DNA of 33,743 nt from a bacterium. Lineage in GTDB: Bacteria; Patescibacteriota; Minisyncoccia; Portnoybacterales; JAGGTM01. This document shows positions 1 to 33,743 of this stretch, piece by piece. The stretch is taken from positions 1 to 33,743 of the forward strand of contig JAGGTM010000044.1 of assembly GCA_021163745.1 (NCBI GenBank), given 5' to 3'. Positions within the stretch are counted from its first letter, which is position 1. Each line of letters starts with the position of its first letter. Position numbers and translations under genes: made by a program. The notes below the pieces were generated by a model. That model did no database searches. It was not told the origin of the DNA and was given only the letters and a program-made list of their open reading frames with translations.

Positions 1-152
1 AATATATTTTTAAAATTCTTTAGCAGTAATAGAAAAAAGCCTAAAACTAAAATCAAGTTCGGGAAAACACTATCAATAACAAACAAAGGAAACACACTAA
101 CCTGCAAAATATATGCTAAAAAAATAATCGGGAAAATAATGAAAGTAGTCAT
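1..152 (-). CDS. mreD: Rod shape-determining protein MreD (partial, runs off the window edge)
   Basis: Not in the ORF track. ATG at 152..150 is open to position 1. Translation MTTFIIFPIIFLAYILQVSVFPLFVIDSVFPNLILVLGFFLLLLKNF... is entirely hydrophobic. It lies directly downstream of mreB-mreC, as in canonical mreBCD. Confidence 0.55.
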   Translation of the reverse strand, partial: MTTFIIFPIIFLAYILQVSVFPLFVIDSVFPNLILVLGFFLLLLKNFKNI

Positions 153-220
153 GATTAGAGTTCTGTTTTCTTTTTTAGCTTATAAAGGAAGGTTTCTATC
201 TTTTAAAAGAATGTGATCCC

Positions 221-260
221 TCCCCGCCTAAATTTTTCTTTGAAAAAACTTAGGCGGGGA
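221..260. other. GC-rich stem-loop in the mreC-mreD spacer
   Basis: tccccgcctaa (221-231) pairs perfectly with ttaggcgggga (250-260). The 18-nt A/T loop adds about 5 further pairs. No adjacent U-tract on the minus strand, so it is not a canonical terminator. Confidence 0.6.
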
Positions 261-263
261 ATA

Positions 264-1070
264 TTAAGAAGAGGGTATTATAACAAATACATTTTCCAAT
301 TTATAAAAACAAACTGGTGAACTTACTTCTATCTGTTGAAAAACACGGGCATGCGAAGAAAAAATATTCTCTATTTTCCCCACCAGCAATCCTCTAGGAA
401 ATATAGAATCCAGACCAGATGTAATTACAGTCTCATTTTTGGAAACCTTTTCTTTAACGGGCACCAAATCAAGAAACAACTTTGCCCCATCCCCTCTCAG
501 AAGAGCAGGGATCCTTGATTCCTGAGTCATAACACTAACCTTTGAACTAGGGTCAATTATCAGAATAACTTCACAAGAATGAGAGAAACATTTTCTTGTT
601 TTTCCTATCAAAATATTACCGCCAATGATAACAGGCATATTCTTTTTTACCCCGTCTGAAACTCCCTTATCTATAAGAATAAATCTATTTAAACTTTGGA
701 GCCCATACCCTATAACTCTTGAAAAGATCAGTTTTTGTTCCTCTTCGCGTTCTATGTTTAACTGTTTTTTTAAAAATATATTTTCTTTCTCCAGTTCTTT
801 TAATCTTGTTACTTCTCCCTTTAGTTTTAAATTCTCTAACCTTAAACTCTGATTTTCGTGATATACTCTTTTTGCAAAACAAACCCAAGAAATAAAATCA
901 TCTATACTAAGACCAACTTTATAAACATATCCTTGAACTGGAGAAACTACTTTATAAAAGAAATTCTTTGGTAAACTCAATGCTCCCAAAAAATTTAAAA
1001 AAATAAGCCCGAGAACTATGGCTGTCAAAATTATGGGTTTGAAAAATTTCTTGAAATTAAATGAAAACAT
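264..1070 (-). CDS. mreC: Rod shape-determining protein MreC
   Basis: 268-aa ORF with an N-terminal TM segment, a coiled-coil region (LRLENLKLKGEVTRLKELEKEN) and a C-terminal beta domain typical of MreC. It lies between mreB and mreD. Confidence 0.85.
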   Translation of the reverse strand: MFSFNFKKFFKPIILTAIVLGLIFLNFLGALSLPKNFFYKVVSPVQGYVYKVGLSIDDFISWVCFAKRVYHENQSLRLENLKLKGEVTRLKELEKENIFLKKQLNIEREEEQKLIFSRVIGYGLQSLNRFILIDKGVSDGVKKNMPVIIGGNILIGKTRKCFSHSCEVILIIDPSSKVSVMTQESRIPALLRGDGAKLFLDLVPVKEKVSKNETVITSGLDSIFPRGLLVGKIENIFSSHARVFQQIEVSSPVCFYKLENVFVIIPSS

Positions 1071-1080
1071 TATTCAAAAA

Positions 1081-1458
1081 GTCAAATCTCAAAACTCCCG
1101 CTCCAAAGGAGCGAGGCTCGCCCAGCCCTACTTTTGGAACAAAAGTAGGGCTGGGCGAGCAAAACTCAAATCCAAATCTTAAATCTCAAAACAAATTTAA
1201 GCTCAAAGCTCAAAGTGCAAAGTGCCCCGAAAGAAAGCCTGCGGCTTTCTACGGGGCAAGCAAAGCTAAAGCGTAAAGCTTAAAGCTAAAAAAGAAAAAT
1301 TTCGCTTTGCGCTTTGATTTGTAGTTTTGCGCTTTGCGCTTTGCGCTAAAATTAGTTTTGAATTTCAAACATTTGAATTTTGAATTTGCCTGCCCACCTA
1401 AGTTTTGTAAAACAAAACTTGGGCGAGTAAAGGATTTGTAATTTGTGCTTTGGGATTT
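1081..1458. repeat. Mosaic intergenic element copy E1 (heptad arrays plus hairpin modules)
   Basis: Fills the mreB-stop to mreC-start spacer. Contains 7-nt arrays (caaatct, ctcaaag/gcgcaaag and complementary ctttgcg, ttttgaa). Hairpins: 1096-1117; 1116-1160 (20-bp perfect stem, 5-nt loop); 1224-1257 (module C); 1391-1427 (K-type, aagttttgt/acaaaactt). Bases 1188-1287 are about 96% identical to 12900-12999. Confidence 0.85.
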
Positions 1459-1460
1459 AA

Positions 1461-2516
1461 TCATCCTTGTGGAGGTTCTTCGTGCTCTGTACTAACTAAA
1501 ACATCTCTCAACGCTTCTATATCCTCAAGTACAACTCCCGTTCCCCTTGCTACAGCAGTTAATGGATCTTCTGCAATTTTAACAGGCATTTCAGTTTGTT
1601 CTCTTATTAATTTATCTAAGTTTCTCAGTAAGCTTCCTCCACCTACCAAAATAATCCCTTTTTCCATAATATCTGATACCAACTCTGGAGGAGTTTCTTC
1701 AATTGCCGACTTAATAGTATTGACAAGTGTTTTAATAGAACGACTCATTGCCTTACGAACATCCTCGTCTGTTAGGATTATCTCTTTTGGCAAACCGCTT
1801 ACTAAATCTCTTCCTCTTACAACAATATCTAAATTATTTTCCAACGGATATGCAGATCCAATCTTTATTTTTACATCTTCGGCAGTCCTTTCTCCTAAAA
1901 GCAAGTTAAATTCTTCTCTGGCATATTGAACAATATCCTCATTCAATTTGTCTCCCGCTATTCTCAAACTTTTGTTTACTACAATTCCACCCAAAGAAAT
2001 TACAGCCACTTCTGTAGTACCTCCCCCTATATCAACAATCATATTCCCAGCGGGTTCCTGAACGGGGAGGCGCGCGCCAATTGCACCTGCCATTGGCTCT
2101 TCAATTAAATACACCTCCCTTCCCCCTGCATTTTTAACTGCATCCTCAACCGCTCTTTTTTCAACTTCAGTAACGCCGGAAGGAATTCCAATAACTACTC
2201 TGGGACGAGGTAAAATAGAAAGTGTCTCTCTATGAACTTTATCAATAAAATATTTAAGCATTTGTTCGGTAACTTCAAATTCCGAAACTACACCTCCCAC
2301 TAATGGTCTAGAGGCAACTATATGAGACGGGGTCTTGCCCACCATTTTTTTTGCCTGTTCTCCGATGGCCAAAACCTGCCCGGTTTTCTGATTAATTGCC
2401 ACAACCGATGGTTCATTTATTACAATCCCTCTTCCTCTTACATAAACCAAACTATTAGCAGTTCCCAAGTCAATACCTATATCTTTAGAAAATATGCCAA
2501 ATATTTTTGTAATCAT
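1461..2516 (-). CDS. mreB: Actin-like rod shape protein MreB
   Basis: 351 aa with the MreB signatures DLGTANSLVY, IDIGGGTTEVAVISLGG and GGGSLLRNLDKL. Confidence 0.95.
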   Translation of the reverse strand: MITKIFGIFSKDIGIDLGTANSLVYVRGRGIVINEPSVVAINQKTGQVLAIGEQAKKMVGKTPSHIVASRPLVGGVVSEFEVTEQMLKYFIDKVHRETLSILPRPRVVIGIPSGVTEVEKRAVEDAVKNAGGREVYLIEEPMAGAIGARLPVQEPAGNMIVDIGGGTTEVAVISLGGIVVNKSLRIAGDKLNEDIVQYAREEFNLLLGERTAEDVKIKIGSAYPLENNLDIVVRGRDLVSGLPKEIILTDEDVRKAMSRSIKTLVNTIKSAIEETPPELVSDIMEKGIILVGGGSLLRNLDKLIREQTEMPVKIAEDPLTAVARGTGVVLEDIEALRDVLVSTEHEEPPQG

Positions 2517-2603
2517 AAAACAAAATTAATTCTAAATTTTCAACTTTCAAGTGAATTAAGAAATCAAATTATTAAAAATTATTTGAAATATATGATTAAA
2601 GAC

Positions 2604-2625
2604 TAAAACGCGATTTTCAATCCCG
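2604..2625 (-). terminator. Weak candidate intrinsic terminator after proS
   Basis: On the minus strand, cgggatt-gaa-aatcgcg (6 of 7 bp) is followed by TTTTAG. It lies 25 nt downstream of the proS stop. Confidence 0.3.
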
Positions 2626-2650
2626 CACCGTAGCCATAATCTTTATTCAT

Positions 2651-3892
2651 TTAGAATCTAAATTTCGAGACGATACTATCGATCTTTACTAATTCCGCCT
2701 TATCTTCATCTCTCCTCTTAACCTCCACACATCCCTTAGATAAAGTCCTTTTGCTTACCACAACCCTATAAGGTATTCCTATCAAATCCGCCTCCGCAAA
2801 CTTTTCTCCGGGAGATTTATCTGTTCTGTCATCGTACAACACTTCTATGTTATTTTTCTTAAAATCTCTGTAAATTTTATCGCTTATTTTTTCTATTGCT
2901 TCTTTGTCTTCTAACTTTATTAAGTGCACAGCGTAAGGAGCAACCTCTTCTGGCCAAATAATTCCGTTTTCATCATTATTTGTTTCCACTATTGCACCCA
3001 TTAACCTCCCTAAGCCAATCCCATAACATCCCATTATAACCGTTTTATTCTTCCCATTTTCATCTTTGAAGGTAAGATTAAATGCCTTGGAGTATTTAAT
3101 TCCGAGTTTAAAAATATTTCCCACCTCTATTGCATTTTTCTTAACAAAATTATTATTTCCGCAAACAGGACATCGGTTAAATTCTGATTTTACCTCTTTA
3201 TTAATAGCAAAGTCGCATTCGGAGCAAATGTGAATAGTATCTTCTCCCGCCGAACAAATGGTCTGAAATTCGTGAGAATAATCAGAGAAAGTTCCTCCGG
3301 AAGCCAAAGTTAAATAGGTAAACGGGAGAACACCGCATCTCTCAAAAATTTTGAAATAAGCATTTTTTACCCTCTCATAATAATTATCTAAATCGCTCTT
3401 TGAATAATGAAAGGAATAAAGATCCTTCATTATAAATTCCTTTGTCCTCAAAATTCCAGATTTTGGCCTTAACTCATCGCGCATTTTTACCTGAATTTGA
3501 TAAACGTATTTTGGCAAATCTCTGTAGGAAGAAATAACCTTTTTAGCCAAAGGGGTAATTATTTCCTCATGAGTCCAAGACAAAGCATACTCTTTGTCAG
3601 ACTGGGACTTTAATTTAAATATTTCTTTAATGCCCCATCTATTTGTCTTCTCCCAAAACTCTTTTGGATGTAAAGCAATCAAGTAAACTTCTTGAGCATC
3701 TATATTATTCATTTCTTCTCTTATAATGTCTTCAATTTTTTTATGCACTCTGTAACCCAAAGGCAAAAAATTGTAAAGACCTGAAGAAACTTTATCTATA
3801 AAACCGGCGCGAATTAATAGTTTAGCGCTCACGCTCTTTTCGTCTTTGGGTGCTTCTTTTAGTGTTTTTGAAAAAAGTTTTGATTGCCTCAT
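2651..3892 (-). CDS. proS: Prolyl-tRNA synthetase, minimal bacterial type without the INS editing domain
   Basis: Class II motifs are present (LRTKEFIMKDLYSF, GCYGIGLGRLMGAIVE) plus a C-terminal anticodon-binding domain. I start at the ATG at 3892 (MRQSKLFSKTLKEAP matches the canonical N-terminus). The track start at 3898 is a TTG inside the repeat. Confidence 0.9.
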   Translation of the reverse strand: MRQSKLFSKTLKEAPKDEKSVSAKLLIRAGFIDKVSSGLYNFLPLGYRVHKKIEDIIREEMNNIDAQEVYLIALHPKEFWEKTNRWGIKEIFKLKSQSDKEYALSWTHEEIITPLAKKVISSYRDLPKYVYQIQVKMRDELRPKSGILRTKEFIMKDLYSFHYSKSDLDNYYERVKNAYFKIFERCGVLPFTYLTLASGGTFSDYSHEFQTICSAGEDTIHICSECDFAINKEVKSEFNRCPVCGNNNFVKKNAIEVGNIFKLGIKYSKAFNLTFKDENGKNKTVIMGCYGIGLGRLMGAIVETNNDENGIIWPEEVAPYAVHLIKLEDKEAIEKISDKIYRDFKKNNIEVLYDDRTDKSPGEKFAEADLIGIPYRVVVSKRTLSKGCVEVKRRDEDKAELVKIDSIVSKFRF

Positions 3893-3895
3893 AGA

Positions 3896-3996
3896 CAAAG
3901 CTCAAAACTCAAAGCGCAAAGCTCAAAACTACAACTCAAAGCGCAAAGCGAAATTTTCTTTTTCAGCTTTGAGTTTTACGCTGTAGCTTTGTGCTA
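3896..3996. repeat. Mosaic intergenic element copy E2 (short)
   Basis: CAAAG-type heptad array, then a turn (aaattttctttttc), then the complementary ctttg array. Bases 3921-3967 are the reverse complement of E1 1285-1332 (about 43 of 48 nt). Confidence 0.8.
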
Positions 3997-4014
3997 AAGA
4001 TGTAATGTCCGGGC

Positions 4015-5094
4015 TTAAAAAAACCTCAAAATATCTCTATAAGTAACTATAATCATCAAAATAATCAAAATAGCAAAGCCAATAGAATGTGCTATTTTCT
4101 CTGCTCTTTCACTTACCGGCTTCCCTTTTATTTTTTCTATAATAAGAAACAAAAGCCGCCCTCCATCCAATGCCGGGAAGGGAAGAATGTTTATAATTGC
4201 TAAATTTATAGAAATAAAAGCAGTTAATTGAAGCAGATAAATGAAGCCCAACTTTGCCGCTTTTTCTGTGATGACAAAAATCCCCACGGGACCGGCAATT
4301 TCACCTATAAGTTTACCAGTAGTAATAAGTTCTACAAATATTTTTACAAGTACAGAAAAAATAATATAAATCAGATTTATTGTTTCTTTTATCCCCATAA
4401 ATATCGCTTTGTGAATTGGATAAAAAACAGTACCCACTCTAGTAAGTCCTACTCCCATAGCTCCTTGATTTTGCGGCGGATTTTCCCTAGGGATTAATTT
4501 CTTTTCCAGAATATTATCTCCTCTTTTTATGGTTACAATAACCTCTTCTCCCTTGTATTTATTAACAAACTCCTGAACTTGCTCGACTTTAGTAACATTC
4601 AACTTATCATCTTCTTTTCTTAATTGAATAATTGAATCTCCTGTTGCAATTCCCGCTTTTTCTGCCGGAGAATTATGGGATACAGAAACAATTTTAACTT
4701 CAGCACTTTTTACATTTACAGCAGTGTCTTCTATAGACTGCGGCAATCCAATGCTATACCCAATAGAAAGCAAGACAACTGCCAAAACAAGATTCATAAT
4801 AACTCCCGCAGATAAAACTGCTGCTCTGGTTAAAGTGCTCTTGCTAGAAAAAGAACGGTCGTCATTTCTCCCTTCTCCTCCCTCTCCGTAAATTTTCACG
4901 AATCCGCCTACCGGAAATAAATTTAAAGAATAAATAGTTTCTCCCCTCTTAATTCCAAAAATTCTTGGAGGAAAACCAAACCCAAATTCATCTACTCTTA
5001 TTCCGGATTTTTTTGCCGCATAAAAATGCCCAAATTCATGAACAAAAATAAGCAAACTAAGTATTATAATAAAAACTAATATATAAAAAACCAT
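4015..5094 (-). CDS. rseP: Site-2 protease RseP / M50 zinc metalloprotease with PDZ domain
   Basis: Has HEFGHF (the HExxH motif) in the first TM helix, a central PDZ-like segment and a C-terminal LDGG motif (FPALDGGRL). Confidence 0.9.
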   Translation of the reverse strand: MVFYILVFIIILSLLIFVHEFGHFYAAKKSGIRVDEFGFGFPPRIFGIKRGETIYSLNLFPVGGFVKIYGEGGEGRNDDRSFSSKSTLTRAAVLSAGVIMNLVLAVVLLSIGYSIGLPQSIEDTAVNVKSAEVKIVSVSHNSPAEKAGIATGDSIIQLRKEDDKLNVTKVEQVQEFVNKYKGEEVIVTIKRGDNILEKKLIPRENPPQNQGAMGVGLTRVGTVFYPIHKAIFMGIKETINLIYIIFSVLVKIFVELITTGKLIGEIAGPVGIFVITEKAAKLGFIYLLQLTAFISINLAIINILPFPALDGGRLLFLIIEKIKGKPVSERAEKIAHSIGFAILIILMIIVTYRDILRFF

Positions 5095-5152
5095 AATTTA
5101 ATTTTTACTCCATACTACGGTTTTGCGACCACGGCACAGGGTAATGTGGATT

Positions 5153-5710
5153 TTATACATTAAGAATTTCCTTTTCTTTTCTTTCTGCTAACTCCTCAAC
5201 TTTTTTATTGTATTCATCTATAACTTCTTGAAGTTTATCTTTCCCTTTATATTTTTCATCTTCGGAAATTTTCCCGTCTCGATAAAGAGATTGGATCTCT
5301 TTCCATGCTTCTTCCCTTTGCATTCTGATGCTTACTCTCACCTCCTCTACTTTCTGGCTCAAAATTTTAGTTAAATTTTTCCTCTGTTCCTCATCCAATG
5401 GGGGAATAATTAAACGAATTATCTCTCCATCTATTACCGGATTTAAACCAAGCTTGGACTCCCGAATGGCTTTTTCAATATCTTTAATTATGCTCTTATC
5501 CCATGGATCTATCATTATAACTCTTGGCTGCGGGCAATTTATAGCCGCCAGTTGCCTTAATGGCATTTTAGAACCATAACATTCTACTTGGATATTTTCT
5601 ACCAATGACGGAGAAACCCTACCTGCTTGTAAAGTATTCAATTCATTTTTCAAGTACTCTACGGCTTTATCTAAATTTGGCTTGATTTTATTAATAATTT
5701 CCTGATACAT
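5153..5710 (-). CDS. frr: Ribosome recycling factor
   Basis: 185 aa, full-length match in pattern to Frr (LRTGRA-like LQAGRVSPSLVENIQV, PPLDEEQRKNL). Confidence 0.95.
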   Translation of the reverse strand: MYQEIINKIKPNLDKAVEYLKNELNTLQAGRVSPSLVENIQVECYGSKMPLRQLAAINCPQPRVIMIDPWDKSIIKDIEKAIRESKLGLNPVIDGEIIRLIIPPLDEEQRKNLTKILSQKVEEVRVSIRMQREEAWKEIQSLYRDGKISEDEKYKGKDKLQEVIDEYNKKVEELAERKEKEILNV

Positions 5711-5720
5711 AAAATTAAAA

Positions 5721-6551
5721 TTATATTTCCAACATTAAATTCTCCAGAACCAATCTCGAGTTAATAGAAGAATTCATCAAAAGTAAACGAGCATTCTTTA
5801 TTTTAAGGATAATATCTCTTAATTTTCTTATACTGTAACTCACATTTACATTATTTTTGGTGCTATCTACCATAAATCCCTGACATCCAATTTTTTCAAA
5901 AAGGACATCTCTGAAAAATATAATCCAGTATCTCAAAATATTATTAGCATAAGAAACATCCTTTGCAATATTTTCGGCATATAATAATCTCTCATTCAAG
6001 TCCGAATTTAACAGATTTAAAATCTCATTAATGCTTTTTTTGTAAGTTTTATCATTTAAAATCTCTTTCTTCATTTCTGAAATAGAAGGATGTGGGAAAT
6101 TAATAACTTGCGAGCGAGAGACAATCGTAGGAAGCAAGAAATTGGGATAGGAGGTAATCAAAATTAAAATTGATTTTTCAGGCGGTTCTTCCAATGTTTT
6201 AAGCAAAGCATTTGAGGCCTCTTTTGTCATTGCCTCCGCATTGTTTATAATAGCAATTTTAAAATTGGATTTAAATGGGAATAAACTTAATTTATGAATT
6301 AATTCTCTTATGTGAGAAATCTCAATTGTGGGTGCATCAACTATGATAAGGTCGGGATGAAACTTATAAGGGTTGATTCCTAATATTTTTGCGAATTCCA
6401 AAGCAACTTTTCTTTTTCCTGTATTTTCAGGACCTTTGAATAAATAAGCATGGGAAATTTTGTCTTTTTCTATACTTTTTTTTAAAAACTCTATAATTTT
6501 TAAGTGTGATTTTTTCATTTTTTTTAATTTTATTAATTTCAATTCTACCAT
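5721..6551 (-). CDS. holB: DNA polymerase III delta-prime subunit
   Basis: AAA+ clamp-loader fold motifs (HAYLFKGPENTGKRKVA, NALLKTLEEPP, SRSQ). The track start at 6590 is a TTG lying inside the terminator hairpin of the upstream gene. I prefer the ATG at 6551; the ATG at 6518 is also possible. Confidence 0.75.
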   Translation of the reverse strand: MVELKLIKLKKMKKSHLKIIEFLKKSIEKDKISHAYLFKGPENTGKRKVALEFAKILGINPYKFHPDLIIVDAPTIEISHIRELIHKLSLFPFKSNFKIAIINNAEAMTKEASNALLKTLEEPPEKSILILITSYPNFLLPTIVSRSQVINFPHPSISEMKKEILNDKTYKKSINEILNLLNSDLNERLLYAENIAKDVSYANNILRYWIIFFRDVLFEKIGCQGFMVDSTKNNVNVSYSIRKLRDIILKIKNARLLLMNSSINSRLVLENLMLEI

Positions 6552-6555
6552 ATTT

Positions 6556-6587
6556 TTGGAAAATAACAAGCGGCCCAAAGGGCCGCT
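6556..6587 (-). terminator. Intrinsic terminator of the 429-aa gene
   Basis: On the minus strand, GCGGCCC-TTT-GGGCCGC (a perfect 7-8 bp GC stem at 6569-6587) lies immediately after the TGA stop and is followed by TTGTTATTTTCC. Confidence 0.6.
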
Positions 6588-7876
6588 CAATTTATTCTTC
6601 TTAAATAGGGAATCTCTCTGCGCAGTTCATAACTGCGCAACTTTTTCTTTTTGGAGCCTAATTTATAAAATTCTAAAATCCATCCATTTTTTCTTCTTAC
6701 GGGTCTCATTTCTATAATATCTCCTATTGTGCAACAATTGCGTAGTTTCACTTCCAATCTTTTCCTACCTACTCGTCCTATGAAAAACACAGCATCCTTC
6801 TCCAATTTTTTCCTTATAGGAAAGAGGGGTATCTTGTCACTGCTCTTAATATAATCCTTAATGGATTGATTTAACTTGAAATTGTATAATATAAATTCTT
6901 TTCCTTTTCCTCCTTTCACAAAATATAATTTTCCATCCTCTAAAGATTTAAATATCCACCCATAATATTTAACAAACCTGAATTGCGATAAAGTTAATTC
7001 AGAACCAATCGGAGCACCGTCTTTACATACTCTGCCTTCTATAACGTTTCCCTTATATTTTCCGAGGAAGAATTTTTTTTCTCCTTTCCTATTTCTGCTC
7101 CTTACTTTAATTTTAATTCTGGGTATTTTTCTCTTTTTTTTAAACTTTCCTTCTGCTATAATTTTTACTACATACCTCCTATTTGAAATATTGGCGATTT
7201 CCTTAATTCCAGAAACCAGCAGAATCCCTAGTGTTCTTTTCACTCTTTTCCCCCAGAATGCTCCGGAAAAACTTCTGGAGACTAATCCAGTGTGCCAAAA
7301 CAAATAGAAAATCAACTTACATAATTCCTCTTCATTAAACTCGCCTAAAAATTTTTTCCAATATCTCATTTCATCATCTTTTTTCTTCCAAGGATTAAGA
7401 AGAATAAGAACCTGGGTCAGTATATCTATCATCTTCTTCTTATCTCTTTTTAACAGATAATTTAAAATAGCCCCTGTTCCTTCTCTGCTATATTTTTCTA
7501 TAAAACTCAATTTCCTTATTCCGTTCAAAAATAATTTACCTGGCTCCCTCAAAGATTTTTCAAACTCTTCTACTATTTCTTTCCATGTCTGACCTCGAAC
7601 CACCAGATTTTCTAATGCTTTCAGGGATACGCATGAAAATAATTCGGATGGAATTCCCAGTTTTCTTGCCCGATCGAATAATTTCTCTCTCTTTTTCTCT
7701 AAAAGATATTGTTCTTTTGATAATATCCTCAACTTATACCTTTTTTGAAGTATTTTAATGCTGTTTGGGTCTCCCTGTCTTGCTTTGTCTAATAATATCT
7801 TTCTTCTCTCTTTCTCTTTATCTAAAAACTCTTTAATCTTCGCACTGCTTCTATACATATCTTTAACTTTAAACAT
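6587..7876 (-). CDS. Hypothetical highly basic protein, 429 aa
   Basis: Long uninterrupted ORF preceded by the strongest SD in the window (AAAGGAGGTGAgaagaaATG). It has its own terminator. No motif I recognise. The C-terminal half contains two similar modules (FFLGKY..IEGRV..GWIFKS..YFVKG and FFIGRVGRKRLEV..GWILEFYKLG). Confidence 0.8.
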   Translation of the reverse strand: MFKVKDMYRSSAKIKEFLDKEKERRKILLDKARQGDPNSIKILQKRYKLRILSKEQYLLEKKREKLFDRARKLGIPSELFSCVSLKALENLVVRGQTWKEIVEEFEKSLREPGKLFLNGIRKLSFIEKYSREGTGAILNYLLKRDKKKMIDILTQVLILLNPWKKKDDEMRYWKKFLGEFNEEELCKLIFYLFWHTGLVSRSFSGAFWGKRVKRTLGILLVSGIKEIANISNRRYVVKIIAEGKFKKKRKIPRIKIKVRSRNRKGEKKFFLGKYKGNVIEGRVCKDGAPIGSELTLSQFRFVKYYGWIFKSLEDGKLYFVKGGKGKEFILYNFKLNQSIKDYIKSSDKIPLFPIRKKLEKDAVFFIGRVGRKRLEVKLRNCCTIGDIIEMRPVRRKNGWILEFYKLGSKKKKLRSYELRREIPYLRRIN

Positions 7877-7905
7877 TTCTTCTCACCTCCTTTTTATGAT
7901 AAATT

Positions 7906-8997
7906 TTAATGAACATCTATATTTATGCTAGAAAGAAATCTTTTAAAATTCAAGATAAATTTTTCTTCTGAAAATTCTTCTGCTCTTTTTCTTATTATAA
8001 ATGGATTGTAATTTTTTAAATTTTTTAAAATTCTCCTTACTCCGTCCGCCAAGGATGCCGGATGCAAATCATCAAAAAACTCTCCGGTTTCTCCCTCTAA
8101 AATTGTCTCTAATGCACCGCCGCCGCGAAAGGCAAGAACCGGTTTTCCGAAACTCATCGCCTCTACAGGTGCAATCCCAAAATCATCCTGCCCCGGAAAA
8201 ATAAACGCAATACAATTTTTATAATATTCTTTTATCTTTTCATCTTCTAAAAATCCCAAAAATTTAATATTTCTATTTGCAATTCTTTGTAAATTTCTTC
8301 TTTCTCTTCCTTCTCCAATGATAATTAAGGGAAGGCGCAATTTATTAAATGCCTCAACAGCAACATCAATCCTTTTATAATAAGCCAACTGCGAAACTAT
8401 AAGAAAATATCCCTTCTGCAAATGGTTTTTCTGCGGATAAAAAGTTCCCAATTGGACCGGAGGGTATATAACCTTTGCATCTTTTCTATAAAATTTCTTA
8501 ATCCTCTGTAAAGTAAAATTAGAATTAGCAATAAAATAATCTACTCTATCCGCTGCCGACAGGTCCCACAATCTTAAGAAATGGAAAGAAATTTTTCTTA
8601 TAGTATTAAATCTCGTCCTGTAAGTAAAGGTGTCGTCCCATAAAAATCCCGTTGGTCTATGACAATAACAAATATGAGTAGTATGGGCCCTTAAAATAAG
8701 ACCCTTACAAAATGCAGAACAGGAAGAAATTACTAAATCAAAATTCGATAAGTCCACTGTTTCTACTGCAGTAGGAATAAACGGTAATAAAGCCCTATAT
8801 CTCTTTCTAAATATATATGGAAATCCTTGCAAGAAAGATGTGTTTATTCTTGTATTATTGAAATATTTCCCCAATTTATGTTCATCATAAAGCAGGGTAT
8901 AAATAGGTGCGTTTGGAAAAATTTTCCCGAGTGAAAAAAGCACCCTTTCCGCCCCTCCCAATCTAACAAGATAATCATGAACTAAAGCAACTTTCAT
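7906..8997 (-). CDS. Glycosyltransferase, GT-B fold (GT1/GT4-like)
   Basis: 363 aa with the C-terminal sugar-nucleotide binding motif DDFGIAPVEAMSFGKPVLA (E-x7-E type). Confidence 0.85.
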   Translation of the reverse strand: MKVALVHDYLVRLGGAERVLFSLGKIFPNAPIYTLLYDEHKLGKYFNNTRINTSFLQGFPYIFRKRYRALLPFIPTAVETVDLSNFDLVISSCSAFCKGLILRAHTTHICYCHRPTGFLWDDTFTYRTRFNTIRKISFHFLRLWDLSAADRVDYFIANSNFTLQRIKKFYRKDAKVIYPPVQLGTFYPQKNHLQKGYFLIVSQLAYYKRIDVAVEAFNKLRLPLIIIGEGRERRNLQRIANRNIKFLGFLEDEKIKEYYKNCIAFIFPGQDDFGIAPVEAMSFGKPVLAFRGGGALETILEGETGEFFDDLHPASLADGVRRILKNLKNYNPFIIRKRAEEFSEEKFILNFKRFLSSINIDVH

Positions 8998-9040
8998 TTT
9001 TGTTGAAAACTATTAATCAAAAAGAAACAATAATAATTTT

Positions 9041-9868
9041 CTATTTTCTTATAAATTTGGGCGGAGTCAAATTTTCAATTACTTTATCAAATAAATCTAA
9101 ATATCTAATATTTTCTTCATTAATCAAAAATGGAAGTAATTGTTTTTTAAGAGATTTTAATTTTGGTTTAACCTGAGAATATCTTTTAAGAATTGCCTTT
9201 TTGTAGTCATCTAAATTTTTTATTTTAACTTTCTTTAAAGTGATGAAATTTGGAAAAATTCCTTTAGATAAAAGCCAAACCACATCATAGAAATCTCTTG
9301 CTCGGGCTGGTTTTCTGTAAATTATGGCTAAACTTTTTTGAGATAAAATTGTTTCTAAGGTATTAGAAACAACTGTTTCAATTACTCCAAATCGATTTAA
9401 AAGAAAAACTTTTTGAAAGACAAGATAATCAGGTTTTGTCATTTCAATTTTAATCATCAACTTTTCTTCCTTGAGTGGAGAAAGGTTAACTTCTTTTAGT
9501 AGTCCGCCGCCAAACTTTAAATACCCTCGCCAAATGTTCTTTCTAACTTTTTTAAACTTAAATTCCAACTCAAATCCTTCTTGAATTAATTTTTTAGTTG
9601 CATTTTTAAAAATTCTTTCTAAAACTATTGTTTTTAGCCCTAAATTGTCAAAATCCAAATCTTCAGAAAACCTATCTAAATTATGAAGCAGTCTCAAACT
9701 TGTGCCTCCAATAAAACTAATTTGAGAAGATTCTTTTTGTTGATAAAGATACTTCAAAAAATGGCATTGAAGATACTCTCGAAGAATAGCCCGCTTTTTA
9801 AAAGAAGGAATTCCCAAGGACTTTCCCATTTCTATTATATTTTCCCAGTCAAATTTTATTTTTTTCAT
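9041..9868 (-). CDS. abiEii: AbiEii/AbiGii-family nucleotidyltransferase toxin
   Basis: 275 aa with the N-terminal motif FIGGTSLRLLHNLDRFSEDLDFD typical of DUF1814/AbiEii nucleotidyltransferases. It overlaps the upstream antitoxin-like gene by 20 nt. Confidence 0.8.
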   Translation of the reverse strand: MKKIKFDWENIIEMGKSLGIPSFKKRAILREYLQCHFLKYLYQQKESSQISFIGGTSLRLLHNLDRFSEDLDFDNLGLKTIVLERIFKNATKKLIQEGFELEFKFKKVRKNIWRGYLKFGGGLLKEVNLSPLKEEKLMIKIEMTKPDYLVFQKVFLLNRFGVIETVVSNTLETILSQKSLAIIYRKPARARDFYDVVWLLSKGIFPNFITLKKVKIKNLDDYKKAILKRYSQVKPKLKSLKKQLLPFLINEENIRYLDLFDKVIENLTPPKFIRK

Positions 9869-10478
9869 AAAATTGATAAATTTTTTTAGTTATCTCAAAA
9901 ACTCTTTTATTCTGAAAAACTTTAGCCATTTCAAAACAAGTTTTCCAAGAAAAAAAATTATCAAAACAAAATCTTTCTTCAGAGAAATCTTCTATTTCTT
10001 TCAATCTTTTTAAATTAAAATAAATAAAATCTAAAAGGGCTTTTTCGGGCACAGCAATGTTGTAAAAAAACTTTTTATCATTTGAATAAACACTTTTAAA
10101 TCCGAAAAAGTAATCTTTTTTAATATGACAAAACCAAAAATCACCAAAAATGGTTTTAAACTTCCTGGTAGTTAGCGGAGTTAAAGAAATTACCTTTTGA
10201 GAGATATCCGGAATAATTCCATAATAATTTAAAGCAGTTTCTAAGCTAATATAAGAAGGGGAAAGAAGTTTTTCGGCGAGATAAAACTGATCAGAAATTT
10301 CTACTTCTGGAAACCAAAAGAGACCTTTTTTTATTTTCTTTAAATAACCTTTTTTAATCCATTTATTAAGATCAACCTTCAAAGTAAAAAGATTGACTTC
10401 CGGAAACCATTTTAAGATATCAGCAAAAGTAAATAGCGGATATTGAGAAATTTTTTTTCTTAAAAGTTCAAATCTCAT
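9849..10478 (-). CDS. abiEi: AbiEi-like antitoxin / transcriptional regulator
   Basis: Start trimmed to the ATG at 10478 (MRFELLRKKISQYPLFTFADILKWF, a winged-helix-like N-terminus). The longer track ORF would overlap the glycosyltransferase. Its position and overlap with abiEii fit the type IV TA layout. Confidence 0.65.
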   Translation of the reverse strand: MRFELLRKKISQYPLFTFADILKWFPEVNLFTLKVDLNKWIKKGYLKKIKKGLFWFPEVEISDQFYLAEKLLSPSYISLETALNYYGIIPDISQKVISLTPLTTRKFKTIFGDFWFCHIKKDYFFGFKSVYSNDKKFFYNIAVPEKALLDFIYFNLKRLKEIEDFSEERFCFDNFFSWKTCFEMAKVFQNKRVFEITKKIYQFYEKNKI

Positions 10479-10554
10479 ATATTTAAGAAAGTTATACTTT
10501 TTTATAACTTTCTTAATTGTATTATAAAAATACTTCAATGTCAACTTTATAACT

Positions 10555-11670
10555 CTAAAAAACTTCTGTAAGCACCTCAAATGTCTTTTTTGCCGATATA
10601 TTCCAACTAAATTTTTTTGCGTTCTTTTTTCCCTCTTCAATCAACTGTTTCCTTAACCCTTCACTTGAAATAACACTGTAAATTCCTTCTGCAATACTAT
10701 AAATGTTATGAGGATCAACAAAAACCGCTCCCTTTCCTGCTATTTCAGGCATAGAAGAAATATTAGAGGTTATAACAGGAATACCCGAAATTTGTGCTTC
10801 CAAAATAGGCATCCCAAATCCCTCATAAAATGATGGCAGGACAAAAACATCTGCATTTTTTAATAACTCCCATTTCTTTCTCTCTTTTACATATCCCTTA
10901 AATTCTATTTCAGAGTTCATGCTTTTGTATTCTTTCATTGTATAAATTTTACTCCACCCATATCCCTTTGGACCTATCAATATTAATTTATGAGGAATAT
11001 TATATTTCTTTTTTAGAAAATAAAATGCAGAAATGAGACCAAAGATATTCTTTTTAAGCTCAATCCTTCCTATGAATAGAATATAAGGATGTCCTACATA
11101 ATTACGGGTCAAATTCCTTTTCCAAACCGGTCTTTTAACTCCGTGATAAATTACACTTATTTTTTGTGGATCTGTATCATACAATTCCACTAAATCATTT
11201 TTCGTATTTTCCGACACTGCAATAATCTTCTTAGAATATTTTAATGCATACAAAGTAGTAAATTTAAGATACTGCCTTTTCCAAAAAGAATAATAATAAG
11301 GATAATGCTCGTATTCCAATCCGTGAATAGTCACTATAGAATTTTCTGGATGAATTAACGGCAAAGTATGAGCGGGAGAGAAAAATATATCCGGTTTCCT
11401 AAAAACAAACTCCGAACTTAATCTTATCTGCGTCCACATAGGAAATTTCCACTTTAATTTCTCGATTTTTAAATTGGACTTAGCAAGAGTTTTAAATTCG
11501 TCGAATACATAAATTTGCTTATAGTTTAATTTATCGGGAAGATATAAAATAAACTGATGATGTTTTGCTTCAGGTAATTTTAGTAAACTTTTTATCAATT
11601 GATAAGAATACTCCTCAACTCCTGTTTTACGTTTTCTCGTCAATGCAGTAGAATGTATTCCGATTTCCAT
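10555..11670 (-). CDS. Glycosyltransferase family 4 (GT-B)
   Basis: 371 aa with FYEGFGMPILEAQISGIPVITSN, the classic GT4 E-x7-E region. Confidence 0.85.
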   Translation of the reverse strand: MEIGIHSTALTRKRKTGVEEYSYQLIKSLLKLPEAKHHQFILYLPDKLNYKQIYVFDEFKTLAKSNLKIEKLKWKFPMWTQIRLSSEFVFRKPDIFFSPAHTLPLIHPENSIVTIHGLEYEHYPYYYSFWKRQYLKFTTLYALKYSKKIIAVSENTKNDLVELYDTDPQKISVIYHGVKRPVWKRNLTRNYVGHPYILFIGRIELKKNIFGLISAFYFLKKKYNIPHKLILIGPKGYGWSKIYTMKEYKSMNSEIEFKGYVKERKKWELLKNADVFVLPSFYEGFGMPILEAQISGIPVITSNISSMPEIAGKGAVFVDPHNIYSIAEGIYSVISSEGLRKQLIEEGKKNAKKFSWNISAKKTFEVLTEVF

Positions 11671-11679
11671 TTATTCAGT

Positions 11680-11720
11680 TTACCCCGCACTACTCTTATT
11701 ACAAAAGTTATGCGGGGTAA
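11680..11720. other. GC-rich stem-loop between mreB2 and the glycosyltransferase
   Basis: ttaccccgca (11680-11689) pairs perfectly with tgcggggtaa (11711-11720) around a 21-nt A/T loop. Same style as the hairpin at 221-260. No U-tract. Confidence 0.6.
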
Positions 11721-11745
11721 ATTAATTAACAATTCATTAATTTGC

Positions 11746-12753
11746 TTATCGTTTTACCATTATTGCCCTTTTGTAAAATTCTAAATGTTCCAAAGCGATA
11801 CCTGTCCCTCTTGCTACACAAAGCATAGGGTCATCTGCAATAAATACAGGAACTCCAGTTACATTAGTAATCAGTTTATCTATATTCTTTAATAACGCCC
11901 CTCCACCACTCAAGGTCATTCCTTCGTTTATAATATCGGCACATAGTTCAGGAGGGGTTTCTCTTAAAACTGTTTTTATTGTATCAATTATCTCGTACAG
12001 TTGCTCTCTTATTGCACCGGCAATTTCATTTGTTTTAACTTTTACAACTTTAGGCAATCCATCTATTAAATCTCTCCCTTGAATCTCCAATTCTTCTTCC
12101 TCTTCTTCTGAAACAGCGCTTCCTATTTCTATTTTTATTTGCTCGGCTGTCTTTTCTCCAATTGCTAAATTATGTTTTTTTCTTATGTATTCGGAAATAG
12201 ATAAATCAATCTTGTCTCCTCCAACTCTGGTAGAGGCACAAGATACAATTCCACCCAGTGAAATTACCGCCACTTCCGTAGTTCCTCCCCCTATATCTAT
12301 AATCATGTGACCACTGGGTTCATTTATAGGAATCCCTGCACCAATAGCTGCCAAAATCGGCTCTTTGATTAGATAGGCATGCTTTGCGCCAGCTTTAACA
12401 CTTGCTTCTGTAACTGCCCTTCTCTCTGTAGAAGTGATTCCCGCGGGAACCGCTACCATAACTTCTGGTTTAAAAACCCTAAGTCTGCCTAATGCCTTTT
12501 TAATAAAATACCGAAGCATAGCCTCGGTCACACGGTAGTTTGCAATAACCCCGTCCTTCATCGGTCTATAAGCCACAATACTATCTGGTGTCTTCCCCAG
12601 CATCTCCTTTGCTTTCTTGCCAACAGCCAAAATACGATTGTCATCGACAGACACCGCTACTACGGTAGGTTCATTAATAATAACCCCCTTCTTTGGAATA
12701 TAAACCAATGTATTTGCGGTACCTAAATCAATGCCAATTTTTTTGATAAACAT
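11746..12753 (-). CDS. mreB: Second MreB-family actin-like protein
   Basis: Roughly 60% identical by eye to the MreB at 1461-2516 (IDLGTANTLVY, IDIGGGTTEVAVISLGG, GGGALLKNIDKL). Start set at the ATG at 12753 (MFIKKIGIDLGT). The track start at 12783 is a TTG inside repeat E3. Confidence 0.9.
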   Translation of the reverse strand: MFIKKIGIDLGTANTLVYIPKKGVIINEPTVVAVSVDDNRILAVGKKAKEMLGKTPDSIVAYRPMKDGVIANYRVTEAMLRYFIKKALGRLRVFKPEVMVAVPAGITSTERRAVTEASVKAGAKHAYLIKEPILAAIGAGIPINEPSGHMIIDIGGGTTEVAVISLGGIVSCASTRVGGDKIDLSISEYIRKKHNLAIGEKTAEQIKIEIGSAVSEEEEEELEIQGRDLIDGLPKVVKVKTNEIAGAIREQLYEIIDTIKTVLRETPPELCADIINEGMTLSGGGALLKNIDKLITNVTGVPVFIADDPMLCVARGTGIALEHLEFYKRAIMVKR

Positions 12754-12762
12754 GATAATATA

Positions 12763-13320
12763 AGCGCAAAGCTCAAAGCGCAAAGTGTAAAGCTAAAGCG
12801 TAAAACTTAAAGGTTATTAAAATATCTCAAATCTCACCCAACACCACTCTGGACTCCACAGTGGTGCTGGGCAAATCTTAAATCTACATCTCAAATCTTA
12901 AAACAAATTTAAGCTCAAAGCTCAAAGTGCAAAGTGCCCCGAAAGAAAGCCTGCGGCTTCCTACGGGACAGGCAAAGCTGAAGCGTAAAGCTTAAAGCTT
13001 AAAAGTAATTAAATCCTAAATTCAAAATCCTAAATTTTTACCCGCCCAAGTTTTGTTTCACAAAATTTGTACGGGCAGGCAAATCCAAATGACCAAAATT
13101 CAAAATTCAAAATGCCCACCCCCACCTTAATCCTCCCCTCCGACTTATGTCGGAGGGGAGGATATAGAATGGGGAGGGGTATTCGTTTTGAATTTGTAAT
13201 TTTGAATTTGGGATTTGTTTGGAATTTGTAATTTGGAATTTGGGATTTTAAAATTGTAGCTTTGCGCTATAGTTTTGCATGCTCTGTAGAAAACCGCAGG
13301 ATTTCCTTCGTGTCGCTTTG
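12763..13320. repeat. Mosaic intergenic element copy E3 (largest regular copy)
   Basis: Contains CAAAG heptad arrays and hairpin 12837-12871. Module C lies at 12936-12969, with a degenerate inverted copy at about 13276-13312. A K-type hairpin lies at about 13041-13078. The P module spans 13114-13183 with a 13-bp perfect core stem (13132-13161). Complementary gaatttg/ggatttg arrays run 13186-13250. Confidence 0.85.
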
Positions 13321-13322
13321 AT

Positions 13323-14585
13323 CTAATTATCTCTCACCCTTCTAATATCTGCTCCAATTTTAGAAAGCCGTTGTTCTATTTCTTCGTACCCTCTGTCAAT
13401 TTGATAGATATTCTCAATTTCTGAACGACCGGACGCTAAAAGACCTGCAATAATAAGAGCAATTCCTGCCCGAATATCGGGCGATATCAATTTTCTTCCG
13501 TATAGCTTAGTGGGCCCTCTTACTAAAACTCTATGAGGATCGCACATTAAAATATTCGCACCCATCTGATTTAAAATATCTGTATAAAATAACCTCCCTT
13601 CGAAAATAACCTCTTGTACCAAAGAATCGCCATGCGCCTGAGTCAAAAGAACAGTAAAGGGAGGTTGTAAATCTGTAGGAAATCCCGGGTATTCTTTTGT
13701 TTTTATATTAACTGCTTTTAATTTAAAAGGCGGAATAACTTCTAAATAATTACTTCCCGTCTTGAAATTTACTCCTGCTTTTTTTAAAATCTCCAGAAAT
13801 ACTTCTAAGTGCTCCGGAATAATACCCGAAATTTTTATTCTGCTTTTAGTTGCACCGGCCAAAATGGCAAAACTTCCTGCCTCTATTCTATCCGGAATAA
13901 TCCTACAATTAGCACCATTTAATTTGCTAACCCCATCTATGCAAATAGTATGAGTTCCTGCTCCCTTTATTTTCGCTCCGCATTTATTCAAAAAACTAAT
14001 CAAATTAACTACCTCCGGCTCACAAGCGCAGTTTATCAAAACACTCCTTCCTTTTGCAAATACTGATAAAATAATCATTGCTTCTGTTGCGGTTACAGAA
14101 ATTATAGGAAAAACAAACTTTGTTCCCTTTATTTTCTTTGCTTTAAGACAATATCCATTTTTAACGGGAATTATTTTTGCTCCGAATCTTTCAAATCCAC
14201 TTAAAAATATATCTCTCGGTCTCTGTCCAATCACGCATCCGCCAGGATGCGGGAAAAAACTTTCTCCCTCCCTTGCCAATAGTCCGGCAGAAATCAAAAT
14301 AGACGCCTTAAGCTTTTGGGAAATCTCTTGGTCTAAATGTGTAGTAGCAATGTCTTTTACCCAAACTCTATAAGTTTTCTCTCTGGTTCTCTCTATATTC
14401 GCTCCTATTTTTTTAAGTAACTCTATCTGCCTTAACACATCCTCAATCAATGGAATATTGGAAATAACACAGGGCTTTTCAGTTAAAACCGTTCCCGCCA
14501 GTATAGGAAGCGCAGCATTTTTTGCTCCGTTAACCCTTATTTCTCCTTCAAGTCTTCTTCCTCCCTTTATAATAAATCTCTCCAT
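13323..14585 (-). CDS. murA: UDP-N-acetylglucosamine 1-carboxyvinyltransferase
   Basis: 420 aa, full-length MurA pattern (GAKNAALPILA, active-site loop GGCVIGQRP, PGFPTDLQ). Confidence 0.95.
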   Translation of the reverse strand: MERFIIKGGRRLEGEIRVNGAKNAALPILAGTVLTEKPCVISNIPLIEDVLRQIELLKKIGANIERTREKTYRVWVKDIATTHLDQEISQKLKASILISAGLLAREGESFFPHPGGCVIGQRPRDIFLSGFERFGAKIIPVKNGYCLKAKKIKGTKFVFPIISVTATEAMIILSVFAKGRSVLINCACEPEVVNLISFLNKCGAKIKGAGTHTICIDGVSKLNGANCRIIPDRIEAGSFAILAGATKSRIKISGIIPEHLEVFLEILKKAGVNFKTGSNYLEVIPPFKLKAVNIKTKEYPGFPTDLQPPFTVLLTQAHGDSLVQEVIFEGRLFYTDILNQMGANILMCDPHRVLVRGPTKLYGRKLISPDIRAGIALIIAGLLASGRSEIENIYQIDRGYEEIEQRLSKIGADIRRVRDN

Positions 14586-14697
14586 ACAACTATCCTATAT
14601 TAAACAACTTTATTTTTCAAGAAGCCGTATCAGAACTCACTCGTACTAGGATTTACCGTATTAGGGTTTTGTACTCGGCTCGTCGAGAGCAAAATCC

Positions 14698-15570
14698 TCA
14701 ATTATGAATAAAAATAAAAGTGCCTATATCCGCAAAATTATATACAGTTTCAGCCGGGCCAACACCTAAACGCACGCAACCATGAGAAACCCGCTTACCC
14801 AAATGACCTACTCCCTCCCTATATCCATTTGGCCAATAAGGAAGTTCATGAATGTATACACCCGGAGCAAATTTTAGAGAATAAGGCATATAAAGTTTGT
14901 ATTTATACGACCAATGATTTCTTTCTTTGGTTAAAACCTCAAAATTGCCCAAAGGAGTAGGCATCCCGTATCTGCCCGTAGATACATCAAAAACCCCCAA
15001 CACTCTACCATCTTTGTAAATGGCTAAAATCTGATCGCCGATATCTATATCAATATATTTACCTTTGGTAATTTTTGGTTTACTTAATTTTATTACTTTC
15101 CCATTTGGCTTTGTGATATAATTTTTTGAAATAGGCAATTTGCCGGGCTTTACTTCCAACAAATTTAAGGAAGAGGGCGGCAAAATTTTGAAATTAAATC
15201 TTTTATTCTCTAATTTAGTTAAAGCGTAACTTCTGACATTAGAAATAGAAATATTATACAAAGTATTGTATTCCGGCCAAAAGGGTATAAAAATAACTTC
15301 ACGATTGGAATCTCTAAATAAAAACTCTCCTCTGGAAAAAGGATTAATTTTAAATCCTTTTTCAAAAGAACTTTTAATTACAGGTTGATTAAAATAAAAA
15401 ACAACTTGATGATAGGGGGTAGAAATCAACTTTATCTCACATTTTAATTCAAAAACCCGGGAGTAAAATTTAATCCCGATAATTACAATAATTACAATAA
15501 TAGTTACTCCTAAAAATGCTATTAATAATTTGTTTTCATTGCTCTTTAAATTTATGATATTTCTGTTCAT
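14698..15570 (-). CDS. L,D-transpeptidase (YkuD domain), membrane anchored
   Basis: N-terminal TM helix and a C-terminal YkuD catalytic motif (HELPYW..., SHGCVRL). Confidence 0.85.
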   Translation of the reverse strand: MNRNIINLKSNENKLLIAFLGVTIIVIIVIIGIKFYSRVFELKCEIKLISTPYHQVVFYFNQPVIKSSFEKGFKINPFSRGEFLFRDSNREVIFIPFWPEYNTLYNISISNVRSYALTKLENKRFNFKILPPSSLNLLEVKPGKLPISKNYITKPNGKVIKLSKPKITKGKYIDIDIGDQILAIYKDGRVLGVFDVSTGRYGMPTPLGNFEVLTKERNHWSYKYKLYMPYSLKFAPGVYIHELPYWPNGYREGVGHLGKRVSHGCVRLGVGPAETVYNFADIGTFIFIHN

Positions 15571-15611
15571 AGAACGTTCTGTGGACTAAACTAATAAGCA
15601 GAAATTACTAA

Positions 15612-15880
15612 CGAAAATTCAAAATGCAAAAATCAAAAATCAAAACAACATTCAAGCGCAAAACTTATTAAAATTCCAAATTCAAAATTACAAATTCAAA
15701 ATGAATACCCCCTCCCTTCCTATGTCCTTCCCCGACTCGTGTCGGAAGAGGATTAAGATGGGGGCGGGTATTTTGAATTTTGGATTTTGGCCATTTGGAT
15801 TTGCTTGCCCTCCCAGGTTTTGTCCCCGCCCGCCGCAAATTTCTTCGAAATTTGGGCGGGCAAGCAAAACTTGGGCGAAT
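15612..15880. repeat. Mosaic intergenic element copy E4 (divergent spacer)
   Basis: CAAAATT/CAAATTC arrays, a P module at 15704-15772 (aataccc...gggtatt), complementary ttttgaa/ggatttt arrays, and a nested K-type hairpin at 15808-15878 with an inner 14-bp stem (15828-15861). Confidence 0.85.
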
Positions 15881-15883
15881 ACT

Positions 15884-15911
15884 TTGCCAATTCACTCCAT
15901 CTTGATATAAT
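15884..15911 (+). promoter_or_regulatory. Candidate sigma70-type promoter with extended -10 (leaderless PEGA-gene mRNA)
   Basis: TTGCCA (15884-15889), 16-nt spacer including the TG, then TGaTATAAT (15903-15911). Only 8 nt separate the -10 element from the ATG at 15920. Confidence 0.5.
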
Positions 15912-15919
15912 AAAAAATA

Positions 15920-16984
15920 ATGCTTAAAAGAACACGTACTATTTTAGTAATCATTTTGGCAATTTCCTTTATAATTGCTGTGCCCTTTATTATCCTGTAT
16001 GCAAAAGGATATTCTTTTGATTTTAAAAATAAAAAAATTGTGCTTACCGGAGGAATTTTCTTAAACTCTATCCCCAAAAAAGCAAATGTTTATATAAACA
16101 ACAAATATACCAAAAAAAGAACTCCGTGTTTAATTAAAAGATTAATTCCACAAGAATACGTTATAGAGGTAAAAAAACAAGGATTTCATTCTTGGAAAAA
16201 ACATATGAAAGTAAAACCAAATTTGGTAAGAGAGGCAAAAAATATTATGCTTATTCCGGAAAAATTAAATCCGGAAATGGTAAAACCTTTATCCTCTGAA
16301 TTCTCACTGAATAAATTTCTTTATCCAGATATATACCAAACCAATCTAAAATTAAAAGAAAATTTCTCTACCACTACATTAGGATATACTCTATCAAACG
16401 ATTATGTTTTATATATAAAAAAAATAGATAGGATTCTATACAAGATAAAATTGAATGATTTTATAAGAAATGAATTTTCTGAGACACAAATCAATATATC
16501 TCCACTGCCGGAATCAGAATATAAAATTTATGCTTCTGCTAAAAATATAGCAGTACTAGACAAAAACGGAACTCTTTATATATTTGATAAGCCAAAAAGA
16601 AAATTTAATGTACTGGCAAAAAATGTTAAGGGACTGGAATTTTCCGAAGATGAAGAGAAGCTTCTTTACTTTACTAATTCCGAAATATGGGTTTATTACC
16701 TGAAAAACGGCTCTAATTTTCCGTTTCTAAAAAAAGGAGAGAAACAGTTAATTACCCGCGTAAGCAAAACAATTAAAAAAGCTATATGGTATCCATTAAC
16801 AAACTATCATATAATCTTTAAAGTTAATGGAAATTTAAAAATCATAGAACTAGATTCAGATTATCCAAGAAATAATATAAATTTATTCTCCAATGTGGAA
16901 GATTTTTCTTATAGTAAATCAGACAAAAAATTATATTTTATAAAAAATAATATCTTATTCAGAATTAAACTAAATAAACACTAA
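15920..16984 (+). CDS. PEGA-domain membrane protein with C-terminal beta-rich repeat region
   Basis: The only plus-strand gene. It has an N-terminal TM helix and a PEGA-like segment (ANVYINNKYTKKRTPCLIKRLIPQEYVIEVKKQGFHSW). Confidence 0.7.
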   Translation: MLKRTRTILVIILAISFIIAVPFIILYAKGYSFDFKNKKIVLTGGIFLNSIPKKANVYINNKYTKKRTPCLIKRLIPQEYVIEVKKQGFHSWKKHMKVKPNLVREAKNIMLIPEKLNPEMVKPLSSEFSLNKFLYPDIYQTNLKLKENFSTTTLGYTLSNDYVLYIKKIDRILYKIKLNDFIRNEFSETQINISPLPESEYKIYASAKNIAVLDKNGTLYIFDKPKRKFNVLAKNVKGLEFSEDEEKLLYFTNSEIWVYYLKNGSNFPFLKKGEKQLITRVSKTIKKAIWYPLTNYHIIFKVNGNLKIIELDSDYPRNNINLFSNVEDFSYSKSDKKLYFIKNNILFRIKLNKH

Positions 16985-16986
16985 AA

Positions 16987-17514
16987 CTATCTCTTCCTCC
17001 ACTGTCTCGCCCTTCTTGCTTTCTTTAATCCCGGCTTCTTTCTCTCTTTCATTCTCGGATCCCTAGTTAAATAACCTGCTCTCTTTAATCTCTTTTTAAA
17101 ATCGGGGTTAAACTTCACTAATGCCCTAGCAATCCCGTGTTTTATTGCTTCCGCCTGACTTTTTATCCCTCCTCCTTTTACACTCACCGTAACCTTAAAT
17201 CTACCCAGTGATTTCATTTTGTTTAAAGCCGATTCTACTATCTTTTGTAATGATTGCGTAGGAAAGTATATGTAATAAGCTTTGTTATTTACGATTATTC
17301 TGGCTCTTTCCTTTGTCACATCAAAAGGTCGACAAGGAAAAATTCGCACTCTACAAGTAGCGGTTTTTCTTCTTCCTACTGCCTCCCAATATCTTTTCGG
17401 CTTTATATTTTTTTTCAAATTCTCTTTAGTAGTTTCCACTATCTTCTTTTTGGAAGGCTTATCTTTCTTTTCAGCTTTTTTGGTTCTTGATAATTTTTGT
17501 GTATCTTTTGTCAT
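16987..17514 (-). CDS. rpsI: 30S ribosomal protein S9 with a roughly 40-aa Lys-rich N-terminal extension
   Basis: The canonical S9 core starts at YWEAVGRRKTATCRV and ends at ARRARQWRKR. Confidence 0.9.
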   Translation of the reverse strand: MTKDTQKLSRTKKAEKKDKPSKKKIVETTKENLKKNIKPKRYWEAVGRRKTATCRVRIFPCRPFDVTKERARIIVNNKAYYIYFPTQSLQKIVESALNKMKSLGRFKVTVSVKGGGIKSQAEAIKHGIARALVKFNPDFKKRLKRAGYLTRDPRMKERKKPGLKKARRARQWRKR

Positions 17515-17531
17515 ATTTATTTTTGGCTTTA

Positions 17532-17888
17532 TTATTCTTTTTCTCCTTTATATAACTTAAGATTTTTAATTCTTTGTTTTCTAAGTTTATTTTTAGGCAA
17601 CATTCCCCATACCGCCCTCCTTAATACTTCTCTAGAATCTCTCTTCATCAATTCCTCTAAAGTTATTTTTTTCAATCCACCCGGATATCCGGAGTGATGA
17701 TAATAAATCTTTTTTTTCAATTTTTTGCCGGTTATTTTCATCTTGTCGGTATTTGTAACTATTACCTTATCTCCGACATTCAAAAATGGCACAAAACTCG
17801 GCTTGTGTTTTCCCTGTAACAAAACGGCAATTTTTGAAGCTAATCTACCTAAAACTTTATTTGTTGCATCAATTTTATGAACTCCCAT
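17532..17888 (-). CDS. rplM: 50S ribosomal protein L13 (short form)
   Basis: GRLASKIAVLLQGKHKP and YYHHSGYPGG motifs. Lies immediately upstream of rpsI, as in the conserved L13-S9 pair. Confidence 0.9.
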   Translation of the reverse strand: MGVHKIDATNKVLGRLASKIAVLLQGKHKPSFVPFLNVGDKVIVTNTDKMKITGKKLKKKIYYHHSGYPGGLKKITLEELMKRDSREVLRRAVWGMLPKNKLRKQRIKNLKLYKGEKE

Positions 17889-17896
17889 AAGAAAAA

Positions 17897-18244
17897 TTAT
17901 TTTACAAATTCAATAATGGCCATTTTTGCTCCGTCTCTTTTTCTGTGCCCCAACTTAATAATCCTCGTATAACCACCGGGTCTATCTTTATATCTCTCCG
18001 CCAATTTCAATGCCTTTTTTCTTGCTTTTTCTTCAAGAAATCTTGCTAGATATCTAACTGAATGTAAATCTCCTGCTTTTCCTTTAGTAATCAATTTTTC
18101 TACAAACGGCCTCAATACCTTTGCCTTCGTTTCTGTAGTCTTAATTTTCTCATGCATAATTAAATTACCTGCCATTATTCTTAAAAGGGCATTTCTTTGG
18201 TCTCTTTTCCTTCTTAGTTTTTTTCCTTTTTTTAAATGTCGCAT
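17897..18244 (-). CDS. rplQ: 50S ribosomal protein L17
   Basis: MRHLKKGKKLRRKRDQRNALLR is the canonical L17 N-terminus. I use the ATG at 18244; the track start at 18265 is a TTG. Confidence 0.9.
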   Translation of the reverse strand: MRHLKKGKKLRRKRDQRNALLRIMAGNLIMHEKIKTTETKAKVLRPFVEKLITKGKAGDLHSVRYLARFLEEKARKKALKLAERYKDRPGGYTRIIKLGHRKRDGAKMAIIEFVK

Positions 18245-18570
18245 AATATTAAAATTATCAACCAAAACGAAACCCTATAGCATAGCTAACCCGTATATTA
18301 ACGGCAAATACAACGAAAATAACCAGCCATGTACTGCATCTTTACGCCAGCGGCTTTCTGTTATGATGCAGGCAAACCCCACACCACGGCTTTACACTAC
18401 AGCTGTAGTGTGGGGTAATTTATAATCTATTTTCTAATTAAATAGGAAAATCCAACTCGTGTCGCAAATATAAAGTTGTTTTCCGGATCCGGAGGAAGTC
18501 CGGTATAATGGTTTATTATTTCCAAAGATCAAAGATCTTGGTTATTAAATCCTGTATATTAAAATCTATC

Positions 18571-19527
18571 TTACTCTTTCAGTGTAAATCCCAATTTTCC
18601 CAAAGCCCTTTTCACTTCCTTAACACCCTTTTCCCCCATTCCTTCTAATTTCATCAAATCTTCCTCTTTCTTCCTGATAAGTCCCGCAACTGTCTTCATT
18701 CCTGCTTTAGAAAGAGAATTAATTATCCTTTTGGGAAGTTTAAGCTCTTCAATTTTAATTTCTGACGGAGCTTCTTCTTTTTTATTTTTTTTCTTTATTA
18801 CTTTCTTAACCTCTTTTTTCGTTTTTTTTCTAACCGTTTCTTTTTCTTCAAAGCTGGAAAGCAGCTCAAAATGCTCGGTTAAAATATCGCACGCTTCTCG
18901 GAATGCCTTCTCTGGTTCAATAGACCCATCTGTTTCCACCTCCATCTTTAATCTGTTAAAATCGGTTCTGTCTCCTACCCGCATATTCTCCACTTGATAA
19001 GTAACTCTAACTACAGGAGTAAATATAGCATCTATGGCGATTTTCCCTATTTCTAATTTTTCTTTCTTTCTTCTCTCTACTGGCGAATAACCCAATCCTT
19101 TTTCTATATCAAGCTCCATCTCTAACTCTGCCTTTTTATCTGTTAAAGTAGCGATGTGAGCGTCTTTATTTACTATCTCTACATCAGATGGGATTTTAAT
19201 ATCCTTTGCCTTAACCTCTTTTTCTCCTTTCACCTTTAAGAATCCTTTTACCCCCGGAGTATCGTTTAATAATCTAAATCTAATTTGCTTAAGATTTAAA
19301 ATAATTCCAATTACATCTTCCAACACATTGGGAATAGTAGAAAATTCATGAGGAATGCCCTTTATTTTTACTCCTGTAATAGCTACTCCTTCTATGGAAG
19401 ACAAAAGAACTCTTCTTAAAGTAGTTCCTAGCGTTACGCCATAACCGGGATAACATCCTTCTATTTCCAATACTACTTTGTTATTTTCCTTTTTAATTAT
19501 TTTCGGTTTAGATGGTAAGGGAATCAT
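18571..19527 (-). CDS. rpoA: DNA-directed RNA polymerase alpha subunit
   Basis: 318 aa with an N-terminal dimerisation domain, a Lys-rich linker and a C-terminal helix-hairpin-helix domain (LKLPKRIINSLSKAGMKTVAGL). Confidence 0.95.
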   Translation of the reverse strand: MIPLPSKPKIIKKENNKVVLEIEGCYPGYGVTLGTTLRRVLLSSIEGVAITGVKIKGIPHEFSTIPNVLEDVIGIILNLKQIRFRLLNDTPGVKGFLKVKGEKEVKAKDIKIPSDVEIVNKDAHIATLTDKKAELEMELDIEKGLGYSPVERRKKEKLEIGKIAIDAIFTPVVRVTYQVENMRVGDRTDFNRLKMEVETDGSIEPEKAFREACDILTEHFELLSSFEEKETVRKKTKKEVKKVIKKKNKKEEAPSEIKIEELKLPKRIINSLSKAGMKTVAGLIRKKEEDLMKLEGMGEKGVKEVKRALGKLGFTLKE

Positions 19528-19538
19528 AAACTAACTGC

Positions 19539-19630
19539 AATGCTATAACATGCAAATTATTACTAAGATGATGGCCGTAAAATGTAGCTGTACGTCCATG
19601 CATCTATAATAATTTGCATTTTTAGCATTG
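19539..19630 (-). other. Rod-like stem-loop of about 92 nt in the rpsD-rpoA spacer
   Basis: caatgcta (19539-19546) pairs with tagcattg (19623-19630). atgcaaattatta (19550-19562) pairs with taataatttgcat (19607-19619). Further inner pairs include gatgatgg/ccatgcatc and cgta/tacg. Confidence 0.55.
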
Positions 19631-19651
19631 ATTATATTATCTCGAATAATA

Positions 19652-20272
19652 TTATCTCGAATAAAACTCGATTACTTTCTCAATCTCCGCCGGTTCACCT
19701 ATATCCTGAATAGTCGGCTCTCCGATCACCTTGCCAATTAATTTATCCTTATCCAAAGAGAGCCACGAAGGTGTCTGATAATTTTTTAGATGAACGGACA
19801 AATCCTTAAAAAGACCTTTTTTTATACTTGTTTTTTTAATTTTTATAATATCTCCTTTTCTTACCTGATAAGAAGGTATATCAACTTTTCTTCCGTTAAC
19901 TAAAATATGACCATGGCTTATAATTTGTCTTGATGTTCTCCTCGACTTTGCAAAACCAAGACGATAAACCACATTATCTAATCGATGCTCTAACATACTC
20001 AACAATGACCTTGATTTATCTTCTTTTCCTGTGATTTCCTCAAAATAATTTCTCAATTGTGTCTCAGTTATTCCATAAATATATCTCAATTTCTGCTTTT
20101 CTCTTAGCTGAAGTCCGTACTCAGACAAACTTCTTCTTCTTTTTGGGCCATGAATTCCAGGCGGATAACTTCTTCTCGTTAACGCACATTTCTGAGAAAA
20201 ACAACGCTCTCCCTTTAAAAAGAGTTTTTCTCCCGCTCTTCTGCAAATTTTACATTTTGAATTTAATCTCAC
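19652..20272 (-). CDS. rpsD: 30S ribosomal protein S4
   Basis: 206 aa, GTG start. Has an N-terminal Cys cluster (CKICRRAG...CFSQKC), YGLQLREKQK and an S4 RNA-binding domain. Confidence 0.95.
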   Translation of the reverse strand: MRLNSKCKICRRAGEKLFLKGERCFSQKCALTRRSYPPGIHGPKRRRSLSEYGLQLREKQKLRYIYGITETQLRNYFEEITGKEDKSRSLLSMLEHRLDNVVYRLGFAKSRRTSRQIISHGHILVNGRKVDIPSYQVRKGDIIKIKKTSIKKGLFKDLSVHLKNYQTPSWLSLDKDKLIGKVIGEPTIQDIGEPAEIEKVIEFYSR

Positions 20273-20336
20273 TAAAATTAACAGAAATTACCACAAATTT
20301 CACCAATATATTCATTAGTGAAACTTGCGATAAATT

Positions 20337-20379
20337 CAATTTAGCAATTAACAATTGGCAATTGGCAATTGGCAATTAA
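20337..20379. repeat. Heptad tandem array CAATTRR (6 units) overlapping the rpsK stop codon
   Basis: Units are caattta-g-caattaa-caattgg-caattgg-caattgg-caattaa. The last unit contains the rpsK TAA (20376-20378). Confidence 0.85.
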
Positions 20380-20834
20380 ACCCTTCTGGGTTTGCGAGGT
20401 CTGCATCCATTATGGGGAACAGGAGTAATATCTTTTATTGAAACTATCTCTAATCCTTTATTCCCCAAACTTCTTATTGCAGAATCTCTTCCCGTGCCTA
20501 TGCCCTTTACTAATACCTCTATTTCTTTCATTCCTATTCTTTTTGCCTTCTCCGCCACCACCTCTGCAACTTTAGAGGCGGCAAAGGGAGTAGATTTCTG
20601 CGGACCTTTAAATCCCACCATTCCGGAAGAAGCACATGCCAAAACATTCCCATTTCTATCGGTTATAGTTATCATAGTATTATTATAAGTAGAATAAATA
20701 TAAGCTCTCCCCTTTTCTACTATCTTTTTCTTTTTAGGGGCCTTTCCCGTAACTTTTTGAATAATCGCCTCTCTTTTTTCGGTTTCCTTTATAACTTCTT
20801 CTTTAGTTTTGACAACTACACGTTTTTTCCCCAT
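20376..20834 (-). CDS. rpsK: 30S ribosomal protein S11 with a Lys-rich N-terminal extension
   Basis: S11 core ([41 protein letters not shown]). Confidence 0.95.
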
Positions 20835-21038
20835 AAATTTCTCAACAAATTATCCAAATCCGAATTACGAAATCTAAAATCATTTTATTTTCATCAACAT
20901 CATCTTTATCTATGCGATAAAAATAAAAATACTTCGGATTTTGAATAAAACTAAAAAAACAAACTGGTTATTTAGAAAATTAATTCTTTGCAAAAAACAA
21001 AATAATGATGATGAACATTTAGAATTATATCAATTTCC

Positions 21039-21428
21039 CTATGTTTTTTCCTTCGCTTTCTTCCTACCACTTCCAACTGTTCTTCTTGTATTTCCCCTGA
21101 CTGTTCTGCTGTTTGTTTTTGTCCTTTGCCCCCTTACAGGAAGACCTTTCATATGTCTTATACCCCTATAGCATTCTATATCTTTCAATCTCTTTATATT
21201 TAGCATCACCTCTCTCCTTAAATCACCTTCAATTTTATAATTTTTCTCAACCGCCTCTTTCAATCTAGCAAACTGTTCTGGAGAAAGCTTATTCGCTCTA
21301 ATATTGGGATCGATATTTGCTTTTCTTAAAATTTTATTAGCTAAAGACCTCCCTATTCCATAAATATAGGTCAATGCTACTTCTATTCTTTTATTTTCGG
21401 GGAGATTTACCCCTGCAATTCTAGGCAT
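21039..21428 (-). CDS. rpsM: 30S ribosomal protein S13
   Basis: [26 protein letters not shown] is the canonical S13 N-terminus. Confidence 0.95.
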
Positions 21429-21584
21429 TGTGCAAATTTTACCATCTTTTTCAAAAAAATCAAGAAAAAGAAACTTCTCTATCTCCTCTTTCTTTAAGGA
21501 GAAAATAAAAAGGAGAGGAATTTATCATTTATTACTCTTATTAATTTTAGTCCATAGAACGCTCTATGAACTAAAAAGCAAAAA

Positions 21585-21605
21585 GCCAACTGCCAATTGC
21601 CAGCT
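21585..21605. repeat. Heptad tandem array GCCAAYT x3 abutting the rpmJ stop codon
   Basis: Units are gccaact-gccaatt-gccagct. The last base overlaps the rpmJ TGA (21605-21607). Confidence 0.75.
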
Positions 21606-21718
21606 CATCCTTGTCTTTGTTTGTGCTTGGGATTTTTGCAAATAACATATATCCGACCTTTTCGTCGGACTATTTTGCAGTTCCTACACATTTTTTTTAC
21701 TGATGCTCTAACTTTCAT
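21605..21718 (-). CDS. rpmJ: 50S ribosomal protein L36
   Basis: Not in the ORF track (37 aa). Manual translation gives [37 protein letters not shown], a near-consensus L36, in the conserved infA-rpmJ-rpsM position. Confidence 0.9.
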
Positions 21719-21740
21719 ATTATAAACAAAAGAAAAACCT

Positions 21741-21768
21741 CCAACATCCAACATCTAACGTCTAACCT
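21741..21768. repeat. Heptad tandem array x4 in the infA-rpmJ spacer
   Basis: Units are ccaacat-ccaacat-ctaacgt-ctaacct. The array ends 10 nt from the infA stop. Confidence 0.8.
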
Positions 21769-21777
21769 AAATACTTT

Positions 21778-21993
21778 TTATAATCTTCTTACAATTCTTC
21801 CTCTTTCGGGATGTTGAGGGTCTATTTCTATTTCTACCTTATCACCGGGAAAAACTTTTATATAATACAAACGCATCTTGCCTGATAAATGGCACAGAAC
21901 ATTTAAACCATTATCTAACTTAACCCTAAAATTGGTATTTGGCAAGGCCTCAACCACTATCCCTCTTTCTCTTGTTTTGTTTTTATCTCCCAT
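21778..21993 (-). CDS. infA: Translation initiation factor IF-1
   Basis: 71 aa S1-like OB fold ([39 protein letters not shown]). Confidence 0.95.
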
Positions 21994-22070
21994 TTTTATT
22001 AAATAAAATTGTACTTGCTAATCACTTTGTAACGATTAAATAAAAGCAATTAATTTTTAAGTAATGGTGT

Positions 22071-22387
22071 AAGCGCAAAACTCAAAGCGCAAAACGCAAA
22101 GCGCAAAACGCAAAGCCACAGCGTAAAACTTAAAGCTAATTTATTTAAATTCCAAATCCCAAATTACAAACAAATTCAAAATTCAAATGTTCAAAATTTT
22201 GTTTTGAATTTTGAATTTAACTACTTTTGCGCTTTGCGCTGCAGTTTTGCCTGCCCCGTAGAAAGCCGCAGGCTTTCTTTCGGGGAGTTTTGCGTTTTAT
22301 GCTTTGCGCTAAAATTAGTTTTGAATTTTGGTCATTGTTTCGAATTTCGAATTTTTAATATTCAACTCGTTAACTCGTTAACTCGTT
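22071..22387. repeat. Mosaic intergenic element copy E5
   Basis: CAAAG/CAAAAC arrays and CAAATYC/CAAAATT arrays that turn directly at 22190-22215 with no P module. Module C is in inverted orientation at 22254-22285. An AACTCGTT x3 array lies at 22364-22387. Bases 22121-22198 match E6 30836-30920 apart from a one-heptad indel and about 5 substitutions. Confidence 0.85.
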
Positions 22388-22417
22388 AATAGAAATTTTC
22401 GCTTTACCCTCAAACTT

Positions 22418-24148
22418 CTAATCAATTATAGTTATTTTTATCTTTGCTAAAGAATAAGGTATCTTCTTTACCCAGAAAGGCCAAATTGATACATTCGCGT
22501 AATCAATTCTCGAATTCTCTGCAATATATTCCTTAACCTCATCTATAGTTTTTCCGGCTATCTCTTCCCGAAATTGTTTCTTATCTATTTTGTAAATCAC
22601 TTTCCCTGATATTTTTGCCTCAAAATTCGCTTCTTTTTTGTCCCAATCTACATCTACCTTTTTCCACTCAATTTTTGAAGTATTTGGCAAAACCTCGGTA
22701 CCCTCGGGAGAATGCGAAGAAATATTTATATCTATCAGCTCTTTTATATCGCTTTTATTATACAAAATCCCCGATATCAATAATTTTGCCTTCGCTGTAA
22801 ATTTATCTGCCGCATCTTTTTCTTCTGCGGAGAAACTAATTTCGGATACTTCTTTTTTGATAGACTTTTCTATCAACTCAAATCCCGATGGAATTTGTTC
22901 ATTTAACATATTTTTTGATAATTCGTCAAGTTCTTTTAGAATTGTTTCTTTTGCATTTTCAATATCTTTTTTCAATACTATTTTTGCCTTTCCAGAAAAA
23001 CCTCCCTTCATACTCTCTTCTGATTTACCATAAAACCCCTTGCATCTTGGGTCTTTTTTTTCACACCACGCTGCTATAACAAACTCAGAAGGACCTATAT
23101 TATATTCTTCGCCCGGCTTATCCGCTATAACCTCCACACTTATAGAAGACGGAACAATTTTACCTTGTTCTATTTTAGCCCCCGGAATAACTATATACTT
23201 GGTGGTCCTAAAAATTTTCCCTTCAGAAGATTTAAATCTTGTACCTTTCCATAATCCCTGTGGTTTTGAACTATATTTATTAAATACAGTAATAATTCCG
23301 GTAGCATATCTATTAATTTCTTCCTCTCCGGTTGAAAAAAACTCCATTGATTTTTCTTTCTCCACTTTAATTAACTGTATAGGAAACTTATTGTCAATGG
23401 GATCGATCTTCGAAATTCCCACGCTTCCAAATAGATTCAAATCTAAAGATACTATTTCTTTATGCGGGGATAACTTTATCTCTGCTCTTGGAAACAAAAA
23501 ATAAACAATCATTCCCCCCACTATTAAAGTAAAACACACAAAAAAAATCAATACCTTTAAAGGGAAAAAAGATGTATATATATTATCTTCTTTTTCTTCC
23601 TCCGATTTTCCTTCTTTTCTTAAAAAAAATCTTTTTAATAAACTTTCTTTATCCTTAAAAGATACATTCTCTTCCCTATCCCATTTTCTGAAAAAAGGAA
23701 GTTCTTCCTCTTCTTTTTTTGATAGAAAGGAAGATTTTTCAGGGACGGATTTCTCTTCCTTGGAAATTTTCTTCTCAACTTTTTCCTTCCGCGATAAAAC
23801 TCCATTATTTTTCTTAGAAGAAACTCTCTTACGAGGAGTAACAATATCTACCATTTTAGACGGCTCCAAACGCTTTGCATCAATCTCTTTCATATCTCCT
23901 TCCTGCTTAAATTCGGTCAGAAAACCTGCTTTTTCTGCCAATCTCTGTCCCATATCATCGGAAGTTACAATAACAATTTTTTTGCCTAAACTGTCTGCCT
24001 CTCTCTTCAACAACATCAAATTAACAAGATTTTGGAAAACCTCTGCTTTTTGCGGTATAACTAAATTTATCTTATTATCTTTTTCCCTGTTTATCTTATC
24101 TACTATGGAAATTATATCCTCATCTTTTGTAATATTAATTGTCTTCAT
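22418..24148 (-). CDS. Hypothetical bitopic membrane protein, 576 aa
   Basis: Compact N-terminal cytoplasmic domain of about 80 aa, a long Lys/Glu-rich low-complexity linker, one TM helix (LKVLIFFVCFTLIVGGMIVYFLF) and an extracytoplasmic domain of about 350 aa. Lies 32 nt downstream of the ftsA-like gene. Confidence 0.75.
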   Translation of the reverse strand: MKTINITKDEDIISIVDKINREKDNKINLVIPQKAEVFQNLVNLMLLKREADSLGKKIVIVTSDDMGQRLAEKAGFLTEFKQEGDMKEIDAKRLEPSKMVDIVTPRKRVSSKKNNGVLSRKEKVEKKISKEEKSVPEKSSFLSKKEEEELPFFRKWDREENVSFKDKESLLKRFFLRKEGKSEEEKEDNIYTSFFPLKVLIFFVCFTLIVGGMIVYFLFPRAEIKLSPHKEIVSLDLNLFGSVGISKIDPIDNKFPIQLIKVEKEKSMEFFSTGEEEINRYATGIITVFNKYSSKPQGLWKGTRFKSSEGKIFRTTKYIVIPGAKIEQGKIVPSSISVEVIADKPGEEYNIGPSEFVIAAWCEKKDPRCKGFYGKSEESMKGGFSGKAKIVLKKDIENAKETILKELDELSKNMLNEQIPSGFELIEKSIKKEVSEISFSAEEKDAADKFTAKAKLLISGILYNKSDIKELIDINISSHSPEGTEVLPNTSKIEWKKVDVDWDKKEANFEAKISGKVIYKIDKKQFREEIAGKTIDEVKEYIAENSRIDYANVSIWPFWVKKIPYSLAKIKITIID

Positions 24149-24179
24149 AACCTTAGAAAAATGCGATATTTTTCAGATA

Positions 24180-25454
24180 TTAATTTTGTATAATTCTTAT
24201 TGCTTGACTTAGAACCTGTTCCGAAATATTTTTTTCTTTTACCAAACCTAATCCCGAATTCGCTAAACATCCTAAGATAGTATCCTCGGGATAACATAAT
24301 AATTTCTTTTCATCTAATATATTTGAAATATCATCAGCAGAAATAATTTTTACTTCTGGAATTCCCGAAAATGGGAGATTCCTACACCAATTAGAGAACT
24401 TTCCTCTTAAAGCATCTTTCACCTCCGAAAGATTAGCTCCTCCGCCACATAGGAATATTCTTTCGGGCAGCGGAGAAGAATAAGAAATTTTAGAATCAGA
24501 AGAAATCTCGCTCAGTGATAATTCTACCCCATTTAGCCAAAGCAGAGTAATCTCTTTTAAAATCTCTCTTATTTTTTTTCTTGCATTTAATCCTAACTGA
24601 TTTCTGGTATATTTTAATTTTATGTCCTCCGCTAAAAAATAATCCAAACCTAATTTTCTCGCCAATGCATTAGTAAAAGATTTACCGCCTATAGGAAAGG
24701 TCTTTGAAGAAATTATTTCCTTGTTTTTTATAAAAATAATTTCCGTGGAAATTCCGCCTATATCTATAATAATAAAAGAATTTTCAAAATTAAGAGCTCT
24801 GTTTAATGCATAAGAGTTCCCAACGATATTAGCTAATTTCAAATTTAGTAAATTTGAAATTTTTTTAAGGGCGGATAAATGAATCAACGGAGCGCAAATA
24901 TTAAAAATAGTTAAGTATATTTCTCTTCCTTTGAATCCTAACGGATTAGCAACTTTATAACCATCTATCCGCAAATCAGTAACATCCGCATTTATCAACT
25001 TAACTTCTGCGCCTTGTCTCGCCGTTTCCCATAAGAAACTTTCCCTTATATTATCCAACGCCTTCCATTGAGCTTTCTGGACTATATTTTTAAATTCAGA
25101 CAAATCAATTTCCTTTTCGGGATCATCTCTTTTATATACAAAAGAATTGCTATACCCTTTTAATAATTCTCCCCCAATTCCCATAATCAGTTTCTTTGGA
25201 CTACACTTGCCGATATTCTTTGCTTTATTTATCGCTATCTTGCATGTATCGGTCACACCCATTATGTCTGTAATCACCCCCTGAGAAATATCCGAGGACT
25301 TATGCCTGTGACGTCCTATTCCCTTTATAATTGCTCTATTACTTTTTAAGTCTATCCTAAATATCACTGCCTTGGCAAATTCTGTCCCAATATCTAAAGC
25401 CAATAAACAATCGGAAAATTTTTTAAATTTTAACAATAAGTTTTTAAAGCCCAT
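24180..25454 (-). CDS. ftsA: FtsA-like actin-family ATPase (FtsA/PilM superfamily)
   Basis: ALDIGTEFAKAVIF, IIDIGGISTEIIFI and LCGGGANLSEV phosphate and adenosine motifs. An SQGVITDI...MGIGGELLKG segment resembles FtsA. I use the ATG at 25454; the track start at 25472 is a TTG. Confidence 0.7.
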   Translation of the reverse strand: MGFKNLLLKFKKFSDCLLALDIGTEFAKAVIFRIDLKSNRAIIKGIGRHRHKSSDISQGVITDIMGVTDTCKIAINKAKNIGKCSPKKLIMGIGGELLKGYSNSFVYKRDDPEKEIDLSEFKNIVQKAQWKALDNIRESFLWETARQGAEVKLINADVTDLRIDGYKVANPLGFKGREIYLTIFNICAPLIHLSALKKISNLLNLKLANIVGNSYALNRALNFENSFIIIDIGGISTEIIFIKNKEIISSKTFPIGGKSFTNALARKLGLDYFLAEDIKLKYTRNQLGLNARKKIREILKEITLLWLNGVELSLSEISSDSKISYSSPLPERIFLCGGGANLSEVKDALRGKFSNWCRNLPFSGIPEVKIISADDISNILDEKKLLCYPEDTILGCLANSGLGLVKEKNISEQVLSQAIRIIQN

Positions 25455-25600
25455 TATATTTTTATAAATCAATTATATTATAACTTAAGTTACGCAAAAT
25501 TGGTAGTGCCTTGCGTTAAGCTATCTAAACTCACCAAAGAGCTATTATAAAATTTTCCTTATCTTCTTCTTTATGAAATAAAGACAAAGAGAGAAAATTA

Positions 25601-27460
25601 CTATACTTTTTTTAAAACTGCCTTAATTCTTCTCACTCCTGCGGAAGATGCTTCTTCTTTTATTATTTTAAATTCTCCAAGTTCTTTAGTATGAGAAACA
25701 TGAGGCCCGGCGCATATTTCTTTGGAGTAGCTTCCAATAGAATAAACTTTTACTATCTCTGGATATTTAGCCCTAAAAAAACCTAAAGCACCAGACTCTA
25801 TTGCTCTTTCCAGTTTCATCTCCTCTACTTTTACAGGTAAATTTTCTTTTATCTTCTCATTAACAATTTTTTCTACCTTCTCAATTTGCTCTGAAGTCAA
25901 TTTCTTTGGATAAGAAAAGTCAAACCTTAATCTTTCCGGAGTAATATCCGAACCCATCTGTTTTACCTGGTTTCCTAATACATCTCTTAATGCCTGATGA
26001 AGTAAATGAGTAGCGGTATGCAGTCTTTTTATTTTTTCTTCATCCTCCTTAGAAAATACCCTCGCTTCACCCAATCCATGGCCGCCGAATTTTTTCTCTC
26101 TGCCCTTCCCGCTTATCGCCTTATGTTTTTCCAATTCTTTATAAAATCCCTTTTCATCAATTCTAATTCCTCTTTCACTAGCCAACTCTTTTGTAAACTC
26201 TAAAGGAAAGCCGTAGGTAGTATACAGCTCAAACGCCTGTTTTCCGGAAATTCCTGTCTCATTCGAAGGAATTTTGGAAATTAGTTTATTAAACTGCCTC
26301 AATCCTCGTTCTAATGCCTTAGAAAACTTCTCGTATTCACTTGAGATTATAGTAAGTATGTCATTTTCTTTTTTGGAAAGCTCTGGATATGTGTCTTTAT
26401 AAACTGAAACAACTTTTTTGGCTAAATTGATTAAAGATTTCTGTCCTAAATTCAATGTATTCCCGTATCTTATTATTCTTCTTAAAAGCCGACGTAATAT
26501 ATAACCCTGTTCCACATTTGATGGTAAAACTCCATCGGAAATCAAGAAACATATCGCTCTTATATGGTCTAAAATAATACGAACCTCTTTCCTGTTGAAA
26601 AAACTATCCGACATCGTGCCTCCTACAAGATTCTCTAATTCTCTCCCAATAGGTGAAAATAAATCTGTATCATAACTTGACCGCTTATTCTGTACTACCG
26701 CAGTCAATCTCTCCAAACCAATCCCGGTATCAATATTCTTCTGCGGCAACAACTCGTAATAATATTTTCTGATTCCGGATTTCTGGTCGTCGATTTTTTT
26801 CTCATACTCCATAAACACTAAATTCCAAATTTCTATAAATCTCCCGCAAGGACAATTGGGAGCGCATTTATCTTCTCTTTTGCACGGCTTTCCGGTTAAA
26901 TCGTAGTGAATCTCTGAACAAGGACCGCACGGACCAACTTCTCCGGTCGGCCCCCAAAAGTTTTCTTTTCTTCCAAATTCAAATATTCTATCTTTCGGAA
27001 TTCCGTATTTTATCCACAATTCTTTTGCCTCTGTATCTTTTGGGATTTCCTTATCTCCTTTAAATATAGTTACATATAATCTTTTCTTATCTAAACCAAG
27101 TTCATTTAATAAAAACTCCAAAGCGAATTTTATTGCCTCTTTTTTAAAATAGCCATCTCCTATACCATCCTTTGCTTTAGGGTCTCCAAACGACCAGTTT
27201 CCGAGCATTTCAAAAAAGGTATGATGAAAATTATCCCCCACTTCTTCAATATCATCTGTCCTAAAACATTTCTGTACCGAACACGCTTTCCGATATAAAG
27301 GAGTTATTCTCCCGGTTAAAAAAGGAACAAACTGCTGCATCCCGGCGGTGGTAAATAAAACACTCGGATCATCCGGCAAAAGAGAAGAAGAAGGCACAAT
27401 CTTATGCCCTCTTTTTTTAAAAAAACTCAAAAATTTCTTTCTAAGTTGTTTGGAAGACAT
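25601..27460 (-). CDS. alaS: Alanyl-tRNA synthetase, truncated form (catalytic plus editing domains, no C-Ala domain)
   Basis: FTTAGMQQF and WNLVFMEYE catalytic motifs, and editing-site HTATHLLHQALR and CAGPHV. The protein ends right after the editing domain at about 619 aa. Start set at the ATG at 27460 (MSSKQLRKKFL). Confidence 0.9.
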   Translation of the reverse strand: MSSKQLRKKFLSFFKKRGHKIVPSSSLLPDDPSVLFTTAGMQQFVPFLTGRITPLYRKACSVQKCFRTDDIEEVGDNFHHTFFEMLGNWSFGDPKAKDGIGDGYFKKEAIKFALEFLLNELGLDKKRLYVTIFKGDKEIPKDTEAKELWIKYGIPKDRIFEFGRKENFWGPTGEVGPCGPCSEIHYDLTGKPCKREDKCAPNCPCGRFIEIWNLVFMEYEKKIDDQKSGIRKYYYELLPQKNIDTGIGLERLTAVVQNKRSSYDTDLFSPIGRELENLVGGTMSDSFFNRKEVRIILDHIRAICFLISDGVLPSNVEQGYILRRLLRRIIRYGNTLNLGQKSLINLAKKVVSVYKDTYPELSKKENDILTIISSEYEKFSKALERGLRQFNKLISKIPSNETGISGKQAFELYTTYGFPLEFTKELASERGIRIDEKGFYKELEKHKAISGKGREKKFGGHGLGEARVFSKEDEEKIKRLHTATHLLHQALRDVLGNQVKQMGSDITPERLRFDFSYPKKLTSEQIEKVEKIVNEKIKENLPVKVEEMKLERAIESGALGFFRAKYPEIVKVYSIGSYSKEICAGPHVSHTKELGEFKIIKEEASSAGVRRIKAVLKKV

Positions 27461-27498
27461 TTTGTATAATAATAACAAGAATAAAACTATTTTCCAAG

Positions 27499-28587
27499 TT
27501 ATTTCTCAATTATCCCCCCTCCCAAAAGTTCATTATTTTTATAAAACACCACAGATTGCCCTGGGGTTACTGCCCTTTGTGCTTTTTTAAAAATAACCCT
27601 ATATCTATTTTTTGATTTTACTATTTCTGCTGACTCTGCCTTATGCTGGTATCTTATTTTCGCAGAACATTTTAACGGAAATTCTAATTTCTTCTTAGAA
27701 ATCCAATTGACATTCTTAGCAATTAATTCTTTCTTATATAAATTTTTATCGTAAAAATCATCTGTAACTATTAAAGTATTATTTTTAAAATCAAATCCCA
27801 CCACATAAAAAGGACCTCCCGAAACTCCAATTTCTTTTCTTTGTCCTATGGTATATAACGGAAGTCCATTATGTCTGCCGATTATCCTTCCAGAAATATG
27901 TGTAATTACACCGGGCTTCAACTTCAGATGTCTTTTTAGGAACTCTCTATGGTCCCCCTTTAAAAAGCAAATATCTACAGACTCTTCTCCACACGGTAAA
28001 CTCCACTTTCCAGCCAATTCGTAAACCTGCTTTTTAGTGTAATTCCCTAAAGGGAATAAAACTTTTTTAAGCCGCGCCTGGGTCAATGTCCATAAAAAAT
28101 ACGACTGATCCTTCTCTTTATCTTTTGCTCTATAAAGTTTAAAAACAGAAAACCCAGAATTGGAAATTTGTAATTTTCTAACGTAGTGTCCGGTGGCTAT
28201 AAAATCTGCTCCCATCTCTAATGATTTTTTTAGAAACAAATTAAATTTTATCTTTTTATTGCACATTACACACGGATTGGGTGTTTTGCCTTCAGAAAAT
28301 TCTTCCAAAAAATAATCTATTACATTTTTCTTGAACTCTTTCTGAAAATCCATCACCAAAAATGGAATACCTAATTTTCTTGCTACTTTTTCTGCGGGTT
28401 CAAAAGAATGATTTTTAAACAACTTTAGAAAAACTCCCACCGTATAATAATTCATACTTAAAATTCCTGCTGAAACCGCAGAATCTATGCCGCCGGATAA
28501 CCCCACAAACACTATTTTATTTGAGAAATTCGAGGGTCTTACACGTTTAAGATTCCCGCCCTCGAAATTAGGCATTTTGATTACCAT
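27499..28587 (-). CDS. mnmA: tRNA-specific 2-thiouridylase MnmA
   Basis: PP-loop [10 protein letters not shown], catalytic Cys (PNPCVMCN) and DQSYFL. An alternative ATG lies at 28575. Confidence 0.9.
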
Positions 28588-28780
28588 CTTCTTCCTCCTC
28601 TATTGCTCCCACAGGACAAACTTCTTTGCATTTTCCGCAATTGTTGCATTTGTTTTTGTCAATTTCAGCCTTCCCATCTGCTCCGATTTTAATAGCTCCC
28701 AAAGGACAAATTGACGTACAACTACCACAACCGATGCATTTTTCCTTATTTACTTTATATTTCATATTTTTACAGGCCAA
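28568..28780 (-). CDS. 2x[4Fe-4S] ferredoxin
   Basis: 70 aa with two CxxCxxCxxxCP motifs ([24 protein letters not shown]). Confidence 0.85.
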
Positions 28781-28802
28781 ATTTTATACAAAACCTCAAA
28801 AA

Positions 28803-29903
28803 TTAATAGTTGCGTTTAATAATATAATCGGCCAACTGCAAAAGAAATCTTTTTTCTTTTTTACGACCTTGTATATTAATGATATTTTCCTTTGCTAATC
28901 TAATAAATTTATGCATTTTTTTCTCGCAGTAACTTAACGCTCCGCTTTCTGCTGTTATGTTTTTCAATTCTGATATATCACTTTTTTTAAGGTTTTTCCC
29001 TAAATATCTCACAAATTTCTCCCTCCTTGATTTCTCTGATAAATTTAAAGTCTGAACTATTAAAATATTCGGTTGTAATTCTCTTATATCTGATCCTACA
29101 GGTTTCCCTATCTCTCTTTGCGCCCCGAATAAACCTAAGATATCATCTTTAATTTGAAAAGCCAAACCAAGATTTAATCCCGCTTTTTCTATATTTTCTA
29201 AAATCTTAGAATCTGCTCCTGCCAAAACCGCTCCTATTTTTAGCGGTCCTATAAATGTATAAAAAGCAGTTTTGTATTTGTAAATATTTAGAATATCTCT
29301 TTCGATGCCTTTTAATTTTTTAAAATTTCTATCTTCTGTCAAACATTCCTGCCTTAATAATCTGTGCAATTTTTCTTTTAGGAGCATTTCCATTATTTCA
29401 CCGTAACAAGTTTTCTTGATTGTATCCGCCAAAATGAAAATTGCTTCAATTTTGTATTCCGATTTAAATTTGCTCTCCAAAAGAGGGAAATAGCCAAAGG
29501 CATTTAACATATCTCCCCATATCATAGCCAATGATATTCCCAAAAAAGAACTTTCATATTTGTTTTTATAAAAATAATGCAAAGACAAATCGCCTCTTCT
29601 TAAATAATCTCTATCCACTATATCATCATGAATCAGAAAAAAATTATGAATTAACTCTACACAAACAGAGGCACCTAAAATAGCATTTTTATCTCTGCCT
29701 CCGCTTAAAAAATATCCGCAATTTATTAAAATAGGCCTTATTCTTTTACCTCCTCTTAGGGTATATTCTTTTAATATCTTCAAATCTTTCTTTATTTTTA
29801 AAGAAGATAATTCGTAATTATTTATTTCTTTATCGAAAATTTCTTTAAGTTTTTTATCTATCTTTTTTTGATAATTTGAAATTATTTCTGAAAAAGAATC
29901 CAT
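28803..29903 (-). CDS. Polyprenyl diphosphate synthase (trans-isoprenyl, FPP/GGPP synthase family)
   Basis: First Asp-rich motif LIHDDIVDRD and second Asp-rich motif FQIKDDILG. Confidence 0.85.
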   Translation of the reverse strand: MDSFSEIISNYQKKIDKKLKEIFDKEINNYELSSLKIKKDLKILKEYTLRGGKRIRPILINCGYFLSGGRDKNAILGASVCVELIHNFFLIHDDIVDRDYLRRGDLSLHYFYKNKYESSFLGISLAMIWGDMLNAFGYFPLLESKFKSEYKIEAIFILADTIKKTCYGEIMEMLLKEKLHRLLRQECLTEDRNFKKLKGIERDILNIYKYKTAFYTFIGPLKIGAVLAGADSKILENIEKAGLNLGLAFQIKDDILGLFGAQREIGKPVGSDIRELQPNILIVQTLNLSEKSRREKFVRYLGKNLKKSDISELKNITAESGALSYCEKKMHKFIRLAKENIINIQGRKKEKRFLLQLADYIIKRNY

Positions 29904-29930
29904 AAAAATAGTAACGATATTTAAGTTTTT

Positions 29931-30317
29931 TTATAATTTTATTCCTCTCTTAATTTCTACAATTTCTACCTTTTTTGGTTTAAATGTATTTTTAAAAACA
30001 TTTACAGCGGCATAAGGATCAGTTTTTTCTCCGCAAGTAAAAATATCTATTGCTATATACTTATACTCGGGCCAAGTATGAATAGAAATATGCGACTCTG
30101 ACACCAGAGCAATCGCAGAAAATCCATGTGGGCTATATTTATGCGTCTGTATACTTATTAGGGTAGATTTGGCAACAGATACTGCTTCTTTTAAAACCTG
30201 TTTAATTTTTCTCTCGTTGTTAGTAAATCTAGCTCCCCATAAATCCAAAATTATATGCCTCCCAGCATAGTTAATTTTTCCGGTATTTAAAAAACCTTTT
30301 GGTTTTGATTTGATCAT
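29931..30317 (-). CDS. speH: Pyruvoyl-dependent S-adenosylmethionine decarboxylase proenzyme (SpeH/SpeD class 1)
   Basis: Self-cleavage site context VSESHISIHTWPEY. ATG at 30317 is preceded by GGTGGAG. The track start at 30359 is a TTG. Confidence 0.85.
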   Translation of the reverse strand: MIKSKPKGFLNTGKINYAGRHIILDLWGARFTNNERKIKQVLKEAVSVAKSTLISIQTHKYSPHGFSAIALVSESHISIHTWPEYKYIAIDIFTCGEKTDPYAAVNVFKNTFKPKKVEIVEIKRGIKL

Positions 30318-30417
30318 AATAAATACTCCACCGCATTCTAAAATATACCCCGAAAACAAAAGGCAAAAACAAAGGGGTATACAAGGACCTTTTAAATTTG
30401 GAAATATGTATATTTAC

Positions 30418-30445
30418 TTTATAATTTATTTGTTTTCCTTGTCAA
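30418..30445 (-). promoter_or_regulatory. Candidate sigma70-type promoter upstream of speH
   Basis: On the minus strand: TTGACA (30445..30440), a 16-nt spacer, then TATAAA (30423..30418). It lies about 100 nt upstream of the speH ATG. Confidence 0.4.
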
Positions 30446-30454
30446 TAATATTAT

Positions 30455-30607
30455 TTATCTTCTTCTACCTCTTTTTCTGGTAGTCCTCTTCTTTGTAGTA
30501 GCCTTTCTTCTTCTGGTAGTCTTTCTTCTAGTTGTTCTTTTTGCCGCTTTTTTTCTTGTCGTTCTTTTTCTGGTGGCTCTTTTCCTGGATGTTCTCCTTT
30601 TTGCCAT
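30455..30607 (-). CDS. Candidate small Arg/Lys/Thr-rich basic protein (50 aa)
   Basis: Not in the ORF track. Manual translation gives MAKRRTSRKRATRKRTTRKKAAKRTTRRKTTRRRKATTKKRTTRKRGRRR then a stop. It has TTRK-like internal repeats, ATG start and TAA stop. It is the longest open frame in an otherwise ORF-free 950-nt region. There is no clear SD, but most genes here lack one. Confidence 0.4.
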   Translation of the reverse strand: MAKRRTSRKRATRKRTTRKKAAKRTTRRKTTRRRKATTKKRTTRKRGRRR

Positions 30608-30739
30608 ATAATTTAACGTCAATTTAACCGAAATTAATCAGTTAATTGATGCATATTTTTTAAGATACCCCCCTACGGCTATTAAGCCGTAGTATGAGAG
30701 TAAATATCGACCTTTCTTTTCTAGATTAGAAAAATATTT

Positions 30740-31306
30740 CAATTCAAAATTCAAAATCATTTTTAAGCGCAAAACTCAAAGCGCAAAGCGCCCCGAAGGA
30801 AAGCCTACGGCTTTCTACGGGGCAGGAAAACTATAGCGTAAAGCTTAAAGCTAATTTATTTAAATTACAAATTACAAATCCCAAATCCCAAACAAATTCA
30901 AAATTCAAATGTTCAAAATTCAAAATGAATACCCCTCCCCCCTCATTCTCCCCCCTCAAAGAGGGGGGAGATTAAGAGGGGGGTCTCCTCCGCCGTAATT
31001 TTGTTCCAGAAAGCTAAGGCTGTTCTAATTATTGAGAGTAAATTCTGAGTTTTCTCGCAACCCTATTTGTGTGACAAAATTACGGCGGGGGAGGATTAAA
31101 GTAAGACCACTTCAATTCCTCCCCCTCCCCTTGGGAGGGGGAGGATTAAGGAGGGGGAGGGTATTTTGAATTTTGCTTTGCCCTTGTAATTTGCGAAGCA
31201 AATTGTTTAGGGAGTTTTGACTTTTGAGATTTGAGATAAATTAGTTTTGAATTTTGGATTTTGGTCATTTGGATTTATTTGGGATTTGTGATTTGTAATT
31301 TGGAAT
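30740..31306. repeat. Mosaic intergenic element copy E6 (expanded)
   Basis: Module C at 30790-30823. CAAATYC/CAAAATT arrays at 30856-30927 are mirrored by arrays at 31243-31306 that run up to the hpf stop. The P region is expanded to 238 nt (30928-31165). It holds perfect hairpins at 30948-30970 (10 bp) and 31117-31145 (13 bp), and a 15-bp stem (30990-31004 with 31074-31088) enclosing a 69-nt loop. Confidence 0.85.
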
Positions 31307-31612
31307 TTATTTATACTTGTATCTTTCAATCTGCCTTATTAAACTTTCCTTAATTTCGTCTATGGCTAAATAAATATCCCAACTTTCTGATTCTGCACGA
31401 AGAAGTTTTCCGGGCAAAGAAATATTTGCTTCTGCATAATAAACATTCCCTTTTCTATGATGCCTGCTTGGTTTCCCCACTTCTACTTCTATCTTGACTA
31501 CTTCTTGGTCTATTCTTTTCAAAAATTTCGTTAAGCCACCAATACGCTTTTCTATGTATTCTTTAATAGACGGAGATAAATCTATATTAGTTGTTTTGAT
31601 AATAATCTGCAT
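31307..31612 (-). CDS. hpf: Ribosome hibernation promoting factor (short HPF/RaiA, S30AE family)
   Basis: 101 aa with the beta-alpha-beta-beta-beta-alpha pattern. The N-terminus MQIIIKTTNIDLSPSIKEYIEKR is typical of HPF. Confidence 0.85.
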   Translation of the reverse strand: MQIIIKTTNIDLSPSIKEYIEKRIGGLTKFLKRIDQEVVKIEVEVGKPSRHHRKGNVYYAEANISLPGKLLRAESESWDIYLAIDEIKESLIRQIERYKYK

Positions 31613-31622
31613 AATTTATTGT

Positions 31623-31631
31623 ATTATATCA
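31623..31631 (-). promoter_or_regulatory. Candidate extended -10 element (TGATATAAT) 10 nt upstream of the hpf ATG
   Basis: The minus strand reads tgtatgTGATATAATacaataaattATG. This implies a leaderless or near-leaderless transcript. Confidence 0.4.
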
Positions 31632-31671
31632 CATACATAATGATAGAAAAATGTGAATAACTTTGACAAAA

Positions 31672-32610
31672 TTAAAATCCCAAATATTCGATTTCCTCTT
31701 CCAATTTAATGTTGAATTTTTTCATTATTTCCTTTTTAATTAAATTTATCAAAGCAATTACGTCTTTTGCTTTAGCATTTCCCAAATTAATAATAAAGTT
31801 GCTGTGTTTTTTTGAAATCATCGCTCCACCTACTTTTGCTCCCTTCAATCCGCATTTTTCTATTAAATATGCAGAAGGTATAGATCCGCATTTTTTAAAT
31901 CTCTCAACCTCCTTTATTCCTTTAACTTTCTTAAAATCATTATCTATAAAAAAATTTTTAAAAATACATCCTGCCGAATAAAATTCCAATGGCTGATTTT
32001 TTCTTTTTTGGCTTAAGTATTTTTGCATTAACCTTTTTACATAATCTTTTTTTGCTTTTTTAAATTTCAAATTAGCGGAAATAATTATCAAATTTCTATC
32101 CTTTTTAAATATACTTCCCCTGTAAATAAATCGGCAATCTCTGTTTTTATATATCAATTCTCTTCGGCTGCCCAAATCTATAACCTTTACATCTTTTACT
32201 AACTCTGAAATGGAATGAGAAAAAGCACCTACATTTCCGTATATTGCTCCCCCTATCGTTCCGGGAATCCCTACTGCCCATTCTAAGCCACTCAAATTAT
32301 TTTTTGCTAAGTAATTTATTACATTACTCAACTTTTCACCTGAAAAGACCTGCACAATTCTATTTTTAAATATAATCCCGGAAATTTCTATTTTTATCAC
32401 CAATCCATCAAAACCTTTATCGCTTACCAATAAATTACTTCCTCCGCCTAAAATAAAAAATTTTAAATTATTTTTATGCGCAAACTCTATTGCTTTTCTT
32501 AACTGCGAACTGCTTTCTGCCACAAAAAAATATTTAGCAGGTCCACCAATTCTAAAACTGGTATAACGAGAAAGCAAAACATTTCTTTGAAAATTTAATT
32601 TATTTATCAT
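31672..32610 (-). CDS. murB: UDP-N-acetylenolpyruvoylglucosamine reductase
   Basis: 312 aa with an FAD-binding N-terminus (YTSFRIGGPAKYF, ILGGGSNLL) and a C-terminal MurB domain (GGAMISKKHSNFIIN). Confidence 0.9.
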   Translation of the reverse strand: MINKLNFQRNVLLSRYTSFRIGGPAKYFFVAESSSQLRKAIEFAHKNNLKFFILGGGSNLLVSDKGFDGLVIKIEISGIIFKNRIVQVFSGEKLSNVINYLAKNNLSGLEWAVGIPGTIGGAIYGNVGAFSHSISELVKDVKVIDLGSRRELIYKNRDCRFIYRGSIFKKDRNLIIISANLKFKKAKKDYVKRLMQKYLSQKRKNQPLEFYSAGCIFKNFFIDNDFKKVKGIKEVERFKKCGSIPSAYLIEKCGLKGAKVGGAMISKKHSNFIINLGNAKAKDVIALINLIKKEIMKKFNIKLEEEIEYLGF

Positions 32611-33743
32611 TTTTTGAAAACTCTACATATCCATTTAACAATCTCTCTCTCATTATTCTATCCAAAAACTCTTCTCCCATATATTCGGCAAATATCTTAT
32701 TCCACAAAGCGTCACAAAAATGATATAGATACATTTCCTTAACCGGCTTATTTCTTAATAAAGAAATGCCAATATCAATTAAATCAAAACTCACAAGAAT
32801 ATCTTTTTTAAGGCTTTTAGAATAAAAATAATCTGCAACCCAGCCCAAATCTTTCCAAAAATCCAACTCCAGCTCAGGATGTTTTTTGCTAAATTCATCC
32901 AATACTTTATAAAAATTCGTGTAATGCAAAACTTCTGGAGAAATATGAGGCTCAAACAAACGAGAATCATTCATATTTTTCTTACCTAAATAAGTATTAA
33001 CTATCCTCCAACTAATCTTATTCTTATCAGGCAGCGGGAAGCTTGAGGTTTCTACCTTTAAAATAGAAATTAATTTTTTGGAAAAATCTTTGCGGTCTTT
33101 TACCATTTCAAAAATTAAAGAATGCCAGTGCACTTCATAAAGATAATGTAGAACCATAAAAAATAAATAGAGGACTTCACCGCTGTTTAAAGATGGAACC
33201 GGAATTACAAAAACTACACCTAACTCTTTTAAATGACTCATATGATGTAGCTTTTTCCCTAAAAATCTTTGTCCAACCCCTCTCCATCTTTCAGGAAGAA
33301 CTCTCGCTTCTGTCTCTCTTATCTCAAAATCTTCTGGGCTTAAATTTTTGTAAGATTTTAAAAATATATTATTCAACCAATCGGGATCTTCTGCAAACCT
33401 CAATGCGCAAAATATTTCTATAATATCTTCGTTATCCAACATTTTCTTTATATTAGAACCATATCCCAAACTGTTCATAATAGATTTTGGAGGATTTTTA
33501 TAAAGCAAATCTCTTGCCTTCTCTTTTTTTAAATAAAATCCATTCAATGGCTTTATGAGATTATAAATGGAATTAACAATAGAAGAACACCCTGTCTGAG
33601 AACCCAAATCTGGACTTCCAAAATAAGAAAATAAACTTTTATCATCACATAATGCTTTATCTAATAAGCTCCTGTACAAAACTTCCGCTTCTGGTTTTTT
33701 TAAAAATCCCAATTCTCTTAACCTCTCATTGATTTTCTCTTCC
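32600..33743 (-). CDS. Hypothetical protein (5' end probably outside the window)
   Basis: The frame stays open to the window edge, and the track start at 33712 is only a TTG. It overlaps the murB start by 11 nt, which suggests co-translation. No motif I recognise, and no TM segments. Confidence 0.7.
   Translation of the reverse strand, partial: EEKINERLRELGFLKKPEAEVLYRSLLDKALCDDKSLFSYFGSPDLGSQTGCSSIVNSIYNLIKPLNGFYLKKEKARDLLYKNPPKSIMNSLGYGSNIKKMLDNEDIIEIFCALRFAEDPDWLNNIFLKSYKNLSPEDFEIRETEARVLPERWRGVGQRFLGKKLHHMSHLKELGVVFVIPVPSLNSGEVLYLFFMVLHYLYEVHWHSLIFEMVKDRKDFSKKLISILKVETSSFPLPDKNKISWRIVNTYLGKKNMNDSRLFEPHISPEVLHYTNFYKVLDEFSKKHPELELDFWKDLGWVADYFYSKSLKKDILVSFDLIDIGISLLRNKPVKEMYLYHFCDALWNKIFAEYMGEEFLDRIMRERLLNGYVEFSKNDK

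Follow-up and report, generated by a model that had tools for sequence, protein, structure and literature searches.

The hairpin repeated in the gene spacers of the DNA stretch analysed here (33,743 nt, hereafter the window) probably represents a family of non-autonomous, 36-nt palindromic mini-elements that are, or recently were, mobile in Patescibacteria. The Patescibacteria (CPR bacteria) have tiny, streamlined genomes, in which repeat families have rarely been described. If this reading of the repeat (named hairpin C) is correct, a 36-nt element that is nearly unchanged in dozens of species, resides in core enzymes and is polymorphic between strains would be a notable finding. It would supply 12-residue loop insertions to essential proteins and could serve as a natural marker of recent DNA exchange in uncultured bacteria. 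It would also be a convenient system in which to ask how the smallest mobile DNAs move, be it through HUH enzymes that recognise hairpins, by annealing or via RNA.

Copies of hairpin C in the window

The window is a gene-dense part of a bacterial chromosome (~33% GC) with nearly all genes on the minus strand. These include mreC, mreB, proS, a second mreB, murA, rpsM and the genes of SAM decarboxylase and HPF, and infA is known from the gene calls of strain contigs. The closest named homologues of ProS (60-66% identity) belong to Parcubacteria, Nealsonbacteria, Portnoybacteria and Pacebacteria, and therefore the organism is a Parcubacteria-like member of the Patescibacteria.

The initial annotation of this DNA reported a 34-nt hairpin present five times and in both orientations. 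Its repetition was borne out, with four intact copies and one decayed. The 32-nt core CCCCGAAAGAAAGCCTGCGGCTTTCTACGGGG, allowing up to 3 mismatches, was found at 1225-1256 (+, 0 mismatches), 12937-12968 (+, 2), 30791-30822 (+, 2) and 22254-22285 (-, 0), and in none of 100 dinucleotide-preserving shuffles. A covariance model built from family members and run over the window with filters off scored the four intact copies at 58-63 bits and the degenerate one at 29.7 bits, and yielded no further credible copy. As regards the length, the hairpin itself was recognised correctly, but the true unit has 36 nt, including a 4-nt tail (CAGG or CAAG). The copies are:

1225..1260, plus strand: copy 1, 36-nt unit (32-nt hairpin and CAAG tail) in the mreB-mreC spacer; 61.6 bits, DNA fold -12.9 kcal/mol, z -4.7
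12937..12972, plus strand: copy 2, murA-mreB2 spacer; 58.5 bits, fold -7.2 kcal/mol
22250..22285, minus strand: copy 3, inverted along with its heptads, between a 576-aa ORF and infA; 62.2 bits
30791..30826, plus strand: copy 4, HPF / SAM-decarboxylase spacer; 62.6 bits, fold -11.8 kcal/mol
13277..13310, minus strand: copy 5, decayed; 29.7 bits, E 9e-5, fold z about 0

All five copies are intergenic and lie between co-directional genes, three of them (copy 1 included) antisense and two sense. They are single units, 0.3-12 kb apart and in both orientations, and on these grounds a CRISPR repeat, which would be regularly spaced with unique spacers between, was rejected. No close dimer is present among them. 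Copy 2 carries T24 -> C and G32 -> A, both of which weaken pairing. Copy 4 was said to differ in its loop and in one stem position while keeping the pairing, and this is the case (loop TGC -> TAC; A8 -> G, turning an A-T pair into a G.T wobble). Copy 5, located 12 nt downstream of the murA stop codon, has lost its outer stem and carries T/T at positions 13/21.

The embedding in heptad arrays was likewise seen correctly, since all five copies lie between CAAAnnn-type heptads, and copy 3 is bordered on both sides by identical CAAAACT heptads. The spacers concerned are unusually long (0.4-1 kb) and are made up of CAAAnnn arrays that face complementary nnnTTTG arrays. The repeated segments extend beyond the hairpin, as follows:

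1159..1292, plus strand: composite heptad-hairpin-heptad repeat, copy 1; 92% identical to 12871-13004 and 82% complementary to 22226-22329
12871..13004, plus strand: composite repeat, copy 2 (repeat comparisons D1, I2)
22226..22330, minus strand: composite repeat, copy 3 (repeat comparisons I1, I2, I4)
30725..30858, plus strand: composite repeat, copy 4 (repeat comparisons D1, 64%, and I4, 80%)
3896..3990, no strand assigned: heptad palindrome lacking the hairpin, i.e. an unoccupied array; 93% complementary to 1290-1343
1071..1460, minus strand: whole spacer forming one nested imperfect palindrome; RNA MFE -173 kcal/mol, z -13.8

The composite units measure ~100-134 nt; copies 1 and 2 are 92% identical to each other and share 80-82% identity with copies 3 and 4. 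The similarity of the window copies, from which selection on the fold had been deduced, is mostly a product of recent copying of a larger, 80-92% identical heptad-hairpin-heptad unit and not of independent selection on each of them. It could be supposed that nothing else happened, i.e. that heptad arrays slipped or were segmentally duplicated locally and so produced copies without counterparts in any other genome. Although copies 1 and 2 do share a 134-nt duplication (92% identity), this has virtually no probability, as the unit occurs without heptads at unrelated sites in ~40 other species, which already refutes it, and a hairpin of such composition cannot come from heptad slippage.

Secondary structure and sequence constraint

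The unit consists of a CCCCG/CGGGG clamp, an internal loop, a stem of 7-8 bp with a 3-nt loop, and a YARR tail, and may be written CCCCG-AA(R)-[7-8-bp stem, 3-nt loop]-(C)TA-CGGGG-YARR. When folded as DNA, the intact window copies have an outer stem of 5 bp, followed by a 2x1 internal loop, an inner stem of 8 bp and a loop of 3 nt. Their energies lie between -11.8 and -13.2 kcal/mol, with z from -4.4 to -5.3, except in copy 2, whose fold is weakened; copy 5 does not fold. A stable hairpin forms in both orientations. The same asymmetric bulge had been ascribed to all copies. The intact ones do fold in this way, but copy 5 is unfolded and the bulge is a peculiarity of this lineage: pairing in the family consensus follows another register, with a 1x1 loop and a bulged A12, and the window variant is characterised by A8 and T24.

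A search for compensatory substitutions was successful. Diverged copies in other genomes, found with the covariance model in flanking DNA, retain the hairpin via double changes. These are: three changed pairs in L009:5286, the flipped pairs C8-G25, C9-G24 and T13-A21 in L052:3155, and G13-C21 -> A-T in both L004 and L052:6533. Altogether, four pairs had changes on both sides, which was matched by none of 500 shuffles. The loop varies, whereas the clamp, the tail and the unpaired GAA...CTA bases stay constant and CTA(C)/GTAG is invariant. An invariant clamp together with CTA(C)/GTAG bases is what a protein-recognised shape would be expected to show. Because the search pattern fixed 22 of the 36 positions, the conservation and identity across species are partly a matter of ascertainment.

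Changes that disrupt pairing had been predicted to be rarer than those that preserve it, and this did not hold: compensated stem changes are no more frequent than uncompensated ones, which occur in L038, L041, L050 and copies 2 and 5 of the window, and in L069 a copy fixed at a gene site has decayed without its pairing being kept. Selection on the fold or shape, rather than slippage, had been put forward as the cause of the conservation. Slippage can be dismissed, and the compensatory changes speak for a shape constraint acting on the family as a whole, but not for selection on each copy. Given the recent copying, the decay at fixed sites and the uncompensated changes, the constraint therefore looks like a propagation requirement of a selfish element and not like a host function.

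A host-functional element selected at each locus, whether it acts in transcription termination or attenuation, stabilises mRNA as a 3' hairpin or is bound by a nucleoid or regulatory protein, is improbable, although the stability of the hairpin in both orientations, the intergenic position of all five window copies between co-directional neighbours and the existence of compensatory changes would agree with it. Roles of this kind have been proposed for REPs of other bacteria, according to passages of Di Nocera et al. 2013 (PMC3733652). On the other hand, three window copies are antisense and two sense, essential genes of other genomes harbour the unit within their ORFs, close strains differ in its presence at one and the same spacer, and fixed copies decay. 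An intrinsic terminator was rejected: the terminator scan flagged neither orientation, no T-run follows the stem 3' (the tails read CAAG/CAGG+CAAAG or CACTTTG), three of the five copies are antisense, and copies elsewhere occur within ORFs. With Rfam 15, the window gave no match at gathering thresholds and the hairpin none in 12700-13400 at E up to 1, and a known RNA family was rejected.

Distribution of the family

An exact-pattern scan with CCCGAANGAAANCCNNNGGNTTNCTACGG (22 fixed bases) of one genome per species (2 x 596 Gb) revealed 46 loci in ~40 genomes, nearly all labelled as Patescibacteria lineages; by our estimate, ~0.07 matches would be due to chance. The family consensus is CCCCGAAGGAAAGCCTTCGGCTTCCTACGGGG followed by CAGG, CAAG, TAAA or TAAG. 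Outside the window lineage the copy number is low (1-3 exact-pattern loci per genome), and such a number is unusual for an actively transposing REP. About two thirds of the copies (~30 of 46) lie inside long ORFs, where four open frames are used.

A metagenome scan with the window-type pattern gave one locus only, and the pattern scans detected no copy in viral contigs, plasmids or phages. In a protein search, a profile of proteins carrying PEGKPSASYG had no match at E up to 10, and a literature search for REP, MITE or palindromic elements of CPR/Patescibacteria/Parcubacteria, or for the encoded peptides, found no published description. An assembly artefact was rejected because the unit is present in JGI, ENA, NCBI, Logan and single-cell assemblies, is placed in-frame and decays in orthologous sites.

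One of the loci, L009 (1-5565), is a 5.5-kb contig of 50% GC from a MAG labelled 'Bacillota'. Hairpin copies delimit it at 137-173 (-), 5286-5322 (+) and 5340-5378 (-), of which the second and third form an inverted pair 17 nt apart. By translation reading, its ORFs encode a LexA-like repressor, two C5-cytosine methyltransferases and a Vsr-like endonuclease.

In-frame insertions and comparison of filled and empty sites

Within a gene, the 36 nt amount to 12 extra codons, read as PEGKPSASYGAG, PRRKAFGFLRGR or PKESLRLPTGQA, or from the other strand as LPRRKPKAFLRG. Five of the six frames are open, and the single frame that contains a stop (TAG) was never seen within an ORF. The host genes encoding NAD-dependent DNA ligase (LigA) and a CopA-type ATPase were confirmed against solved structures, and the alignments with LigA (1v9p) and CopA (3j08) contain gaps of exactly 12 residues. 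Other host ORFs were recognised, by reading their translations, as LeuRS-, ValRS-, IleRS-, MiaA- and Mur-ligase-like. In ValRS, the unit occupies the same loop in two species, in two different frames, and the ATPase insertions are offset by ~3 residues between species; these are independent insertion events. Insertions into genes would survive in surface loops and termini because the unit has 12 codons and five of its six frames are open.

Filled and empty versions of the same site could be compared directly. In L004, a strain-level contig of the window's own lineage, 36 nt are present exactly where L002 and L006 have two adjacent heptads, and the hairpin carries a compensated G-C -> A-T pair. 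L069 and L070, whose DNA is 82% identical, differ by one clean 36-nt gap within a LigA codon. When the unit is removed from L010, GAA AGA TTC (E-R-F) is restored, i.e. the residues of empty LigA orthologues, and its removal from L028, at a different LigA site, restores CAA AAA ACT (Q-K-T), again the residues of empty orthologues. No target-site duplication was present in any of three filled/empty comparisons, and a MITE, defined by terminal inverted repeats and target-site duplication, was rejected on this basis.

Among the closest LigA clusters, 110 of 120 have no insert (PLER-FAEKS) and 10 have one of 12-13 residues, in some cases decayed. The filled alleles do not form one clade, and their nearest neighbours are empty (e.g. 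P0010 vs P0064, 84% identity). Copies in genes have decayed in L069, P0002 and P0003, as is expected for selfish DNA fixed in a gene. In two ORFs the element stands between repeated heptads: CAAGAAT occurs twice on each side in L042 (IleRS-like) and CAATTTC on both sides in L047 (ValRS-like). As 36 + 21 nt would preserve the frame, the element may sometimes travel with three heptads.

The LigA gene of L069 was called in two pieces (1277-1816 and 2001-3368), ~185 nt apart, and the stretch of L070 homologous to this gap is N-masked.

Target site, polarity and proposed mechanism

The flanks of the element are biased towards A (positions -6 to -3) and towards C-A-A-A (+1 to +4). The preceding and the following heptad match at >=5 of 7 positions in 14 of 50 cases. 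The CCCC strand of the element is always the CAAA strand of the heptads, and in genes ~21 independent sense sites stand against one antisense site (in LigA). With local GC skew as a proxy, the element strand had a positive value in 32 of 50 cases, a weak signal with no clear replication-strand bias; such a bias is usual in IS200/IS605-type elements. The recurrently filled LigA site, TTAGAAAG^ATTYGC, is unlike the general A-rich target. Strain contigs around copies 3 and 4 are either identical to the window or break, or have N-gaps, in the spacer, and thus added no further polymorphic site.

We propose that the unit, when on single-stranded nucleic acid, folds into the clamped hairpin, and that a trans-acting enzyme recognises the invariant clamp and internal-loop bases (on the opposite strand, CCCC-GTAG directly before the variable stem). 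The most plausible candidate for this enzyme is a single-strand HUH/Y1 transposase of the RAYT or IS200/IS605 type, and it would cut precisely at the two feet of the hairpin and re-join the unit at a new site, the target not being duplicated. Insertion would prefer A-rich sites (...AAAAnn^CAAA..., AAAA^CAAA) in one orientation, and heptad arrays would supply these. Such a preference would cause copies to gather in CAAAnnn arrays, where they are harmless, with a constant polarity relative to the CAAA strand, and would place gene copies nearly always on the A-rich sense strand. In the window lineage, copies would also have spread with ~30 nt of heptads on each side, as 100-134-nt composites, by co-mobilisation or by recombination between arrays; within the window itself, the spread of composites could be plain recombination. 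Inferred parts of this model are that the substrate is single-stranded DNA, that the enzyme is of the type named and that the host gains no benefit.

A phmmer search with RayT of E. coli gave no homologue among 1427 ORFs of the sampled loci, a weak negative given that these are partial genomes. In the neighbourhood of 11 intergenic copies (20 proteins), Pfam recognised housekeeping domains only and nothing transposase-like.

The family could also spread with no transposase at all. Short single-stranded fragments, consisting of the hairpin with heptads or A-rich microhomology, would anneal at replication forks or after natural DNA uptake and be patched in, and transformation would carry them across species; pili and competence genes are present in CPR bacteria. 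This is unlikely, although several observations agree with it: no transposase was found near any copy examined (sampled ORFs and the neighbours of the 11 intergenic copies), insertions are in register with heptad boundaries and their polarity is tied to the CAAA strand, and the window copies share ~30 nt heptad flanks, i.e. ready-made homology arms. Likewise in agreement are the repeated heptads around the element in L042 and L047 even within ORFs, the near-identity of units in ~40 species at a low copy number, and the type IV pilus-type genes (PilM, N_methyl) of the window lineage. However, the junctions of L031, L043, L044 and L010 have no heptad or obvious microhomology, and the same clean 36-nt boundary is found at unrelated sites, which argues for recognition of the ends rather than annealing.

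The polarity in genes bears on a further alternative, in which the transcribed hairpin is reverse-transcribed and then integrated. Spread via an RNA intermediate was reportedly proposed for the small dispersed repeats (SDRs) of cyanobacteria, and the analogy with SDRs in heptamer arrays, the tolerance of G.U-compatible variants and the strong sense-strand bias in genes would fit it. Nevertheless, the A-rich target preference explains the sense bias equally well, the window copies face both ways relative to transcription, and no reverse transcriptase was found in the window (NCBIfam, 10 ORFs; Pfam, called genes) or beside the 11 intergenic copies. We consider this route very improbable.

Relationship to known small mobile elements

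The proposed transposition of a hairpin unit by a trans-acting enzyme has a parallel in GTAG-tagged REPs, which are mobilised by RAYT tyrosine transposases (Bertels & Rainey 2011, PMC3116915; passages of Di Nocera et al. 2013, PMC3733652) and some families of which have in-frame intragenic copies (same passages of PMC3733652). Hairpin C resembles them in being a 20-40-nt imperfect palindrome, its 36-nt unit folding as DNA at about -11 to -13 kcal/mol (z -3 to -5), and in having, on the opposite strand, an invariant GTAG that directly precedes a stem of 6-8 bp and its 3-nt loop. It also shares with them subfamilies with complementary stem changes (L009:5286, L052:3155, L004, L052:6533), an intergenic position, which prevails in the window, and one inverted pair (L009). 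In contrast to REPs, the GTAG of hairpin C is not a free terminal tag, since an additional CCCCG/CGGGG clamp of 5 bp closes the internal loop that contains it. The unit further has a conserved YARR tail of 4 nt, and the partial genomes sampled yielded no RAYT gene, which in REP systems is flanked by the repeats (REPtron). Moreover, hairpin C is near-identical across many species of the superphylum and tightly associated with heptad arrays. REPs have a high copy number, are predominantly extragenic and often form inverted dimers; for hairpin C there are 5 copies in 34 kb, all intergenic, in the window, and 1-3 exact-pattern loci per genome elsewhere, ~two thirds of them intragenic.

Three other groups of small elements are relevant. 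The SDRs reported by Elhai and co-workers in 2008 are said to be hairpin repeats of 21-27 nt from one group of cyanobacteria, the heterocyst-forming ones. They reportedly show compensatory changes, often lie in tandem heptameric repeats and were proposed to be among the smallest mobile elements. Compared with this description, hairpin C is likewise a very small dispersed hairpin with compensatory changes in heptamer arrays, whereas it differs in its length (36 nt), its occurrence in Patescibacteria and its frequent location inside genes.

The Rickettsia palindromic elements (RPEs) were reportedly described by Ogata and co-workers in 2000 as palindromic selfish DNA inserted in-frame in unrelated genes, including housekeeping ones, and tolerated as a surface peptide. 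RPE-1 is ~100-150 nt long and restricted to the genus Rickettsia. The hairpin C family is also found in-frame in unrelated ORFs, although no window copy is intragenic; unlike RPEs, its unit has 36 nt (12 aa) and occurs in many CPR lineages. RPE-1, -4 and -6 are cited in passages of the above paper (PMC3733652).

The minimal elements derived from IS200/IS605 are a parallel in their seamless insertion and excision with no target duplication and in the recognition, proposed for hairpin C, of imperfect hairpins rather than inverted terminal repeats. These elements (PATEs) have two different subterminal hairpins, a fixed 4-5-nt target and HUH-mediated single-strand transposition. Hairpin C differs from PATEs in its single hairpin, its loose A-rich target, a GC-skew proxy of 32/50 and the lack of TnpA/RayT in the sampled DNA.

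A bolder and more doubtful version of the mobile-element reading, which we hold only tentatively, takes hairpin C for an undescribed mobile hairpin of 36 nt spread throughout the superphylum and ranking among the smallest mobile units known. It would move horizontally not by a RAYT but by an unrecognised enzyme or by the cell's own uptake/replication machinery, entering and leaving seamlessly and occupying the same codon repeatedly in different lineages, and hairpins with a GGGCARGCAAA end and the heptad arrays would be its products or landing pads.

Other repeats and features of the spacers and neighbouring genes

In the fold of the whole spacer at 1071-1460, the two paired arms consist of CAAA heptads and of TTTG heptads, respectively, and hairpin C branches off at the side. 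Other long spacers of the window are likewise nested imperfect palindromes of complementary heptad arrays.

Further GC-clamped hairpins with different, AT-rich inner stems are present in the same heptad arrays at 13041-13079 (+), 1389-1427 (-) and 15828-15865 (+). They share the 3' motif GGGC-A[AG]GC-AAA with hairpin C and are weakly matched by the covariance model, which suggests a putative superfamily of GC-clamped hairpins having one end in common with hairpin C. A perfect 45-nt palindrome at 1116-1160, GCTCGCCCAGCCCTAC-TTTTGGAACAAAA-GTAGGGCTGGGCGAGC, contains CTAC/GTAG and adjoins a second small hairpin at ~1096-1116. Long C-run/G-run hairpins (CCCCTCC.../...GGAGGGG) were identified at 13114-13181, 15707-15770, 30930-30985 and 31118-31163; each is centred between CAAAATT and AATTTTG heptads, and Rfam returned only sub-threshold, generic miRNA-like matches for them. 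Next to copy 3, AACTCGTT is repeated three times (22364-22389), and the HPF / SAM-decarboxylase spacer contains 18-nt and 15-nt tandem repeats of the TCTTCTTCTGGTAGTCTT type at 30470-30588.

In practice, such repeat islands break the assemblies of CPR metagenome bins and draw spurious gene calls. Assemblies of the window lineage break or have gaps within the repeat spacers (contig ends in L056-L058, an N-gap in L062), and small, probably spurious ORFs were called over these spacers in L001 (11335-11499) and L003 (11241-11456).

Two differences between strains of the window lineage concern genes. Compared with L002, L001 carries an IS3-type (rve) insertion downstream of mreC (12472-13670). Between two glycosyltransferase genes, the window (9041-9868), L001 and L003 have an AbiEii gene, and in L002 and L004 a 398-aa ORF occupies its place.

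Follow-up and report, generated by a model that had tools for sequence, protein, structure and literature searches.

Genes and spacers of the window

In the window, that is, the whole 33,743-nt stretch of DNA analyzed, Pfam supports MreC, two MreB, an M50 protein (RseP-like), and a protein with the EPSP-synthase fold among the gene products. The best named relatives of the last are MurA proteins of Portnoybacteria and Parcubacteria (61-67% identity), and on these grounds a cyanobacterial origin, initially suggested by the STRR-like heptamers, was rejected. The assignments agree with a first-pass annotation of the same DNA (mreC, mreB twice, rseP, and murA), except that its proS is recognized by Pfam only as a class II aminoacyl-tRNA synthetase. 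No tRNA or tmRNA gene was found in the window, and no transposase is encoded there.

Six spacers contain heptamer arrays, which TRF placed at 1160-1387, 3896-3949, 12762-13258, 15614-15802, 22071-22354, and 30741-31308 (period 7). The strict 7-nt period noted in the first-pass annotation was borne out by a self-match scan in 56-nt windows, where a self-match of at least 60% was reached at 224 positions for period 7, at 11 for period 3, at 2 for period 8, and at none for the other periods from 4 to 12. GC-rich hairpins lie where they had been located earlier, and the summed length of the six spacers, previously put at about 2.2 kb, was computed as 2,190 nt, or 45% of the 4,887 nt of intergenic DNA in the window. 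All six spacers were confirmed, but the kit of parts also extends to four smaller pieces elsewhere in the window (228-262, 11682-11723, 20344-20377, and 21736-21766). The homologies between spacers held as well: 1188-1287 and 12900-12999 differ by 4 mismatches per 100 nt, exactly as claimed, 1285-1332 and the reverse complement of 3921-3967 by 3 mismatches and 1 gap, and 22121-22198 and 30836-30920 by one 7-nt indel and 3 substitutions. All-against-all blastn showed shared blocks of up to 134-144 nt with 84-92% identity in both orientations. The homologous mosaic kit is real, and it belongs to no Rfam family: in the Rfam search that had been proposed, nothing in the window reached a gathering threshold, and the matches at E≤1 were to miRNA and snoRNA families alone, attributable to chance and well short of their thresholds.

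The assumption that the elements must be compatible with, or provide, termination and initiation signals proved unneeded. When 12600-13500 was scanned for promoters and terminators, the counts did not exceed those of shuffled sequences, and Shine-Dalgarno sequences are missing from most genes of the contig, with or without an element upstream.

Architecture of the spacer at 12763-13320

The features of this spacer, of the other spacers, and of the solitary hairpins are listed in Table 1. The outer left array begins 10 nt from the ATG of mreB2 (12751-12753, minus strand). Hairpin E, directly followed on its 3' side by CAAATCT, occupies the same relative position as hairpin D in spacer 1, and the blocks 1159-1292 and 12871-13004, which start right after D and E, respectively, are 92% identical (blastn). 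Module A is flanked by CAAAGTG and CAAAGCT, and its removal restores the array. The 3' terminus of module B (GTACGGGCAGG) is identical to that of module A and is followed by CAAATCC; homologues of module B were found in two other loci (L028, 6937-6961; L115, 9220-9237). At the center, module C consists of an outer stem (CCCACCCCC/GGGGAGGGG) around an inner 15-bp stem (CCTCCCCTCCGAC/GTCGGAGGGGAGG), with relatives in the window at ~15705-15772, 30926-30986, and 31117-31165; blastn aligns the region 13073-13216 with the reverse complement of 15671-15810 at 84% identity. The inner left array is the mirror image of 13186-13216, and the right-arm arrays are complementary to the left arm. The decayed module A (A') begins 9 nt past the murA stop codon and pairs with the intact module A in the long fold; the same decayed module is retained after murA in a relative (L001, 2407-2431).

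Table 1. Repeat arrays and hairpin modules of the window, with their positions, strands, and supporting evidence
Feature	Position	Strand	Evidence
Outer left heptamer array AAGCGCA/AAGCTCA (CAAAGNN units)	12763..12812	+	TRF period 7, 7.4 copies
Hairpin E, CCCAACACCACTCTGGA / TCCACAGTGGTGCTGGG	12837..12871	+	Inverted repeat, 17-nt arms, 88% complementary
Arrays (CAAATCT)n then (CAAAGCT/CAAAGTG)n	12872..12936	+	TRF 12873-12902, 12911-12927, 12923-12937
Module A, 36-nt hairpin CCCCGAAAGAAAGCCTGCGGCTTCCTACGGGACAGG	12937..12972	+	Sequence; pattern match; borders from LigA filled/empty sites
Arrays (AAGCTTA)n and (TAAATCC)n	12973..13036	+	TRF 12981-13003, 13010-13035
Module B, 39-nt hairpin CCCGCCCAAGTTTTGTTTCACAAAATTTGTACGGGCAGG	13041..13079	+	Sequence; homologous to 1389-1427 in reverse
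Inner left array (CAAATCC)(AAATGAC)(CAAAATT)x3	13080..13113	+	TRF 13094-13113, 100% match; inverted repeats
Module C, C-rich/G-rich double hairpin, palindrome center	13115..13182	.	Inverted repeat; fold
Right-arm arrays (TTTTGAA/TTTGGGA/TTTGTAA)n then GCTTTGCGCT	13183..13268	+	TRF 13186-13258; inverted repeats
Decayed module A (A'), minus strand ACACGAAGGAAATCCTGCGGTTTTCTACAGAGCATG	13278..13313	-	nhmmer match 13286-13310, E = 0.004
Spacer 1 mosaic, mreB to mreC	1081..1458	.	Outermost pair 1084-1458, z = -16.6
Small hairpin, spacer 1	~1097-1116		
Hairpin D, spacer 1	1116-1159		
Module A, spacer 1, arrays both sides	1225-1260	+	
Module B, spacer 1	1389-1427	-	
Spacer 2, arrays only	3896..3996	.	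Reverse complement of 1261-1343, 91.6% identity
Spacer 4 mosaic: arrays, module C ~15705-15772, arrays, module B	15612..15880	.	blastn, fold
Module B, spacer 4	15804-15877	-	
Hairpin F, spacer 4, nested in loop of module B	15824-15864	+	
Spacer 5 mosaic: arrays and module A	22071..22387	.	blastn, fold
Module A, spacer 5, GTTTTGC on both sides	22250-22285	-	
Spacer 6 mosaic: arrays, module A, arrays, C-type cluster, right-arm arrays	30740..31306	.	blastn, fold
Module A, spacer 6	30791-30826	+	
Nested C-type cluster, spacer 6: three hairpins, each followed by ATTAAG/ATTAAAG	~30926-31165		
Module G, long hairpin, spacer 6	30985-31095		
Solitary B-like hairpin, minus strand CCCCGCCTAAGTTTTTTCAAAGAAAAATTTAGGCGGGG, without arrays	228..262	-	
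Hairpin CCCCGCACTACTC...TTATGCGGGGTAAA, GT4 gene to mreB2	11682..11723	+	

The spacer had been described as a palindrome of about 560 nt. An imperfect palindrome is indeed present, but only ~390 of the 558 nt take part: the long imperfect hairpin comprises 12930-13320 (compared with dinucleotide shuffles, z = -11.4 for the minus and -13.4 for the plus strand), and the left ~170 nt form a separate array and hairpin outside it. Each of the six spacers can be folded; the outermost base pairs enclose 82-445 nt, and the z-values are -4 to -17 against mononucleotide shuffles. The view of the long palindrome as the basic unit was nevertheless revised: the evolving unit is a hairpin of 35-45 nt, together with the heptamer arrays, and the long palindrome would be a by-product of inverted arrays flanking a palindromic core (module C).

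A superfamily of small hairpins

The basic unit is a superfamily of 35-45-nt hairpins with the terminal design 5'-CCCCG, a variable stem-loop, and [C/G]TACGGGG-YARG-3'. By eye, four copies of A, three of B, and D, E, and F in the window all end at a heptamer unit boundary with CAAA or AAAA coming next; the strand of these ten hairpins tracks the array, being plus in CAAANNN arms and minus in NNNTTTG arms. Hairpin F lies directly 5' of CAAAAC in the stem of module B and is, over 45 nt, 100% identical to L023 499-543. The terminal design is also carried by the hairpin at 11682-11723 (CCCCGCAC ... GGGG-TAAA), and the solitary B-like hairpin is located four nt past the mreC stop codon. Among the loci compared from other genomes, modules B, D, and F have matches at E<1e-3 in L023, L028, and L115 alone (relaxing the cutoff to E<1e-2 adds a weaker one of 16 nt, between B/F and L038), and C, E, and G have no match in any of them.

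The hairpin of module A is maintained by covariation. In 20 distinct ungapped 36-mers, picked only by their termini, 97.7% of the cells are paired, compared with 82.7% in shuffles and at most 55% when the partners are slid, and six stem pairs are changed on both sides (40 cells). The inner stem is the covarying part, and ~30 further distinct module-A-like variants carry other inner stems. Positions T26, A27, and C28 are invariant. The reverse strand reads CCCC-GTAG-GAAGCC, with GTAC in variants, and the GTAG/GTAC motif has the outer 5-bp clamp on one side and the inner stem on the other instead of occupying a free end. A UNCG tetraloop, which would have implied selection at the RNA level, was considered and dropped, as the fold has a 3-nt loop closed by C-G.

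Module A inserts beside A-rich^CAAA, equivalent to TTTG^ on the other strand. In 129 non-redundant copies listed, the flanks are A-rich at -6 to -2, followed by C (57%), A (73%), and A (63%) at +1 to +3. When the junction is healed, it is 7-periodic in 11 of 138 listed copies against a background of 0.37% (~21-fold, p = 7e-12); by a strict count, the enrichment of one-sided arrays within 40 nt of copies was only 2.1-fold and not significant (p = 0.13). Strict period-7 arrays number 103 in 878 kb of Patescibacteria loci, compared with 1-8 for periods 5, 6, 8, and 9. Their unit sequences differ freely between genomes, and the suggestion that they are phased binding arrays for a protein is without support.

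Module A in other Patescibacteria

A genome pattern scan identified module A in 33 species-representative assemblies (37 stretches), almost all of which carry a Patescibacteria/CPR label, and a metagenome pattern scan in at least 120 contigs. Together, these public scans gave at least 157 copies at at least 94 distinct sites. Relatives also carry the mosaic kit with its modules reordered (L023, 300-835; L115, 6064-6457 and 8964-9270; L001, 1-170), and identical 45-61-nt modules occur on contigs without genes in common with the window. The modules are accordingly not confined to this locus; their absence elsewhere was the outcome that, according to the first-pass annotation, would have reduced them to local slippage products. 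Its notion of DNA-uptake signals is unsupported, as most assemblies contain just 1-3 exact pattern matches; the window has four intact copies in 34 kb, all intergenic. Viral contigs gave 0 pattern matches, and there is therefore no evidence for a phage vector.

The family is also not an intergenic one, as had been stated: 60 of the 94 listed sites are inside ORFs of at least 200 aa, the length to which the census was limited. In these 60 unrelated places in housekeeping ORFs, module A is read in three reading frames, the insertions are in frame, and the host gene continues on both sides. The orientation is sense in 57 and antisense in 3 of the listed sites (p = 5e-10 against the open-frame expectation of 3:2). 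Hosts confirmed by Pfam include DnaJ, a Mur ligase, ValRS, TopA, L18, GyrA, CysRS, a P-type ATPase, ClpP, and FtsZ, and LigA and several aminoacyl-tRNA synthetases are also among the in-frame hosts. A miniature of the spacer architecture (A, CAAAAAT units, and an inverted second hairpin) was found inside topA and rplR, both identified by Pfam, and in an ORF assigned by eye as GluRS-like.

LigA orthologues present reciprocal filled and empty sites, each 12 codons apart in length. The empty site reads GGC CAG AAA ACT and the filled one GGC CAA AA[36 nt]A ACT, with no target duplication; at a second site, the inserted copy runs the other way. Comparison of these sites demonstrates module A to be a discrete 36-nt unit that inserts precisely and without target duplication. 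A model in which every insertion would duplicate 7 bp of target and leave the arrays as footprints was dropped because the empty site shows no duplication. At orthologous sites, identity is 98-100% for module A (91-100% at the 11 positions left free by the search pattern) and 51-86% for the flanks. Decay would be expected of neutral selfish DNA, and we therefore consider selection on sequence, homogenization, or repeated re-insertion to be at work.

Candidate transposase

RAYT-like Y1 transposases are frequent in these phyla, although none could be linked to module A. Searches by tblastn with approximate RayT and IS200 TnpA queries gave weak matches only, of which one in L058 led to a Y1 gene whose homologues were present in only 2 of 158 loci searched. 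A Y1_Tnp protein scores 42.5 bits (cutoff 23), contains HUH and Y..NP motifs, has more than 3,500 homologues, and finds its best NCBIfam match in 'REP-associated tyrosine transposase'. Loci L159-L163 have the gene in the ligA-ftsW interval, and in L164 it lies immediately upstream of ftsW. An Avd-like protein (PF22296 bAvd / 23S_rRNA_IVP), of a kind that we take to be associated with diversity-generating retroelements, is encoded near the Y1 loci in L161-L163.

Inverted hairpins flank the Y1 gene near ftsW, and in L081 one of the flanking palindromes is a 36-nt CCCC...GGGG-GCGAG unit. The hairpin at the borders of the syntenic Y1 gene is distinct from module A; all occurrences found lie within this gene or next to it, and the window has none even at 3 mismatches. 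In ~1 Mb of flanks searched, module A was never seen to flank a Y1 gene, and beyond the ligA neighborhood no Y1 gene was found near it. Transposition of IS200/IS605 elements proceeds through single-stranded intermediates, is directed to the lagging-strand template, and relies on recognition of subterminal hairpins (PMC6006769), and REPs, which are 20-40 bp long, often in inverted pairs, and sometimes intragenic, are thought to be mobilized by RAYTs (PMC3733652).

Comparison with known repeats

In the literature on REP/MITE-type repeats in Patescibacteria/CPR, no paper describing module A or the kit was found. The closest match in anatomy, compared by description only, is the SDR/STRR system of Nostocaceae. 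The SDRs of Elhai et al. 2008 (Genome Res 18:1484) are reportedly 21-27 nt long, with shared inverted termini, and lie in heptameric tandem repeats. Both systems are thus very small mobile palindromes with a variable core and shared inverted termini inside heptameric repeats, but the elements here are 35-45 nt, have different sequences as described, belong to another phylum with small genomes, and have massively colonized ORFs. SDRs have been reported only in Nostocaceae (PMC5861425), and the work of Elhai et al. is cited there and in PMC3116915. The heptameric SSRs of Xanthomonas and Nostoc are likewise over-represented, intergenic, length-variable between relatives, and sometimes present as inverted pairs; however, they are G-rich (GGGAATC, GGGGATT) and quadruplex-forming (PMC4692102), whereas the CAAANNN units of the present arrays are A/T-rich, are found in ORFs as well, and are interrupted by hairpins.

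At 36 nt and with its covariation-supported hairpin, module A falls within the 20-40 bp class of REP palindromes (PMC3733652), and the occurrence of such units in inverted pairs that fold into larger structures (PMC3733652, PMC3116915, PMC6006769) is shared with REPs and BIMEs. Further likenesses are the clustered mosaics between co-directional genes, the intragenic copies, notably in replication and repair genes, the GTAG/GTAC-type motif beside the stem, and the presence of HUH-Y1 enzymes in the host phylum. The tag is however placed between the outer CCCC/GGGG clamp and the inner stem, unlike the unpaired GTAG (or CGTC) tag of REPs at one end of the palindrome (PMC3733652). REPs are also high-copy and predominantly extragenic, with hundreds of copies against the 1-3 exact matches in most assemblies here, whereas most listed copies of module A are in frame in ORFs and one sequence is common to many differently named lineages. 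Unlike in a REPtron, where the RAYT gene is flanked by the REPs that are dispersed in the genome, the RAYT-like Y1 genes here are flanked by other palindromes, and a cognate RAYT was not found. The mosaic structure and alternating orientation of BIMEs are present in the window spacers, but the linkers are variable heptamer arrays in place of fixed BIME motifs.

With IS200/IS605 elements, module A shares the lack of target duplication, insertion by a short specific sequence, and strand bias (PMC6006769), seen here as the absence of duplication, the A-rich^CAAA site, and the 57:3 sense ratio of listed sites; in the window, orientation does not follow a single strand. Elements derived from that family are similarly non-autonomous with hairpin ends, but module A is a single 36-nt hairpin rather than two distinct ends. 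DDE-type MITEs differ by their terminal inverted repeats and target duplication, as the LigA sites differ by exactly 36 nt, and CRISPRs differ because the copies here are solitary or irregularly spaced with heptamer array between them. The Rickettsia palindromic elements (RPE) of Ogata et al. 2000, said to be ~100-150 bp long and restricted to Rickettsia, resemble module A as palindromic selfish DNA that lies in frame in coding genes and adds a peptide segment to housekeeping proteins. RPEs have no heptamer context, module A adds 36 nt (12 codons), and the two sequences are presumably unrelated.

Origin of the hairpins and arrays

The 36-nt hairpin looks like a so far undescribed, REP-like mobile DNA family, because it is near-unchanged across many Patescibacteria and resides mostly in frame in essential genes. 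We regard the six spacers as probably BIME-like nests of REP-like mini-elements, in which inverted CAAANNN arrays have been colonized by mobile hairpins; the colonizers would, with similar likelihood, be several families of 35-45-nt non-coding GC-rich palindromic elements sharing one terminal design. Two of the four hypotheses of the first-pass annotation fit the observations, a REP/BIME-like element and a non-autonomous mobile hairpin family. The elements would move as folded single-stranded DNA by means of an HUH-Y1 transposase (RAYT or IS200-IS605 type) acting in trans. The CAAANNN arrays may represent runs of preferred targets and so trap hairpins, and they would grow and shrink by slippage, with recombination between dispersed arrays shuffling 80-145-nt blocks into a mosaic. 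The host is proposed to tolerate them because operons are read through and Shine-Dalgarno sequences are rarely used to start translation. Seven of 11 window hairpins (the ten and the decayed A') are antisense to genes and 57 of 60 listed ORF sites are sense, and a simple lagging-strand model does not account for both.

Alternatively, the hairpins could be functional RNA or DNA structures under selection, such as mRNA stabilizers or sites of processing, termination, or protein binding, with the spacers regulatory and mobility only the route of arrival. We judge this unlikely, though less so than the other alternatives. In its favor are the conservation at orthologous sites far above the flanks, covariation that keeps the stems, the sense bias in listed ORF sites, the decayed A after the murA stop kept in two genomes (84.6% identical overall), the B-like hairpin just past mreC, and the RNA-element role proposed for REPs (PMC3733652). 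It is difficult to reconcile with an identical 36-nt sequence in three frames at 60 listed unrelated places in housekeeping ORFs. In addition, T-runs are absent, terminator-like sites are not in excess, no Rfam family matches, window hairpins occur in both orientations relative to transcription, and the number and type of array units differ between close relatives, where ~40 nt by the ykuD start are kept. Spread through an RNA intermediate, in which a reverse transcriptase or some activity akin to reverse splicing copies a transcribed hairpin back to DNA, would account for the sense bias and agrees with a precise, fixed-length element without target duplication; the Avd-like protein is only a hint of retroelements in these genomes. 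We find this route improbable, given that no reverse transcriptase was seen in the window, that the intergenic copies there are mostly antisense to genes and oriented by the target array rather than by transcription, and that the REP-like design fits HUH-enzyme substrates.

A purely local origin by slippage, palindrome amplification, and gene conversion between spacers draws on the excess of period-7 arrays, for which polymerase slippage is plausible and has been put forward as a hypothesis for heptamers (PMC4692102), and on the 80-145-nt blocks common to several spacers. Slippage may explain the arrays but not the hairpins, for which a local origin is refuted by the spread of module A to at least 94 sites in many genomes and by the filled and empty LigA sites, as well as opposed by the identical modules on contigs without shared genes; as an account of the whole it is very improbable. 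Short-read assemblers can collapse or invent tandem repeats, and the unit counts of arrays are possibly unreliable, but an artefact in low-complexity DNA is hardly credible when the same modules appear in independent ENA, NCBI, and JGI assemblies, including the single-cell genome ASKX01, and the insertions are in frame with the host gene running on at both sides.

Wider significance

Beyond a REP-like mobile family, we tentatively raise, as a possibility we would rather doubt than assert, that a phylum-wide superfamily of 36-nt hairpins represents a long-term symbiosis between host and element with a cellular role and with the widespread syntenic Y1 gene as partner. If so, the elements would be among the smallest mobile DNAs known and not mere junk, with essential genes colonized in frame, hairpins near-invariant across deep divergences, and heptamer arrays used, perhaps generated, as landing pads; the window spacers would then be hot spots of the hairpin/Y1 system. 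Genomes of Patescibacteria are very small and thought to be streamlined, a picture that contrasts with 45% of the intergenic DNA of this contig being repeat nests. With their mini-hairpins lodged in heptamer arrays, the nests also add a second case, independent of the one in Nostoc. Why bacterial tandem repeats favor period 7 and how REP-like elements move become testable with a 36-nt substrate and a candidate enzyme family. Copies of module A can furthermore be counted to track DNA mobility and horizontal exchange among organisms of which most cannot be cultured. For annotation, the insertions and arrays are to be treated as real features and not as frameshifts or misassemblies, and the insertions constitute a natural set of 12-residue additions in essential proteins.

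Architecture of the six spacers

Tandem Repeats Finder reported period 7 throughout the six mosaic spacers, in agreement with the strict 7-nt arrays described in the first-pass annotation. At 60% self-match over 56-nt windows, period 7 was found at 224 positions, period 3 at 11 and period 8 at 2, and no other period within 4-12 gave such a match in the window. The three numerical homology statements of that annotation were exact on re-checking, and blastn searches of the spacers against the window confirmed that the copies are homologous, with common blocks of up to 134-144 nt (84-92% identity, both orientations). All six spacers fold, as claimed for long palindromes, and their outermost pairs span 82-445 nt. 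The region 12930-13320 folds as one ~390-nt imperfect hairpin centred at 13146 (z = -11.4 and -13.4 relative to dinucleotide-shuffled sequence). The six elements occupy 2,190 of the 4,887 intergenic bases of the window and have no Rfam match, whether gathering thresholds or a cutoff of E ≤ 1 is applied.

When the spacers were read in register with the heptamer units, the GC-rich modules were seen to interrupt the arrays exactly at the junction of two units. In the context GTGCAAA GTG[36 nt]CAAAGCT (12937-12972), the array becomes seamless once the 36 nt are taken out. Each of the ten placeable hairpins is directly followed by CAAA (AAAA in one case), and the hairpins run forward in the CAAANNN arms and backward in the complementary NNNTTTG arms. 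Modules A and B have common termini (CCCCG/CCCGCC ... [C/G]TACGGG(G)CAGG), and one B copy carries hairpin F nested in its loop, immediately before the CAAAAC of B's own stem. Module C, a C-rich/G-rich double hairpin, lies at the heart of the palindromes of spacers 3, 4 and 6. The spacer 6 version comprises three nested hairpins in a cluster, with ATTAAG or ATTAAAG after each one.

The window is an entire contig of 33,743 bp, with a GC content of ~33% and a GC skew that is negative all along; it carries housekeeping genes, nearly all of them on the minus strand, and no transposase gene is encoded anywhere in it. The host is a candidate-phyla-radiation bacterium, because the best named relatives of the MurA-like protein belong to Candidatus Portnoybacteria, Parcubacteria and Patescibacteria (61-67% identity; one further relative shares 87%). 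A cyanobacterial host, first suggested by the heptamers, was ruled out by the same relatives. GGAGG-like Shine-Dalgarno sequences precede only two of the ~34 window genes (upstream of 7876 and 28587), the remaining starts having plain A/T-rich sequence upstream. Since most genes thus lack this signal anyway, translation start near the elements requires no special signal.

Positions of features in the window and in loci fetched from other genomes or metagenome contigs (L numbers)
Feature	Locus	Position	Remark
Spacers 1-6	window	1081-1458, 3896-3996, 12763-13320, 15612-15880, 22071-22387, 30740-31306	mosaic elements
Module A	window	1225, 12937, 22250, 30791	
Module B	window	1389, 13041, 15804	
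Hairpins D, E, F	window	1116, 12837, 15824	
Small heptamer arrays	window	20344-20377, 21736-21766	no hairpins; after rpsK and after infA-like ORF
Ribosomal-protein cluster with rpoA and infA-like ORF	window		infA by eye
Alanyl-tRNA synthetase (AlaS-type), tRNA methyltransferase (MnmA-type), MurB	window		housekeeping
EPSP-synthase-fold protein	window		relatives are MurA
Two MreB paralogues, MreC	window		
M50 protease, YkuD transpeptidase, AbiEii toxin	window		
AbiEii gene and partner ORF	window	9041-10640 (-)	
55-aa ORF	window	30455-30622 (-)	tandem repeats 30470-30588
rplQ-rpoA spacer	window	18266-18570	305 nt
CCAYAGAAC-NN-TCTRTGG	window	15567-15584, 21552-21569	
CCAYAGAAC-NN-TCTRTGG	L001	~154-176	
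CCAYAGAAC-NN-TCTRTGG	L115	~6378-6425, 9012-9040	
Miniature mosaics, in frame	L053, L078, L121	1555-3837, 794-2605, 826-1287	topA, GluRS-like (by eye), rplR
Miniature mosaics, in frame	L120, L139	285-1808, 459-2804	cysS, gyrA
Hairpin-free arrays, in frame	L002	5148-5206	ValRS
Hairpin-free arrays, in frame	L021	4067-4124, 2492-2558	LigA
RAYT-like Y1_Tnp gene	L159-L164	~10001-10760	
RAYT-like Y1_Tnp gene	L058	243-998	
RAYT-like Y1_Tnp genes	L081	1847-2587, 8324-9037	

Distribution and insertion of module A

A scan of one genome per species, using a pattern with six free positions, gave 37 stretches in 33 assemblies, nearly all labelled Patescibacteria/CPR and including Nealsonbacteria, Paceibacteria, Azambacteria, Gribaldobacteria, Minisyncoccales, a Paceibacter single-cell genome and others. 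The pattern was also found in at least 120 metagenome contigs and had zero matches in the viral contigs scanned. The most frequent form is CCCCGAAGGAAAGCCTTCGGCTTCCTACGGGGCAGG(C). The matches listed comprise 157 copies at 94 distinct sites. Of these sites, 60 fall within frames that run for 200 codons or more without a stop (57 sense, 3 antisense). The three forward frames encode PEGKPSASYG, PKESLRLPTG and RRKAFGFLRG, and intact host genes assigned by Pfam are those for DnaJ, a Mur ligase, ValRS, TopA, ribosomal protein L18, GyrA, CysRS, a P-type ATPase, ClpP and FtsZ.

Module A is mobile and precise in its insertion. Across four LigA orthologues, two sites are reciprocally occupied or vacant, with a 12-residue difference at each. 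The empty site reads GGC CAG AAA ACT and the filled one GGC CAA AA[CCCCGAAGGAAAGCCTTCGGCTTCCTACGGGGTAAG]A ACT, with the insert in brackets; at the second site the element is present as the reverse complement, and comparison of filled with empty DNA revealed no target duplication at either. Among the matches listed, the flanks of 129 non-redundant copies are A-rich on the 5' side and start with C (57%), A (73%) and A (63%) on the 3' side, which points to a preferred target of roughly AAAAN^CAAA, or TTTG^ on the opposite strand.

Several intergenic copies of module A (L007, L039, L044, L060 and L080) are close to tRNA genes (Gln, Pro, Ile), at distances of 20-160 nt. Copies in L004 (labelled Bacillota), L022 (labelled Planctomycetia), L012 and L024 have a label outside Patescibacteria or markedly GC-richer flanks by eye, and may represent mis-binning or real spread beyond the phylum.

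Module A belongs to a superfamily of structured hairpins. Selection of 36-mers solely by their termini (CCCC start, TACGGGG-YARR end) gave 40 different sequences (e.g. CCCCGCACCAGAACCTTCGGTTCGGTACGGGGCAAG), whose inner stems fall into several unrelated types. In an ungapped alignment of 20 of these, 97.7% of the cells were paired, compared with 82.7% in shuffles and at most 55% with the partners slid, and two-sided changes occurred at six pairs within the hairpin (40 cells). About 30 more distinct variants of 33-51 nt were found in ~1 Mb of fetched loci.

Heptamers and mosaics outside the window

Under a loose criterion, the first 38 fetched loci (251 kb) contained 19 period-7 regions, one being a poly-C run, and 1-3 regions for each other period within 4-12. 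A stricter count gave 103 period-7 arrays in 878 kb, against 1-8 for periods 5, 6, 8 and 9. The unit sequences vary from array to array, and some arrays lie within ORFs. After removal of module A, the junction was 7-periodic in 11 of 138 copies versus 0.37% of background windows (p = 7e-12); a stricter test, the one-sided count of arrays by module A copies, was not significant. The miniature mosaics in topA, the GluRS-like ORF and rplR each join module A to CAAAAAT units and to another 36-nt hairpin that runs the opposite way. All five essential-gene mosaics are built of heptamer units together with one or two oppositely oriented hairpins of 36 nt. Hairpin-free arrays within ORFs add short peptides relative to orthologues, such as LISNQQSVISNL in the L021 LigA.

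The modules do exist outside the window, and three loci carry the kit in shuffled form. L023 (JAGGVA01) contains a ~540-nt element (300-835) composed of D, arrays, B with a nested F and a reversed A, which ends 12 nt short of a start codon and whose nested F is 100% identical to the window over 45 nt. L115, with no genes in common with the window, has two mosaic elements and a D that is 100% identical over 61 nt. L001, which shares 84.6% identity with window 13236-15702, retains a decayed A after murA and ~40 nt adjoining the ykuD start; its arrays and downstream gene differ, and the synteny break therefore coincides with the repeat. In this relative with the 87%-identical MurA, the break falls exactly at the repeat, and the gene after murA (2471-2835) resembles by eye a hydrogenase-maturation protease where the window has mreB2. 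The final ~120 nt of the L001 contig are abruptly GC-rich and could be a chimeric contig end.

Candidate transposases and proposed origin of the mosaics

Beside a LigA gene carrying module A, a 251-aa ORF encodes a Y1_Tnp protein (42.5 bits, cutoff 23) with HUH and Y..NP motifs. Among NCBIfam models it fits the REP-associated tyrosine transposase (RAYT) best, with 48 bits, short of the equivalog cutoff of 80. Family members at E ≤ 1e-5 number over 3,500, the top ones 60-79% identical to the query. In six long-contig loci (L159-L164) the gene is the immediate upstream neighbour of ftsW, and in five of these (L159-L163) it comes straight after ligA; in L164 a 1,916-aa ORF separates it from ligA. 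It has the look of a transposase that has been domesticated and is passed on vertically. Inverted hairpins of the GCTAGCGGAGRCCCGTYCTCCGC type flank the gene, and their stems show covariation from genome to genome. This hairpin differs from module A, matches only beside or inside the Y1 gene and is absent from the window. L081 has two Y1 paralogues with their own flanking palindromes, one of which is a 36-nt CCCC...GGGG-GCGAG unit. Because Y1 genes in these genomes are accompanied by such hairpins and palindromes, hairpin-acting HUH-Y1 enzymes are probably native to them and are a candidate enzyme class for module A.

The six spacers are best read as BIME-like nests, in which the CAAANNN arrays would be runs of preferred targets trapping REP-like mini-hairpins. 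The mosaic would arise through slippage and recombination between arrays, and the long fold from inverted arrays around a palindromic core. We infer that the elements may be moved by single-strand transposition via a RAYT/IS200-type enzyme, because a hairpin substrate, no target duplication, a short target and strand bias are IS200/IS605 traits (PMC6006769). Against a simple model of this kind weigh the mixed hairpin orientation in the window, the fact that no cognate enzyme for module A was found among the Y1 genes examined, and the conservation of copies well past neutral expectation. Comparison of orthologous sites (LigA in 8 lineages, DnaJ in 7, and others) gives 98-100% identity for the element and 51-86% for its 120-nt flanks; at the 11 positions free in the search pattern, element identity is 91-100%. 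Such identity is not produced when an old insertion decays neutrally. It leaves three explanations, namely selection acting on the nucleotide sequence, homogenisation and re-insertion time and again.

The elements fall outside every named family, since they show neither the REPtron arrangement (a RAYT gene flanked by its dispersed REPs) nor the predominantly extragenic location and high copy number of REPs; our literature search found no description of such elements in Patescibacteria, nor of these sequences. In behaviour, module A comes closest to the Rickettsia palindromic elements. The closest in anatomy to the window spacers, compared by description only, is the SDR-in-heptamer system of Nostocaceae, reported by Elhai in 2008. 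Other HIP1-rich cyanobacteria yielded no SDR-like repeats (PMC5861425). The closest family to the window elements is that of the GTAG-tagged REPs, and REPs described to date include intragenic ones (PMC3733652).

Other features of the window

The small hairpin-free arrays occupy short spacers and have different units, (TTGCCAA)n and (GTTGGAT)n in minus-strand reading. The rplQ-rpoA spacer contains GC-rich hairpins, among them CCCCACACCACGG...GTAGTGTGGGGTAA of superfamily-like design, with neither heptamer arrays nor an Rfam match. The AbiEii nucleotidyltransferase toxin gene and its overlapping upstream partner ORF, located between two GT4 glycosyltransferase genes, are probably an AbiE-type toxin-antitoxin pair. 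Just beside spacer 6, a 55-aa ORF consisting almost wholly of K/R/T repeats (MAKRRTSRKRATRKRTTRKKAAKRTTRRK...) is encoded by 15-18-nt tandem repeats, and its product may be a basic protein of the histone-H1-like or nucleoid-associated kind. An 18-20-nt palindrome, CCAYAGAAC-NN-TCTRTGG, abuts the ykuD start, with the ATG (15568-15570) within the motif, and recurs in the rpmJ-rpsM spacer and in relatives. It has 4 strand-matches versus 0.06 expected. The motif may serve as an operator-like site or represent a further family of dispersed palindromes common to the relatives.

Follow-up and report, generated by a model that had tools for sequence, protein, structure and literature searches.

The window analyzed here, the 33,743-nt stretch of contig JAGGTM010000044.1 from a member of Portnoybacterales (Patescibacteriota), contains hairpin modules, designated P, that form the centers of long imperfect palindromes built of 7-nt repeat arrays. 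The spacers carrying such arrays are referred to as E1, E3, E4, E5, and E6. All P copies are intergenic, both orientations are present, and the basic form of P is palindromic and paired. The copies in the window are as follows.

218-276, minus strand: degenerate hybrid of P and K hairpins (fourth copy), immediately downstream of mreC and not part of an array
13114-13183 (70 nt), plus strand: P module of E3, subfamily with a GAC...GTC apex, TTAATCC on the plus strand
15704-15772 (69 nt), minus strand: P module of E4, subfamily with a GAC...GTC apex, TTAATCC on the minus strand
30928-31165 (238 nt), minus strand: P cluster of E6, outer arms AATACCC...GGGTATT around three tandem units

An nhmmer census located P in E3, in E4, in E6 (two hits), and at 218-276, and the core P pattern matched the window five times, against 0.18 matches expected. 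The coordinates and lengths of the three array-associated modules (70, 69, and 238 nt), their conserved flanks, and the direct turn of the arrays in E5 are present as the initial annotation described them; the inversion of E3, the three tandem TTAAT-plus-hairpin units of E6, and the copy at 218-276 had been overlooked. One degenerate P unit each is found in E3 and E4, while the three tandem units of E6 all read “TTAAT + pyrimidine arm - loop - purine arm” on the minus strand. E3 is inverted with respect to E4 and E6, with TTAATCC on its plus strand where the other two show GGATTAA. The flanks caaaatgaataccc and gggtattttgaatttt are common to E4 and E6, and those of E3 are caaaatg, joined to ccc, and ggggtatt-cg-ttttgaattt. 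The genes around E4 are divergent, and those around E3 and E6 are co-directional. The hybrid at 218-276, in which C-rich and G-rich outer blocks and an ATTAA loop accompany an inner AT-rich stem with a short loop of 3-4 nt, is a paralogue of the middle unit of E6 without the 69-nt loop of that unit.

The E6 palindrome is composed of the following parts.

30861-30930: left 7-nt repeat arm, pairing with 31240-31309 (70 nt, 81%)
30932-30984: unit 3, a complete small P with a perfect 10-bp hairpin at 30948-30970
30985-31093: unit 2 (H2), P-unit pyrimidine/purine arms lengthened by an AT-rich, K-like stem
31117-31161: unit 1, a perfect potential intrastrand triplex motif
31166-31309: right 7-nt repeat arm

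On the plus strand, unit 1 consists of a pyrimidine block (31117-31129), the loop CTT, a first purine block (31133-31145), the loop TTA, and a second purine block (31149-31161), of which the first two blocks form a perfect 13-bp hairpin at 31117-31145. The two perfect CT/GA hairpins reported in the initial annotation are confirmed, at 10 and 13 bp. The 15-bp stem with a 69-nt loop is likewise real, and the observed features go far beyond chance. The perfect stem (30990-31004 with 31074-31088) lies within 28-nt arms that are 86% complementary, and it encloses a unique loop at 31005-31073. The idea of a hairpin inserted into a hairpin holds for this middle unit, the only one with a nested AT-stem hairpin, but not for the two CT/GA hairpins, which are arranged in tandem and in the same orientation. 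The inner 13 nt of the left array arm (30914-30926) pair perfectly with 31163-31175, and folding of 30915-31178 as DNA gave a z-score of -9.7. Six independent contigs (L001-L006, from ENA and JGI) show the identical E6, which is not an assembly artifact. The search for further copies of the stem and the loop that the initial annotation had suggested was made by BLAST among L001-L131, and it returned the same locus only. Metagenome contigs yielded no match to a pattern for the H2 arms, which also missed contigs of the window strain itself, and none to a pattern for the junction of units 2 and 3, which also missed the known site in the relative L011, so that neither negative is informative.

The layout of P, i.e., Y1-TTAAT-Y2-loop-R1-ATTAA-R2, is that of a homopyrimidine/homopurine mirror-repeat palindrome, and as a single strand it can be expected to adopt a long hairpin or a predicted intrastrand triplex. 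By ITxF, a strict triplex motif is a series of three adjacent homopurine/homopyrimidine blocks, each 6-15 nt long, with one mismatch at most and loops of 1-6 nt, where one pair of blocks is Watson-Crick paired and the third block is mirror-related. The window contains two such motifs, both in E6, and none appeared in 30 shuffles. Unit 1 shows 13/13 Watson-Crick and 13/13 third-strand matches, the latter Hoogsteen-compatible, with 3-nt loops; unit 3 shows 11/11 and 11/11, its third block being a purine-motif match. The P copies of E3 and E4 are too degenerate to qualify as strict motifs. Beside the TTAAT loop, mirror covariation scored 7.24/9 in 43 distinct units from many phyla, against 6.39 ± 0.13 with permuted partners. 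P could owe part of its mirror symmetry to the composition of its arms, which are short tandem repeats of C5-6T.

Judged by its architecture, P belongs to the BoxC/PIT/TMECO class of “potential intrastrand triplex motifs” (Holder 2015), and it is an already described kind of GC-rich hairpin repeat rather than a new type of element. The layout of TMECO/BoxC, including TTA as the second loop, agrees with that of P: a C-rich block is followed, after a loop of 3-6 nt, by a G-rich block, and a further short loop, which is TTA in TMECO type A as in unit 1 of E6, leads to a mirror G-rich block (PMC4666352). The repeats of that class are, like P, intergenic, multi-copy, found on either strand, and often placed as inverted (palindromic) pairs, and both are unlinked to transposons, phages, and plasmids (PMC4666352). 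Loci of that class are hypervariable between close strains, and P loci differ between close strains as well. The TMECO consensus itself, CCCTCNCCC-N3-6-GGGNGAGGG-N3-GGGNGAGGG, gave no regular-expression match on either strand of the window. P differs in its stems of 11-13 nt, compared with 9 nt, in its four-block, fully palindromic basic form, in the clustering of its units in tandem at the centers of 7-nt repeat palindromes, and in its host, a Patescibacteria genome instead of Proteobacteria or Cyanobacteria. The membership of P in this known class had gone unremarked in the initial annotation.

Other families of small repeats also have features in common with P. REP/BIME clusters and REPINs are short extragenic palindromes of enterobacteria and pseudomonads, and IS1397 and ISKpn1 insert into the loops of REP. 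P is also a short extragenic palindrome that forms mosaic clusters and is dispersed and strain-variable, and the tips of the palindromes serve as insertion sites of IS3-family elements in both, as the near-identical strain L132 illustrates below. Unlike REP and REPIN, however, no P copy has a GTAG or CGTC tag within or next to it, and the arms of P are homopurine/homopyrimidine, whereas those of REP are of mixed, GC-rich sequence; no RAYT gene was seen in about 55 kb of the genome. Mazel in 1990 and Elhai et al. in 2008 are said to have described STRR arrays of heptamers in cyanobacteria, in which small dispersed repeats (SDR) are nested. Neither these repeats nor those of the window have a known transposase. 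The likeness lies in the tandem arrays of 7-nt units between genes, one of which is of the TTGGTCA type, in very small hairpin modules nested in the arrays and in each other, and in the presence or absence of modules between relatives. The comparison, which is one of descriptions, also reveals differences: the phylum is another one, the arrays of the window form long palindromes, and P spans 60-70 nt, as opposed to 21-27 nt for SDR. The study of Elhai et al. 2008 is cited in PMC5861425. The STRR-like heptamers had raised the idea of a cyanobacterial source for the window, which was rejected in view of the best protein matches, all to Parcubacteria/Portnoybacteria. MITEs share with P a small size, the absence of coding capacity, an intergenic location, multiple copies, and terminal inverted repeats (AATACCC...GGGTATT), but P is palindromic over its whole length, shows no consistent target-site duplication (TGAAT is seen at E4 and E6 only), and has no detectable parent IS with matching ends, in that the window encodes no transposase and the ends of the IS3-like element of L132 are unrelated.

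P is not the only hairpin in the arrays, which also contain the modules K, Q, and G as well as a center without P.

1225-1256, about 12937-12970, and 22254-22285 (reverse): further copies of the G hairpin
1391-1427: simple K hairpin in E1
13041-13078: simple K hairpin in E3
15807-15877: K hairpin of E4 with a Q hairpin (about 15828-15861) in its loop
22190-22215: center of the E5 palindrome without P, where the arrays turn directly; the sister-lineage apex block minus 21 nt
30791-30822, plus strand: G hairpin within the left E6 arm, missing at the homologous position of the left arm of E5

P, G, K, and Q are discrete modules that are present or absent at both paralogous and orthologous sites. 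The nested hairpin that had been claimed for the K element of E4 is genuine. It is the Q module, which also occurs alone at two other loci, and a sister lineage with about 95% identity has kept the K+Q unit of E4. Over about 150 nt, the left arm of E5 hardly differs from that of E6, and the E3, E4, and E5 spacers of the sister lineage have one common apex block of more than 60 nt, which is also found in E5 and in the right flank of E6 in the window. The centers of the palindromes in different spacers lie in a homologous array context and evolve in concert. In this one shared context, an allelic series runs from the minimal center (E5 in the window) through a 17-nt AT apex (E3, E4, and E5 of the sister lineage) and P (E3 and E4 in the window) to the P cluster (E6 in the window). 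The series of empty and filled sites proposed in the initial annotation is thus real as an allelic series at the palindrome center, but the differences between orthologues are not clean insertions; they are block substitutions of the palindrome center together with adjacent array units.

The orthologous spacers of relatives differ widely in P. None was found in the sister lineage, in 137 kb of loci covering all four spacers, nor in the orthologous spacers of three more distant relatives. P is missing from the E6 orthologues of L010 and L011 and from the center of E4 in L130, and the reverse case exists as well, because the deoC-pfkB spacer of L010 contains P and that of the window strain does not. 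P is polymorphic even among strains of 99.7% identity: in L152, 5/9 SNPs fall within 51 nt of E6, and the left junction differs. Copies of P reside at other sites in L010, in L011, and in the MAGs AUK067 and SRR6823441_bin.30. A tandem arrangement of units like that of E6 is found at a non-orthologous site of L011, and a composite junction of 63 nt is 94% identical between E6 of the window and a non-orthologous L011 site. The spacers with P are a clear case of fast spacer turnover. While P loci differ between lineages at both 95% and 99.7% identity, the array spacers E1 and E5, which are free of P, vary too; arrays without P are also hypervariable, so the instability is not attributable to P itself.

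It could be supposed that nothing moves at all and that repeated slippage and palindromization of C-rich 6-7-nt repeats produced P-like hairpins convergently, without homology among them. The arms look, by inspection, like fragments of (CCCCCT)n or (CCCCCCT)n, the host spacers are slippage-prone 7-nt arrays, and similar motifs occur in many phyla. The parts of P that are not repetitive argue otherwise: the TTAAT/ATTAA loops and the AATACCC/GGGTATT ends are common to the copies across loci and genomes, and the apex CCGAC-N4-GTCGG defines a subfamily shared by E3, E4, L011, L039, and L051. Together with the 94% identity of the 63-nt non-orthologous junction, they make such a local origin very improbable.

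A function of P at the RNA level, as a terminator, an RNase III site, or an mRNA stabilizer, or through a small RNA made from the 69-nt loop, would imply that selection keeps the module. The predicted RNA fold of the whole E6 palindrome is very stable (z = -13.6), compensatory differences between subfamilies maintain the hairpin arms, and spacers of this length are unusual in a reduced genome. However, P of E3 is not oriented to transcription in the way that P of E4 and E6 is, and the neighboring genes are divergent in one case and co-directional in the others. P, H2, and the 69-nt loop are missing from the spacers of the 95% sister, where the adjacent small ORF and promoter region are conserved. 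There is no U-tract terminator, and a promoter and terminator scan of E6 gave nothing above shuffles. Rfam searches of the whole window at the gathering threshold, including the region 30987-31094, gave no hits, and those of 30850-31250 at E≤10 gave only sub-threshold chance hits of at most 24.5 bits to unrelated hairpin families, mostly miRNA precursors; no tRNA or tmRNA was detected. The suggestion of the initial annotation that the loop might be a small RNA does not find support, given that it lacks an Rfam hit, promoter or terminator signals, and a second copy, and is missing from all relatives. A literature search by sequence strings returned nothing. BoxC/PIT showed no promoter or terminator activity in published tests (PMC4666352). 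A role of P as a functional RNA seems quite improbable.

A more serious alternative makes P, K, Q, and G genuine miniature mobile elements: a trans-acting enzyme that recognizes hairpin tips would insert them at the single-stranded apices of extruded palindromes and thereby nest them in each other. The enzyme might be a single-strand transposase of the RAYT/IS200-IS605 type or one of the IS3 type, as for IS1397 in REP loops. Each module is a discrete unit, both orientations are seen, Q is found both in the loop of K and alone, a clean indel of a 36-nt G module separates two near-identical strains, lineages of about 95% identity differ at three or more P sites, and every array-associated copy in the window lineage has P at the apex. 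At E4 and E6, P is bordered by a candidate direct repeat of 5 nt, TGAAT, which could be a target-site duplication. Moreover, in strain L132, an IS3-family element sits exactly at the center of an array palindrome, and therefore enzyme-mediated, apex-targeted insertion does occur in this genome. Against this stand the lack of any consistent target-site duplication at the borders of P, with no direct repeat at E3 and none visible in the flanks of the L010 and L114 copies, the missing GTAG or CGTC tag, and the fact that neither a transposase linked to P nor a Y1/HUH transposase was found in the window. A trans-acting enzyme could still be encoded beyond the roughly 55 kb of the genome that were covered. 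The ends of P (AATACCC...GGGTATT) are unlike those of the IS3-like element (TGTGAAATGAG...TATTGACA), orthologues show substitution of the whole center with neighboring repeat units instead of simple insertion, and outside array-bearing lineages the motif has no palindromic flanks. The notion of mobile palindromic units in the initial annotation is accordingly borne out with respect to discrete modules and their presence or absence, but not by the block substitutions, the inconsistent duplications, and the lack of a linked transposase, and we regard it as doubtful, albeit as the strongest competitor. Only 1 match was found in 2.9 million viral contigs, so the motif is not phage-borne.

A bolder variant, which we consider unlikely, is that the heptamer-palindrome centers are landing pads at which a putative trans-acting system inserts or exchanges P, K, Q, and G cassettes, and even IS elements, at extruded tips. 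Such a system would belong to this clade of Patescibacteria and perhaps be shared with other phyla that bear TTAAT-looped C/G hairpins beside heptamer arrays. If that were true, the arrays and their cassettes would constitute a previously undescribed system of genome architecture, analogous to cyanobacterial STRR/SDR but spanning phyla. The generalization that the motif always lies at the tip of a larger palindrome was rejected across phyla, where the palindrome score of the flanks equaled that of the control; this placement holds only in array-bearing lineages.

The reading that we prefer, with a probability of roughly 60%, is that P is a dispersed DNA repeat of the BoxC/PIT/TMECO kind, neither coding nor autonomous, whose inferred and favored mode of spread is recombination or template switching between homologous arrays. 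Ectopic recombination, gene conversion, or template switching during replication would account for most gains, losses, inversions, and swaps of P, with the homologous palindromic arrays as exchange partners and the structure-forming center of the palindrome as a site of breakage or stalling. Turnover of P would not require a dedicated transposase, and P probably has no sequence-specific cellular function beyond capping the intergenic hairpin with a very stable GC clamp. In the middle unit of E6, the hairpin is extended by a K-like AT stem bearing 69 nt of unique sequence.

If this reading is right, the spacers with P reveal no new mechanism. The repeats of the BoxC/PIT type with triplex motifs would be extended to the Candidate Phyla Radiation (CPR), and the spacers would provide a natural, population-level example of the instability that has been proposed for such motifs. 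The spacers of palindromic arrays would help explain why the MAGs of these organisms assemble into short contigs, and they might be used as strain-typing markers. It would also mean that the reduced genomes of CPR bacteria can hold spacers of 0.3-1 kb in which heptamer arrays form palindromes and the hairpins at their centers can be swapped.

The window represents a housekeeping region of an uncultured member of the Patescibacteria (Parcubacteria, Portnoybacteria-like) whose genome has a G+C content of approximately 33%. The minus strand carries nearly all of the genes, among them mreC, mreB, proS-like, rseP, frr, holB, glycosyltransferases, an AbiE toxin-antitoxin pair, murA, ribosomal proteins, rpoA, ftsA, alaS, mnmA, ispB, speH, hpf and murB. 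No transposase, tRNA or Rfam family was found across the window. The larger spacers, listed below, are built of 7-nt tandem arrays that form long imperfect palindromes: xxCAAAx-type units make up the 5' half, and the complementary units make up the 3' half. Within these arrays lie GC-richer hairpin modules, among them P, the module at the palindrome centres, and the modules K, Q and G.

Spacers with 7-nt tandem arrays (window positions)
E1: 1071-1460
Further array palindrome spacer: 3896-3949
E3: 12784-13322; P at 13114-13183
E4: 15571-15919; P at 15704-15772
E5: about 21996-22417, flanked by an infA-like gene and a 576-aa ORF
E6: 30318-31306; array palindrome about 30740-31310; P cluster at 30928-31165

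The array units include TTGGTCA, as does cyanobacterial STRR2, and our literature search found no description of heptamer array palindromes in CPR. Arrays of this kind, centred on a C/G hairpin, were also seen in a deltaproteobacterial MAG (L013, 6680-6830 and 7630-7790).

Written in one orientation, all copies of P consist of AAT(A/T)CCC-pyrimidine block Y1, TTAAT, pyrimidine block Y2 and a short loop, followed by purine block R1, (A)T(T/A)AA and purine block R2-GGG(T/A)ATT. Y2 is the Watson-Crick partner of R1, and Y1 that of R2, which makes P a hairpin with an internal loop; Y1 also mirrors Y2, and R2 mirrors R1. The coordinates and lengths in the initial annotation all agree with the sequence, and the features lie well outside chance expectation: the core pattern of P occurs five times in the window against 0.18 expected. 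Folding gave z = -9.7 for the E6 cluster as DNA and z = -13.6 for the whole 571-nt E6 palindrome as RNA. An assembly artefact was ruled out for E6, since six independent contigs (L001-L006), taken from assemblies at ENA and JGI, agree on it at every base.

Elements of E6 (minus strand, in reading order)
Outer arm, first element: AATACCCTCCCCCTCC
Unit 1, after the outer arm: TTAAT-CCTCCCCCTCCC-AAG-GGGAGGGGGAGG
Linker, between units 1 and 2: 18 nt
Unit 2, after the linker: TTAAT-CCTCCCCC-GCCGTAATTTTGT-[69 nt]-ACAAAATTACGGC-GGAGGAG
Unit 3, after unit 2: CCCCCCTC-TTAAT-CTCCCCCCTC-TTT-GAGGGGGGAG-AATGA-GGGGGGAGGGG
Closing element, last: TATT

It follows from this order that the two CT/GA hairpins of E6 are tandem units in the same orientation, neither of them nested, and the hairpin-into-hairpin insertion that had been proposed for the cluster holds for unit 2 alone. 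There, the pyrimidine/purine stem runs on into an AT-rich stem that encloses 69 nt and resembles the K hairpins ((A/T)A(G/T)TTTTGT...ACAAAA(C/T)T(T/A)). Judging from a degenerate paralogue of unit 2 at 218-276 (the P/K hybrid), which has the P-outer/AT-inner design with a short loop, the 69 nt are an addition at the hairpin tip; no similar sequence was present elsewhere in the loci collected by the time of the search. The extra hairpin said to be nested in the K hairpin of E4 is likewise there: it is the Q hairpin (CCCGCC-CAAATTTC-TTCG-GAAATTTG-GGCGGG), lying in the K loop, and Q also occurs by itself in L010 and, immediately beyond the window, in L001. The arrangement of E6, in which one G-rich block closes three tandem TTAAT-plus-hairpin units, recurs in a different spacer of L011, and the unit 2/3 junctions of L011 and the window are 94% identical over 63 nt.

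In the sister lineage, which shows approximately 95% identity (L133, L135, L137, L146-L150 and L153-L159), a profile search of 137 kb covering the orthologues of E1 and E3-E6 detected 0 copies of P. The E4 spacer is conserved there in its K+Q unit and on both outer sides, and differs at the centre: TTCAAAAT-[P]-CATTTTGAATTT in the window versus a 62-nt AT-rich sequence in the sister. E3, E4 and E5 of the sister share one apex block of >60 nt, AAAATTCAAAAC-AAAATTAAGAAATTAAA-GTTTTGAATTTTGAACATTTGAATTTTGA (spacers at L146 11264-11545, 8689-9015 and 2180-2390), which indicates concerted evolution, probably by gene conversion, between dispersed arrays. E5 of the window equals this block less 21 nt, and the right flank of the window E6 cluster equals its right half. 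Conservation of E6 in the sister covers the gene-proximal 470 nt, which include a G hairpin, the region upstream of speH and a small basic ORF; other arrays, with neither P nor the 69-nt sequence, take the place of the whole array palindrome. P is also lacking from the E6 orthologues of L010 (~83% nucleotide identity) and L011 (~86-90%), the E4 centre of L130 (85%) turns directly, and the murA-mreB gap of the MAG AUK067 is only ~100 nt. The reverse case exists as well: the centre of the deoC-pfkB palindrome carries P in L010 and not in the window strain. Within the window, E5 and E6 have left arms that match almost completely over ~150 nt up to the centre, with an extra G hairpin in E6. The G hairpin, GCCTGCCCCGTAGAAAACCGCAGGTTTTCTTTCGGG, forms a clean 36-nt indel between the near-identical sister strains L135 and L133 (alignment A2 columns 236-271; window E1 about 1222-1258), with no direct repeat visible at its borders. 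The initial annotation is correct in what it observed, and its series of empty and filled palindrome centres is real. Relatives clearly do not all carry identical insertions, empty P sites were found, and P and the other hairpins are discrete, dispersed modules with fast turnover. A functional RNA is an unlikely explanation because the orientation and gene context of P are inconsistent and the sister lineage lacks the structure.

Variation is also seen among the closest relatives. Of the micro-variants (99.7-99.8% identical), L151 has one SNP within Y1, and five of the nine SNPs in L152 (99.7% identical) fall in a 51-nt stretch inside unit 2 (window 30989-31039). L152 also reads CCCCCATCTTAATCC where the window has unit 3 (L152 3097-3110, versus window 30971-30984). 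E6 is accordingly polymorphic in one population, and the L152 sequence points to a second structural allele of the cluster among these samples, with an assembly effect being possible since the contig ends there.

Further features were also observed. Between speH and the E6 palindrome is an ORF of 50 aa that is extremely rich in Arg, Lys and Thr and has internal repeats (MAKRRTSRKRATRKRTTRKK...; 30455-30607, minus strand). A conserved hairpin precedes this ORF, which has no NCBIfam match and is conserved in the sister lineage (L153-L155) as well as in L010 and L011. The spacer between speH and ispB measures 27 nt in the window (29904-29930) versus 249 nt in the sister (L153 4388-4636), where it holds AACGGGTT/AACTCGTT 8-nt arrays; that of L011 (3004-3368) measures 365 nt and contains three tandem units and a P module, flanked by the inverted repeat GCTAACCGCTTTGGTAAC. 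The sister (L133 392-2067) lacks the AbiEii/AbiEi pair of the window strain (window 9041-10640); an unrelated 398-aa ORF is found there instead, encoded on the opposite strand and placed elsewhere, after mreB2 and next to the first glycosyltransferase gene, that is, between the two.

As to how P spreads, orthologous differences consist in the substitution of the palindrome centre plus neighboring repeat units, no consistent target duplication was found at the P copies (TGAAT at E4 and E6 only), and no parent element or transposase is linked to P. These features do not resemble classical transposition. Enzyme-mediated insertion at extruded hairpin tips is the main rival to the mechanism we favor, and is supported by the clean indel of the G hairpin, by the nesting of Q in K, and by an IS3-family element that in L132 occupies the exact centre of an array palindrome, at the position of the P/K hybrid in the window. 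In that 99.94% identical assembly (L132 12244-13887, versus window 156-273), heptamer arrays and W hairpins replace the hybrid downstream of mreC and form a palindrome centred on the element, which has rve and HTH_Tnp_1 ORFs. REP loops are insertion sites of the IS3-family elements IS1397 and ISKpn1. In L147 and L148, the centre of the E4 palindrome has a short sequence similar to the flank immediately beyond the right end of the L132 element. The spacer centres are homogenized per genome: the sister has an identical apex block three times, and the window has P in E3 as well as in E4. Since the flanking arms are mutual inverted repeats common to several loci, ectopic recombination or template switching could copy, replace and invert a palindrome centre with no need for a dedicated enzyme, and we infer that such exchange between arrays is the most likely mechanism.

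When one genome per GTDB species was scanned with a degenerate pattern, at least 118 loci matched; the matches show hairpin complementarity, which the pattern itself did not require. The matches listed come from Dehalococcoidia, Alphaproteobacteria, Nitrospirota, Bacteroidota, Ignavibacteriota, cyanobacteria, Planctomycetota and several Patescibacteria. Among these listed matches, the bases beside the TTAAT loop show mirror covariation (xTC|CTx, TCC|CCT, CCC|CCC, TCTC|CTCT), and the mirror score is 7.24/9 against 6.39 +/- 0.13 with permuted partners. Many 70-nt P copies exist in the related Patescibacteria MAGs AUK067 and SRR6823441_bin.30, at array centres, in other contexts or in tandem clusters, and the motif is essentially absent from viral contigs. 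Location of the motif at the tip of a larger palindrome is not general across phyla, being confined to array-bearing lineages (the window, L010, L085, L101, L108, L114 and the deltaproteobacterial L013). Exact patterns from JGI samples 3300017593, 3300016457 and 3300005099 had no match in metagenome_contigs, a collection that appears not to include these samples, and negatives there do not mean absence. In the MAG binchicken_co219_311, long tandem arrays of 33-36-nt units (L084 250-1079), each made up of a CCCCTCCC-GCAA-GGGAGGGG-type hairpin and a GGTTGGAAGTGA spacer, have at their end a TTAAT-looped motif preceded by a conserved 25-nt sequence, TCTCTGTCAGATCAGCTCTTTTTGC; at least 15 such array loci exist in this MAG, and their hairpin tips vary in a compensatory fashion.

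The blocks of E6 unit 1 (CCCTCCCCCTCCT / TCCTCCCCCTCCC / GGGAGGGGGAGGA) give 13/13 duplex and 13/13 third-strand matches with 3-nt loops, and unit 3 gives 11/11 of each. When the window was scanned with published-style triplex-motif criteria (stem of at least 9 nt, at most one mismatch, loops of 1-6 nt), only 30935-30984 and 31124-31158 matched, against 0 in 30 shuffles. Judged by its sequence, P has the architecture of the potential intrastrand triplex elements BoxC, PIT and TMECO (Hoyne and Maher; Holder et al.). Those elements are intergenic, occur on either strand, are frequently paired in an inverted configuration, have no link to mobile elements and no promoter or terminator activity, and are associated with local instability between strains (PMC4666352). 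P does not match the literal TMECO consensus, and the E3 and E4 copies are too degenerate to pass the strict triplex test, and P is therefore assigned to the general class rather than to TMECO. A new class can be rejected: P belongs to an already known kind of repeat.
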